Origin: Zootoca vivipara
Taxonomy: Eukaryota
DNA length: 64,000 nt
Assembly (NCBI RefSeq): GCF_963506605.1
Contig: NC_083281.1
Coordinates: 75,144,001-75,208,000 of the forward strand
Direction of reading: 5' to 3'
Of this stretch, positions 1 through 64,000 are shown piece after piece (the first letter of the stretch is position 1; the number at the start of each line of letters is the position of its first letter). The notes under the pieces were generated by a model. It had not been told where the DNA came from. It made no database searches and was given only the letters and a program-made list of their open reading frames with translations. Position numbers and translations under genes: made by a program.

Positions 1-1154
1 GCTGAAGTTGCCATCAGATTTAAGAGGCTCTATGACAACAGGCTCCCATGTGGCTTGGAGTAAAATACTGCGCTTGTATCTGAAGAATAATTCCCAAGAC
101 TCAAAATATTACAGGTCAGTTAGCCTATTAGCCCTTTCAGTTAAGAAGCTGGTTTCCTACTTCTTAGGGGAAATGTCACTCTTGGGCCTTACAGTAAAAC
201 AGGCTGGTTTTTACGAAAGGTTTTTGCAATAGGTAGCTCTTTCAGTCGTCAGAATTCAAGTCACAGATAAGCTGTAGGTTGCAGAAATAACCCCTGTACA
301 CAACCTATGTTGATCTAGACTTGGCTTTTGATACCCTAACTGATGAACTAATGGAACAGGAATGCCCTTAACACAACGGATACAATAAACAACCAATTCT
401 TGACCCCTGGATGGAGATAAAGGCAAGTTAATGGTCAGGGTTTCTAACCGGTTCTTCAGTACTGCTGGCAAAACATATTAGAACATTATCAAGTCGTCTT
501 TACTATAAGCCTAGGCGAGATTACTAATCATGAAACAAAGCTCCAGGTATTTTAAAGCTCAGCCGTCCTCACAGCGACAAAGATCTAATAGCTTTTAATT
601 TTATTTCAACTTCAGACAGCAGTCAGGGCCCTCCATTTCTTAAGAGCACACTGATATATGGCTGCTCCCCTAGTACTACCAGCATAAAGGCAGATGACAG
701 CAACACAGAGAAGATTGTGCTCCACAGATGGAGTACTGATCTTATGTCACAAGGTGGCAGCAACACAATTTAAGAGACTGCAGGCTCAAGGATAGCACTT
801 GAGTGGTCTGGATTTCACCCCTCTGTACACAGTTTCTGGCTCTGTGTGTCTAATCTGTGCTAACCTTAAACGTGAGAAGCCAATTTAGGAGCCAATCAAA
901 GTAATTTTGAAGGTGCTACTGTTGTTCACAACCTGCAGATGTAAGGCACAGCCCCAAAGGGTGGGTTCTTCCCTGCCCCGCCCCTCTTTTCATTTGTTCA
1001 TTCAGAAGTTTTTAATGTACATCCATAGCTCATCGATATCAACACTGGAAGAGTAGCAATGGCCTTCACTGAAAGGGTGGCTGGACTGGCTTTCTGACTG
1101 CCTAACACTGCACTATACAATGGTTAAAGACCTTGGGTCAAACATGGATTCATT

Positions 1155-1289
1155 CAGTGCTATTTTTCTAGAAAAAGAGGTCCTGGAACTCAGCATGAAT
1201 GCCCCCCTCCTTCTCTTAGAATGGCAATGGTGCCCACCTGAGAGGTACCGGAACTGAGTTCTGTCGAGTTCCAGCTAAAAAAAGCCCTG
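1155..1289. mobile_element. hAT MITE
   Basis: TIRs cagtgctatttt / aaaaaagccctg; TSD gattcatt / gagtcatt. Confidence 0.7.
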
Positions 1290-2755
1290 GAGTCATTCAT
1301 TCATAAACTTCGTACAGAAGCATCAACACTGTCCAATTCCCCCTCCCCCCCACTGTTCCACATGCCACTTTATGAACGGATTTGGTGCCACATAAAAAGG
1401 TAATGGAGTCAAAGGGATCAGACAAACTGAACACAGAATGCCTCTTCGTCCTCTGTTATGTCATTTGCATAGTGTGCATTTAAAACACAAAATGTACTCC
1501 AGAGCTGTTCCTGAGTTCCCTGTTCTTTCTCTCTATTGAAAAGAAATAAAATACACATCCAAATAAAAAATGAAACAGTAAGCCAAGCCAGGCGGAAGAT
1601 GCTCACCCATGTCCAATATTCGGTAAACCCAGGCTGACTCTGAGAGGTTTTCAACAGGAACAAATGGATTCAGGGTTTAGGTTTATCACTAAATAACACT
1701 TGTGGCACAGACTCATACAAAACAGGAGCTCAGTTTATTCAGCCAGTTTGTTAACATCATTGTTAATGTTTGCTACCTTAATATAAGTAATTTCAATACC
1801 AGTTTGTCCTCGCACACTTGAGTATGTCAGAGCTACTGATGCATATTACAAGGTCTTGCTCTTGCAAGCTGTTTCTAGAAAGCTCAAATCCATATTTGCC
1901 AAAGGACTCCCTCATGTTGCAGTGCAAGGGCCATTTGAGTTGCCGGGGCCCATTTGTGACAACTGCCTTGGACCCCGCAATCTGTTTTTTTAAAAAATGT
2001 TCAGGTCCAAGCAGAGAAAGGTGGCTGGGACAAGCTTCACACAATCCCAAGAATGAAACAACAGGTGGGACTCTGGAGGGAAATTTAAAGGGCACTTTGA
2101 TCCAGATTCTCAGTGTCACAACTGCCACCATTGCCTGGCAAGTCAACCAGGACCCACCAATGAATGGCCTACCAGAGGGAAGTTTATCCAGAGACCCCTC
2201 AAGCCTTGAGATGGTCCTGGATGGAGCTCATGGACTGCAGGATGGGCAGCCGTGTTCTTAGGAGTAGGTTGGGTAGGGGTTCTTGTCCTCAACCACCTGC
2301 CCACATGGCAAGGCTGCCATGCTTCTGCCATCTGCTTTGCCACTCTCTATTTGGATCACCATGTTCCCCTACACCTGCTTCCAGGAGCAGGAAAATAAAT
2401 GTGGCACCCAGGCCACTGGGCAGCCCTCGGCAGCTCCCCTATTCATCTCATAAATGGCCTAGCGTACCAAAATAGAAGGGAAGGAAGCCTAAAAAAGGGC
2501 ACGGCCAGGTGGACAACAAAACCACGCAGCCTCCTACGATGCCCAAAAGGGAGAGTCTGCCTTTCAATGGGCACATCTGATCCAAACCTTTCCATCATGG
2601 ACACCCCGTTTTTCTAGGATTGCTTTCATCCCTGTTGTGCCTTGCTCCATGACAAATGTTCAAGCAGGTTCCAGCCAAACAAAGACACAGGCTATCCCTC
2701 TCCCCACATTGCATCGCGGTGACTTTTTCTTCCAGCAAGTCTTCCAAATTCACCG

Positions 2756-2869
2756 TCACCAGCTGTGCTCCACTTTGGTGCCCTGTACTTCTGGCAATGT
2801 CAGAAACACCTGAGTGTCAGCGAATTCCGGCTCTGCCACGGTGACCACAGGCTCAGGTGTTTGAAGCAC
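2756..2869 (-). CDS. ZBTB40: ZBTB40 terminal coding exon (VLQTPEPV...QVFLTLP...HSW*), frameshifted relative to the homologous tail
   Basis: ccttgccag acceptor; stop TGA 2758-2756; the homologous LVTVNLEDLL continues in another frame. Confidence 0.8.
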   Translation of the reverse strand: MLQTPEPVVTVAEPEFADTQVFLTLPEVQGTKVEHSW

Positions 2870-5800
2870 CTGGCAAGGAAAGGACATGGATGTCACTGCT
2901 TCAGCTGGGCAGAAGAGTATGCTGGACATTCACTTTGGGGGCAGGTAGCCACTCATGCTCAGCCTGGCTTTCCTTCTCACAGTATAATGGGGAGTGGGTG
3001 AAGTTGAGGCAACTCCAAGTTGGCATCAGAAGAAAAGGGGCGACACTGTTTATATCCAGACTGGGGAACTGGATCTGACTGGTTGGCAGCAATTGGGCCC
3101 ACGGACTGGAGGTTCCTCACATCTGGCCTATATCGTAACACACCAGAAAAAACTTTGTGTGTTGGGGGGGGGGAAGAGTTGTGTTAAGAGGCTTTGTCCT
3201 TCCTGATGGGATGACACAGAACAGGGGCCCAGACGAAGGCCTGGGAAGGGGTCAGCTTAACATCTCTAATGGGAAAGGTATCACTGACCTGCACTACCTG
3301 GGCCACCGGAACTTGTGAACTGGCAACCACCACCTTTGGGTGCTCAGCACCACAGTGCTGCTCCAGCTGCTCTTGTCCAGGGAAGACCTCCTCGCAGAGT
3401 GTGCAGAACAAGGAAGGCTCTGAAGGGCTGGTGTGTTTGGTGTCCAGGTGCTGCTGCAGTGCCCCCTGGAGGTGGAAAGAGGCTGAGCAGTGTGGGCAGT
3501 GGAGGGGCTGAGACCCTAAGGGAGAGAGAGAGAGAGACAGCGCAGTTGTGAGTAGGCAGGGAAGTGGGAACCTCCTGGGAGAGAGGCAACAAGGGGCAAA
3601 TTAGGAGGACACTCACCCGAGTGCTGGCTTTTCTCGTGGGCCTGCAGCAAAGCGACCGAAGGGAAGAGTCTCTTGCACTTCTCACACTCATGGAATGTCA
3701 CTTCTAAAGGAAAGCCACGAGACCCTCAGTAGGTAGTTTGTCAAAAAGAGGGTTCAGCTACAAGCCAGATATCCACTGACCTTCACCCAGCCCCATGCTC
3801 AGGAGAAGGGCTCCTCTAATGCATTCTCTTCCATCCAACACAGCCTCACAAAGAGCCAACGGTAAGCCACCCACCTCGGTAGAGTGGATCCCACTCCCCC
3901 ACAACCTGGCCACCAGGCTTCTAACACTTGTCCCCTCAACCCAAAACCACTGCCTAAAAAGTGAAGTGTGAAGGCACCATGCACCCAAACCTCACCAAAT
4001 ATGACAAGCGATGGAGATTTTGTGGAGATCTATCAACAGTTCCTAGGAAGAGAGTGGTGGATTCCATGTACTGTACCTCCACACCCCCAGAGGAAGTCTA
4101 CCTCTGAACACTTGATGCCGGGGGAGGGCAGGGACCACCCTGCTTTTGACTTCGCCAGGAACAATGGTAAAGAAAGACAGGCTGCCGAATGAGCTGGACC
4201 TTGGTCTGATCCCACAAAGCTCACCTAACAGCCAGTGCTGAGATGGAGGCCCTGTGCCAAAGAGGCAAGACCTGTCGGGCACCAAAAGTAGAAGGCTCCA
4301 AGGTGGCACCTTTGCCCTCTGAGTCCTTTACCTGCATGCTCTTCCTTGGTGTGTCTCCTGTGGGCTGCAGTGCTGGAAAAGGTCTTATCGCAGGAGCTGC
4401 ACTGCAGCGAAGAGAACTTGGAGGACCGGTGGTTCTGAGCAGCAAAGATGTCCGGGTGATGAGTCCGATTGTGGTACCACAGCCCTGACAATTGCTGGAG
4501 AGAGCAAAACCATTCTGGTTATCACAACCCACACACAGAGGGGGGTTGGGCTGCAGGTTGAAAGCCTCGACTCTGGGATTCACACTGACCATAGGGATTC
4601 CACCCCCCACCCCACCCCCAAGGTAGACCCCCAATGGCTTCTGTCTCCAAAGGAAACACTGCCACATCAATCCCTTGGCTGTTGATACCCCATATGCCCC
4701 CAATTGCATGTTCTATCTATCCACAAAGGGAGGTCAATGGATGCCCACAGCTGAGCCTGATCTTCAGTGGAGGCAAGTGTTTGGAAGAAGTCCAAGTAAG
4801 CCTTCCCTGGTGCCCCTTCTCTGCCATCCCTGGGTGCAGAGGAGTGACCAAGTCAGAATCTGATTGCCTGTTGTAAACACAGTCTTTGGAACCAATGGGC
4901 TGGTTTTATTTGGTATTTTATCGTTACGAAGTCACCTTTTACTGATTTTTATTGTAAAACGCATCGTTCAAAATATAGCTTTTTATCACGTACAAAAAGA
5001 CAAAGGAGGAAATGCCCATTTTAGAATTCAGCACTTTTAGATTCCCAGAGACCCAGGGGAAGCAATGGAAGGTGTGTCTGTGTGTGCGAGGGGGAGGGGG
5101 AGGTGAGACCTCAGAATGGAAAAGGGAGGGGATGGTTGTCCCGTTGGCCACTGCTTCTGCCCAAGCAGACCCACCTGATAAGCTTTGTTGCAGATCTGGC
5201 AGCTGAAAGGTTTCCCCCCGACGTGGGTGACCACGTGGCGCTCCAGCAGGGACGGCGCACTGAAAACCTTCCCGCAGGTCGGGCATGGGTGGTACTCCCT
5301 GGAGTGGGCTGCATGGATGTGCTTCTGGTGCTCCTGCAGGGTGGGGAAGCTCAACTGGCACTTCTGGCAGTCATAGGGGTCGTCAATGTCTGAGTCCCCG
5401 TGTGGAGGGGAGGGCAGGAAGGTGGGGTGAGGAAACAACGAGTTCACATGCAGAGGGTTCAGGAGGAGCAGAAGGACAAAACAGGAGCTGGTTACAATCA
5501 CACAACTGTTTCCCCTCAGATTATGCTGCCCTACCCTCAGGGGAGACTTTGCTCCCAACCAGGACCACATTCAGTCTTAGCTGGGCATCATGTCGGTGCT
5601 CCTCATGATTCCAACCTTGTTGGCAGAGCCCAAGCCCTTGACCATACCCTGCTGTGTGGGGCTTTTAGGCAGAGACACAGAAGAACAGCCGCCACCAATA
5701 GCAGAGCTCCAGCTCCTGGAAGGACAGTTGGGGTCACCCCACCTCAAGGGCTCAGCACTGCCTCCTTCTCCAAAGCAGCACCACATGCAAGAGTATAAGC

Positions 5801-8800
5801 TTGAGAGCAAGAACTCTCAGATTACTCATCATTATAAAAAAAATCTCTAAATAATAATAATGATGAGCAACTCTTCTAGATCTCTGGCACTGGTCCAGGA
5901 AGGGGATGCCTCCACAATAAGAGGCAGAGCAGGGGGCATCCTGCAACTGCTTCCTTCCAGGGTGTGTTTGCAGCCCTTTTAAGTGCATGAGCAGTAAATG
6001 GCAAAACTTACAAAGCTAGGGAGGGTGGGAAGGTGTTGCTCTCATTATTTGTTGTCATTTATTATTATGAAGCTCAAGGCACTCACTGTGAAAGGTGTGC
6101 AGGTGTATGGAGAGACCGTTGGCTTGGCGGAAGCCTTTCCCACATTCCCGGCAGACGTAGGGTTTGTCACCTGTGTGGGTGCGCACGTGGCGGGACAGCT
6201 CAATGGACTGCGCGAAGACGGCGGCACAATACTGGCAAGCGTACATCTTCCCTGCCAAGAGAGCCAATGCAGTGTGTTGGTATGAGGGCTAATATTATGG
6301 CACTGAGCCTAAGCATGGAAGGGCTGGCATGCTAGAAGGACCATCATCATTCCAGAATACCATTCCAGAATACCCAAGCAGTGCCTGGTCTCGGAGCAGT
6401 GTTAGAACATCAGATATATAAGCTAGGTGCCAAATAGCTCCTTAAACCAAAGTTGCAGTTGCCAAAATGAAATGTCTAGTTGCCACTAATTGATTCTCAG
6501 TTAAATATCCAGCTAGTTCAGATGACAATCTTGAGCCAGGCTAAGAGCTTGGTGACCTTAAAAATGAAAAGTCACTTGACCCAGAGACAACCCACATATA
6601 TACTGTATTCTGACCTGTTTTTCTTAATGGTGACTGCTCCTGCTCAGGCTGTGCAGAAAAAGCATTTGGGTTCCTGAAATTCAATCCATTTGTGCCGATA
6701 AAATATTACTGACAGAATTCTACAGGATGGGGTATGAGTGTGTGAAAACAGTCCAAATCCAATGACCTCCAGTCATGCACCATAGCTGCCAAGTTTTCCC
6801 TTTTCTCGCGAGGAAGCCTATTCAGCATAAGGGAAAATCCCTTTAAAAAAGGGATAACTTGGCAGCTATGGCATGCACCTCCAGATGGTGGAGGTGTCAG
6901 ATGCCATCCTGGCACCCAGGCATCTTCACTTGGTTGGAAGTGTTCAAAAGCCATGTGCAAAATGTGCCTGGCTAATCTCAAACACCGTGTCAGAGTGACA
7001 GGGATCAGCTGGAAAAGACAGCAAGAGGAGCAAAAAAAGGTGGCTGAGGGACAGAGGGCAGCAACCCACTTTGGGGTCTTCAAAGCTGTGATGAGGTCAG
7101 TCTCTTCCCTGCGGCTGGGTAGCCCCCCAAGGGAAGCACTCATACACCCCAACTTTCAGTACCCAGCAGCTTGGGCCCCTGTGAAGTTTGGCTTCCTCCA
7201 CACAGCGGGGCTCAGTGCTGCTTGCCAAGGTGCCTTTCCCTGACTCCCAGCCCTGCTATGCAGCAGCACATCATGGCCCAGCCCCTGCTCTACTGGGGAG
7301 CCTTGGCACATTTCGGCAGTGCGCTGCATGAGGTGCAGCCTCTCGGCATGCAGGGGGAAATGACGTGTGTTGGCAGGGCCCCCGGTTCTTTGCTAGCTTT
7401 CCTGACTCCTGTCAAGTTGCTGCAGTCGGAGGTTGACCTGGAGGGGCGCCTGGCCTCACCTTTGGCGTGCTTCTTCTTGGTATGGTAGGCGAGGGCCGAA
7501 GCCTGGGCAAAGCTCATCGGGCAGTGCTTGCAGGCGAAGGGCTGGTCACCCGTGTGCAGGCGCTGGTGGTTCTTGAGCGTGGAGTTGGCAGCAAACTTGG
7601 CGCCGCACTCTTCGCAGGAAAAGGGCTTCTCGTCAAAGTGCTCCGTTAGTTTGTGGTACTGCATCCCTGAGGGGAGGTGGGGAGGGAGAAGGAAACAGCA
7701 GCAGGTGGGGTGGAAAGCCTTCAGCTCCCCAGCACATCACGTGCAGCCTTTTCAGATCAGCTTCTCGAGGGACACAGAGCTGGTCACCACCGCCTGCTCA
7801 AACTGGGCCTGGGCTGCAGCGGCGGGGATTCATGCTGGGAAAAGTCCCTGCTGTGGGAAGGGCCCTCTCTTAAGCTCTTCCTGGGCATGGTAAAGAAGTG
7901 GCATTCACTCGCACAGCCCAGAGAAAGCCATCTAGACTGCCTCAGCCAGGCTCAGCAGGCATCTGCATCTAGAGCAGGGTTTCTCAAACCTGGGTCATCA
8001 GCTGCTTTCAGACTACAGTTCCCATCATTCCTGGCCACTGGTCCAGTTAGCTAGGGATGATGTGAGTTGGGAGTCCAAAAACAACTGGGGACCCAAGTTT
8101 GAGGAACCCCAATCTAGAGGATGACTGGACCTCTGCGGTTTCACTTCTGAATGCAGAGGGGGCCTGACTGTAAATGAAGAGATAAAAGTGAAGCCTGCAG
8201 CTCCTAGCAGCCCTGTGGCTGGCCATACCTGATGTGTGTGCAAACTCCCGCCCACAAATGTCGCAGGCCACAGGGAGGCGGGGCTTCTTGGGCTTCTTCT
8301 TCCGGAGGGAGGTGCCTGGCTTGCCGTGAGCCTCCGCCTGGTGCTTCTCCAGCTCTGCCTTGGAGGCCTTCGCCTCGCCACACTCTGGGCACTGCGCTGG
8401 CTTCTGGTGGGCCACCCGGCAGCGCTTCTCGTGCACCTTCAGGCGGCAGTAGAAGCGAAAGCTCTTCCCACAGGCCTTGCAGGCAAAGCTCTTTGGAGAG
8501 GCGGCCCCCTTGGGGGCCTCTGGGCTTCGTCCCCCTTTTGGCTCCGCTTTGCCCACCGCTTCAACCTGAGACATGCTGTTCACCTTCCATTTCCAGACAC
8601 TGGCCTTCCCTCCATCGACAGCTGTCAAGAGCCCTGTGGAAAAACAAAAGGAAACAGTCGCTCTGAGGCATGTGGACCGTGGGTTCAGGGCCATCAGCAG
8701 GAGCCAAAAATATCTGTAGAACAATATGCTGAGCACAGCTTCCAGAGAACCTTTGTAAGGGTCAAGTTTCTAGCTCCTAGCTTACTAGAAGTTTCTAGCG

Positions 8801-11800
8801 TCTAGCTTACTAGTTTCTAGTAAGTGCTTCCAAGCATCAGGACAGCTCCAGAGGAATTCCCAGGAGTGGTCAGCAGTAGCAACTGCTGCAGTTTCTTATC
8901 TACCCCCTTGCCAAGCAAAACTTACACCAACCGTGTAGAACAATAAGAATTCTGAAGCGCACTTGAACGGGTGCAACATATGCAGGTCACATAGCTTTAA
9001 TCTTTGTAGCACCTGAGGCAAAAATCTTGTACCACTTCTCTAAAGCTACTTGGAAAGTGCAAGATAGGCTGGGCAATGAGGATCAACTACCTCAAGGTCA
9101 GGCGGCTTGAAAGGAAGGAGAAATCCCAAAGCAGGATCTGCAAGGACCTGCGCGGGACACCACTCTTCCCATGCACTGCACAGCTCAGCAACAATAGAAA
9201 TGGGTTTTTGCTACAAGGGTCTATTTGCATTGTTTTACTTTTATTTCGGTGTATCTGCTTTTTTAATTTTTTTTTCCAAAAAACATTTTCCTGTTTTTCC
9301 TGTACATTGTCTTCAGACGATTGTGTAGAAGTTGATTGATAATAATACTTAAGAACCTGAAAATCTATTCTACCTTTAATTAAGCATGTTTCTAGGCCTT
9401 AAGTGTGCAAGGGAGGGGGTTGTGTCTGGTGGAATCTCTCTTAATAATAACAATATAATAATAATTTATTATTTACGGTATACCCCACCCATCTGGCTGA
9501 GTTTCCCCAGCCACTCTGGGCGGCTCCCAGCAGAATATTAAAAACACGATAAAACATCAAACTTAAAAAACTTCCCTAAACAGGGCCACCATCAGGGGAC
9601 TAAGCAGGGTTTTCAGGGTTAGAGAATGCTTCCAAGGACTGCACCACACTCTCCTCCCCCCCATGGCAGGCAGGAGTAGAAGGAACCAGGCAAAATCAGC
9701 TGCCATGTTAAAGTGTCTTCCACACTTTCCTCTGGCTGCTCCTCCCCTACTGGACCCTTGTACAACAACCAGGCCCCTCATGCAACAACCCAAGACCGTA
9801 GGCCTTTGAGTGCTACCTCTACTCTGCTATGAAAGCATTATTCTGCTTCCTTTTGCTCCAGCATCTCAGCAGACCCTTGAAATAAGCTGGGAGTGGCTCT
9901 GGGCAGCATTCACCCTCCGGGCTGTGGATTCCTGAACTGATCCACAGGGGGAGTCTCTTTGCAGTGAGCTGCTCCCCCCACTCTCCCTTTGCCTCAAGTT
10001 CTGCCAAACTGACCCCAAAACAAGACACCTCTCAAGCATGCACACAGATGTGTATGTTGCCAACTGCAGGCTGGGGCTGGGCGTGTCCCCCCACCATGTG
10101 CCTAGAGAGTGGCATATACAAGGCAGAGAGATTCTCACCAGCTTGCTGTAGTTCCTCCATCACTGTCTGCAGACCTGGGAAGGACTCCTGAATGCTGCAG
10201 AGGAGCTGGCAGATCTGGGTGGCAGGAAGAGGCTTGTTGTTTCGGGCACTGCTCAGAGCTGCCCTCCAGGAGGTCGCAGGGGCCACCTCCTGCAGGCAAG
10301 TGCTCACCAGCTGGGAAAAGCCACAGAAGAAACACACAATGAAGAGAGTTCCTCTACCCTGCTGCATGGCAGGATTATTTGACCTCTCCACTGGGTGCCT
10401 GAGCAGGTGCAGATGCTCCCCATGTGTAGCACGGGGGACTAGATCAACCTAGAAGGTCCAGAGAGTTCAGCCACACGCCTCTGGGAGCTGCCGAGCAGGG
10501 ACATAAAAGACAGCAACCCTGTGCTGTCGAACCCCAGTCATTTATTGACTCCTAAACATGCCCTGACAGTCTATAGGTCAAGGGATGGTTTTCATGTGTA
10601 CTGAGTAAGTAAGTAAATAACTAAATAGAAACGCAACATAGAAGCTCTGTTGAGCTACTGTGGTGGAGGGCTGTTGATGATCAACTTCTTCCCTGAATGT
10701 GTCCATTTGTATCTTGTGGCAGTGAATCACATAAGCTAATAATGCATTTGATGAAGAAGCAGCAGCACCACCTTCCTGGTCATTGGGGTGGTGGTGGTGA
10801 TGTTGCAATGGGGTTACGACCAAGTGGTGAAGCACACATTCACCTGCCATTGGTTGTCTGAATCCACCCAGCAGACATCCTGCTACAGACTTAGCACACC
10901 CGAGATATACACACCTGGCACCCAGGGACAGCATCCTGAACCTCCTTGGCTGGTTTCGCCAGGTCTGCTTCTACAGGTGGCAACTCCTCTTCTAGACCAG
11001 CTCCCTGCTGGAGAGCCTCGGAAATCAGCTTGCGATGCCTCAGTAGTATTTCTGTGGCAATGCTGTCACTAGAGCCAACTATGGAAATGGGGTGGGGTGG
11101 GGTGTCAAATTACCAATTAGAGGGTTACTGCATAACCTCAGCTTCCCAACAGTCATGCCATTTCCCTCCCTCCCATTATGTGCTCCACGTTGTGAGAAAT
11201 CTTCAAACTATCTCTTGGAGCCTGAATAACCCAGATGGGATGGTTTCAAACCTAGACTAGAGGACATGTAGGAACAGGCCATCCTGAGCAAGCAAGGAGA
11301 CCAGCCGTACACAGAAAGAGTCTGTGTTGTGGGTGAAGACTCTCCTGCATGCCACAAAGACCATCTAAGGCCTCGTTGGACAAGGTGGGGGGGGCACCCC
11401 CTGTGCCATGATGCTGAGTGAGAGCTCGGTTGGGGCCATAGCCTGCAAAGCCTTTTCTGAACACTCACCGCCGTCAAATTGTCACCCCAAGAGTACCTGT
11501 GCTGTCAGAGCCAACTGCTGCAGCCACCCAACGGTCCAGCAGGAGACCCAGGCCAGGGAAAGGAGCTTTCAGGGCCCCGAGAAACTTGGACAGGGCCTCT
11601 GGGCTCAGGATCTTTTCCTCCTTGAACAGATTCTCTGCAGCGTCCCTGGGTGAGCTGCCCTCAGAGCAGTCCATGGCAGCCTGCAAGGGCAATTACACAG
11701 CTAAGCAGGAGATTCTGAGAAATGTAGCCAATGCACATGCAATACTCCCCCACCCCCATACACACTTTGATGCAGTTTGCAGTAGCTGAAATTTTGAAAC

Positions 11801-14103
11801 ACATACACTATTTCAAGTATGTTTCAGAAATCTAACCTGGCATGTTTGACAGTGACAGGATCTGTGCATTCCAGGAAATATTTCAGTTGGGCACCAATTC
11901 TGTGCAAAGGCACCACTGGTGCTTAATAGCTATCAAGAGCAATGCAAACTGGGAAAACCTGGCCCTAACTTATATGCTTAATTCATTTATATACCACCTA
12001 TTAGAATATCAACTCTTGCAAGGTATCTTACAAAAGATATATAAATGTAATATATGATAAACATTAAAAAGAGACAAACTGATTTAAAATAACTGACAGA
12101 AGCAGCAGCTAATGCATGAATCCAGCTTAAGACCTTGAGATCATGTAGTTCCAACTCCCTTCTAATGCCCCATACAGGGATCAAACCTGCAACCTTGGTG
12201 TTATCAGCACCATGCTCTAACTAACTGAGCTATCCATCATGAAGTGAACTGGGCAACTCTGCCTTTCTGCTTGACATAGAATTAAGTACTAGGCCAGATT
12301 CCTTGGCAGAAAGGAAGGAGGCATTAATGGGAGAGGGAAGGGTGATGTGGTTAGAAGGGAGTGGCAAAATGGCAGGGGCATGCCCCTGCCTTTCCCTTTG
12401 TCCAGTTTACCTGCTTTTCTGCTCCAGAGAGGAAAGCATCATCCTCTGATGTGTCCAAGAGCCCTTGGATGGGCCTCAGCTGTGTCAAATCCTTTAGAAG
12501 CTCTTCCTTACTTTCCTGGGGCACAGCAGCTGTAGGCTTCACCTCTTCTGAGCTTCCTATGAAGAGAGGAAGCCCAGAAAGTCAAAGGGAGAAAGGCCAG
12601 TAGAAGCAGGATGATAGCAGGGGCCATCGTCTTCCTCTTCTGAAAATTATTCACCAAGCAAGAGAACACTGCATACTATGCACACCAAGCATACATAAAG
12701 GATATATGTGCCCAATTGATCACTGCACTCTGCAGCAGATTTCATCTGGGAGTGCATTCCATGTTGCAATCTACTGAAGACCTCCTTCCAAAATTGCCTT
12801 GTAAGTGCAGATTTTTACGCCAGCCTTTATTCATCTAGAAATTGTATTCCTTTTTTCTTTGTTACTGTCGATGCCTTGTTGCTAAATTGCTTTTGGATGT
12901 TTCATGGGAAGTGAGTCACAAATGAAACAGGCACAAATGAGTGCAAGGAAGCATTCTGGTGGGAATGTTTATGCTAAAAAAACAAAATGTCTTAATTACC
13001 TAATAGGTACTGCTGGAGTAGTTTCTTGGGAAGAGCTTTGCTTCTCCCACCTGGGCTCCTGATTAAGATGGTGCATCTCCCTCCTCTTGTAGACAAGGGG
13101 AAAAGCATGCATGGACACAGGCAGAAGCTCTTGGCTTTTGGCTTGCAACAGGAGCAGCAGCTCACAGCATCAAGTGATGACTTCCATGTGTGAAACAGCC
13201 ATCACAGGGCAAGCACCACAAACAAGGCTGTCTCTGCACAGTTTCAAATGCAAACTTTTCAACTGAGGCAGTTAGTTCACTAATTGACCTCACAGTTGTC
13301 AGACAAGGTACATACATGTATGAATCAGTCCAATGGGTAGAATTACAACAGGAAAAGTTACTCTATAGTTTATTAGGAGCAGGCAATGTCAAGGTGACAC
13401 TCTCACCTGTACCTCCAACCAGGTCTTTCTCCTCTGGCAGTTTGGTGCTCTCCCATTCCTCGCAAATGCTCTGGCCACCTGGACACAGAGGGAGGAGAAC
13501 TTTGGGATCCTGGCTATGAGAATCAGGAAGCTGAGTTTCCTTGTCTGAAGCTTCCTGACATGTGCTCTGTCCTTGCACTCTGGTGGTGTCCACAGAGTCT
13601 GCAGAGCCAGAAGAAACCTGCTCAGGATGCAACATCACTTTGACACTGAGTTTTGCAGCATGAGAACTGTCCAAAGTGGCAACACTTTTACTAGATGCAT
13701 CCTCTGCCTGAACAGAAATGTCCCTCAGCACTTCTTCTTGACTTGGAAAGCTCAGAAAGTCCCCAAGAAGGGATTTGCAACTGACAGCCACATCAAACAT
13801 CTGCAGACTGTCTGCCACAGATATGATGTTGGTGAAATTGTGCTTTCCAGGAGGCAGCTTGCCTGTATATATCATTTCTAGCAGGAGAGCAAATTCATCT
13901 GGGGCCACCACAGAAGCATCAATGGAGACTGTGTCTGTGCCATCCAGCACAGACCTGAACAACACACTGGCTGCTGCCAGCACAAGCTTGTGTGCTCGGA
14001 AATGCATTGTCCCAACCAAGATGCTACAGTCGCAGAACTGCTGTTCCCTGCAGAGTGTATGGAGCTGTTGCAGTAGTTGCTGGCTGTAGTTTGGAAGATC
14101 CAT
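2756..14103 (-). CDS. ZBTB40: Zinc finger and BTB domain-containing protein 40, whole spliced CDS (13 coding exons, 2919 nt, about 972 aa as assembled)
   Basis: N-terminal BTB (MDLPNYSQQLLQQLHTLCREQQFCDC...FRAHKLVLAAAS) and a C2H2 array matching recalled ZBTB40. Exons: 14103-13407, 12556-12411, 11680-11497, 11078-10942, 10310-10139, 8633-8229, 7666-7460, 6251-6087, 5389-5175, 4494-4332, 3703-3617, 3515-3289, 2869-2756. All junctions are GT-AG and phase-compatible. Confidence 0.93.
3289..3515 (-). CDS. ZBTB40: ZBTB40 coding exon 12 (last fingers)
   Basis: GSQPLHCPHC...CTLCEEVF...EHPKV; acceptor follows a (CT)n tract; donor CAG|GTCAGT. Confidence 0.9.
3617..3703 (-). CDS. ZBTB40: ZBTB40 coding exon 11 (C2H2 finger)
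   Basis: EVTFHECEKCKRLF...HEKSQHS; donor GTGAGT. Confidence 0.92.
4332..4494 (-). CDS. ZBTB40: ZBTB40 coding exon 10
   Basis: QLSGLWYHNRTHHPD...CSSCDKTF; donor CAG|GTAAAG. Confidence 0.93.
5175..5389 (-). CDS. ZBTB40: ZBTB40 coding exon 9 (C2H2 fingers)
   Basis: NIDDPYDCQKC...CQICNKAYQ; GT-AG. Confidence 0.93.
6087..6251 (-). CDS. ZBTB40: ZBTB40 coding exon 8 (C2H2 fingers)
   Basis: GKMYACQYC...HTGDKPYVCRECG...HTFH; donor GTGAGT. Confidence 0.95.
7460..7666 (-). CDS. ZBTB40: ZBTB40 coding exon 7 (C2H2 fingers)
   Basis: GMQYHKLTEHFDEKPFSCEECG...HTGDQPF; GT-AG. Confidence 0.95.
7975..8111. mobile_element. Palindromic hAT-Charlie-type MITE in a ZBTB40 intron
   Basis: Long inverted arms; perfect TSD atctagag (NTCTAGAN target). 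Confidence 0.85.
8229..8633 (-). CDS. ZBTB40: ZBTB40 coding exon 6 (first zinc fingers, FACKACGKSFRFYCRLKVH)
   Basis: ccacag acceptor, CAG|GTATGG donor. Confidence 0.93.
10139..10310 (-). CDS. ZBTB40: ZBTB40 coding exon 5 (LVSTC...ICQLLCSIQESFPGLQTVMEEL)
   Basis: ttttcccag acceptor, CTG|GTGAGA donor. Confidence 0.88.
10942..11078 (-). CDS. ZBTB40: ZBTB40 coding exon 4 (VGSSDSIATEILLRHRKLISEALQQ...AKE); absent from the ORF track
   Basis: ttccatag acceptor; donor GAG|GTTCAG (alternative in-phase donor at 10915); resembles recalled human ETILRHNQLILEAIQQ. Confidence 0.8.
11497..11680 (-). CDS. ZBTB40: ZBTB40 coding exon 3 (AAMDCSEG...FPGLGLLL...DST)
   Basis: ttgcag acceptor, ACAG|GTACTC donor, phase 0 to 1. 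Confidence 0.85.
12411..12556 (-). CDS. ZBTB40: ZBTB40 coding exon 2 (GSSEEVKP...TQLRPIQ...GAEKQ)
   Basis: catag acceptor, CAG|GTAAAC donor; TQLRPI motif shared with recalled mammalian ZBTB40. Confidence 0.88.
13407..14103 (-). CDS. ZBTB40: ZBTB40 coding exon 1 (BTB/POZ domain)
   Basis: ATG at 14103; upstream acceptor cag gives exon start 14159; donor ACAG|GTGAGA, phase 1. Confidence 0.95.
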
Positions 14104-14694
14104 AGCTCCCTGGAAGTCTCTGCTCCCTTCACGTTCTGTATAGTTTTGCTCCCAATCAGCTGTACGCAGATGAGAAGAGCAGCAAATTAGTTGCATTGAC
14201 TGCACTTGTTCCCTTCCCCAAACTATCATTGTGATCAAACCTGTGGCATTGCCACTAACAAAGGTGAACAGCTTTAGGACACTACTGCTTTCTACCTGTA
14301 ACACCCAACTAGACTTTGAGTAAGAAAGTATTTCCTCCAAACAGGGTAACTAGACTTTGAGTAAGAAAGTATTTCCTCCAAACAAGGTAATACTATTTAG
14401 AGACCTCTGCTCTGCTCTCTAGTTCTGCCTGCTGTGTCACACTTGCCTTCCTTACAATCCTTCCTCAAAACCTACATTTTCTGGCTCAACCTCCTGGTTT
14501 CCATTCCTTACTGCAAACCTCAAGGAAGCCTAGGAGCGTATCTTAAGTGAATACAAATTGCTTTTGTTCAGACTGTAAGCTCCTTGGGGCAGGGACCTGC
14601 CCTCTCGCACTCTGCAGAGCCTGGTTTTCGGAGGTTCAAAAAGCAGTGTAACAGCATTTGAAAGCAGCCTTTGCAAGCAGCCCAGTACTGCTCC

Positions 14695-14936
14695 AGTTTG
14701 AAAACATGTCAGTGCAAGTAGATAAAAGGTAAATGCCGTTTCTGTGTGCTCTGGTTTCCGTCATGGTGTCCCATTGCACCAGAAGTGGTTTTAGTCATGC
14801 TGGCCGCTTGGCCCAGAAAGCTGTCTGTGGACAAACGCCAGCTTCCTCGGCCTGAAAACGAGATGAGAGTCACAACCCCATAGTCGCCTTTGACTGGACT
14901 TAACTGTGCAGGGGTTCTTTACTTTTTACTTTTACC
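14695..14936 (+). mobile_element. Sauria SINE, 5'-truncated
   Basis: Similar to 47850-48102; TSD tactgctcc at 14686 and 14937. Confidence 0.85.
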
Positions 14937-15229
14937 TACTGCTCCTTAAATATCTGAAGGGTTAGAGTTATAGAGAAGCATGGGCCTGTTGGGGACAGAG
15001 GCTTTCAAACAGCCCAGTGCTGTTCTGTGGACCTTTGGTTTCCCACTGAAAGGAAGCTCTTTGAGGAAGGCAAAGTCCCACAAACGATGCCAGGTTACAC
15101 CATGCTGGTGCCGCCCATGGTTTACCCAAATAACCCTGGAAACTGCAGGTCTCTAGAGAGGCGAACTACAGCTCCCAGGATTCTTGAAGGGAAGTCATGC
15201 GCTGGAAACGTGATGGGCCTGAGTTTGTG

Positions 15230-16560
15230 GTGCCCCCCTCCCCGGTCGCTTTCCTGAGCTGTTTCTTATCACAAGCAGCTCTGGGAGCCTTTTTCTAAGG
15301 GGTGGGAGTGACAATAATGAAAGCGATGCTCCAGCCTCGAGGCTTCTTTCCTCCCTCATTCCCTGCCATGTCTCACAGCCTAACAGAGCCCAACTTGGGC
15401 CGAATGCCCTTTCAAGGGAGATGCGTGGCCAGTGGCCAGCTGCGAGGGGGCGGACGCAGAGGCTCCCCCAAGCAGCACCAGCCTCCCGAAGGGCTTGTCC
15501 CGGACGAGGCCTCCCACCCGGGGGCGCTCTGTCCCTCGCTCTCTCGAGCCAGGCGGCGGCCTCCCGAAGGGGCCCCAGGCCCACGCAGAAGCCAAACGCA
15601 GGGGCCTGCCCAGAGCCAGAGGCATCGTCTTCTTCGTGGTCCCCACCCTTCCCGGTCGGGTGAAGGAGAGGCGAATTAGGATACGGCTAGGAGGGCCTAT
15701 GGTCCATGGGGTCACGAAGAGTCGGACACGACTAAACGACTAAACAACAACAACAGGAGGGCCTAAATCGGGCGCCTAGGCCTGCTGCCGTTGCCATGGT
15801 TACCTTTATTGGGAGTCGCACGGCGGCGGACACGGGCGAAGGTGGGCGCGAGGGAGGAGGAACAATAAAGCTTCAACAAGGATGGCGTCCCTCAGCCGCT
15901 TCCCCGGCCCCGCCTCCTCCCGGGCACAGAGGCGGAAACAAGAGAAGAGTCGCGCTTCATAGGCGGGCCCGGAGGCGGGACTTCCTCGTCGCTTGTCTGT
16001 CAACGGAGGTCCACCACCCGCCTCGCGTCAAATGGTTAACTTCTGAGGACCTGATTGGCTGTTGCAGGAGCAACGAGGTCACGTGAGCAGCCGCGGCCTG
16101 CTGAGGAAGGGTCCTCGGGGCTGGGAAGGGGGAGGCCGTTCGGCTACAGTTCTGGATTCCCTCAATGGCTTCGTTTGTTAGCACCATCCTCCCGCCTCGC
16201 AAGTAAAAAGTGGCAATAGGAGATGGGACGTTATGCGTCCAAAGACAGGAGTGATCAGTCTACCTTTTTTTTAAAAAAAAAAGTCTATGGTTCAGGGGCG
16301 GTTTGCTTCCTGCCTCTTTGCAAGAGCCGAACGGCCGGATGTTCGATGTTCGCGTCGCTCTAGGCAACGCCCAGAAACTATATGAAAATATCCAGTTTTT
16401 CTTTGACGTCATCAGACGTCGACAGGAAGAAAATTTCCTTCCCGGAAGTAGGTCGGAGAAGGACACAAAATAGGGGTAGGAATGCTGCCTGGAGAGCATC
16501 CCTTTTTCTGGAGCCGGATATGATGGAGGCCTCCTGTGTTACCATGGGGATAGGGGGCTT
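15230..16560. promoter_or_regulatory. CpG-island bidirectional promoter shared by ZBTB40 (-) and MUL1 (+)
   Basis: CpG-dense; CCAAT (ctgattggct 16051-16060), E-box gtcacgtg near 16078, CRE TGACGTCA near 16404, ETS CCGGAAGT near 16442, three X-box-like sites; outward-facing donors at 15803 (-) and 16448 (+) suggest non-coding first exons. Confidence 0.8.
15700..15754 (+). mobile_element. Bov-B (RTE) LINE 3' tip
   Basis: tggtccatggggtcacgaagagtcggacacgactaaacgactaaac(aac)n; 11-bp TSD aggagggccta at 15689 and 15755. Confidence 0.9.
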
Positions 16561-17166
16561 AGGGGTGGGGTCTCTTTTAGGGGTGGCTTGCTTGCCCTGG
16601 GGAATCCTGAGATTGGTGCTGCAGCTTGTGGGTGCGGCCGTTGTAGCTTTACTGATATATTACAGGAAAGGGGCACGCTGGCGTGAACTAACTGGCAGAA
16701 GAGACTGGTCCACGTTATGTTGACTTGACTTGTGGAACTGCCTGCCACATGATTGGAGCGTAGACTCCCGCCTCCAGCAGCTTTAAAGGGAGATGAGCCA
16801 AATTTCATGAAGGAGTAGATAAACTGTGGAACCATCTGGGAGAGGGCTGTGGTGCACAGCCGTTTGTGATCTCCCCATTGTGAAAAGCACAATGCTGGTC
16901 TAGATGGGACTCTGGCCTGGAATGGTAGAGCTCTGCTTGTTGCATTATTACATTTATATCCCTTTACTCCGTGTTGCTCAGAGAGTATGCAAAGTTTCTC
17001 TCCTGCCTCCACCCTATAATTTTGTCTTCCCATCAACCCTGTGAGGTAGGGTAACCTGAGAGATTGTGGCTGACCTGAAGTCACCAACTAAGCTTGATGG
17101 CTGAGTAGGGGAGGGATTTGAACTTGATATCCCAAAGTTTTGGGGATTAGTCTGAGTAGCCTTGAC

Positions 17167-17297
17167 TGTTCTCGGAGCTACCAACATGAGTTGGACCAAA
17201 CTGCTGGAGGCAGTGGAAGACAGGAGTGCCTGGTGTGCTCTGGTCCATGGGGTCATGAAGAGTCGGACACGACTAAATGACTAAACAACAATAACAA
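17167..17297 (+). mobile_element. Bov-B LINE 3' fragment
   Basis: Same 3' tail as the other copies. Confidence 0.85.
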
Positions 17298-18641
17298 CTT
17301 TTATAAGTTAGTGGCTGGAAGTTGGTTTGGAGAGCTGGATACTGGAGGTGTTTTTTTCTGAGGCAGCAGTTGTATTTGAGATGCCATTGTGTATTCTGCC
17401 ACCTTGATGGCTTTATTGCCGTATCTGCTTCCGTGGTCTACAACCTCTTCATCAAGTGTATAAAATGTTGTCCTTCTAACTGACAAAACAGATTATAGTC
17501 TGCGAAAACCGGTGCCACAATAAATCTTCTAGTCTTTGAGGGTCTGCAATATTCCTTGCTTTAAGAATAGTGGGTAGCCAATGAAATTCCTGAGGTTGGG
17601 AATAAAAACAAATAAACAGTAGTGTACATTCACCTCCTTGGTATGCCAGGTTAAAACTAATCTTAACCAAACTTCTAATGGCATATTTGTGACCTGCTGG
17701 GACTGCTAATTTTTGATGTTATGAAAGAGTGAATATTTCTTCCTATTTTATGATTGTAGGATGATTTGATGGATTTTAGGCTACATGGGGGTCTAATGAA
17801 TCAATGTGAGCTGCTTTGTATAATTTAAAGAGGAAAAACTGCACACAAATACTTATAATAAATGAGAAAAATCACATTCGTTCTGAATACGGTGTATTTG
17901 AAGTTTGTATATATATTTGAAAATCAATTAAAATATAACACAAAGAAAAAGATAAATGCATTCAAATCAAGAATCCACATCTAGAGAATAGTAAATCTGG
18001 TAAGTAAAACAAGGTAAATTTTCAGTTGAGCAGGACCCACAAATGAACAGGGCATGTTCTAGAAACTAGCAGCCATCTATATTGTTTTAAATATTAGTGT
18101 TATAAAAGGTTGTCATAATGAATGAGGAGACAACTTGCAGAGAGAATTCTCCAAGTCATAAGAATCATTTATAAGCACCTATTGGGGTGCTTTCACAGTT
18201 GCTGTATCCAGGCTGGATAACTGCATTCTTTTTTTAATTCAGCTTACGGTAGCCGAAAGCAACCTTGATACTAGCACAGGTAGGCTATTATGTGCTATTT
18301 GTTTCCAGAATTTTTGTATATCTGCAGAAATCTCCCTTTCAAAATATCACTATGCCGAGAGAAATTTCCCTCAGTCTGTTCTTGCTGCGTGTGGACTCCT
18401 GAAGGCTGTTGCCAGATATACTTCAAATGAGTCAGGTGTAGAATGTGACTTGTGGGCAAGATAATGCACATATAGACATAGGAGTAAGATATTGAAATAG
18501 GATTGGGCAGTCTTTGGGGATATAGTGTTGCAGAGAGGAGAGGCTAGGTTATTTCTAACCCTTTGTGCTTTCTGACTAAAGAACCCCAACCCATTCTATT
18601 TTTCTCTTTCTAGGTGTATACACCAGAGTTAGATTATAGCA

Positions 18642-18761
18642 ATGGATGCTGCTGGGCGCCCTTCGACGGGACAGGTGATCCTCCTGGCGACCAGTTCAGC
18701 TGTCACCGCAATTCTGTATGCCATTTATAGGCAAAAGTCAAAAATAGTTCACAGCCTGAAG
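18642..18761 (+). CDS. MUL1: MUL1 coding exon 1 (MDAAGRPSTGQVILLATSS...SLK)
   Basis: Acceptor ttctag ending 18613, ATG 18642, donor AAG|GTCAGT. Confidence 0.93.
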
Positions 18762-21700
18762 GTCAGTTGTTGCTTAGAACAGGGCCACGGATAACCATTA
18801 TTTTTAATTTTATGTATTCAGTATTTTTTCAATGTCTGTTCTGCTTCTCAACTGAAAAGTATCTGGAGCAACTGCAACAGCCTTTAAATGTTAAATGTAT
18901 ATAAGGTAAAGCCTGTTATGAACATCATAAACTAAAAGTATATTGGATCCAAAAACTACAAATGCCAAACGAAGGGAGGAAATCCCAAAAGGCGAGAAAG
19001 GAGTGGTGTGTGTGTGTGTGTGTTTACACAATTATTGTGTTATGGGTTGTAGTCAATGAATTCCTACGCAAAGTAGACCCATGCAAAGATGTTGAGTGAA
19101 GGACAGGCTCTTACCAATGTTTAATTCCCTCCTCCACCCAGGGAGCGAAAAAAGTCACCCTAGACCAGGATTTGAAAACTATCCTTATGGAAGCGCCTGG
19201 GAAGTGTGTCCCTTATGCAGTAATAGAAGGTAGGCTTTGGGAGTCTTGTGGGTTGCTGGTAATGGGTGTGGGTGTGGGTGGGAAGCATGTATGAGTATTT
19301 GCCATTAGGTGTCTAGTTTGCTCCATCTGTCAGGGAGGATTGTGGTATAAAGTGCACACTAAAATGCAACTGGCTTCATCCCATGGACTGCAAGAAGATC
19401 AAACCTATCCATTCTTAAGGAAATCAGCCCTGAGTGCTCACTGGAAAGACAGATCGTGAAGCTGAGGCTCCAATACTTTGGCCACCTCATGAGAAGAGAA
19501 GAATCCTTGGAATAGACCCTGATGTTGGGAAAGATTGAGGGCACTAGGAGAAGGGGACGACAGAGGATGAGATGGTTGGACAGTGTTCTCGAAGCTACGA
19601 ACATGAGTTTGACCAAACTGCGGGAGGCAGTGCAAGACAGGAATGCCTGGCGTGCTCTGGTCCATGGGGTCACGAAGAGTCGGACATGACTAAACGACTA
19701 AACAACAACAAAATGCAACTCTCATCAGCCCCAACCAGTGATCATGGCTCTCCCTGTACTGCATAATCCTTCGACCTGTGGGTAATTTAATGGGTTCCTA
19801 TTGCTCTTGCTGTTCTGTTACACTGTGGTGAGTCTTCAGGTGTGCAATTAAGCTCTTTTCAGCTGTTCTTTTCTCCCTCCGCCATCCAATAGGTGTCGTG
19901 CGGTCTATTAAGGAAACCCTCAACAGTCAGTTTGTGGAAAACTGCAAGGGAGTGGTTCAGAGGCTAACACTGCAGGAGCACAAGATAGTGTGGAACCGAA
20001 CTACGCACCTCTGGTAGGTACATTTCACTCCCAGACTTGAAAATGGGGCAAGTGGGTTGTTGCTTCCACTGATTTATTGGTGTGAGGCAAGAGCCTTTAT
20101 TGGAGTATGTGGCTTAATTAGTAGGGTAGGCCAGGTGCCATTCAGATTATTATAATCCACCTTTCAATCTCTATCAGGGTGGAGTCTGCATGCAGTCCTA
20201 TATACTCCTCTGGCTTCCCAGGCTATATCCCCTCTGTCCCCCCGTGAGTGCTTTTGCCTGGCTGGAATGTGCTCCTGTGAGAATGCCTCTAGCTTGCCAA
20301 GATGGAGAGTTGTGTATATATAAAAAAATCTGGCTTCTGTGCCAGAAAAGCAGCCCCCATGTTAAAAAAGATCCCCCCAGGTTTTTTCAAAGTATTCATC
20401 CAGCACCTAGGAAGTTTAATCAAAATCTGCTGTGGCACCTTAAAGACGAATATATTTGTTATGGCATAAGTGTTTGTGGACAAAAGTCCATTTTGGTATA
20501 GCGTGAAGGATCATTCTCAATGGGCAGATATGGGATGGGGAGATAGAGATGTAAAGAGTGAGGTGACGTGTCAATGAAAAGCAAACAAAAGATGAAAACA
20601 AAACAGTTTGTGACAATTGCATTGCAGTTGGGAACAGGAGCAGGGAACCATTTGGACCAGTGGTGGGTAGAGCCAGAGGCAAAGGTGGCAATAAAGAAAA
20701 TCAAGTTTTACCTTGTATAGCAGGCTAGATAGTACACACACTCTGTCCTCCATTGAGAGAAGGAAGAAACCTTATCAGAGTTCAAGAATGTATTCCAACC
20801 AGGCAAGAACGCTGAGGGAAGAGTGCAGCTTTGGAAGATGTATGGCTTGATGAGAGGCCTGAGGGCCATAGACCTACCCTGTCCCTGATCTGAATAGTTG
20901 TGATACGGAAGGGGAGGGAAGAGTAGCGCAAGCAAATTCCGGCAGACTCAAGCAAATTCTTCATTAGGTTTCTGTAGACCGAAATGTTAGGACCCGTTCC
21001 TGGGCAAACCTTTATGTGTGCAGCAGGTGGGCCCAGCTAAGTGGGCAATCCGTTTTGTGTTTCTGCTGCTGCTTTAAACCTTTTTGCTGGGTCCTCTTTC
21101 CCCAGGAGCGACTACGAGAAGATCATTCACCAGAGGACCAACACGACAGCCTTTGATATGGTGCCCCAGGAGGGAGGAGCCGATGTCGCCGTGAGGGTGT
21201 TGAAACCCCTGGACGCTGCCGAGCTCAGCTTGGAGACAGTGTACGAGAAGTTCCACCCGTCCGTCCAGTCCTTCACGGATGTGATCGGCCACTACATCAG
21301 CGGGGAGCGCCCCAAAGGCATCAAGGAGACCGAAGAGATGCTGAAGGTGGGGGCGGCGCTTACCGGGGTGGGTGAGTTGGTCCTGGACAACAACACCATC
21401 AGGCTGCAGCCCCCCAAGCAGGGGATGCGCTATTACCTAAGCAGCCTAGATTTCGAGGCCTTGCTCCAGAAGGAAGAATCGAGCGTCCGTCTCTGGAAGG
21501 TCCTGACTCTCCTTTTCGGCTTTGCCACGTGCGCCGTGCTCTTCTTCGTCCTGCACAAGCAGTACCGCCATCACCGGGAGAAGCAGCGCCTGCGTCAGGT
21601 GCAGGAGATGATCGCAGCGGGTGGGGACACACTGAATGCATGCGTCGTCTGCTTGAGCAACGCCCGCTCGTGTGTGTTCCTTGAGTGTGGGCACGTCTGC

Positions 21701-21796
21701 TCGTGCGACAAGTGCTACCAGGCGCTGCCGCAGCCTCCCCGTTGCCCCATTTGTAGGCAAGAGATCGCAAGAGTCGTGCCTTTGTACAACAGCTGA
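18642..21796 (+). CDS. MUL1: Mitochondrial E3 ubiquitin/SUMO ligase MUL1 (MAPL/MULAN), whole spliced CDS, 339 aa
   Basis: Exons 18642-18761, 19142-19229, 19893-20013, 21106-21796 (120+88+121+691 = 1020 nt); TM1, GIDE domain, TM2 and C-terminal RING CVVC...CGHVCSC...CPIC...PLYNS*. Confidence 0.97.
19142..19229 (+). CDS. MUL1: MUL1 coding exon 2 (GAKKV...APGKCVPYAVIE)
   Basis: GT-AG, 88 nt. Confidence 0.95.
19379..19709 (+). mobile_element. Bov-B LINE 3' fragment in a MUL1 intron
   Basis: RTE C-terminal coding remnant plus (caa)n tail; TSD aaaatgcaact at 19361 and 19710. Confidence 0.92.
19893..20013 (+). CDS. MUL1: MUL1 coding exon 3 (VVRSIKETLNSQFVENCKG...WNRTTHLW)
   Basis: GT-AG, 121 nt. 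Confidence 0.95.
21106..21796 (+). CDS. MUL1: MUL1 coding exon 4 (GIDE C-terminal part, TM2, RING)
   Basis: ttccccag acceptor; lies within ORF 21041-21796. Confidence 0.97.
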
Positions 21797-22294
21797 ATTG
21801 GCGGCGCCGTCTCTTTCGGCGACCTCCCCGTCGGCCTTTCTCGTTGAGGAACGTTCTTCTGGCTTTCGCTGCAGCGTTAGAGGCGTGCAAGGTGTGGGTT
21901 TGGTGGGTTGTGACCCTTTGCACAGACAGTTGGAGAACCAAGCCGTGTTGCATAGAGCCGCAAACAAAGATTCGGAGCTTTTAACGATTGCTGTGATTTG
22001 GGAAGTAGACTATTCAACACTGCTTGGGTGGATTTTCTTTGCCAAAATGAAGGTTCTCAACTGACAATTCACATGTAAACCATGGAAAATTCGGTTTTCT
22101 CCAACCTGGTGCCCCGCAGATATTTTTGACTACAGTTACCATCATCCCTGGGGTTGTAGCCTAAACCACCTGGAGGGCACCAGGTTGGATAAGGCTGCTT
22201 AAACTAATCCCTGTATTTCCTTTCTCCTGTGTGAGAATTAACAGGATCATGTTTCTAAACTGGTATGCTTTTTCTGAGTTCTTTTTCACCAGTG

Positions 22295-22295
<1 letters not shown>

Positions 22296-22341
<46 letters not shown>

Positions 22342-22469
22342 CTTCCTCCGAAACATTTACCAATCCCAATTCTCTCCTGAGAAGTTCCAAATTCAGTGCT
22401 CAGAATAAATTAAGTTTGCACTGCTTTGGTTTTAATTTTGCTTTCAGTATTACAGAGCTCAAATCTTTT

Positions 22470-22520
<51 letters not shown>
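22296..22520. repeat. (GT)n and (TAT)n microsatellites downstream of the MUL1 stop, flanking AATAAA at 22404
   Basis: Read directly. Confidence 0.95.
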
Positions 22521-22523
<3 letters not shown>

Positions 22524-24499
22524 TTTAGTAAGGAGGTGGTTAGAGAGAAGAGGGAAGACTCTTGAGCTTATGGCAAGGGGGCAGGCAGGGCAGCAGCCCT
22601 AGGGGGAAAATGGAAAGTCTCACTGACCAGTGAAGTACAACCTCTCCCCCACCCGGCACAGCTCTCTGGTAGTTGCTGACTGTTCATTAAACAGAATCAG
22701 GCCACTTCCACAGGGTGGATGATGATGAAAATGGCAACCAAAGTGATCAAGAGGATGGAGCAACTCCCCTGTGAGGAATGGTTGCAGCACGGCAATTAAA
22801 GGATTTAAAGTGGTTTGATTGTAATTATCCCTTCCTATAATTTTGAAGGAAAACATAAAGTGCTTTGTATGTCAGCACTTCACGGGTTCCTTAATTTGGT
22901 GCAGGTGTTCATTTTAAGTATAAACAGGACTCTGTTTTCGTAGCTGATTGTATGTAGCAATGCCCTCTTTATGCACCAACGTGGTCTAAACGTGCATATT
23001 GTCCTCTAGACCCAAGTTTTGGGCACCTGTATTCATGCAAACACAAACCTATACATATTCACACACAGAACGGGTATTATAAACTGTTCAGTCATGACAA
23101 AGGCTCTTGTTTCCGAAAAGGACAGGACGGTGTTTGGGTGACAGGGACTGATCTCTCCACCACTTTTAATTGTTCTCTGAAATGTGGAGGGGAGGGGAAA
23201 TGAAAAGAAAAGATGAATTATCTCCACAAGCCCTTTCCCAATACCCACCCATTTCAATGGATGGAAGGGAGAGATCTCCTTCATTTACAATACCAGTAAG
23301 CAGTGTGTGTATCCAATGTAAACAAGATGCTACAGCTCTGTATATAAAAGGCTAGACTATTGGGCTACAGGTTCGCAGAGGAGGAGGAAGAGGCTGGCGG
23401 GTTTGAATGCCCTTTCTATCGGTTCGAAAGGTGGAGAGCTTCGAAGCTCTTCTCGCACAGGGGTTTCCCAGCCCATAAACAGCTTTCAAGCTCCCAGACT
23501 TGCTTACCTGCTCTTAGAGGCTCTGGCGGGAACTCGGGCGACCTTGCGAAAGCTCGCAAGAGCCTCCAAGGGTTGAGTAAGCAAGTCTGAGCTAAGAAGC
23601 TCTCTGCTTGGGGAGCAAGGCCTGCTCAGAGCCCAGTTCTGGAAAGGGTAAGGATGTTTGCGACAGTTCCAAGGCGGTGGTTCGAGTATGCACGTACCTG
23701 CATCTATGTAACATCCCCGGAACCTGCGCAAGGTACGATCACACAGTCCTCGCTGCTTTGACACTTGCCTAAGAACGTGAGCTGAGCTGTACCGGATCAG
23801 GCCCGTGGCCCACCTAGTGCAGCATCCTGTCCTCACAGCAGCCTACCAGATGCCTGTGGGAAACAGCAAGCGGGACCCGAGAATGAGAACTTTATCTCGC
23901 CCTGCCCCATCCTCCATGGTTTCTAGCAACTCTTCCCCAGACAGCCTTGCAATGATATTTTGACCCTTTTCTTTGCTCAGGGTATGATTGCCCGACCTCA
24001 AGGCGAGAGAACAGGGAAGGTGCCTTTACATCTCTGCACGAGTCCATGCGCAGAGCTGGCTTCCTCCCAAGTGAGTGTGTACCCTGAACAATGGCACGGA
24101 AATGTGGGCTGCTCCTGATGGTGGCTGATTCAGTTGGGGCTGAAACAGAACTGACAATGAACGCAGAGTTAGTAACTGTGTATGATTGGTTAAAGGACCT
24201 TCCCGTGGTCCAGATCTTCCCACTCTGCTGCTGCTATTTACTTAAAAATGTGCCATGAGTTGCATGATTCCTTGTTTTGAATCCTGTTATCAGAATTCCG
24301 AGAAGTAGGTTAGGCTGAGTGACTGACACTGCTCTTCATGCCTGAGTTAGGTAACCTGCTTCCTATTTCAGCACTCTTAATGCACTACAGCATGCTGGCT
24401 CTCGATGTGACAATTGGACAGGTATAACAATGGGAAGCATGAATCCAGTTTGCTCTCTGGAGAAGACCGGTGCAATCACCTGAGATAGCTACTTCATTT

Positions 24500-24712
24500 C
24501 CTTATTTATTGCATTTGCACCCCACGTATTCCTCCAAGGAGCTCGAGGCAGCATACATGATTCTTCCTCCTCCATCTCCACAGCAACCCTGTGAGGTAGG
24601 TTAGGCTGAGAGGCCATGACTGGCCCAGGGTTTAGTGAGCTTCATGGCCAAGTGGGGATTTGAACCTTGGTCTCCCAGGTCCAGGTCTGGCACTCAAACC
24701 ACTACACCACAT
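24500..24712 (-). mobile_element. MIR/CORE-type SINE (related copies near 16945-17150 and 46477-46770)
   Basis: caaccctgtgaggtagg...ggggatttgaacc...aaccactacacc. Confidence 0.7.
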
Positions 24713-25765
24713 CAGGTTTCTGCTGTGCTGCCATGCCTTTAACCAGTTGTAGAGCTTAAAACGAACTGCATGAATTCTGAGCCCTGTATTGTTTGGGTAC
24801 CTATGCTTTTGTGGTTCCTGAGATGCTGTGTTGGGACACCAGGTGGCGATGCATCACTGTGATTGTTGCGCTCAGGTGGCCAAGCTCAGCAACCTTCAGC
24901 TACAAACCCACAACTCCATCTGCTGGCAGGCTTTCTTTCGCCAAGCGAAGATGCAGAGGTGTGATGGTAAACAGGGACAGCAAAGCAGAGTGAGCTGCCA
25001 CTCTGGTCTATTTCTGTTTCTGCCGCTCCCTTTCACTCCTACAGCGATGATACTATTGGACCTAGGAATCTGTTTTCCAAGTAAGAGAGTGTCTTCGGCA
25101 GCCACCTGTTTCAGTCCCAGAGTGAAGCAACAACACAAAAAATATTCCGACAATGTTAAAAAGCACAATGTCTCATGCAAATGGTCCGTGTGTGTGTTAT
25201 TTTCGCACGTCCATCTTTGCTGTACTTGGAGATTGGTGTGAGGGAAGGCAAGATGGGTGAGAATCCATCTTGCATGTGCTGCAGTCTGCACATGCCCAGG
25301 GGCAGTCTTTTCTTCATGACATTGCAAGGCATTAGAGGGAGGACGGTGGCTCAGTTGCAGAGCACCTGCAGGTTCAATCCTTGGCATTTTTGGGTAGGTT
25401 TGGGAAGGTCCCCTGCCTGAAATCGTGCAAAGCTACAGCCAGTCGGTGTGGACAGTACTGAGCTAGAGGAATCAATGTTTTGACTTGGTCTGTGCACAGT
25501 TTGCTCCTACAAGGTAAGATGGCCACCAGTTTTAAAAGGGATAAGACAAATTAATGGTGGCGGTGGTGGCGGGGAGTTTTTAGCATGCACCAAAAACAGT
25601 ACTGCAAAGACATCTGTCTAATATCAATGGGCAGGGAGTTCCAAAGTGTAGGTGCTGCCACAACGAAGGATTCCATTACAAGTGTGAAATCAAAGTGATA
25701 TGGCACTTGTAAAAGGGCTGATTCTGCAGATCATTTAGGTGAATGTATACTGCAAGAAGCTTGTC

Positions 25766-25908
25766 ATAGAATCCCAGAGCTGGAAGTGATCCTGGGAATC
25801 ATCTAGTAGTTCAACCCCCTGCAATGCAGGAATTGAAAAGCTGTCCCATACAGGGATCGAAACTGCAACCTTGGCATTACCAGCACCATGTTCTAACCCA
25901 CTGCACTA
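25766..25908 (-). mobile_element. tRNA-Ile-like-headed SINE with CR1-type tail (a head-only copy lies at 12168-12235)
   Basis: Reverse complement reads as tRNA-like A/B boxes followed by the same CR1 tail. Confidence 0.6.
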
Positions 25909-26240
25909 TTCACTCGATCCTGATCAGCCCCATGTGGAAGTAGGTCAGTGATGGGAACCTGCAGCTTTTCAGAGGTAGCTGGACACCACTGCCCATCACC
26001 CCCACCTTTGGCCATGATGCTGGCAGGGGCTGATGGGAACTGGAGTCTATCAACATTTGGAGGGTTACTGGTCGGCCCCCTCTGACGTACCTCTTCACTA
26101 TCACTTCTGCATGAGATCATTTAAGGCCAAGATAGGGAAAATTGTGACTTTCCACTTTCCACTTACTTACTTTGAACCACTTTTCCATTCAGTTTGCAGA
26201 AAGCCTTTTGAAGTTCCTTGCAATCCTGTTTTTTTATATA

Positions 26241-26684
26241 TAAAGCTATGGTTTTCCCAGTAGTGATGTATGGAAGTGAGAGCTGGACCATAAAGAAGGC
26301 TGATCGCCGAAGAATTGATGCCTTTGAATTATGGTGCTGGAGGAGACTCTTGAGAGTCCCATGGACTGCAAGAGGATCAAACCTCTCCATTCTGAAGGAG
26401 ATCAGCCCTGAGTGCTCACTGGAAGGACAGATCGTGAAGCTGAGGCTCCAATACTTTGGCCACCTCATGAGAAGAGAAGACTCCCTGAAAAAGACCCTCA
26501 TGTTGGGAAAGATGGAGGGCACAAGGAGAAGGGGACGACAGAGGATGAGATGGTTGGACAGTGTTTTCGAAGCTACCAACATGAGTCTGACCAAACTGCA
26601 GGAGGCAGTGGAAGACAGGAGTGCCTGGCACTGGTCCATGGGGTCACAAAGAGTCGGAGACGACTAAACGACTAAACAACAACA
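26241..26684 (+). mobile_element. Bov-B LINE 3' fragment
   Basis: KAMVFPVVMYGSESWTIKKADRRRIDAFELWCWRRLLRVPWTAR, the RTE/Bov-B ORF C-terminus. Confidence 0.95.
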
Positions 26685-28587
26685 AAACAACATATACAGT
26701 ATAATATTAAAGTACTAGATGAACCCAGGCTGATCCATCTGCTCGCTTAGGTGGCGAGATGGGAAATATTTGTTTTACTCTCTTCCAAGTGAAGTTTGGG
26801 GGTGCATGTGAGATCTTTGTGTGTGTGGCGGTGAGGAGGCAGCTAAATGCACACAGCGCTTCAAGGCATGATAGAGCAGCAAATTAAATTAAGAAGCAAG
26901 CAGGCGGCTCCTCTTGCACCTCCTGCCCACCCACGCTAGTTGTTTTTTGAGTGAGGGCAACAAATCCCTCTTAATGTTTGCACCTGAAACGTGCCAGTCA
27001 AAAAACCGACCTCGTGGTTCTCTATTCCGCCCTCCCACCGACTCCCCACTCATAGGTAGGGCTGGCAAATCCGACAGTCTTGGCTTCTTTTCTTTTTTTC
27101 CAAGGTGGGGAGCGATCTGGAGACTGTGACCTGCAGCTTAGGCAGAGAGAGGCAGGGAGAAACTGAAGGCTGCTCCTTGGCATTTCCAGGTAGGGTTGGG
27201 AAAACATCCTTGCCTGTGCAGAATCATTGCTTGTCAGTGTAGATGAGGGTTGGGGAAATCATCTATGCACAGTTTCTTATTCCCCTGTTCTTATTCTCCC
27301 TTCCCGGCCAACAATTAGGCTTGAAAAAAAAGTCTTTTCACTTTTTTTTTCAAGCATAAGGGGAAGGCATGTGCTCTTTGGAGAGTCTGACTGGGGAGGC
27401 AAGAGTTAATCATCCCCCCCTCCCAGCTGCTATCCCCAGGAAACTCACAACAACCCTGCAACAGTTAGGCTTGGAGGGCGTTACTCCCCAGGTTCCATCC
27501 AATCACAATCCCCCCAAATCCTGCCCCCCAATGCAGTTGGAAACTCCTTCTGTTGTAGCATTCTAATCTAATTTCAGTAGGGGGCAGGAGGATGGAATCC
27601 TGTTGGTGCCATCTAGATGCATGAAAGTCTAGACGTGCATATTGACAACCCATGTTTTAAGCTGCCTTGAAGTCCCTTTTGTTGCTTTTGCCGCAAGAGA
27701 CCGCTTCTTGTGAGTGAGTGTCTTTTCATGAGGACTAGTGACATGCCCAGGGATGTTTTTTTTTAAAAAAATGGAGCCACCCTCAAAAAGCATACATCTT
27801 TCTCCCGCTCCGAGATCATCTTTCCATTTAGACTTCATAAAAGTGTTCCTTCTAGCATTTTCAAATCTACTTCAAGCTGCTTTTGGAAGCTGGGCTCCTT
27901 GAAACACATTTCTGTGTGTGCGAGACCTGAAATGGGGAAACTGGGACAGTCGTTTTTACTCCTTACAGGACTCTCAGCGGGAGATGCTGAGGGGAGCCGG
28001 CAGCCAGAACCTTCTCCTGAAACGCTTGAGAAAAACTGAGTTAGATTTCCTAAGCTGGGCCCTGTGGGAAGCAGGGATAGGATAGCTCCTGGGGAAAATA
28101 CCTTTAAGATGCTCTTGAATTACATTTCACCCAGTTGTCCTACTTTCCAGAGTAAAGTACCCTACTTTATAGAGGACAGTCCTCTACCTCAAGGGATGTC
28201 AGAGAGAACAGCCCTTTTATTTGGAGATGTCTTCTGGGACTTCCCAGTCCAAATCGGGTTTAACGATATGGAGGATGTGCAGGAGAGGCCTCGAAAATGT
28301 CCATGAACATCTGGATGGCAGATTGTGGCAGGCCGCCGGTCTTCCCCACCAGGATGAGATTTTATTTCTATTAAAATGAGAAGAGCATAAAAAAGCCTGC
28401 TGGATCAGGCCAAAGGCCCTTCTAGTCCAGAGTCCCTGTTCTCAGAGTGGCCAACCAGATGTCTGTGGGAAATGCAAGCAGCAACACGCAGGCAAGGGCA
28501 CTTTCTCCTCCTGTGGCTTCCAGCAACTAGTGTACAGAAGCATTTATTGCCTCTGGCAGATGGCTTGTAGCCAGATAGCCTAACCAC

Positions 28588-29033
28588 CAGGGCTGGATTT
28601 AGGTTTGATGAGGCCCTAAGCTACTGAAGGTAATAGGGCCCTTTATGTCCAGCTGTCCTTTGTCAACAACAAATTGTTGCTGTTTTTTGTGTTGGATATA
28701 TGTTATATGGTAATTTATGGACCTAATAGGTATCTAAAGCCATTTGCACATAACAAAATATGTATTTTATCATGCAGAATGTAGGCACCCTATATATAGA
28801 AATGAGAAAACCAGTGATATTTTAGGGAGCAGGCTAGCAGGCAGTGCCCATTACTTACATCATAGGAGCCTACACAACACAAAACACTGTTGTTGTATGT
28901 AGGTTTTATATTATTTGTTTTATCTTATATTTTGGAAAGATACATCCAGTTTTTATTCTTTTAAATCCCCCCCCCCCAAGAGAGTGGGGCCCTAAGCTAT
29001 AGCTTGTTTAGCTTATACGTGAATCCAGCACTG
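28588..29033. mobile_element. Non-autonomous hAT element
   Basis: TIRs CAGGGCTGGATTTA / TGAATCCAGCACTG; perfect 8-bp TSD ctaaccac. Confidence 0.88.
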
Positions 29034-29428
29034 CTAACCACCCATGGATTTGTGCAATCCTCTTTTTAAAGCCATCTGATTTGGTGGCCTTCACTGCCTC
29101 CTGGGGGGGGGGGGGTGAGTTCCATAGTTTGTGCTGTGTGAAGAAGGACTTTATTTTACCTGTCTTGAATCTTACAACATTCAGCTTCACTGGCTGTTTG
29201 CGAGTTCTAGTGTTATGGGGGGGGGGAATGTCCCTCTCCTCTCTCCATGCCATGCATTATTTTATAGACTTCACCTCTTTTTTTTGCTTTTTTAAAAGAA
29301 AGAGTCCTAGTTGCTGCAGCATAGGGGAGTCGATTCATCCCCTTGATCATTTTGACCTCACTTTTCCGAAATTTTCCCTACTCTGGAATATCCTTTTTGA
29401 AGTGAGGCAACCAGAACCGTACACAGTA

Positions 29429-30009
29429 CAGTGGAACCTCGGTTTACGAACACCTCGGTTTACGAACTTTCGGTTTACGAACCCCGCGGACCCATCTGGA
29501 ACGGATTAATTCACTTTCCATTACTTTCAATGGGAAAGTTTGCTTCAGTTTATGAACACTTCAGTTTATGAACAGACTTCCGGAACCAATTACACCCATG
29601 CTTCGGGTTAAGTACGCTTCAGGTTGAGTACTCTGCGGACCCCTCTGGAACAGATTAATCCACTTTCCATTACTTTCAATGGTAAAGTTCGCTTCAGTTT
29701 ATGAACACTTCAGTTTAAGTACTCCGCAGACCGTCTGGAACAGATTAATCCACTTTCCATTACTTTCAATGGGAAAGTTCGCTTCAGTTTATGAACGCTT
29801 CAGTTTATGAACAGACTTCCGGAACCAATTACACCCATGCTTCGGGTTAAGTATGCTTCAGGTTGAGTACTCCACTCCGCGGACCCGTCTGGAATGGATT
29901 AATCCACTTTCCATTACTTTCAATGGGAAAGTTCACTTCAGTTTATGAACGCTTCAGTTTATGAACAGACTTCCGGAACCAATTGTGTTCATAAACCGAG
30001 GTACCACTG
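29429..30009. mobile_element. Tc1/mariner (Tigger/pogo-like) MITE with internal tandem repeats
   Basis: TIRs CAGTGGAACCTCGGTTTACGAAC / GTTCATAAACCGAGGTACCACTG; TA TSD. Confidence 0.9.
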
Positions 30010-30460
30010 TATTCCAAATGCGGCTGCACCAAAGATTTGTATAATGGCATTGTGATATTGGCAGTTTTATTCTCAATTCTCTTCCTAATGATGGAATCTT
30101 TCCCTAGCACGGAGTCCGATCATCATAATTCCTATGCCTCCTACACACCCTCTATTTTGAAGGGACGTCTCGTTTATTTATTTTTATTCATTTCATAAAA
30201 GCCATACACCCCTTGATTGTTTACAAAGAGAAGAAAGCCAGAACATTATTGGTAAAAAACAACAACAGTAAAAACAGCAACAAAGAACACCTATTTAAAA
30301 CATTTTAAAAAATTAAAATAAGCAATAAACTAAAAAAAAGCTTGAAATGTTCTACATATCTGGGTAGGCTTGTCTACACAAAAATATTTTTAGCAGGTGC
30401 TGAAAAAAGTACAGTGAAGGTGCTTGTCTGATGTCAATAGGCAGGGAGTTCCCAAGTGTA

Positions 30461-30696
30461 CCTGTTTCCCCTATTTTAAGACGTATTCATAAAATAAGCC
30501 ATAGCAGGATTTTTAAGCATTCAAGGAATATAAGCCATACCCCGAAAATTAGACATAGTGATAGGCACAGCAGCAATGCCGGCCGCAGCAGAAGGAGGAG
30601 GTGAAAAAAAAAAGACATCCCACCGAAAATAAGCCACCCTGTGTTTTTTTGAGGGAAAAAAGTTCTAAGACGGTGTCTTAAAAAAGGGGAAACACG
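30461..30696. mobile_element. Tc1/mariner-type MITE inserted in an L2-like fragment
   Basis: TIRs cctgtttcccctattttaagac / gtcttaaaaaaggggaaacacg; TA TSD; an empty-site paralogue aagtgtaggtgctgccaca occurs near 25645. Confidence 0.8.
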
Positions 30697-30757
30697 TAGG
30701 TGCTGCCACAATCAAAGTTCACTTTAAACAGCAAGAACCTTACGGAGGGAGGCCTAT

Positions 30758-30903
30758 GCTGGGATAGTTCAGGCGGTAGAGCATGAGACTATTAATCTCA
30801 GGGTCATGGGTTTGAGCCCCACGTTGGGCAAAAATATTCCTGCATTGCAGGGGGTTGGACTAGATGACCCTTGTGGTCCCTTCCAACTCTGCGATTCTAA
30901 GAT
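30758..30903 (+). mobile_element. tRNA-Lys-derived SINE with CR1-type tail (lacertid P.s.1/SINE-like)
   Basis: Degenerate tRNA-Lys(CTT) head followed by ttcctgcattgcagggggttggactagatgacc...gattct. Confidence 0.8.
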
Positions 30904-33900
30904 GCCCACCCACACCTGGACAGCAGACTAAACGGGCACACAGCTCACCTGGCCACTGCGGGGAGATGGGTTTATGTCTGTTTAATTTGTGGTCCTAGTT
31001 TCTAAATTTGAACCGACACATACTGTAGAAATGCAAATTGTGTCATGAACAATGGGAGTGAAAGTTCAACAGAAACTAGAGGGCATCATGTTGGCTACCT
31101 CTGCTGTAGCCTTTTCTCCTAGGGCAATTGTTCCGCATCTTTTCCATCTACGTCATTTATTGAGATGGGGTTGGGGTGGGAAAACACTACTCTGCGGGTG
31201 GTTTTCCTCCCCAGCCCATGAAGTTCTTGCTTTAATGTTCATTTAAATCACGTGAATCTGTTGTGGTGATGGGTAGATGCAACTTGTGAATTTTAGCATT
31301 GGCCAAAGGTGCCAGACTTTGCAAGCTGATGTATTTGCGGTGCCTGTGCGAAAATGAAAGGGCTCCAGAGGCGATAGCAGCCTGTAAATAGGAGGTGTGC
31401 TGCTGCCAGTGTGTATTTAAAATACTGTACTTATTGACAGTCTTCCAGTTGGGTCAGGGATCAGAGCCTGCAATTACATTTCCAGGGAAAAGGAATATCT
31501 CCAGGTTTGAAGGGATGTAAGGTGGGGAAGCTCCCCTTCCCTTGGGATGGATCTGTGCTGTGGAAATGAAAGCTGCTTCACCTAGCCTTTATTTGCTTGC
31601 TCCTCTTCCCAGATCATGGCTGTACTTTGGCCCATCGGCAGCGGAAAAATTGTTATGCCTTTGGAAAACGGCCAGCAGAGAACAGCTCTTTCCATATGCC
31701 CAGAGTGAACTCAATGTCCCCAAGGTGGTCAAAGGCATTTTAACTATTGCTTTATACAGCTTTAAACCTGCACTTTGAATTCTCTGTGGAAGAGAAGGAA
31801 GGAGGAAGCACATTGATGAAAGTATCTGACCCAGGGGTGGCTCACCTTGTGTGTGCATGTATGTGCATATCAGTGGTGGGTGGGGCAGAAAGGGTGTGTG
31901 ACCTGCCACTCTCCCCGCCCCAAACACCAAGCAGCGCTCTCTTCTCAGTTGATATGTGCAGATCAGCTGATGGGGGTGGCTATATTTTCCTCCCAACGGA
32001 TCAAATGATTGACTTGATAACCAGGAAGGGAGGAAATTTTTATCTGGGCTCTTTCTCCATGCACCTAAGTGCCTTTATTTGGTCTCCAATTATGTCTCTG
32101 TGGGGCAGTTTGTGTGGTCAGCCGTTAACCAAAAGGTTGGTAGTTTGAGCCCACCTAGCGAACATTTCTGTTTAATTCTTCTACTTGTTACAATGAGTAG
32201 TAATAACACACCCTCCAACATTTCTCCGATTAAAATAGGGACATCATTTTCCACAATAAAAATAATTTCATACCCTGCCCACCTGACAGGGTTGCCCCAG
32301 CTACTCTGAGTGACTTCCAACACATATAAAAACATAATAAAACATTAAACATTTTTAAAAAAACCCTTCCCTATACAGGACTGCCTTCAGATGGCTCGGG
32401 GGTTGGATAACTCCATACCCTCCAGGATTTATCTGATGGAAATAGGGACACCCTAACGGAAAGTGGGACATTATTGGATCACATCAGAAACTGAGACAGC
32501 TTCTGTAAATCCAGGACTGTCACTGGAAACTAGGGACACTTGGAGGGTCTGTAATACCATAATAATCCTTTTATTATTTATACCCCACCCACCTGAATGG
32601 GTTTCCCCAGCCACTCGGTTGGCTTCCAACCAAATATTAAAAACACAATACAGCATCAAACATTAAAAACTTCCCTAAACAGGACTGCTTTCAGATGTCT
32701 TCTAAAAGTCAGATAGTTGTTTATTTCCTTGACATCTGGTGGGAGGGCAGGTGCCACTACCGAGAAGGCCCTCTGCCTGCTTCCCTGTAACTGCAGTGAA
32801 GGAACCACCAGAAGTCTCTCGTAGCAGGACCTCAGTGAACTCAGTGCCTTTCAGAGTAACTTTCCTTACAGGGTTGTTGTGGGGGGTCAATTGAGGGGGG
32901 CAGGGAGAACCACATAGGCAACCTTGTGCTCCTTGGAGTGAGGGCAGGAGAGAGAAAAATTGGTCTTTTCCTGAATAAGGTGACATCTCCCACACATGGA
33001 GGCAGGGCAAGGCAACCCAGGCTGGGCCAAGAACAGAACTCCTGGCTTCCTTTAACTTCTGGCTGTAGGAAACTGACAACTGACAACTGAAACTGATGTC
33101 TCAGGTAGACAAGGGGTTGCATCACCTTGCTGTAACACAGTGAGCGATGCCTTTCAGTTACATAGGAGGATTCCATCCTGACACTGGATCTCTCAAGTTA
33201 CACAGCCAACCCGGAGCCAAAGGAGAAACTGTATTTCAGTTCACTGCAGCAAGTAACAATGGACCAATGCATCAATTTTTGTGTCCCCCTCCCCCCTTTC
33301 AAATCTTAAATTCAATTCCATAACCATTTCCAGATACCTCATGAAAACTCCCTGGCAAATTTCTCTTAATATGCAACTTTTTGTATGCAGTGTTGACCAA
33401 TATATATCTTTTTTTTGTGTGCAAGCTGTTTCCACTAGAACCATAGAATTGTACAGTTGGAAGGGACCCTAAGAGCAATCTAGTCCAACCCCCTGTGATG
33501 CAGGAATCTCAACCAAAGTACTAACATGATTCATTTCTGTATGTTCATTTCATTAAGAACATGCACACCTTGAAGATGGTTAGGAGGCTGCAGTGAATGC
33601 AGAATGTGGGGTTTGCCAGTGAGCTACCAGGCCAAATCCAAGGAGTTAAAACTAGCATACAAAGCCCTAAATGCTTAGGACCCAAGTACCTTAAAGAACT
33701 AATTCCCCAATATCAATCACCTGAATACCCTACGATTGGCAGGTGAGGCCTTGGTGGTGGTGGTGCAGGGCCTTTGGGGTGGCGGTTCCCCATTTGAGGA
33801 ATGGCCTCCCCAATGAAGTTCATCTTTCTCCCTCAATATTGACTTTCAGGAAGGATTTTAAAGTATTCCTATTTCCCCCGGCATTTAATGGCTAAAAGAC

Positions 33901-35559
33901 ACTGTTCCGCAAGATCACTGGTTGCAAATGCTTTAATATGTTTTGGTTTTTTAGAATGGTTCCAAACAGTTTCCACTGTTGTTAGTTTTTAAGTGTTTTA
34001 TCATTGCCGTATCTGCCCCCCACTGCGCTCCTCCAAGAGGAAGAGTGGCGTATAAATGGAATAAATGCTAATAATTTCTGCCATGGATATTCGAAGGCTG
34101 AACTTCTGACTTCAGAGCAGCTATGCCAGCCAAAAAGTGCTGTAAAAGCAGGTTTCTTTTTCATTGTGCTTTTAGGGTGCTAGTTGTCCTGATTTGGCAC
34201 ACATGCTGTCTCCTGCTGTGTTTTGGGGTGTTTTCTTTTTGCTATGGATTGTGCTTTTAGTGTGTGTGTGTGTGTGTGTTGTTTTAAATTTTATTTTCTT
34301 GAAACCACCTGGTGACTGAGAAGTGGAGCATACCTTTGGGCTTGTAAACCTACAAATAAATAAACAAACTAGTGACTTTCTTTGCTCCTTTCAGGTGTGC
34401 TTAATAAATTGCCGTCTCCCCGGCCACAGCATGCATGCAGCGGGGAAGGCAACATGGGATGAGAGTCCAGCTCACAACATAACACTGCACTCTGAACATG
34501 CCCTGGAACAACCTCTTCTTTATGACATTACAAGGCATTAGAGGGAGAATTGTGGCTCAGTGACAGAGCACCTGCTTTGCATGTAGAAGGTCTCAGGTTT
34601 GATCCTTGGCATCTCCAGGTAGGGCTGGGAAAGACTCCCTGAGAAGCTGCTGCCAGCCAGTGTGGAAAACACTGAGGCCAATGGAACAGTGGCCCTACCT
34701 CTGGTCAGCGTCTTAAGGATGAACTTCCATTTTAAATTTAGCCCTGCTGCGTGGGAAAGGCAAGCAGATTGGCCAATTCGGAGTACTGCAGAAATGCAAA
34801 GATGTATTGGGAAATGACATTATCCTGTCCCGTCCCCCGTCCCCGAAATGCTGGTGATCATTTTCACGTGCTTGTAGATTGTAGCCAATGTTGGTACCTC
34901 TCAGAGTTACCCAACAGAAATGAATGGACTTGGCTAACTTGGGTCCATAATTTCCATGGAGAACTGAACTGGATATAACCCATAGCTCTCTTCTCATCCA
35001 CTTTACCCTCATAACAACCCTGTGAGGTAGGCTAGCCTGAACGAGGCAGAGAGTGAGAGCTGGGAGTTGACCCTGGCTGTGTGCTTCTCCTGCCGACAGC
35101 AACCATTGGGGAACGCTGGTTCTGTGCAAGCTGTCACGTATTTCCTGTTTCCTGCTATTTAACTTTAATTGTTGTGATTGTTTTATGCTTTGTGTACTGA
35201 GTTGCACTTAATTTTTTTTTTAATGTTTGCTTCATGTCATTTTACCTGCTGTTTCCTTGGGAAAAACCCAACAACCAGCTGCGCTGCTAAAAGCGCAATA
35301 GATACGTTGGGCAAAGGAATGCAACACATACAGGGATTAGGAGAGCTATAATTTTTTAATAATAATAATATTAATAATTTATATTTAAATTAATTTATTG
35401 CCGGCCACTCTGGGATTGTGGGACTGAAGGGTGGCAATGGAAAGTTTCAATAGAAATAAATGCAATTATTTTCTTGCCAAACCAGCCATTGAAAACACCA
35501 TAGATGCATTTGGCAAAGTTATTCATCACACAAACAGAATAAGGAGTGCATAAATATGT

Positions 35560-37027
<1,468 letters not shown>

Positions 37028-37342
37028 TAGGTGTGCTTACTCGAGAGTAAGCCTCACCATGTTCCATAGGAGCAACCCCCCCCCCATTTCCTCGATGTGC
37101 TGGGAGCACAGCAGTGAGGAACGACAGAGCAGCTGCTTTGCATGCAGAAGGTCCAGGGTTCATTCTTTCCCCCCTTCTCCCATATCTCTAGGTAGGGCTG
37201 AGAATGTACCCTGTCCAAAAGCCTGCCAGTCAGTGTAGGTAACACTAAGCTAGATAGACCAACGACGTGACTTTCAGTGCTTCTGTTAAAACCGGCCCCT
37301 TGATTAGAACCACAAGGATGGGCATCTTTGCTTTGTTTTTAG

Positions 37343-37543
37343 AGGACGGGCCACAGCTCAGAGATTGAGCATCTGCTTTCAGTGTAGGAGTTCCCCAGTT
37401 CAGTTCTTGGCATCTCCAGGCAGGGGTAGGGAGCTCTCTTATCTGAAACCTGGAGAGCTGCTGCCAGTCAGTGTAGGTAATAGAGCTAGATCAAACAACG
37501 GCCTGACTTGATATAAGGAAGCTTCCAGGGTTTCTATGTTCCT
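37343..37543 (+). mobile_element. tRNA-derived squamate SINE (related copies near 25337-25490, 34545-34700, 37105-37275, 63000-63155)
   Basis: Recurrent gctcag...gagcacctgctttgcatg...ggcatctccagg...ctgccagtcagtgtag body. Confidence 0.7.
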
Positions 37544-38511
37544 GTGGCCGTATCTGATTCTGAATTAGATAGGACCCCGGCTTAAAGCAACCCCCCAATA
37601 GATAAATACACTCTTAAACATGAGCCATCTTTTTCTCCATAACCTCCTTCTTGCACAACAGCTGGGGTGAAACTTGTTTGCACCATAGTTCTTATTATGC
37701 TTAAACTCAGAGACGACCTACTGAATTGAATCGATTTAAGTAGTCCGCTCATTTCAGTGGGTCCACGACTGACACTATACGCAATCTGTAATTGTTAATT
37801 CTTTCCTAATCCTGCACCCGTTCACCCCCTCGCTTTTTCTTTCCTCTGCACTAAGCCCATGCAAACCTTTCTGCTCTCCGTCTCCCTCCATCCCTCTGCA
37901 GACTTTTAGCTGTTCGCCCCATCCACATTTCCATCCCTGGGGTCCTCGACCTGGCAATTTAATCTTAAGAAACATGCTCAAGGCAGGCTGGATGTGTGCT
38001 TGTGTGTGTCAAAAGGATAGAAGCTTAAAAAAAATAAAAGGAGTGCCCGTTCCCAAAGATGGGGTGAGGTGAGGGTCAGGTGAGGAGGTGGGATTTAAAG
38101 CCCAATGCTTGCAACTCCTGTCCAGGAAGAGTTTCTGCTGCACTCTCTGCAGCAGTGCTGGGAAAGGGCCTTTGATCTGGGCTTCAATGGAGCCAAAGTG
38201 CTGAGTGAAAGATCACCCCTCCTCTCTGTGTGCAAGAAAAGGCCATGATGCACATACCTTTCTTATGCTCATTTTCTGAAGAACTGGTTTCCCCCAAGCT
38301 CCTCCTGCAGTGTCAATAATATGGAGCATAAGTCTGCATGTCTCCCATTCCCATGTGCTCCCATCTCTCACAGCCCCTATAAGACCCAGTGAAGGAAAAA
38401 TATCTGGAGTCAAATGAATTTGCCAAAATTGGAAGTTCTTCTTCTCCTGCTGGTGTCCTCAGTGTATGTTAGCATATGAGAGAGAGGGGGAGAGGGAGAG
38501 GGAGAGGGAGA

Positions 38512-38738
38512 GGAGGAGTTTGGATTTGATATCCCGCTTTATCACTACCTGAAGGAGTCTCAAAGCGGCTAACATTCTCCTTTCCCTTCCTCCCCCACAA
38601 CAAACACTCTGTGAAGTGAGCCAGTGTGGTTTAGTGGTTAAGAGCGGTAGACTCGTAATATGGGGAACCGGGTTCGCGTCTCCGCTCCTCCACATGCAGC
38701 TGCTGGGTGACCTTGGGCTAGTCACACTTCTTTGAAGT
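38512..38738 (-). mobile_element. Squam3-like tRNA SINE with an inverted 5' half
   Basis: Tail on the minus strand joined to the head on the plus strand; compare the colinear copy at 43799-44010. Confidence 0.8.
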
Positions 38739-39386
38739 GTGGAGAGAGAGAGAGAAATAGTTTGCCCAGATCAGTCACTGTCCTCTAGGCGCTTACAATC
38801 TAAAATGCAGGGCAAATTAGGCAGTGAGGGAAGGAAGGCTGTGGTGGTATGGTGAGGTACTTACAACTTTGGCTGCTGATGGTCAAGAACAACGTTTAAA
38901 ATGATCAAGAGACTTGTAGCACTTCAGTTTGTTTTGGTGCGCAGTGCTTATGCAAAAATAAATAGGTAAGCCTTTCGGGTGCCACAGGTCTATTCCGTTG
39001 TTTTTGCTGGAACAGCATGACTGTCTGGAAATACAATAATATAGAGGTGTGAGGTTATAGACTGGGCCATTATCCTTTGGGGGGGGTGTTGGACCCCACT
39101 CCAACAAGGTGGGCCCGCTGCACAGAAGCCATGACACCCCTTTCACCCATGTGCAGGTCCCTAGCGGGTTCCACTTGAGATTCTTATTGAAGTAAAGCTA
39201 GTAGGACTTGGAGTTGCACAGCACTCTGCTCCAGGTGGTGAGTTGGGAAATGTATGCTTGAAAGGCTGGACCCCTGCCTCCTCTTGAATCCTTAGATCCA
39301 GTTCACTTCTGTCAAATTATTTGGCGGAGAGAGGAAGTGGGTTGGAGGTACCAGCGTTCAAATTTACAAGATTTTAGAGAGGTGGG

Positions 39387-39432
39387 TCACGAAGAGTCAG
39401 ACACGACTAAATGACTAAACAACAACAGCAAC
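39387..39432 (+). mobile_element. Bov-B LINE 3' tip in the CAMK2N1 intron
   Basis: TSD agagaggtggg at 39376 and 39433. Confidence 0.85.
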
Positions 39433-40421
39433 AGAGAGGTGGGGGCAGCGGAGGAAGGAAAATAGTGCCCCAGTAGACAGAGGTCATCAAAAGACCCTTT
39501 CCATGTACAGCTGTCTGTTTCGACTCGCTTACATTTTCCCTTGAGACTGGAGGGTCTCACCCAACATAATTAGGGCTTAATTATAATGAGTTGAAGGGTG
39601 TGTGTGTGTGGTCTCTTTGTGCTTCTGATTCTGGAGTTAATTTTAGGATAGTCATGGCACTAGCCAACCTGGAACTTCATTTGCATGTTTTTTTGGGGGG
39701 GGGGTCAGTGCATTTTTGTTTTGCTTACAAAGAAGAATCTTAATTTGATACTCTATATATCACCTTTGAGGTTGTAGATTTTGTGACCTTTGAAAGAGCA
39801 GATTCTCAGCGATAAACTTTGCAGGCACTCCTCTGGAAAGAAAAGCACATATTTGGACTGAAATCATATTTTCAGATAAGAGAGTGTGTGTGTGTTTGTA
39901 CACCCTACAGTCATGGGGAGGGTGACAGCAGATTTTCTGAGTCACAAATAAAAAACGTTTTGTGACTGCAACTCTAATTTCACTCACTAGGTAATGATCC
40001 CCTATTGAACATAGTGTGACTGGAGATTTTACTATTATTATTATTATTATTTTGCGGGGAAGAGGGATTAAAAATAATTGCAAATGATAAATGATGATTT
40101 TCAAGGTGAGTAAATGGATGTAAATACACACACTTTCACTCCCACTAATGCCCTATGGGACAAATCCACCAGGTAATTCTCCTTTACAAGACCTGGGATA
40201 AATGGTTAGTCTGATCCAGAGCTCATTCCTTTGGAATGTCAGCTACAGAACTTCAGTTCTCTGGTTCGCATTTGTCCCTTTCTCATTTTATCTCCCATTT
40301 TAAAGCCCCACCCCACTCCGTGCCTTCTCACTATAGGGTGATGTCAGCAATTAAAATCTAAATAATGGAAGCTTCATAGGATCTTAAATGCTCTGCTTTC
40401 TTTTCTTTTTTCTGCTTACAG

Positions 40422-40492
40422 TTGTCATTGAAGACGACAGAATTGACGATGTCCTCAAAAACATTTCAGAGAAACCACCTCCGGGAGTTTAA
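40422..40492 (+). CDS. CAMK2N1: CAMK2N1 exon 2 coding part (VVIEDDRIDDVLKNISEKPPPGV*)
   Basis: Long pyrimidine tract plus ttacag acceptor; TAA 40490-40492; total CDS 240 nt, 79 aa. Confidence 0.96.
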
Positions 40493-41980
40493 ATCTTTCC
40501 ACAGAGACACTGAGTGAAAAGGAGGGGGAAAGAAAATGATTGACCTTTTATTATTGGGTTAAAAACAAAACAAAAAAAGGCAAGGAAACTAATAGCACTT
40601 TGAAGTTATTCCTTGCTATCCTGTGACCCATCTTGCGAAATCCTTAGGAGCAGGCTCAGAGGCAGACGATGTGAGATGAGGAAAGCAGTTTTACTCATGT
40701 GTGAAAAGATAAAATAAATAAATCCAAGCCCAACTAGATTCCAGGAACTGCAAAATGCAAACCGTACAAATTGAAATGTACGAAGAAGAGCTCAGTTGTC
40801 TAAATTAAGACTGATGCCCCCCCTTTTTCCCTCTGGATGATGGGTAGTTGGGAATTTGGATTTTAAAAAGTCCCTTAAACATACAGAACAGAAAAAGGCA
40901 GGGAATCTAGCAGTGTTTTCTTGGAAACCTTGGGAAGTGTCACTGTTTATACTTGTTCTGAACAAGCACTTGTTTACATGGTAAAATCTTGCAAAAACAA
41001 TTCCATACATTTCCATACAATATGTTCTCCATCTCCATTTTTTTATAAAAGAAAATGTCTGTATTCATGAATGTGGGTGGGGAAAGGGAGGGGGAAATAA
41101 TGATATATAGTTATAATTATAAACATCTATATCTATATCTATATTTAATTCTAGCTACCTTTTAAAGTTTCAACGGAATGTACGGAACCAAAACTTTTTT
41201 CTAAGGAAGGGATTCTACAGGGAAGAAATTCTCTCAGTATTATTATTTTCTGAAAACAGATTGCAAATCTGGTATTTCACTGTTGCAGGAGGCAATTGTT
41301 CTTAAGGAAATAGAGAAATTTAATTTTATATGTGAAATGGGGGCTGAAAAAACAAAAGATGTGCATCGCTTTTTCTAATGACCACAAGCAAGCAACTGCT
41401 TTCTTTCTTTTCTTTTCTTTTTAAAAATGGTGACTTTATTCTCTGTCACAGAGTATGATTAAAAAAAAACCCCACATAGACAACACCCCACCCTGCAAAA
41501 ATCCCCACTCGAACCACAATACAGTGAGAAGTGTGCCAAATATTTTGAAATGCCAAAAGGCATTATTCTTTTTCCCTTTTCCCATTTTTGTGATTTTGAG
41601 TCCACGTAAAGTTGCATTTTTGTACCTGAATAATCCTCTTCTTTATAAAGGCTCTTTACTGACTCTTTACGTGACATACACACAATACCTATGGGAAGGT
41701 GACTTTCGGAGTCTCCTCCATTTTCTCCTTTCTTCCTTTCTGGTTCTCCTGATTGTACTTCAATTTTACTTACGGTATTTTTGCATGACCTGCAAAACAA
41801 GAGGGGAAATGCCTCTTCAAGTGAGGAAATATTTTTTTGCCGTTCTCTTCGCATAAACTCTGGAATGACCTTTCAATGGGTAGTCTTGTTTCCTTTACTT
41901 ATAAATATCGTGTATGTTGCACTCCTTTGCACAGGGCTATTTCTGAAATGTATAATAAAAAAATGAATGAAAAAAAGAGA
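40493..41980 (+). other. CAMK2N1: CAMK2N1 3' UTR (AU-rich, repeat-free) with polyA signal AATAAA 41954-41959
   Basis: About 1.5 kb without transposons, ending at AATAAA followed by a GT/T-rich stretch. Confidence 0.65.
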
Positions 41981-42070
41981 AAGAAAACAGAGTTCTTGTG
42001 TTCTCGTTTCATTTTATCCTTTTAACCTGCAAGGTAAAACAAGCTGAAAGATAGTGGCTAGATCAGCCTT

Positions 42071-42421
42071 GTTGTTTAGTCGTTTAGTCGTGTCCGACTC
42101 TTTGTGACCCCATGGACCAGAGCACGCCAGGCACTCCTGTCTTGCACTGCCTCCCGCAGTTTGGTCAGACTCATGTTTGTAGCTTCGAGAACACTGTCCA
42201 ACCATCTTGTCCTCTGTCGTCCCCTTCTCCTAGTGCCCTCCATCTTTCCCAACATCAGGGTCTTTTCCAGGGAGTCTTCTCATGAGGTGGCCAAAGTATT
42301 GGAGCCTCAGCTTCAGGACCTGTCCTTCCAGTGAACACTCAGGGCTGATTTCCTTCAGAATGGAGAGGTTTGATCTTCTTGCAGTCCATGGGACTCTCAA
42401 GAGTCTCCTCCAGCACCATAA
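42071..42421 (-). mobile_element. Bov-B LINE 3' fragment
   Basis: Reverse complement of the same tail; TSD tcagcctt at 42063 and 42428. Confidence 0.92.
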
Positions 42422-43798
42422 TCCAATTCAGCCTTAGTAAGCAAATTTAATGGTTGGGCAAGGATTTGAATTCCATAGCCCAAATCTCCCTGTTTAAACA
42501 CTGCATTAGTGCTAGTTGGTTCCCCCCCCCTTTTACATTTTCTGACTTCCATGACAAAAGTCCATATTGATTGATCTGCCAAGAAACTGAATAACTCCTT
42601 TCTTGATTGAAACCCAGTACCATCTGATCTTCTGCATGTGAAAACAGGAACATGCTTGTAAGAGTCCTGGCCTCATCCCAAAAATTACTTCTGCCATCAC
42701 ACATTACTTAAGGCAGGGATGGGCAGAAAGTAGAGTGGGATCTACTGGTAGAAGATCAGCAAAGGTATTTGACTCAGAACTGTTTTAAAAACATCAACAT
42801 CAGAAAGACCACCCCCCCACACCCCATGGCCAAAAAAAACCCAGGAGTAGATTTGCCCGTGAAACAATTTGTGTGGAAGTGCCAGTTATGTTACTGCAAA
42901 CAAACTGAGCTTGTTCTCAGAGGCCTCTTAGGGTCTCCCAGATTTCCTTTTTTATTGCATATCCGTGATAATTTGCGCTCACAATGCTATCAGGCTGTTC
43001 ATAAGCAACCTCCCTTTCAATACTGATTTGTGCCTGCAAAAGCTTTGGGGCAACCACCTGGCTGAATTTCCATTCAGTGCATATGCTGTAACTTCCCACC
43101 CTACAAATATTCTGTTCCGTTTTGGTTTTGTCCTTCCTTTGCTGCACTACAGCCCCTCTGGACAGAAATAATGTGGCATCGCTTGGCAAGCATCATAGAA
43201 CATTGAACAAAGCATGATTTCTCCACCCACCAATGCACTATTATTGGATCAAGAACGTGTTGCAGGAGACACCAACTTGAGAAGGGGGCATATTCTGCAA
43301 TTCTACACCTGTGTTTTTGAGCCATTCTTTTGCATCGTACCCTGATTGGCGCACCAAGATCCCATGAGCGTAAAGTCAGTCCACTAGGAGCAGAGAACCT
43401 GTGGCCCTCCAGATATCACTATGATGTCCAGCTCTCTTGAGGCTCAAGTTACCAGCATGAGCAAAAGGATGATGGAATTGTAGTCTATCAACATCTAGAG
43501 AGTAGCAGATGTTCTCAATTCCTGACCCAAGGTCCACCCTGTCTGCTATATTCATGCAACAGGCAGCTCTCTGCTGATTTCAGAGCAAAGCCTTGTTTAT
43601 CTTTTTTGTTAAATGCATGCTTGGAGTGGGGAATTCCCCTGCCTTGCTATTGACCATTAGGCACCATTTAATATCCTTCCATCAAGTGTAATGTGAGACG
43701 TGGTGGGAGTTAGGTTCTGGTGGATTCCCTGCTCACTCCACCAGTCCCAGCATGGCTGGGCTATGACAGCATAAGCCCCGCATCTCAACTCAGTCTGG

Positions 43799-44010
43799 AG
43801 AGCCAGTGTGGTGTAGTGGTTAAGAGCGGTAGACTTGTAATCTGGGGAACCTGGTTCGCGTCTCCACATGCAGCTGCTGGGTGACCTTGGGCTAGTCACA
43901 CTTCTCTGAAGTCTCTCAGCCCCACTCACCTCACAGTTTGTTTGTTGTGGGGGAGGAAGGGAAAGGAGAATGTTAGCCACTTTGAGACTCCTTCGGGTAG
44001 TGATAAATGG
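43799..44010 (+). mobile_element. Squam3-like tRNA SINE running into an N gap
   Basis: agccagtgtggtgtagtggttaagagc head and a MIR/CORE-like body. Confidence 0.8.
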
Positions 44011-44183
44011 NNNNNNNNNNNNNNNNNNNNNNNNNNNNNNNNNNNNNNNNNNNNNNNNNNNNNNNNNNNNNNNNNNNNNNNNNNNNNNNNNNNNNNNNNN
44101 NNNNNNNNNNNNNNNNNNNNNNNNNNNNNNNNNNNNNNNNNNNNNNNNNNNNNNNNNNNNNNNNNNNNNNNNNNNNNNNNNNN
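44011..44183. other. Assembly gap (173 N)
   Basis: N run. Confidence 1.
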
Positions 44184-46064
44184 ATAAATTCCTCACCCTG
44201 GCTCATCTGGCTGAGCTGGGATTGTTGAATCTTATACCAGTGTAAGCCCTGAAAAGTGGGCATTCTGGAGGAGGGACTGGGCAGAGGGGACTTACGTTGG
44301 ATCCTAACTCTGTTCAGTCATGTGACCTGACGACCTGGCAGAACTAATGCTAGCAAAAAAGGATAGTGTTAGTCAAACTCTATTTAAATGTTTGTTTTTC
44401 CCTCTGCCAGGCCCAGATGGGCTCAGGCCAAGTGGCAGAAGCTTGGAACTGGGGTGCTTTATGCCAGTTTAATTTAAACCGGTGTGAATCCCTCTGGCTT
44501 CCTATATTTAGGATTGCTCTGCTTGTAGACAAGCATGGGCATTGAAATACGTGTGCTCTAGATGGCAGGAAACAAAACATCTAGTAGGGAACCCTGAGGT
44601 AGTAAAGTTTAGCTGTTGAACCCTGAAGGATAACACAACAACTGTTCAGACTTTAGCAAGACATCTTAAAGAGGAAAAAATAAACAGGAAACTGGGACTT
44701 GGCCTTGAGAGTCTGGGACTAGGTCTTTCCACTTAGCCATTGCCAAGAACCGGGAAATGTATCACCTGAAAAAGAGATCAGGAAATGCCACAGTTTTGCA
44801 TAAAATGGGCCTATGCTGATTTATATGTGTAGATGCAAAATTAGAATGCCTTTAAATAGCAAGTCATGTCAACCTAGTGGAAAAGTTGGTGGCTTGGTTA
44901 GCTGTGTGTCAGCTCAGTCCAAGTGCTTAACTGTTGATGGGCAATATCAAGCCCCACCCATCAGTCTCACTAGACCCTGCTTTGCGCCCTCCATTGATTT
45001 TGCAAGGCTGGATTGTGCCCTTGGACACTGATAATGCCTCTTGCTTGTTCAGATAGAGGATAGAGAGGCAGTGTGGAGAAACCAGCCATCTGAAAATTTA
45101 CATTCATTGCTCCACCCACTTTTGATTCTGGCCCCACCCACCCCAGACATCCGGCCCTCCAGAGGTTGCCAAGAAAGGGATGTAGCCGGCCATCTGAAAA
45201 AGGTTTCCCACCCTTGCCTGAATCAATTGCTAAAGGCAAATCAATTAAGATGCTGCTTCGCGTTTCCAAGAATTTAGATACAGCCTTACTTTACTTGGTG
45301 GGTATAACTGGATCTAGCACTTCCCCAGTTGGCAACTTTGTGGATCTCTCTCCATCTCTCTCCATCCCTCTAAAAGGCATCTCAGCTGCTGCATGTCAAC
45401 AGATTGTAGCCTAAAATGGGCCCGCTGTAAAGCAAGCAGAAGCAAGACTCAGGGTGACACCTTACTCCACAAATACAGTAAGGAAAGAAAACCTAAGGGG
45501 CAAGTTTTCAAAGGTTGCTGAGCAGCCTCAAAATGCTGACTGAAAACTGGAAATCAATAATGGGTAGGAATGGAAATGGAAAGCAGGAGACGGAATGGAG
45601 TATCCTGGCAGAGGGCACGAGGAAAGCTCCTGTTAGGAGAGAAGGATAGACTGGAACATTTGGCTGCAGGTCCTACTTGTTCAGTTGGGGGCAAAACCAC
45701 AAGCTGAGCCTCCCTCTATAGAGCTTGGCTATTGGGTTCTGGAACTGCAGCCCTTGCCTTGAAAATCTCGGATTGTGCAGACGAGGGAGGGAGCATACGA
45801 GGAGACAAAGTGTACGTGGGGCACACGGCGTTTGAGCAAGATCCCAGATGGACACGTGATGTGCCCTGCTCCAAGGGAAGGGACATTAAGCATGAGCTCT
45901 GTGTTAATTGCAGGGATTAAAAAGCCACGGCGAGCCTCATCGGGCTTGCAGGGAGAGCGTAAAAAGAGGCAGTAACGAGCATGCCGTGTGATCCCCCTGG
46001 CTTCAGAGCGCCAAAGGAAGGAAAACTAGCAAGAGAATGCTGTTAGAAAATGCACAAAAGGAAA

Positions 46065-46098
<34 letters not shown>

Positions 46099-46775
46099 AG
46101 CTGGAGGGAGACGGTGTGGTCATCTAGTCTTGCCTCAAATGAATACCATATTCACACCTCAGAAACTGCTTTTGCGTCCGGTTGTATTCAGCGGCTTATA
46201 GTTTATGCACAGGCCGTGAAACCCTCCTCTCCTTCCCACCAGGTTTCTCTCAGCAGCCAGCATTGAGAGGCCTCCTGTCTCGGAGCGCACAAATATCTTT
46301 CGCCATCATTGCTCATGCAGTTAACCACATGTGCACCAGGGACAAGGTGCATGGGATGCATAGTGGGTATCTGGAGATATAGGGTGAAGAGGAAAGGAAT
46401 CCCAAGGCTGTGCATGTGCACACCATACATTTAGAGCACATGACATCACATCACCCCCAGAATCCTCGGAACTGTAGAGCCAATGTGGTTTGGTGGCTAG
46501 AGTGTCAGACTAGGAGCTGGGAGACCAGGGTTCAAATCCCCACTTGCCCGTGAAGCTCAGTTGCAGGGGTTGTTTTTGGCACTCAGTCACTGCCTCTCAT
46601 TTCCCTCACAGGGTTGTTGCAAGCAGAACATGGGGGGAAGGAGAGCCATGGGACTAGGGTTCAAATCCCCACTTGGCCATGAAGCTCACAGTGATTTTGG
46701 GAGCCAGTCACCGCATTGTGCCTAACCAACCTCACAGGGTTGCTGTGAGGATTAAATGAGGAGGGGGAGAGACGT

Positions 46776-47170
46776 TTTCGCCTGGTGTTTAATGAAGGCG
46801 CCAGCTAAACATCCCTGGGGAGAGCTTTCCACAAATGGGGAGCCACTGCAGAAAAGGCCCGTTCTTATGTTGCCACCCTCCGGACCTCTTGTGGAGAGGG
46901 CACACAAAGAAGGGCCACAGGTGATGATCTGAGGTAGGTTCATATGGAGAGAGGTGGTCCTTGAGGTACTGTGGACCTGAGCTGTTTAAGGCTTTAAAGC
47001 TCAGAACCAGCACTTTGAATTGGGCCCAGAAACTAATTGGCAGCCAGTGCAGTTAGGCCAGGATTGGTGTAATATGCTCAAACTGTCTTTCCCTGGTGAG
47101 CAACCTGGCCCCTGAATTCTGCACTCTTGAGAGGCAGCCCTATGTATAATGCATTGCAGTAATCTAACCT
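46776..47170 (-). mobile_element. L2 LINE fragment
   Basis: LVLSFKALNSSGPQYLKDHL on the minus strand. Confidence 0.85.
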
Positions 47171-47719
47171 AGATTCCATTCATCTGCAGGAGGTGAGGCA
47201 AGCCCCCAGTCTCCATGCAGACATCCATTGCTGAATGCATGCAATTAGGAGATGCAAACAAAGCTTCCTCCCCCTTCTCCATACCTCCCCATGTACCAGC
47301 ATCAGAGCAGAAAGAACTGACAGGAGAACCGTGTCCTTTGCCATGACTCTGATGCTCTGCCAGAGCCAAAATGTTACTATCTGACTCTTCCTCTGGCTGA
47401 AAAATGAGGCTTTTGGCAAACGACGGTTACATTGCACAGGGGTTGACAGCCAGCTGGCCAGGCAGGGCAAAAGAACCATCATTTAATTTCTGCCAGGGAT
47501 GCGTGGATCTATCCATTTCATTTTCTTTCACTTTCTCATTTTTCCAATCCTACATTCAGTTCTCAACATTTCCTCATGTGTTTGAATGTCCCACAGGAAA
47601 ATTCACCAGCATTTCTGGGCCAGCTTCTCCCAATATATACACAATTGGCAAAGCAACTTCCCTTACCACAATGTTTAGTTTTAGTTTTTTGTATTTTGTT
47701 TTCACTAATACATGTATTA

Positions 47720-48102
47720 GGGGACGCGGGTGGCGTAGTGGTCTAAACCACTGAGCCTCTTGGGCTTGCCGATCAGAAGGGCGGCGGTTCAATTCCCCGC
47801 GACGGAGTGAGCTCCCATTGCTTGGTCCCAGCTCCTGCCAACCTAGCAGTTCGAAAGCACACCAGTGCAGGTAGATAAATAGGTACCGCTCCGGTGGGAA
47901 GGTAAACGGCGTTTCTGTGCACTGCCCTGGTTTCAGTGTTCCATTGCACCAGAAGCGGCTTAGTCATGATGGCCAGATGACCCGGAAAAACTGTCTGCAG
48001 ACAAACGCTGGCTCCCTCAGCCTGTAAAGCGAGATGAGCACCGCAACCCCAGAGTCATCTGCGACTGGACTTAAACTGTCAGGGGTCCTTTACCTTTACC
48101 TT
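47720..48102 (+). mobile_element. Sauria SINE, full length
   Basis: tRNA-like head gggacgcgggtggcg, (ACCTTT)n tail, 14-bp TSD taatacatgtatta. Confidence 0.9.
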
Positions 48103-49276
48103 TAATACATGTATTAATATGCACACTTTCCTCTACCATATGCATTTGTGTAGAGTGACCTTACTTGGCTGGAGAAACTGCACTGCAATTTAGAAAAGTG
48201 CAAATTCAGAAGGGTGGCTGTGTCTTGGTTTGTGTACTCTCTCAGAAAGGGTGCATTTCACAGGTCCACCTTTAAATGCAAATGGAATCAAATTTCTTTT
48301 GGAATAAGCAGCAGCCTTTAATTAACACTCCCTGTCTTTAGAAAAGGAAGCCACAAAAGGGTTAAGTGGCTTTTCTGAGCTAATCTGAGCTTTTCTATCC
48401 CATTTCCTCTTTCCTTCCTCTATAACCAGTAATGGCTGATGATTGTAAGTAAATATGCAGTTTACACTTTACAGCTGTGTCTGTGTTTCTTGGAATGAGA
48501 TCAAAACCTGCTCTGCAACCATTTCTCCCCCCCCCCCCGGCATCCCTAATTACCACCTAAAAAACAAAAAAACGAACCATTGCACAGAGATGTAAGGTTA
48601 GCTACCAGTATTCTGAAATGCTACAAATCAAAATTTCTGCCTGAGTCTAGAATGACTTGATTGTAAAATGGAACCATTGGATTAGGAATTTGGCAGCAGA
48701 GCAAGTAGTGGCTGCTGGGGCTGTTCTGCTGGTGAGCAGTTTGCTCCTTGGAGGCTGGATCTGCCACCCGAGGCAGCTGCCTCACCTCGCCTCATGGGCA
48801 GACTGTCCCTGGTCCCAGTTGTATAGTGTTCCACCTTCGTTGAAAGGTGCCTTTTCAGTTAAAGGGGCCCAGGCCATCCCAGCAGTCCTTTACTCCGGGA
48901 GACTCTGGTTGTACTGGGGCTTCTGAGCCAGAGGAGGGTGAGGCAACGTCCTCAAGCAGGATGGGCACTTGTGCCATGGGCTCCTGTTTCTCCAGGACGT
49001 TCAGAGTCCTCAACCTTGTCCCCAGAAGAAGGCGTATCCAACGCCCGGGAACATGACAGTCACATGGGCGTGCACAAGTTTAACCTGCCCACATTGCTGC
49101 CTGAGCAAAGGAGAGAGGGCCTGCCCCAATTCCAAGAACAGAAGCTGACTGGCAACAGCAGTACAGCACCAAAACCTCCATCACAGCTGAGGGCAACAAG
49201 ATAGTTGGGTATGTGGGGTATACGCAGCTCTTCCCCTTAACAGAAGGGAATGGTTAGGGGGCCCAGGAGAACCAAC

Positions 49277-49279
<3 letters not shown>

Positions 49280-49361
<82 letters not shown>

Positions 49362-49452
49362 GTCCCTACTGTCTCTTGTGTCTGCCAGCTAAGACAGTTG
49401 CCGCATTCTGCCTAACAGTAAAGCCACACACACACACACACACACACACACC
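49280..49452. repeat. Compound (TC)n(TG)n and (CA)n microsatellites
   Basis: Read directly. Confidence 0.95.
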
Positions 49453-50994
49453 TACACACCTGGCGCCAATAATCCTCACAGAACACCTTGCCCAGGAGGG
49501 GGGCCTGAGAGTGAAAGCAGTTCCTTGTCTCATTAAAAGCCTGCGAGGTAATTTTGCAAATAACATAAGAAGCTGTTCTGAAGAGATTTAGCATCTTATC
49601 CCAACTCATTTCCAGCCTCCGGAATGCGTTCCTTGAGCATTGTTCGAATATCATTAAGAGAAGTCAATCTGCAGGAAAGGTGGAGAAAGGAAAGGACGGG
49701 GGGGGGGATCTTGTTCTAGGGCTTGATTGGATTCTCTCCCTTTCCTTTCTGAATCTGTAAGGAGCCCTTCCATAAAATGCACCTGTTTGCCTAATGATGG
49801 GTTTGGGTGGGGAAAGAGGAGTTAAGAGAACAGGGGAGGGGGCTACCTGAAACAGAGCAGAGAAATTAAATTTGGTTTGCCTTCAGTAAAAGGCCTTAAA
49901 GATGCGCGCGCGCACGACACAATACACCATACTCCCCAATTCTCTTCCCACACATAGAAGTCATTTTGTCAAATCTTTTTCTCAACTTCACCAGGATGAG
50001 CCTATTACTTTGGTGTGCTATTTAGCTCATTCTGCTCTGAACGACCAGCCACAGACTATATTATATGCCTGGTATTCAACTAAAAGCTGCTCAGAGTAGA
50101 CCCGCTGAAATGATCTGAGTTATGTGTATCCGTTTTTATGGGTCTGCTCTGAGCAGAACTAACATTGGATACAATCCCATGCTTTTAAAAAGGAAACGAA
50201 TGTTTCCCATCTCAAACTAAATGCATCCTGAAATAATATTTATTGGGTTCAATCTTTGAGGGAGGGGGGGGAAGAGTGTGTACCGACAGCATAGCTTGCT
50301 CCATCACAAATGTTTGGCATGTGTGTACATGTGTTTGTGTGTGTGGAATGAAATGTGGGGAGACAAACACAAAATCTGGTACAGATTCACAAATTCGTTA
50401 ATTATGACCAATTAAGAAAGGGAAGGATTTTTAAAGATAGAAAATACCAAATGGCAGCAAGCGTATCTCTTGCTCTAAAATCAAAGAATTGGGAAGAGGG
50501 CAATGTCTTTGAAATGCCTCATACCAAGACCAATTAATAGACCATCTGGCATAGCACTGTCTACCTCAGGCTTCCACATCCTGGTAGTCCCACCCACCCC
50601 AGATATTGTTGGCTTCTAACTCCCACCTTCCATCCCTGACCAGTGGCCATGCTGGCTGGGACTGATGGGAGATGGAGTCCAGCAACATCTGGAGAACACC
50701 AGGGTGGAGAGGCCGTTGGACACTGAACGGCAGCAACTCACTTTTCACCCCAACCTGAAGATGTCAGGGGTAGACCTTTGGGTCTTTTGCATCCAACATG
50801 AGCTACAGCCCTTCCACAAAATCCCATTGTCCCAAGGAAGTGGTGGCTTAGATGAGATGGCAAGAGACTGGCTGTAAGGTGGAGCAGACTTTGAGTGGGA
50901 TCACATCATCAGGACCCTGGACAAAACCGACAGAAGCTATACTTCAGCACCATGGCTAGCGATCTTGCAGTTAAGGCAAAGCCTACGTCTAGAT

Positions 50995-51130
50995 GAGTGT
51001 TTCCCAAACTTGGGTCTCCAGCTGCTTTTGGACTACAACTCCCATCATCCCTGACCACTGGTCCTGCTAGAAAGGGATGATGAGAGTTGTAGTCCAAAAA
51101 CAGCCGGAGACCCAAATTTGGGAAACACTG
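50995..51130. mobile_element. Palindromic hAT-Charlie-type MITE
   Basis: Same family as 7975-8111; TSD gtctagat / gtctagag. Confidence 0.85.
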
Positions 51131-53027
51131 GTCTAGAGTGAAGCCTTTTGCTCCTCTAGAACCAGATCACCCCTCCCAGACTTCGCTCTTCCCTTGAGGA
51201 GTGGAAAACCTTGAAGGGGCAGCCAGACAAAAACCACTTAAGGAGCATGTGGCCTCTGGGAGAGGGTGTGGCCCATGGAGAGTCATGGGGGCCAAACAGA
51301 GAGCCCTGGAATGCCATATTTGGCCTCTAGACCTGAGGTCCCCGTCCCCACTTGGCACGTGGGGCTAGACCTGAGGTCCCCGTCCCCACTTGGTACGTGG
51401 CTCAACAGGAGCTGTCCCGGGTGCTGAATCTGCCAGCCTGCTTGTGCCACAAAGTCTTTTTGTCAAGGGCGGGGCAGGACCACATGCCACACAGCTGTTT
51501 TTATGAAGAGGGCATTCATTGCCAGTTGGCCCTAGGTATTACAGAGGGAGGCAAGGGAGGCCTTTTCAGGTTGGTGACCCCCAGGCTAGTCAGATGCCTG
51601 TGCGATTTCACAGGCAGAGTACAGTGGAGATAAGTCAGTAGCTGGTATTCAGGGGTACACTGCCTCTGACCACAGAGTTGCCATTGAGCTCTTAGTAACT
51701 AAGTTAGCTACATCATTTTATCCTACTCCTCTGTTGAAAAGGGCACCCAGAGCAGGGAACAATAAGCAGTAACGAGGCAGTCCTTGCCCTCAGGATTACA
51801 ATCTAAAAGACATGGCACAAAAAGATTCAGGAGGGATGGGAGATGGGGAAGCAAACCTAGGCATTAGTTTTTAATTACAAAGTTGTTGGATGTGTTCCTT
51901 GTGGCAGGGAGTGTGGAAGCAAACTCCTTCCCACTGCTTGTTCTGTGGCCAATGGATGAGGCCTATTGGTCTCTCCTTGTCCTGATGCTGGTCATAAAGA
52001 AGCAATCTTTCAGTAGTCTTTGGTCCCCTAACCAATGGTAGACACTAGTGAGGTGCTCTCCTTCAGATGCAATGATGACAAATTCATGGGGGATGGGGCT
52101 ATCAGTTGGCTGTATGCCATCTCTGATATCTGAGGCGGCATGCCTCCTACCTATTGCTGAGAATCCTATTGTGGTCATGTCTTGCGTGTGTTTTTCCCAG
52201 AGACTGATCACTGTGAGAACAGGATGCTGGACTAGATGGGCCATTGCATGTTCTGCTGTCTCATGAGTATGCCTATTTTTCCAAAAGCTAATGGTCATTA
52301 CCACATCTTGTGGCAGTGAGTTCCCCTGATACATGATGCACTGTGGGAATAAATGCTTTCTCCTCTCTCTTCTGGAAGTCCCCCCCTCTCATATACACCC
52401 ACACACCATCACCCACACACTAGTCTATCATTTTATTATATCCCCTTCTTATAACCCTCAGCAAAGCGCTTCCCTTCACATGATGGAGTGCACAGCTGTT
52501 TCATGCACCTGACAACACAGAAGAGTAGGCAGAAAGAGCCATTCGCTGGTCTTTTATGTGAGAAGTGCCATTTGCACAAAGCGGATCTCGGATTGCTTCA
52601 GAGCAACATGAATAATGGAAGACCTCTGGTATTCTCAGTTCAATTACTCAGATAAATAATACAGCCATCAAAGTGGATAACATATAATAACCAAGGAAAT
52701 GAGCAATAATGAAGAAGGGAGGAAGAAGGCAAATCATTTGGGAAGGGGGCAGCTGAAGGGTGGGGGAAGGGTAGAGTGGGAAAAGAAACCAGGTGCTTCA
52801 TGGTCTCTGCCCAGAGACTGAAATTTCTGAAAGGTACTAATGGTAATAAGGTAATAATGGCTGAAGCCAACCCAGGGCGGGTTACATGAAATATTTAACC
52901 ATCATCATCCAGAGGCAACCAGCACACCTCCTATTCCGTAAACCTGACAGGCATCTGAAGCTGGATTCCTGCAGTGCACTCTGTGTGGGGCTTTCCTTGT
53001 ACTCACTCCAGAAACTGTGGCACAAAT

Positions 53028-53342
53028 CCTAGAATCCTAGAGTTGCAAGGGACCCCAAGGATCATCTAGTCTAACCCCCTGCAAGGCAGGAATCTCAGCT
53101 AAAGCATCCATGACAGATGGCATCCAACCTCTGCTTAAAAACCTCAAAGGAAGGAGAGTCCACCACTTCCTGAGAGAGCCTGGTCCACTGTTGAAGGACT
53201 CTTACTGTCAGAAAGCTTTTTTCCGTACGTTTAGTTGGAATCCCCTTTCTTGTCACTTGAAGCCATGGGTTCGAGTCCTACCCTCCAGAGCAGGAGAAAA
53301 CAATCTTGTTCCCTCTTCTATCCGACAGCCCTTAAGATATTT
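53028..53342 (-). mobile_element. CR1 LINE 3' end
   Basis: Reverse complement of the CR1 tail and ORF2 end. Confidence 0.85.
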
Positions 53343-53575
53343 GAACCGACAGTTCTGAAACCCTCTCAATGTATTACAGTGTATTGCTTGAAGATCTGTG
53401 CGGGGTTCCAAGAGTTCCCTATGCAGAGGGATTGACAGTTCCACCACTCTGGCAACTGTAGCTCTGAGAGGGGAATGAGGGTGTCCTAACAACTCTCAGC
53501 ACCCTTAACAAACTATACCTCCCAAGATCATTTGGGGGAAGCCATGACTACTTGTACTGATATCATAGCATTTTA

Positions 53576-53765
53576 CAGGGCCGTCTTAAGCATGTCGGGC
53601 GCCCGGGCGCCGTGGTGCGGAGATTGCTCCGGCACCCCCGCCCTGCCCCATTTCTTGCCGCGGCTGGTGGGCGGGTGCAGCGCACAGTGCAGCTGCCGTG
53701 CACCGCCCCACTGGCAGCCCCACTGGCAGCCTGCGCCACCCAGCCTTCCCCTAGAGCCGGCCCTG
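53576..53765. mobile_element. GC-rich hAT MITE
   Basis: TIRs CAGGGCCG / CGGCCCTG; TSD gcatttta / gcgtttta. Confidence 0.8.
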
Positions 53766-55499
53766 GCGTTTTACATATATGGTGCCAATATGGGCCAGGT
53801 CTCCTGCAACAGGTTGGGCCCCTTTCAGAGCAAAGTCTCCACTCATCCAGGGCAGGGCTCCTTTCTCAAAGGAAGCTGCAGACCTTTTTAAGGCTCAGTC
53901 TGGAGGGGTGTGTGTTGAGGATTAAAATCGAAGCACCACATTGTTTGATCTGGTTTCAGCAAATACTGAACCCAAGATTATGGGGAACAAATTTTCTCAT
54001 AGCTTGGGTAGGTGAGTGGGATGGGAATTTCCACATGGCAGAGGGAGAGTCATGAACAGAAAAGGGAGTATACCACCCCCTCTCCTCCCTCCACCATCAC
54101 TAAGCTTGTGGCCTGATTCAGAGCTCCAGTGTTTGACAGCTGTGAAGGACCTATTGGCAAAAGACACCTGAGAGGCTGGGCTACTTCAAAGGGAAGGTAA
54201 TCTGGACTGCTCGTCAATGCATTCCATTGTCTCCCCAATGACCTTCTTGCCTGGGAGGACAGGGCCTTGCTGTCCGGAGCATATGATATCAGCGATCTGG
54301 TTACACTGCACCGGAGAAGCCCAGTCACTGAAACCGGAGGAAAATACCCTCCTGGAGAGACTGCGATGGTCTCCAGGACTTGGCAGAAGCTGCTCTGGAT
54401 TTCCGTCGCTATAGCAACCGCTTCCACAGGCCAGAGCTTGGCGCTTCTGCTGGGAACTTGGAACGCGATGCAGAGGAGCTTTGTTGATTCTGCTTGCACA
54501 AACCATTGAAGTCTTGTGGGAATGCCTGGGCTGTTTCCTGTGGCAACTGGGTAGTGGAGTAAAAGATGCCCCAAAGGCAGGAAGGGTATCACTGGGGTGG
54601 GAGCTAATACTGTCTCTTACACTGACTGGCAGCGGCTCTCGAGGGTTTTGGATGGCAAGTGTTTCCCATTGCCCCCTTGAGATGCTGGGGACAGAGCCCG
54701 AGACCTTTTACATGTAACACATGTGCTTTATCACTAAGCGATGATTCTTCCCCTGACATTAAATTGCGATTCTAGTCCTCATGGTTCAGAACAAAGAGAC
54801 GATTTAAATAAGAAGCTGCCTGCCTTATGCCAAGCCAGGTCACTGGTCCAGCAGAGATGCTGGGGACAGAATCTGAGACCTTCTATGTGCAAGGCATGTG
54901 CCCTTACCATCGAGCACATGTGCTCTACCACTGAGGTGTCAGCAAGGGCCATTCTGAGATCCAAAATAGCACGAGCCCTCCTACCTTCACCACCCTGGCT
55001 CCAGCAGATGTCTGCAAACAGCGAGAGAGGGATTCCATTGGCTCTCTATTGGGGAGAGCATTCTGCAGTTTGGTGCCATGAGACTGAGAAGGATTCCATA
55101 CCCTCAAACATCTCTCTGGCGAAAATTGGGACATGTGTTAGCTGGCTCTCATGAGAGTGTGGCTCCACTGCAAGTGTTGGCTCATCTCCTTCCCTGGGCT
55201 CAGCGGCGGCAATCCCAGAGGGGGGGAAATGGGCCACTCTGAGAACAAATCAGAAGCTGCAGTGGCTTCTGTAATTCTGGGATGTCCCAGGAAAATCGGG
55301 ACCCTTGAAGGGTATGGGATTCATCTCTTGTAGGTGCCCGTGCGATTCCACAGGGAATGGGCAGAAGACTCTCTGACCTTGACCTTAAAGGTCAGGCAGC
55401 CACCTGCAGAAGAAGGGAGTAACATGCGCAGAGAAGGTGGACCTGTAGTTGGGTGGGTGGGTGAGAGCTGTGGCTCTCCAGAAGCTGTTGGGCTCCAAC

Positions 55500-55986
55500 T
55501 CCCAGTTCTGGGCACCACAGTTCAAGAAGGATACTGACAAGCTGGAACGTGTCCAGAAGAGGGCAACCAAAATGGTCAAAGGCCTGGAAACAATGCCTTA
55601 TGAGGAACGGCTTAGGGAGCTGGGTATGTTTAGCCTGGAGAAGAGAAGGTTAAGGGGTGATATGATAGCCATGTTCAAATATATAACATATAGAAGAGGT
55701 TGAAAGGTTGTGTTCTGCTGCTCCAGAGAAGTGGACACAGAGCAATGGATTCAAGCTACAAGAAAGAAGATTCCGCCTAAACATTAGGAAGAACTTCCTG
55801 ACAATAAGAGCTGTTCGACAGTGGAACTTGCTGCCAAGGAGTGTGGTGGAGTCTCCTTCTTTGGAGGTCTTTAAGCGGAGGCTTGACAGACAACTGTCGG
55901 GAATGCTTTGAAGGTATTTCCTGCTTGGCAGGGGGTTGGACTGGATGGCCCTTGTGGTCTCTTCCAACTCTATGATTCTATGATTC
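55500..55986 (+). mobile_element. CR1 LINE 3' end
   Basis: [24 protein letters not shown]...RLRGDMI; (attctatg)n tail. Confidence 0.95.
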
Positions 55987-56737
55987 CGATCACCCCTCAC
56001 CAGTGCTAGATGCTGGGGTGAGGATGATGGGCGCCAGAGTCTTACAGCATCTGGAGGGCTGCAGCATACCACACCCCTGGAACAGAGGAAAGTGGGCAAA
56101 GTTATTTTCCTCAATTCTGTTTTCTCTCCTGAGTTCTCACGGTGCAGAGAGAGAGAGATGCTGCCGTTGCCACAGTAACCTGAAAGTGCATTTGAGCTAA
56201 AGAACTTAATCCAAGTTATTTCTGTGCTGAGTTTTTTTGGGAGATGTACAGAAACTTTGGCTCTGTTCCTTAGGTCATTAGGCAAGCGGAATCCAAAATC
56301 CATTCTGCCCATCTCACTTGCCCACCCCACCGGCTCCTCTATTGCGAGGGAGCACTGTCAAATCTGAATTAATAACATCCCTTCTCCTGCTTTGTGCCTC
56401 CCAACCAATTTTGTATTGGTTGGGCAATAAAAACACGAGAAGAGACCTGCTGGATTAGACAAAGGTTGCTTGGAGCCTGATCATCTTCCCCACAGGGAGC
56501 AAACAGATGCCCTGGCGAAGCCCATAAGCTGGAAACAAGGACAAATGCTGGCAACAAGCATTCCTTTCCAATCGGCCTCAGAAAATAACTCCTTCTAACA
56601 GTGAACTCAAGTGCTCTGTGCCAACAGGATTGTAGCCAAAACAGGGCCACTGAGAACAAGATTTTGCATGTTTTGGGGTGGAGGAAACTCTGTTCCAGAG
56701 GGCAGAACCTGAACCAATGGATCCAAATTGCAAGAAA

Positions 56738-56883
56738 GGAGATAGCTCAATTGGTAAGAGCATGAGACTCTTGATCTCAGGGTTGTGGGTTCAGGCCCCA
56801 CGTTGGGTGAAAGATTCCTGCATTGCAGGGGGTTGCAATAGATGACCCTCCTGGTCCCTCCCAACTGTGCACTTCTATGATTC
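56738..56883 (+). mobile_element. tRNA-Lys-derived SINE with CR1-type tail
   Basis: Paralogue of 30758-30903. Confidence 0.8.
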
Positions 56884-56908
56884 TTCGATTAGGGAGAACT
56901 TTCTAATG

Positions 56909-57324
56909 CAGTGATGGGCAACCTTTTGAGCTTGGTGTGTCAAAATTCGCCAAAAAACCGAGCATAACTCGGGTGGTATGTCACTTTGAGAAAAAACCCC
57001 ATAATTTCACGATATTTATAGTTTAAATAACAAAAATGTATAATTGTAATATATAACTGTATTTAATAAACCAAAAACTAATTATTTAACCAAACCAAAC
57101 CAAACCCCAAACCCCTTATTTATCACAAAGTGCCCAGAGTTGTTGAGCTTTTTGGGGGGAGCTGCTGACCAAAGTTTTGGAGGTTTTTTTAGGGGGGGTG
57201 CAAAAGTTGCTTTGCTTTTTCTGGGGTGCGCAACAAAGCTGCTGCGCTTTTTTGGGAGGAAAGAGAACAGAAATAAATGACGAATAATACCTTCGCTGGA
57301 ACTAACATGCAGCACCGACATAGT
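56909..57324. mobile_element. hAT-Charlie-type element, left end (right end lost in a gap)
   Basis: Terminus CAGTGATGGGCAACCTTTTGAGC. Confidence 0.7.
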
Positions 57325-57524
57325 NNNNNNNNNNNNNNNNNNNNNNNNNNNNNNNNNNNNNNNNNNNNNNNNNNNNNNNNNNNNNNNNNNNNNNNNNNNN
57401 NNNNNNNNNNNNNNNNNNNNNNNNNNNNNNNNNNNNNNNNNNNNNNNNNNNNNNNNNNNNNNNNNNNNNNNNNNNNNNNNNNNNNNNNNNNNNNNNNNNN
57501 NNNNNNNNNNNNNNNNNNNNNNNN
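57325..57524. other. Assembly gap (200 N)
   Basis: N run. Confidence 1.
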
Positions 57525-57703
57525 GTGGCTCGGCCACGCTGCAGGTCCCACGGTGAATGCCGCCTGGCATTTTTTCACCCACCTCAGCAGTGACACCTGG
57601 GGGCGGACCGCCCCCACCACCCCCTTCCTCTGCCCCTGATTACAGGTAACTTAGCAGCACTCCTCTCTCTTGATGCCTTCAAGACATTTCATTGCATAGA
57701 ATG

Positions 57704-58150
57704 GGGTCCTGAGAGATCTACATTGGCTCCCAGTACGTTTCCGAGCACAATTCAAAGTGTTGGTGCTGACCTTTAAAGCCCTAAACGGCCTCGGTCCTGT
57801 ATACCTGAAGGAGCGTCTCCACCCCCATCGTTCTGCCCGGACACTGATGTCCAGCGCCGAGGGCCTTCTGGCGGTTCCCTCACTGCGAGAAGCAAAGCTA
57901 CAGGGAACCAGGCAAAGGGCCTTCTCTGTAGTGGCACCCGCCCTGTGGAACGCCCTCCCATCAGAGGTCAGAGAGATAAACAACTACCTGACATTTAGAA
58001 AATACCTAAAGGCAGCCTTGTTTAGGGAAGTTTTTAGTCTGTGATATTTTAATGTATTTTGATGTGTGTTGGAAGCCGCCCAGAGTGGCAGGGGAGACCG
58101 GCCAGATGGGCGGGGTATAAATAATATATTATTATTAATTATTATTATTA
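57704..58150 (+). mobile_element. L2 LINE 3' end (other L2 remnants near 9443-9590, 32560-32815, 33628-34070)
   Basis: LHWLPVRFRAQFKVLVLTFKALNGLGPVYL...AFSVVAPALWNALP. Confidence 0.92.
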
Positions 58151-59687
58151 TTAACAAAGTGGCAGTGATTATCTTCTGTGGGTTCCCCCCCAGCATACGT
58201 ATAGGCAGGGACACCAAGCACAGTGCCCCCCCTTGCCTTCCTGTTTGCATTCGTTGTTGAGGTTTTGGCCAATAAGTTCAGATCAAATTGTGCTAAGTAG
58301 TGTCAAAGGGTTTCCCGTGTTGCAATGTGGTCCTCAGACTGAAAAGTCCCCCCCCCCACTGAATGAAAGGGCTGAAATAGATGGCCTCGTGCGTCCCCCC
58401 TCAGTGCTGTAATTCTCATTCTGGTGCTGCTGCAGCCATTTCTCCTGTTCCTCCCTCCCTCCAGACCGCTGAGATAGGCTCCAGCACAGAAACATCAGCA
58501 TGCCTTGCTACCCAGCGCCCAAGAGATGCCACTGAAAACTCAAACAGCTTGAAATAACCCACATAGGGGGAAGAAAGAGGTCAGTGTGCTCTGTTGTAAG
58601 AGGGCGGAAGCCTCAGCTCTTCTGGGGCCTTGCACATGTTCCCTCTAAGAATTGAGGCAAAATAAAGTGAAATGTTCTGCCTGGAACAAAGATAAACAGG
58701 TTAATTATTCACAACTCCCCTTGCAAGCTGTCTTCTCTCACAAATGTAGCATAATCTTGAAATATATAAATATTCATCATCATCATCTTTTCTTTTCTTT
58801 TTTTGCTCAAGTATGGCTTGCTAAACTAGGTCAGCTTTTTACTGTGAAATGGTTTATTTATGATACAGAGAAGAAGAGGGAGAGCAGCTTTGTTTGGAAA
58901 GAATTTTTCTAAAGGAAAGCACATGTGTAGAATAGCATGGAGATTCTTAGGATTGCCCACTTGTATTTGACTGACAGGTCAAATACAACTTAGATTGCTT
59001 GTTTCTACCCAATTGCCATTGCATATTCCTTCTTGGGGGGGGGGGAATAGCCCAGAGCTACAAACTATTTTTTCACATCTATTTCATGGTTGCCCAGGAA
59101 GCACTTTTTTGCGTTGGAGCCAAAGTTTTTGTTTTGTTTTAAATTATTATTTCATTTCATAATGTATATAAAAACAGAGAAAACAATTCTAGCAACTGAC
59201 AAATAATTAGAGATGAAAAGCAAAATTGTAAAATAGGCATGCAGAATGAGTTAAAATAATAGCATCTAAGTAAAGACTATTAGCTTTATCAGATCAACAA
59301 ATACAGTTCCAGATTTGCTTCATGTACATTCTCACACTTCACAACAAGCTTGTAAGGTCGATTAGCCTTGTTTTATCTCTGTGTTGGAAAGAGAAAGCAG
59401 AGGGTGAGAATGTAAGATGAAAATAAGTGTTCTGATGGATCAGATCAGGTATGGCTTCCCCATCATCACAAGACTCCTCTAGTCCACTATCCAGCTTCCT
59501 AAAACCCTAAAAACTGGACACTTTCTGAAAGCCCTTCTTGCTGTTTATCCCTAAGCTCACCCAGTGAGCTTCAGTGGCTGAGTGGGGATTTGAACCCTGG
59601 TCTCCCAGGTCTTATGCAGTCCCATCCCCCCAAAAACTCCATTGCCCTCCAGATGTTTTGCACTACAATTCCCACTGAAATTGTAGT

Positions 59688-60420
59688 CAGGGCCGGCACG
59701 TCCATTAAGGCAAACTAGGCAGTTGCCTAGGGCGCCAAAATGGAGGGGGCGCTGACCAGCCTGCCCCCAAGTGGGGGAGCTGTGCAGCTTCACCCAGCAG
59801 GGGTGTGGAAGGGTCGCCCAAGGCTGGGCACGCGCCCTCTGCCAGTCCTGCGCAGTGGCAGGAAAGGGCTGGAGGGCGCCCGCCGGGGATCGCGCCCGCC
59901 TCCTGGGCGGGATGCGCACACCAGAGAGGGAGGGAGGGAGGGGCGGAGGGAGGCTGATCGCTGTGCACCCTGCTCGCTGCCGCCAATTGCCTCCTCCTGC
60001 CTCCGAGCCTCGTCGGGGATGGCTCTGCTGCTGCGCCTGCCCGCTGCTTACCCGGCTTTCCCCAAACTTATCCAGCTCTGCCCCGCTTGCCGCATCCTGT
60101 CAAGGCGAGGGAAAGGATGCCCGGCGGTGCCTTGTCCCAGGCCAGCCCCGCCGCTGAGTGAGGGAAGTGAGAGCCTGTGAGAGCTGAGCAGGATTGATCC
60201 TCAGACCTTCCGCAGGCCAACTAAGCTACGGACCTCCTTCCAGGAGAGGCAGGGCTTCAGCCCATGAAGGGCTTCCCCCAGCCAGCCAGCTGGTCTACCT
60301 GCTGCGGGAGAGCCTGTCTGCAGCCTTTGATTTCCCCCCTCATTTGAAATATGATTGGCCGGGTGGGGGCGCCAGAAGGTGATCTCGCCTAGGGTGCAAA
60401 AAACCCTAGCACCGGCCCTG
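59688..60420. mobile_element. GC-rich non-autonomous hAT element nested in a palindromic MITE
   Basis: TIRs CAGGGCCGG / CCGGCCCTG; perfect TSD attgtagt. Confidence 0.9.
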
Positions 60421-61864
60421 ATTGTAGTGCAAAACACCTGTAAGGCACCAGGTTGGAGAAGGCTGCTCTACACTAACAGAATCTAAGACAGGAATCTTTT
60501 CCAACCCCACCAGAAGATGCTAGGAATATAGAACCTAGGATACTCTGACTGCTTAGAGCCTGCTCTAAGCTCCTCCTCCCTGTTTGCACATAGGACAGGA
60601 AAAGGAAATTAATATTTGCCCCGGCCAGTAAAATGACTTGACCTGGCCCTGTCTGCATTTCCTCCATTATTCTTTAGTATCCCTAACTCCCAGAATAGAA
60701 CAGTGAAAAACTTTCCAGTTCCAGAAGCATTAGATGTAAGTCATGGGAATGTTACGCAAGGTTTGATGGTGCCTTGTAAACAGTCATTAAAGTGATTGAA
60801 AAGCCTGGGCGGATGTCTATGGAAAGTTAAAAAAAGATAACAGATGAATTCTAATAATGATGACAATAATTGCAGTGTGGAAGACCTTCCATAAATTCTA
60901 GAAGCATTGCAATGGGGGAATGGCATACTGCAGAGCGATTGCGGGTTAAAAGGACCATCAAAGATATACCACATGGAGGAATTAGGGGTGGTGAAGCAGT
61001 GACCTTTCGGATGTTGTTGGGCTGTAGCTCCCGCAAGCCCAAATAACATGGCCAAAAGTCCAGAAGCATATGGAGGGCTACAGATTAGTCACTCTTGCCT
61101 CAAAGACTGCACTGCACATGAATAATACAGATTGCATGCAACAAAGTTGCCCCATTTGTGCAAAGAGTTCTGTTTGTGCCGTGGGACTTCTTCTCCCTCT
61201 CCTCTCCCACGGATTTGCTCCGGAGGGCTGGCGGGAAAGCCCAGAACAGATTTCGGGGCATACAGGAGGAAGGGAAGTTCTGTTGTGCCAGTGGAAATCT
61301 ATCATTGGGCATGCTGCAGTATCCCGCCGCTGCAGTTTCTGAATCAACAGCAAGGAAAGCCCCACGTAGAGTGGCTTGCAGTAGTCCAGTCTTGAAGTTA
61401 CCAATGCCCCCCCTTTTTTAAAAAAGAAGCTCATAACCAGGGGGTTTGGAGGCTATGACTGGGCTTCATCTTTCCACATCTATCCTTTCACAACCAGGTT
61501 CCCCCCCCACCCCAAATTCCAAATGATTGGTCTGATAGTGATTAGTTCTGGGCCCTTCACCAATGCAGCCCTCCAAAGAAGATAAGGCAGTTGTCAAAAA
61601 GAGGAAGAAACAGCTTCTATTTATGCATAAATATCTTGATCAATGGTGAGAGCAGCAGCAGAAATATGTGACTGTTAAGAGGATTTGGGGGAAAACATTC
61701 TGGAACACACCACATTGCACCAGCAAAGTGGCTATCCCTGTGCAGAAAAAGACCTCATGGAGAAGGAAAGACCTCCAGAAGGCATTGAAAATTGGGGAGA
61801 ATAACAGGGATAGTTAGAGCAGGCAGGGTTCTCCTTGTTATGAAGGCTCTCCTCCTGGAGACAG

Positions 61865-62566
61865 AGCCTGCAATAAACCCAGATGCCAACTTTGCTGCCA
61901 CATACACCCGGACAACATCATTACTGGCCCCAACAACATCCAACATACCATCTCAGGACTATTTAATTGCTCATCTTCTAACATTGTGTATGCCATCAAA
62001 TGCCAACAGTGCCCTTCAGCGCTCTATATTGGACAAGCAGGCCAAACCCTACGCCAAAGGATAAATGGACATAAATCTGACATCAGGAACCACAAGACAG
62101 AGAAACCAGTAGGAGAACACTTCAATCTCCCAGGACATTCTATACAAGATCTCAAAGCAGCTGTTTTATTACAGAAAAAATTCAGGAACAGACTGGAAAG
62201 AGAAGTTTCTGAATTGGAACTCATTACCAAGCTTAAAACCATGGAGCCACCTGGGATGAATAAAGACATTGGATTCTTATCTCATTATGCATGATCAAGC
62301 TTTCTTTAGCGCCTCAGCCCTTGTTTTTTCCTCCCAGGACCAATTGCAGTCATCAGCAGTCGTTAACAGCCATCTACAGGTTTACCACTCCCATCAGCCC
62401 ATCACCCATTCCCATCACCCCCACCCCCCACCCTCTGAATATACATAAGGGTCTGGTGGATTCTGTTTCAGTGTATCTGAGGAAGTGTGCATGCACACGA
62501 AAGCTCATACCAAAATAAAAACTTAGTTCGTCTTTAAGGTGCTACTGAAGGAATTTTTTTATTTTG
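61865..62566 (+). mobile_element. 5'-truncated Penelope-like retroelement (Neptune-type Cys linker plus GIY-YIG endonuclease and 3' end)
   Basis: Open frame 61863-62294: CNKPRCQLC...VYAIKCQQC...YIGQ...LRQRINGH...GMN; direct repeat ctcctggagacag at 61852-61864 and 62567-62579. Confidence 0.92.
62473..62510 (+). ncRNA. Minimal type I hammerhead ribozyme motif in the Penelope 3' end
   Basis: GTAT-CTGAGGA-A-GTGTG-CATG-CACAC-GAAA-GCTC-ATAC: both conserved boxes, stem I, stem II and palindromic AGCT stem III. Confidence 0.8.
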
Positions 62567-62640
62567 CTCCTGGAGACAGGCAGAGAAAACTGGCAGGGAT
62601 CATAGAAACGAAATGAAAATTTCCCAAAGGGTGCTATACA

Positions 62641-62974
62641 CAATGGCATTGTGTGGAGGGACTCGGGGTAGTTGCCCTGGGTGCAAAATTGTTAATGGGT
62701 GCAAAATGTCAACACCCGGTGCTGCTAGAATACAACCGCCCACACACTTCTGTCGCTGGACTTTGTTGAAAACGGCTTCTCCATGCAAACCAGGAAGTGG
62801 CCTCTCCAGATAATGGAACGACTCTTCTTTTCTTGTCTCTGTGGCTGCAATCTCCTGGGTGATGCAGAGACCATTAGGCAGTTGAATACGCAGTGCATAC
62901 CCTATCCGTTTCCCTAGCTCCCACCCACCTCCTCTGCGCAGCCCCAGGTGTTGGCAACCAACAGTACGCCACTG
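62641..62974. mobile_element. Degenerate hAT MITE
   Basis: caatggcatt / gtacgccactg ends; TSD gctataca / gttataca. Confidence 0.6.
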
Positions 62975-63277
62975 GTTATACACAGAAAAGAAAAGAAAGG
63001 GTCATAACTTAGTAGGCAAGCACCTGTTTTGCATGCCAAAGGTCTCCTGCTCAACCCCTGGCATCTCCAAGATGGACTGAGGAAGGCTGCCAGTCAGTGC
63101 AGCAGACCACGCTAGAAGGATCATTGGTCTGACTCAATGTACGGCAGCTTCCAATGGTTCATTTCAGAGACAGTAACGCCTCTGAATGCCAGCTGCTGGG
63201 AATTGCAGGAAGGGCAAGTGCTCTTGTGCTTGGGCCCTGCTTGAGGGTTTCCCACAGGCGTTTGGTTGGCCACTGTG

Positions 63278-63664
63278 CAAGGGCGTACCCACCATTCGGC
63301 AAGTTAGGGCAGCTGCCCTACTCTAGAAGCAGGGCTGGTGGGCAGAGGCGGAGCACAGCCCGGCGGAGCGCGAGTTCGCCATTCCCGCCGCACCGCGCCA
63401 CACCCTCCCTCCAGCTCCCCGGCGCGCCCTCAGGCAAGGCCAAGCGCGGCGGGGAACCAGGGAGCGCGGCGCGGCGGGCGGGAACGCTGAACTCGCGCTC
63501 CGCTGGGCTGGGCTCCGCCTCCGCCCACCAGCCCTGCTTCTAGGGAGGGGCACAGCCCGGCGGAGCGCGAGTTCGCTGTTCCCGCCCACTTTGTGGCCCC
63601 TCCCCTTCCGTGCCTTGGCCCCTCCCCTTGCCCCCCCCTAGTTTTGATCCTGGGTACGCCCATG
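63278..63664. mobile_element. GC-rich hAT MITE with an internal inverted repeat, inserted in a CR1-type tail
   Basis: TIRs CAAGGGCGTACCCA / TGGGTACGCCCATG; perfect TSD ccactgtg. Confidence 0.88.
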
Positions 63665-64000
63665 CCACTGTGAGAACAGGATGCTGGAGTAGCTGGGCCA
63701 TTGCCCTGATCCTGCAAGGCTCTCCTTTTGTTCTTAGGTATTCCAGGAGGCTTGACAGAAGTGGCAAATCATGCTGGCTTGGACATTTCCCCTTCTGGTC
63801 CCTGCATTCAGTGAACACATTTATGAAGAGCGTGAACCATTCCTCCTAATAACTTGGGAGTTCTCCAAAGGAATCAGCCTGATTTACACTCCTGTGGTCA
63901 CACACGTTCCCTCGGTATCCATTTTCTTCAAATCTCACTCTGTGTGCAGCTGGGCGGCATTAATTTCCACTTTGTTTCAAATGTCGGCTGAATGACTCTC

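What the first reader, a model, noticed from the sequence alone, without database searches (positions are those of the whole stretch)
61852..62579. Young Penelope-like copy with an open GIY-YIG frame and an intact minimal hammerhead ribozyme
Seen: 143 uninterrupted codons (Cys-rich linker plus GIY-YIG with R, E and N motifs), a 13-bp flanking direct repeat, and at 62473-62510 GUAU CUGAGGA A GUGUG-CAUG-CACAC GAAA GC UC|AUAC. Known: Penelope-like elements carry minimal type I hammerheads whose palindromic stem III favours cleavage as dimers. Inference: predicted cleavage after C62506; this monomer would need a partner RNA, making it a possible trans-activated self-cleaving module. The class is known, but the motif is invisible to ORF-based annotation.
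Basis: partly seen in the sequence, partly recalled or inferred. Interest (0 to 1): 0.7.

Follow-up and report, generated by a model that had tools for sequence, protein, structure and literature searches.

The report
Truncated lizard Penelope copy with hammerhead
This is the broken-off end of a very common jumping gene, likely of a lizard, carrying a known kind of small self-cutting RNA motif found about 19,000 times in this genome; this lone copy is predicted to be misfolded and is likely silent, so it is ordinary.

Summary
It is a 5'-truncated copy of a Neptune-type Penelope-like retrotransposon. The 34-nt ribozyme motif occurs exactly 19,097 times in this genome (control 0). Full-length copies carry a 901-aa RT-endonuclease frame between two hammerheads 3,030 nt apart, so the natural partner lies in cis. 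This copy has no start codon before the nuclease core, no second hammerhead in the window and no detected host exon nearby. Its rare G at N7 (125 of 19,097) is predicted to lock the catalytic core. Across subfamilies the motif is invariant except N7 while the neighbouring UTR drifts to 67-79%, so it is selected in active elements. Copy ends do not pile up at the cut site, nor do RNA read ends. The class was described in 2014, and this scan noted it on other lizard DNA seven times. Ordinary; a trans-activated module is unsupported.

The parts
61852..61864 (+). Left target-site duplication (13 bp); its last 3 bases (CAG) also match the element's upstream sequence (5' microhomology)
61865..62566 (+). 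5'-truncated copy of a Neptune-type Penelope-like retrotransposon (last 702 bp of a 3,030-bp unit, ending at the T tract without the ~36-nt tail)
61863..62294 (+). Open frame of 143 codons plus stop: C-terminal end of the element's single ORF; the only in-frame Met lies after the nuclease core, so no product is expected
61869..61895 (+). Cys-rich linker C-x4-C-x2-C (fits the CX2-5CxxC motif of the Neptune and Nematis clades)
61986..62261 (+). GIY-YIG endonuclease domain (VYAI..YIG, CxxC..H..H, R65, E116, N132); private Thr-to-Ala change at 62037 in a nearly invariant position
62295..62566 (+). 3' UTR / pseudo-LTR region
62440..62472 (+). TATA-like box (62440-49) and initiator-like TCAGT (62468-72), read by eye: possible pLTR promoter with start at A62470; unproven
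   Evidence: weak support
62473..62510 (+). Minimal type I hammerhead motif; predicted scissile bond 62506/62507; N7 = G62481 is private to this copy among its 30 closest
62567..62579 (+). Right target-site duplication (13 bp); first 2 bases (CT) also match the element's continuation

Best explanation
This is a 5'-truncated insertion of an abundant Neptune-type Penelope-like retrotransposon, likely dead on arrival, whose real minimal hammerhead is likely silent here. How it arose (inferred): the RT-endonuclease of a full-length partial-tandem element nicked both strands 13 bp apart and primed reverse transcription inside the element RNA at the T tract 60 nt past the hammerhead cut site. It copied through an uncut (or re-ligated) hammerhead and 143 codons, then stopped and joined on a 3-nt microhomology. 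What the ribozyme does (inferred): in active elements it works slowly, as a pair with the second copy 3,030 nt away in the same transcript, likely helped by the element's protein, to cut or circularise unit-length RNA; it does not set the 5' end of most insertions. In this copy it is a passenger that has begun to decay.
For: Shown: perfect 13-bp duplication at the homology boundaries. 3,967 first-look candidates, best 40 at 95-100%; 19,097 exact 34-mers, control 0. The 30 closest copies end 5' at scattered points. 8 frames of 925 codons between two hammerheads 3,030 nt apart in 7 of 20 fetched regions, with RVT_1 and GIY-YIG. Two 3' end classes, 16 at the T tract and 12 with a ~36-nt tail, 2 shorter, of 30, as described for Anolis PAc (PMC11167929). 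Singleton coding changes 18 synonymous: 51 non-synonymous against a site ratio of 3.7, near neutral, whereas window vs youngest subfamily is 19: 11. Hammerhead 37 of 38 identical between subfamilies whose upstream UTR is 67-79% alike. 0 of 25 distinct long-copy 5' ends at the cut, 7 read through it. Predicted: G5-C17 lock probability 0.92-0.99 in short contexts vs 0.00-0.37 for 7 relatives. Literature: a lone min-HHR showed no cleavage and dimers low activity (PMC4209133); the PAc HHR needs the protein and is dispensable for insertion in vitro (PMC11167929).
Against: No cleavage assay was run; folding is nearest-neighbour prediction, and in a 334-nt context the lock falls to 0.30 (relatives 0.00-0.29), so the N7 effect depends on context. 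Breaks at the cut site (75) outnumber those at -4 (46) and +3 (14), and 3 of 30 viewed are clean duplication-flanked starts exactly at the cut: a minority of cleaved templates is possible. I did not lay RNA on this locus, so its silence is not shown; it keeps a promoter-like stretch. Exons without a Pfam hit, or non-coding genes, would escape.
Confidence: 0.88

Rival explanations
1. One reading: the lone hammerhead is a trans-activated self-cleaving module that cuts a host or read-out transcript when a second hammerhead RNA pairs through the AGCU palindrome.
For: All core nucleotides are present. Hammerhead-bearing RNA of the family is abundant in three RNA runs of the same species label, on both strands, mostly embedded in other sequence (81-88% of laid reads run on unlike in two runs, 46% in the third), so partners exist. 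A TATA-like and initiator-like stretch lies just upstream (by eye).
Against: Predicted core lock from private N7=G. Two free copies are predicted to pair through the 14-bp stem II palindrome (-28 kcal/mol for that duplex alone), not to form the catalytic dimer. No read-end pile at the cut. No Pfam exon in the 135 frames tested across 46-64 kb and the next 10 kb except one retroelement protease. Published min-HHRs are barely active even as cis dimers (PMC4209133; review PMC6765202).
Confidence: 0.05
2. The hammerhead of this family is no longer catalytic in any copy; the invariant ~90-nt block is kept as the protein-binding, promoter and RT-start platform, and the ribozyme fold is a structural relic.
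For: The 50 nt after the motif are as conserved (96-98%) as the motif. All 19,097 counted motifs span the cut site intact. No 5'-end peak at the cut in long copies. PAc catalytic mutants still insert in vitro (PMC11167929). A review of hammerhead-less clades notes HHRs may simply parasitise PLEs (PMC8557442, passage).
Against: The only subfamily-level variation inside the motif is at N7, the one free core position. An older family keeps the catalytic core with different, complementary stems. PAc and other PLE hammerheads do cleave in vitro (PMC11167929, PMC4209133).
Confidence: 0.15
3. The copy has been co-opted by the host (exonised nuclease frame or regulatory element).
For: Open 143-codon frame; annotated gene models in a lacertid and in turtles include such domains; the insertion junction is present in contigs of three samples.
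Against: An open frame is the norm (19 of 30); 1 of its 2 private coding changes alters a nearly invariant Thr; no ATG; no host exon detected nearby.
Confidence: 0.03

Closest known systems
Minimal type I hammerheads (min-HHR) in pLTRs of metazoan Penelope-like elements (Cervera and De la Pena 2014, PMC4209133; parts 1-2 of 4 of the text read)
   Same: Short helix I (4 bp), bulged base between 9 and 10.1, G10.1-C11.1, palindromic 15.2-16.2, mostly single motifs in truncated copies, some in opposite-strand pairs; reported in turtle and snakes.
   Different: Helix II here is 5 bp and itself a perfect 14-nt palindrome; 19,097 exact copies exceeds the 4,000-9,000 reported for coelacanth and Xenopus; the motif is highly uniform, like D. 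virilis. No lacertid is named in the parts read; its supplements were not opened.
Neptune clade of EN+ Penelope-like elements (Craig et al. 2021, PMC8557442; passages read)
   Same: Single ORF RT then GIY-YIG, CX2-5CxxC linker, CCHH motif, partial tandems forming pLTRs, inverted 5'-truncated copies, 30-40-bp tail.
   Different: This copy has a clean 13-bp duplication and no microsatellite target. Neptune vs Nematis was not resolved by a tree.
PAc, Poseidon of Anolis carolinensis (Frangieh et al. 2024, PMC11167929; main text parts 1-2 of 4 read)
   Same: Lizard PLE with a pLTR hammerhead, two 3' ends that define a tail, no RNA read ends at the cut site.
   Different: Poseidon lacks the Cys linker; in PAc the ORF starts inside the hammerhead, here the first ATG lies 104 nt after the cut.
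Animal non-LTR retrozymes (Li, Clavereau and Pollet 2026, 10.64898/2026.07.22.740005; part 1 and passages read)
   Same: Tandem hammerhead arrays derived from pLTRs; one 4 x 598-nt array of this family exists in the genome (L051).
   Different: The window copy is a single coding-end fragment, not a tandem non-coding unit.

Membership tests
EN+ Penelope-like elements | Single ORF with RT followed by a C-terminal GIY-YIG endonuclease | tested here: met
   901-aa ORF of L095: RVT_1 46.9 bits, GIY-YIG 23.8 bits; window frame differs from its last 142 codons at 30 codons, 11 amino acids
EN+ Penelope-like elements | Partial-tandem arrangement forming pLTRs, often with an inverted truncated copy at the 5' end | tested here: met
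   7 of 20 regions with two same-strand hammerheads 3,030 nt apart around an intact frame; inverted partners in most. The window copy itself is a monomer.
EN+ Penelope-like elements | Optional 30-40-bp 3' tail | tested here: met
   12 of 30 closest copies carry a ~36-nt tail, 16 end at the T tract like the window copy, 2 end earlier
EN+ Penelope-like elements | RT groups with telomerase/PLE RTs in a phylogeny | not tested
   No tree built; no named reference PLE proteins were fetched
Neptune clade | CX2-5CxxC linker before the endonuclease, and CCHH motif | tested here: met
   C2-x4-C7-x2-C10; C46, C49, H69, H85 invariant in 17 aligned proteins; definition from PMC8557442
Neptune clade | Placement with Neptune rather than Nematis references | not tested
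   The linker is shared by both; nearest named relatives are lacertid (90-93%) and turtle (64-68%) gene models; Neptune and Poseidon are the vertebrate clades in the 2026 survey
Minimal type I hammerhead (min-HHR) | Core CUGANGA, GAAA, UH with helices I and II | tested here: met
Minimal type I hammerhead (min-HHR) | Bulged base after A9, G10.1-C11.1 pair, palindromic 15.1-16.1 | tested here: met
   A62484; G62485-C62498; AGCU 62502-62505
Minimal type I hammerhead (min-HHR) | Covariation in helices I and II | tested here: inconclusive
   None within the family: 88 distinct copies, stems invariant but for CpG-type decay. An older family of 17 copies has different stems that pair (helix II 54 of 85 cells vs 18-32 when slid), but it was selected partly on those columns and its link to a PLE ORF was not found
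Minimal type I hammerhead (min-HHR) | Self-cleavage at the predicted bond as a dimer | not testable with these tools
   Indirect only: no read-end pile, no dominant copy-end peak
Non-LTR retrozyme | Tandem non-coding units each with a hammerhead | tested here: not met
   Only one family copy in the 64-kb window

The most novel reading that the evidence does not exclude
The roughly 19,000 identical hammerheads, many read inside host RNAs, act as a genome-wide pool of trans partners: when the element's protein is made it chaperones pairs of them and cuts host transcripts, a transposon-gated RNA decay network of which this copy is one node.
Probability: 0.04. Interest if true: 0.7.

Novelty: new member of a known kind. 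Interest (0 to 1): 0.12.

Why it matters
This copy matters little. The family is a convenient test system: a recently active vertebrate Penelope-like element with several intact 901-aa copies, two cis hammerheads 3,030 nt apart, and a ribozyme block frozen across subfamilies. It could be used to settle whether PLE hammerheads cut in vivo and whether the template is a circle. The copy-end data here already argue that cleavage does not define most 5' ends.

Tried and rejected
Rfam scan: no hammerhead family hit in 60000-64000 at E<=10; a limit of the models, not evidence against the motif. Metagenome scan for distant relatives to test covariation: 106 pattern matches, 0 confirmed. Empty-site allele: no joint skipping the insertion among the 15 joints shown of 20; contigs X1 and X2 cross the left junction by only 26 nt and X4 the right by 26 nt, short of the tool's 31-nt bridging rule, so presence in three samples is a hint only. 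No RNA holder was listed for the locus: no evidence either way. Cleavage-defined 5' ends: 0 of 25 long copies; pattern counts 75 at the cut, 46 at -4, 14 at +3, 200 at C3, 279 at -7/-8 (patterns differ in how many bases and subfamilies they admit, so only roughly comparable); of 30 cut-site loci viewed most were fold-back or slippage junctions. Sharp transcription-start peak at the base matching A62470: not shown; 22 of 30 loci viewed were fold-back junctions, 3 had a duplication close to that base. Energy of the catalytic dimer could not be evaluated (pseudoknotted). The bacterial promoter scan is irrelevant here. Lunse et al. on dimer cleavage was not available; I rely on the review passage in PMC6765202. 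Paper searches for a lacertid description found none, in this library only; repeat databases such as Repbase or Dfam could not be searched and supplements were not read, so the family may already be named.

Full report
Observation. A 13-bp direct repeat lies at 61852-61864 and 62567-62579, exactly where homology to other copies begins and ends. The frame 61863-62291 is open for 143 codons and matches Pfam GIY-YIG above its cut-off. The hammerhead at 62473-62510 has the full core, a bulged A after A9, a G10.1-C11.1 pair and an AGCU palindrome in place of stem III. My descriptor finds it once in the window and never in 100 shuffled windows. Rfam does not see it.

What it is. The own-genome search gave 3,967 first-look candidates; the 40 scored are 95-100% identical. 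The 34-nt motif with N7 free occurs 9,480 + 9,617 = 19,097 times, control 0. The 30 closest copies reach 0-591 bp further upstream and stop at scattered points. Walking upstream led to whole elements: in 20 fetched regions, 7 hold a 925-codon frame (8 frames) between two same-strand hammerheads 3,030 nt apart. The protein from the first ATG is 901 aa with RVT_1 and GIY-YIG domains. The C-x4-C-x2-C linker and CCHH residues fit the Neptune and Nematis clades as defined in PMC8557442 (passages); I built no tree. The nearest named proteins are from a lacertid lizard (90-93%) and turtles (64-68%), so the host is likely a lacertid.

Age and decay. Against the majority of its 30 closest copies the window copy has 9 substitutions and 1 indel; 5 are private. 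Two matter: a Thr-to-Ala change right after the YIG motif, at a nearly invariant position, and C-to-G at hammerhead N7. An open frame is usual: 19 of 30 read to the same stop, 3 more are open with small changes, 8 are broken. Singleton coding changes are near neutral (18 synonymous, 51 non-synonymous, site ratio 3.7), while the window differs from the youngest subfamily at 19 synonymous and 11 non-synonymous codons. Selection acts on master elements, not on copies. The youngest subfamily is 99.4-100% uniform over whole units, so this copy is recent but not of the latest wave. The frame has no Met before the nuclease core.

The ribozyme at family level. Between subfamilies the UTR before the motif is 67-79% identical, the motif 37 of 38, and the next 50 nt 96-98%. 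In 88 distinct copies not chosen on the motif, the only common variation is A or C at N7; the rest is CpG-type decay. This is what a selected hammerhead should show, but the equal conservation downstream means other functions overlap it. There is no covariation inside the family because the stems do not vary. An older family of 17 copies keeps the core with other stems that still pair: helix II 54 of 85 cells against 18-32 when slid, helix I inner pairs 10, 12 and 9 of 17. The search pattern fixed part of helix II, and no PLE frame was found within 1.5 kb of these, so this is supporting, not decisive.

Does it cut? Every counted motif spans the cut site, and the window copy runs 60 nt beyond it, so the RNA copied was uncut or re-ligated there (inference). 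Of 25 distinct 5' ends of long copies none lies at the cut; 7 read through it and the nearest stops 57 nt downstream. Genome-wide break counts were 75 at the cut, 46 at -4, 14 at +3, 200 at C3 and 279 at -7/-8. Of 30 cut-site loci viewed, 3 are clean duplication-flanked starts and most others are fold-back or slippage junctions. A small share of cleaved templates is therefore possible but it is not the rule. Three RNA runs (about 6 in 100 of each read, one study) laid on one unit show deep cover of the motif on both strands, thin cover of the RT region, and no pile of ends at the cut; these libraries are not made to catch such ends. The same was reported for Anolis PAc, whose hammerhead cleaves only with the protein and is not needed for insertion in vitro (PMC11167929). 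A lone min-HHR gave no cleavage and dimers little (PMC4209133; review passage PMC6765202).

This copy. G at N7 occurs in 125 of 19,097 motifs. It extends a helix UGAG/CUCA that pairs G5, A6, U16.1 and C17: predicted probability 0.99 in the 38-mer, 3.5 kcal/mol below the stem I + II fold, 0.92-0.98 with up to 40 nt upstream, against 0.00-0.37 for 7 relatives; with 150-nt flanks 0.30 against 0.00-0.29. Stem I is predicted weak in context for all copies. Two free copies are predicted to pair through the 14-bp stem II palindrome rather than stem III. There is no second family copy in the window. Genes found lie far upstream: a BTB zinc-finger gene (minus, 5-14 kb), a GIDE-RING ligase (plus, 21-22 kb) and a CaMKII inhibitor exon (plus, 36-37 kb). 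I scanned 135 of 301 listed frames (74 of 181 in 46-64 kb, 61 of 120 in the next 10 kb; the longest six window frames were covered or lie in repeats) and found no host exon. The copy keeps a TATA-like and an initiator-like stretch 30 nt apart (by eye; motif names recalled), so read-out transcription is possible and was not tested.

Mechanism, shown vs inferred. Shown: boundaries, duplication, family structure, copy number, tandem masters, conservation pattern, two 3' end classes. Inferred: target-primed reverse transcription from an internal start at the T tract; pairing of the two cis hammerheads in tandem transcripts; protein help; silence of this copy.

Comparison and novelty. It works like, and meets the testable features of, an EN+ Penelope-like element with a min-HHR; activity and clade placement by tree were not tested. 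The class is in print since 2014. Two searches found no paper on this lacertid family in the library held; repeat databases and supplements were not seen. The scan's own notes hold seven findings with all my search words on other genomes, and one more lacking a word, none near this place; they are unchecked and were not counted as support. One (e1-9525010) named a capped RNA start just before the motif, which I tested with an inconclusive result.

Verdict. Observation confirmed, interpretation partly supported, new member of a known kind, interest 0.12.

Noticed in passing
L171-L190 (G000, 20 places; 17 of one type): A second, older and decayed minimal-hammerhead family with different helix I and II sequences and an AAGCUU core; no PLE frame found within 1.5 kb.
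   Followed up: partly
L051:820-3242 (G000:C1, about 2.777-2.780 Mb): Tandem array of four 598-nt units, each with an intact hammerhead: retrozyme-like, and a natural cis-dimer substrate.
   Followed up: partly
L093, L095, L097, L100, L101, L103, L108: Intact 925-codon Penelope-like frames between two hammerheads 3,030 nt apart, 99.5-100% alike: the family was active very recently.
   Followed up: partly
L141-L170; window 62440-62472: Fold-back junctions often restart 7 nt before C3 and RNA loose ends gather there; a TATA-like box lies 30 nt upstream. Possible transcription start just before the ribozyme, or only microhomology with the start of stem II.
   Followed up: partly
L124, L125, L128: Three short insertions flanked by 10-13-bp duplications begin exactly at the predicted cut site: possible copies of cleaved RNA.
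   Followed up: partly
window 62485-62498: Stem II with its loop is a perfect 14-nt palindrome in all copies, predicted to dominate pairing between two RNAs.
   Followed up: partly
window 5037-14349 (-), 21041-21796 (+), 36407-37030 (+): Host genes: BTB zinc-finger exons, a GIDE plus RING E3 ligase exon (MUL1-like, name recalled) and a CaMKII inhibitor exon.
   Followed up: no
L065:8554-9999 (+): Open frame of at least 482 codons with a weak gag-type aspartyl protease hit, likely an LTR retroelement about 10 kb downstream of the finding.
   Followed up: no
window 59690-60420 and 63284-63668: Two GC-rich elements with terminal inverted repeats by eye (the second with 76-nt inverted arms), likely non-autonomous DNA transposons.
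   Followed up: no
clusters 1-6: Lacertid and turtle gene models, some named after host genes (TANGO2, GRAMD2A isoforms), contain this element's domains: likely annotation carry-over or exonisation.
   Followed up: no
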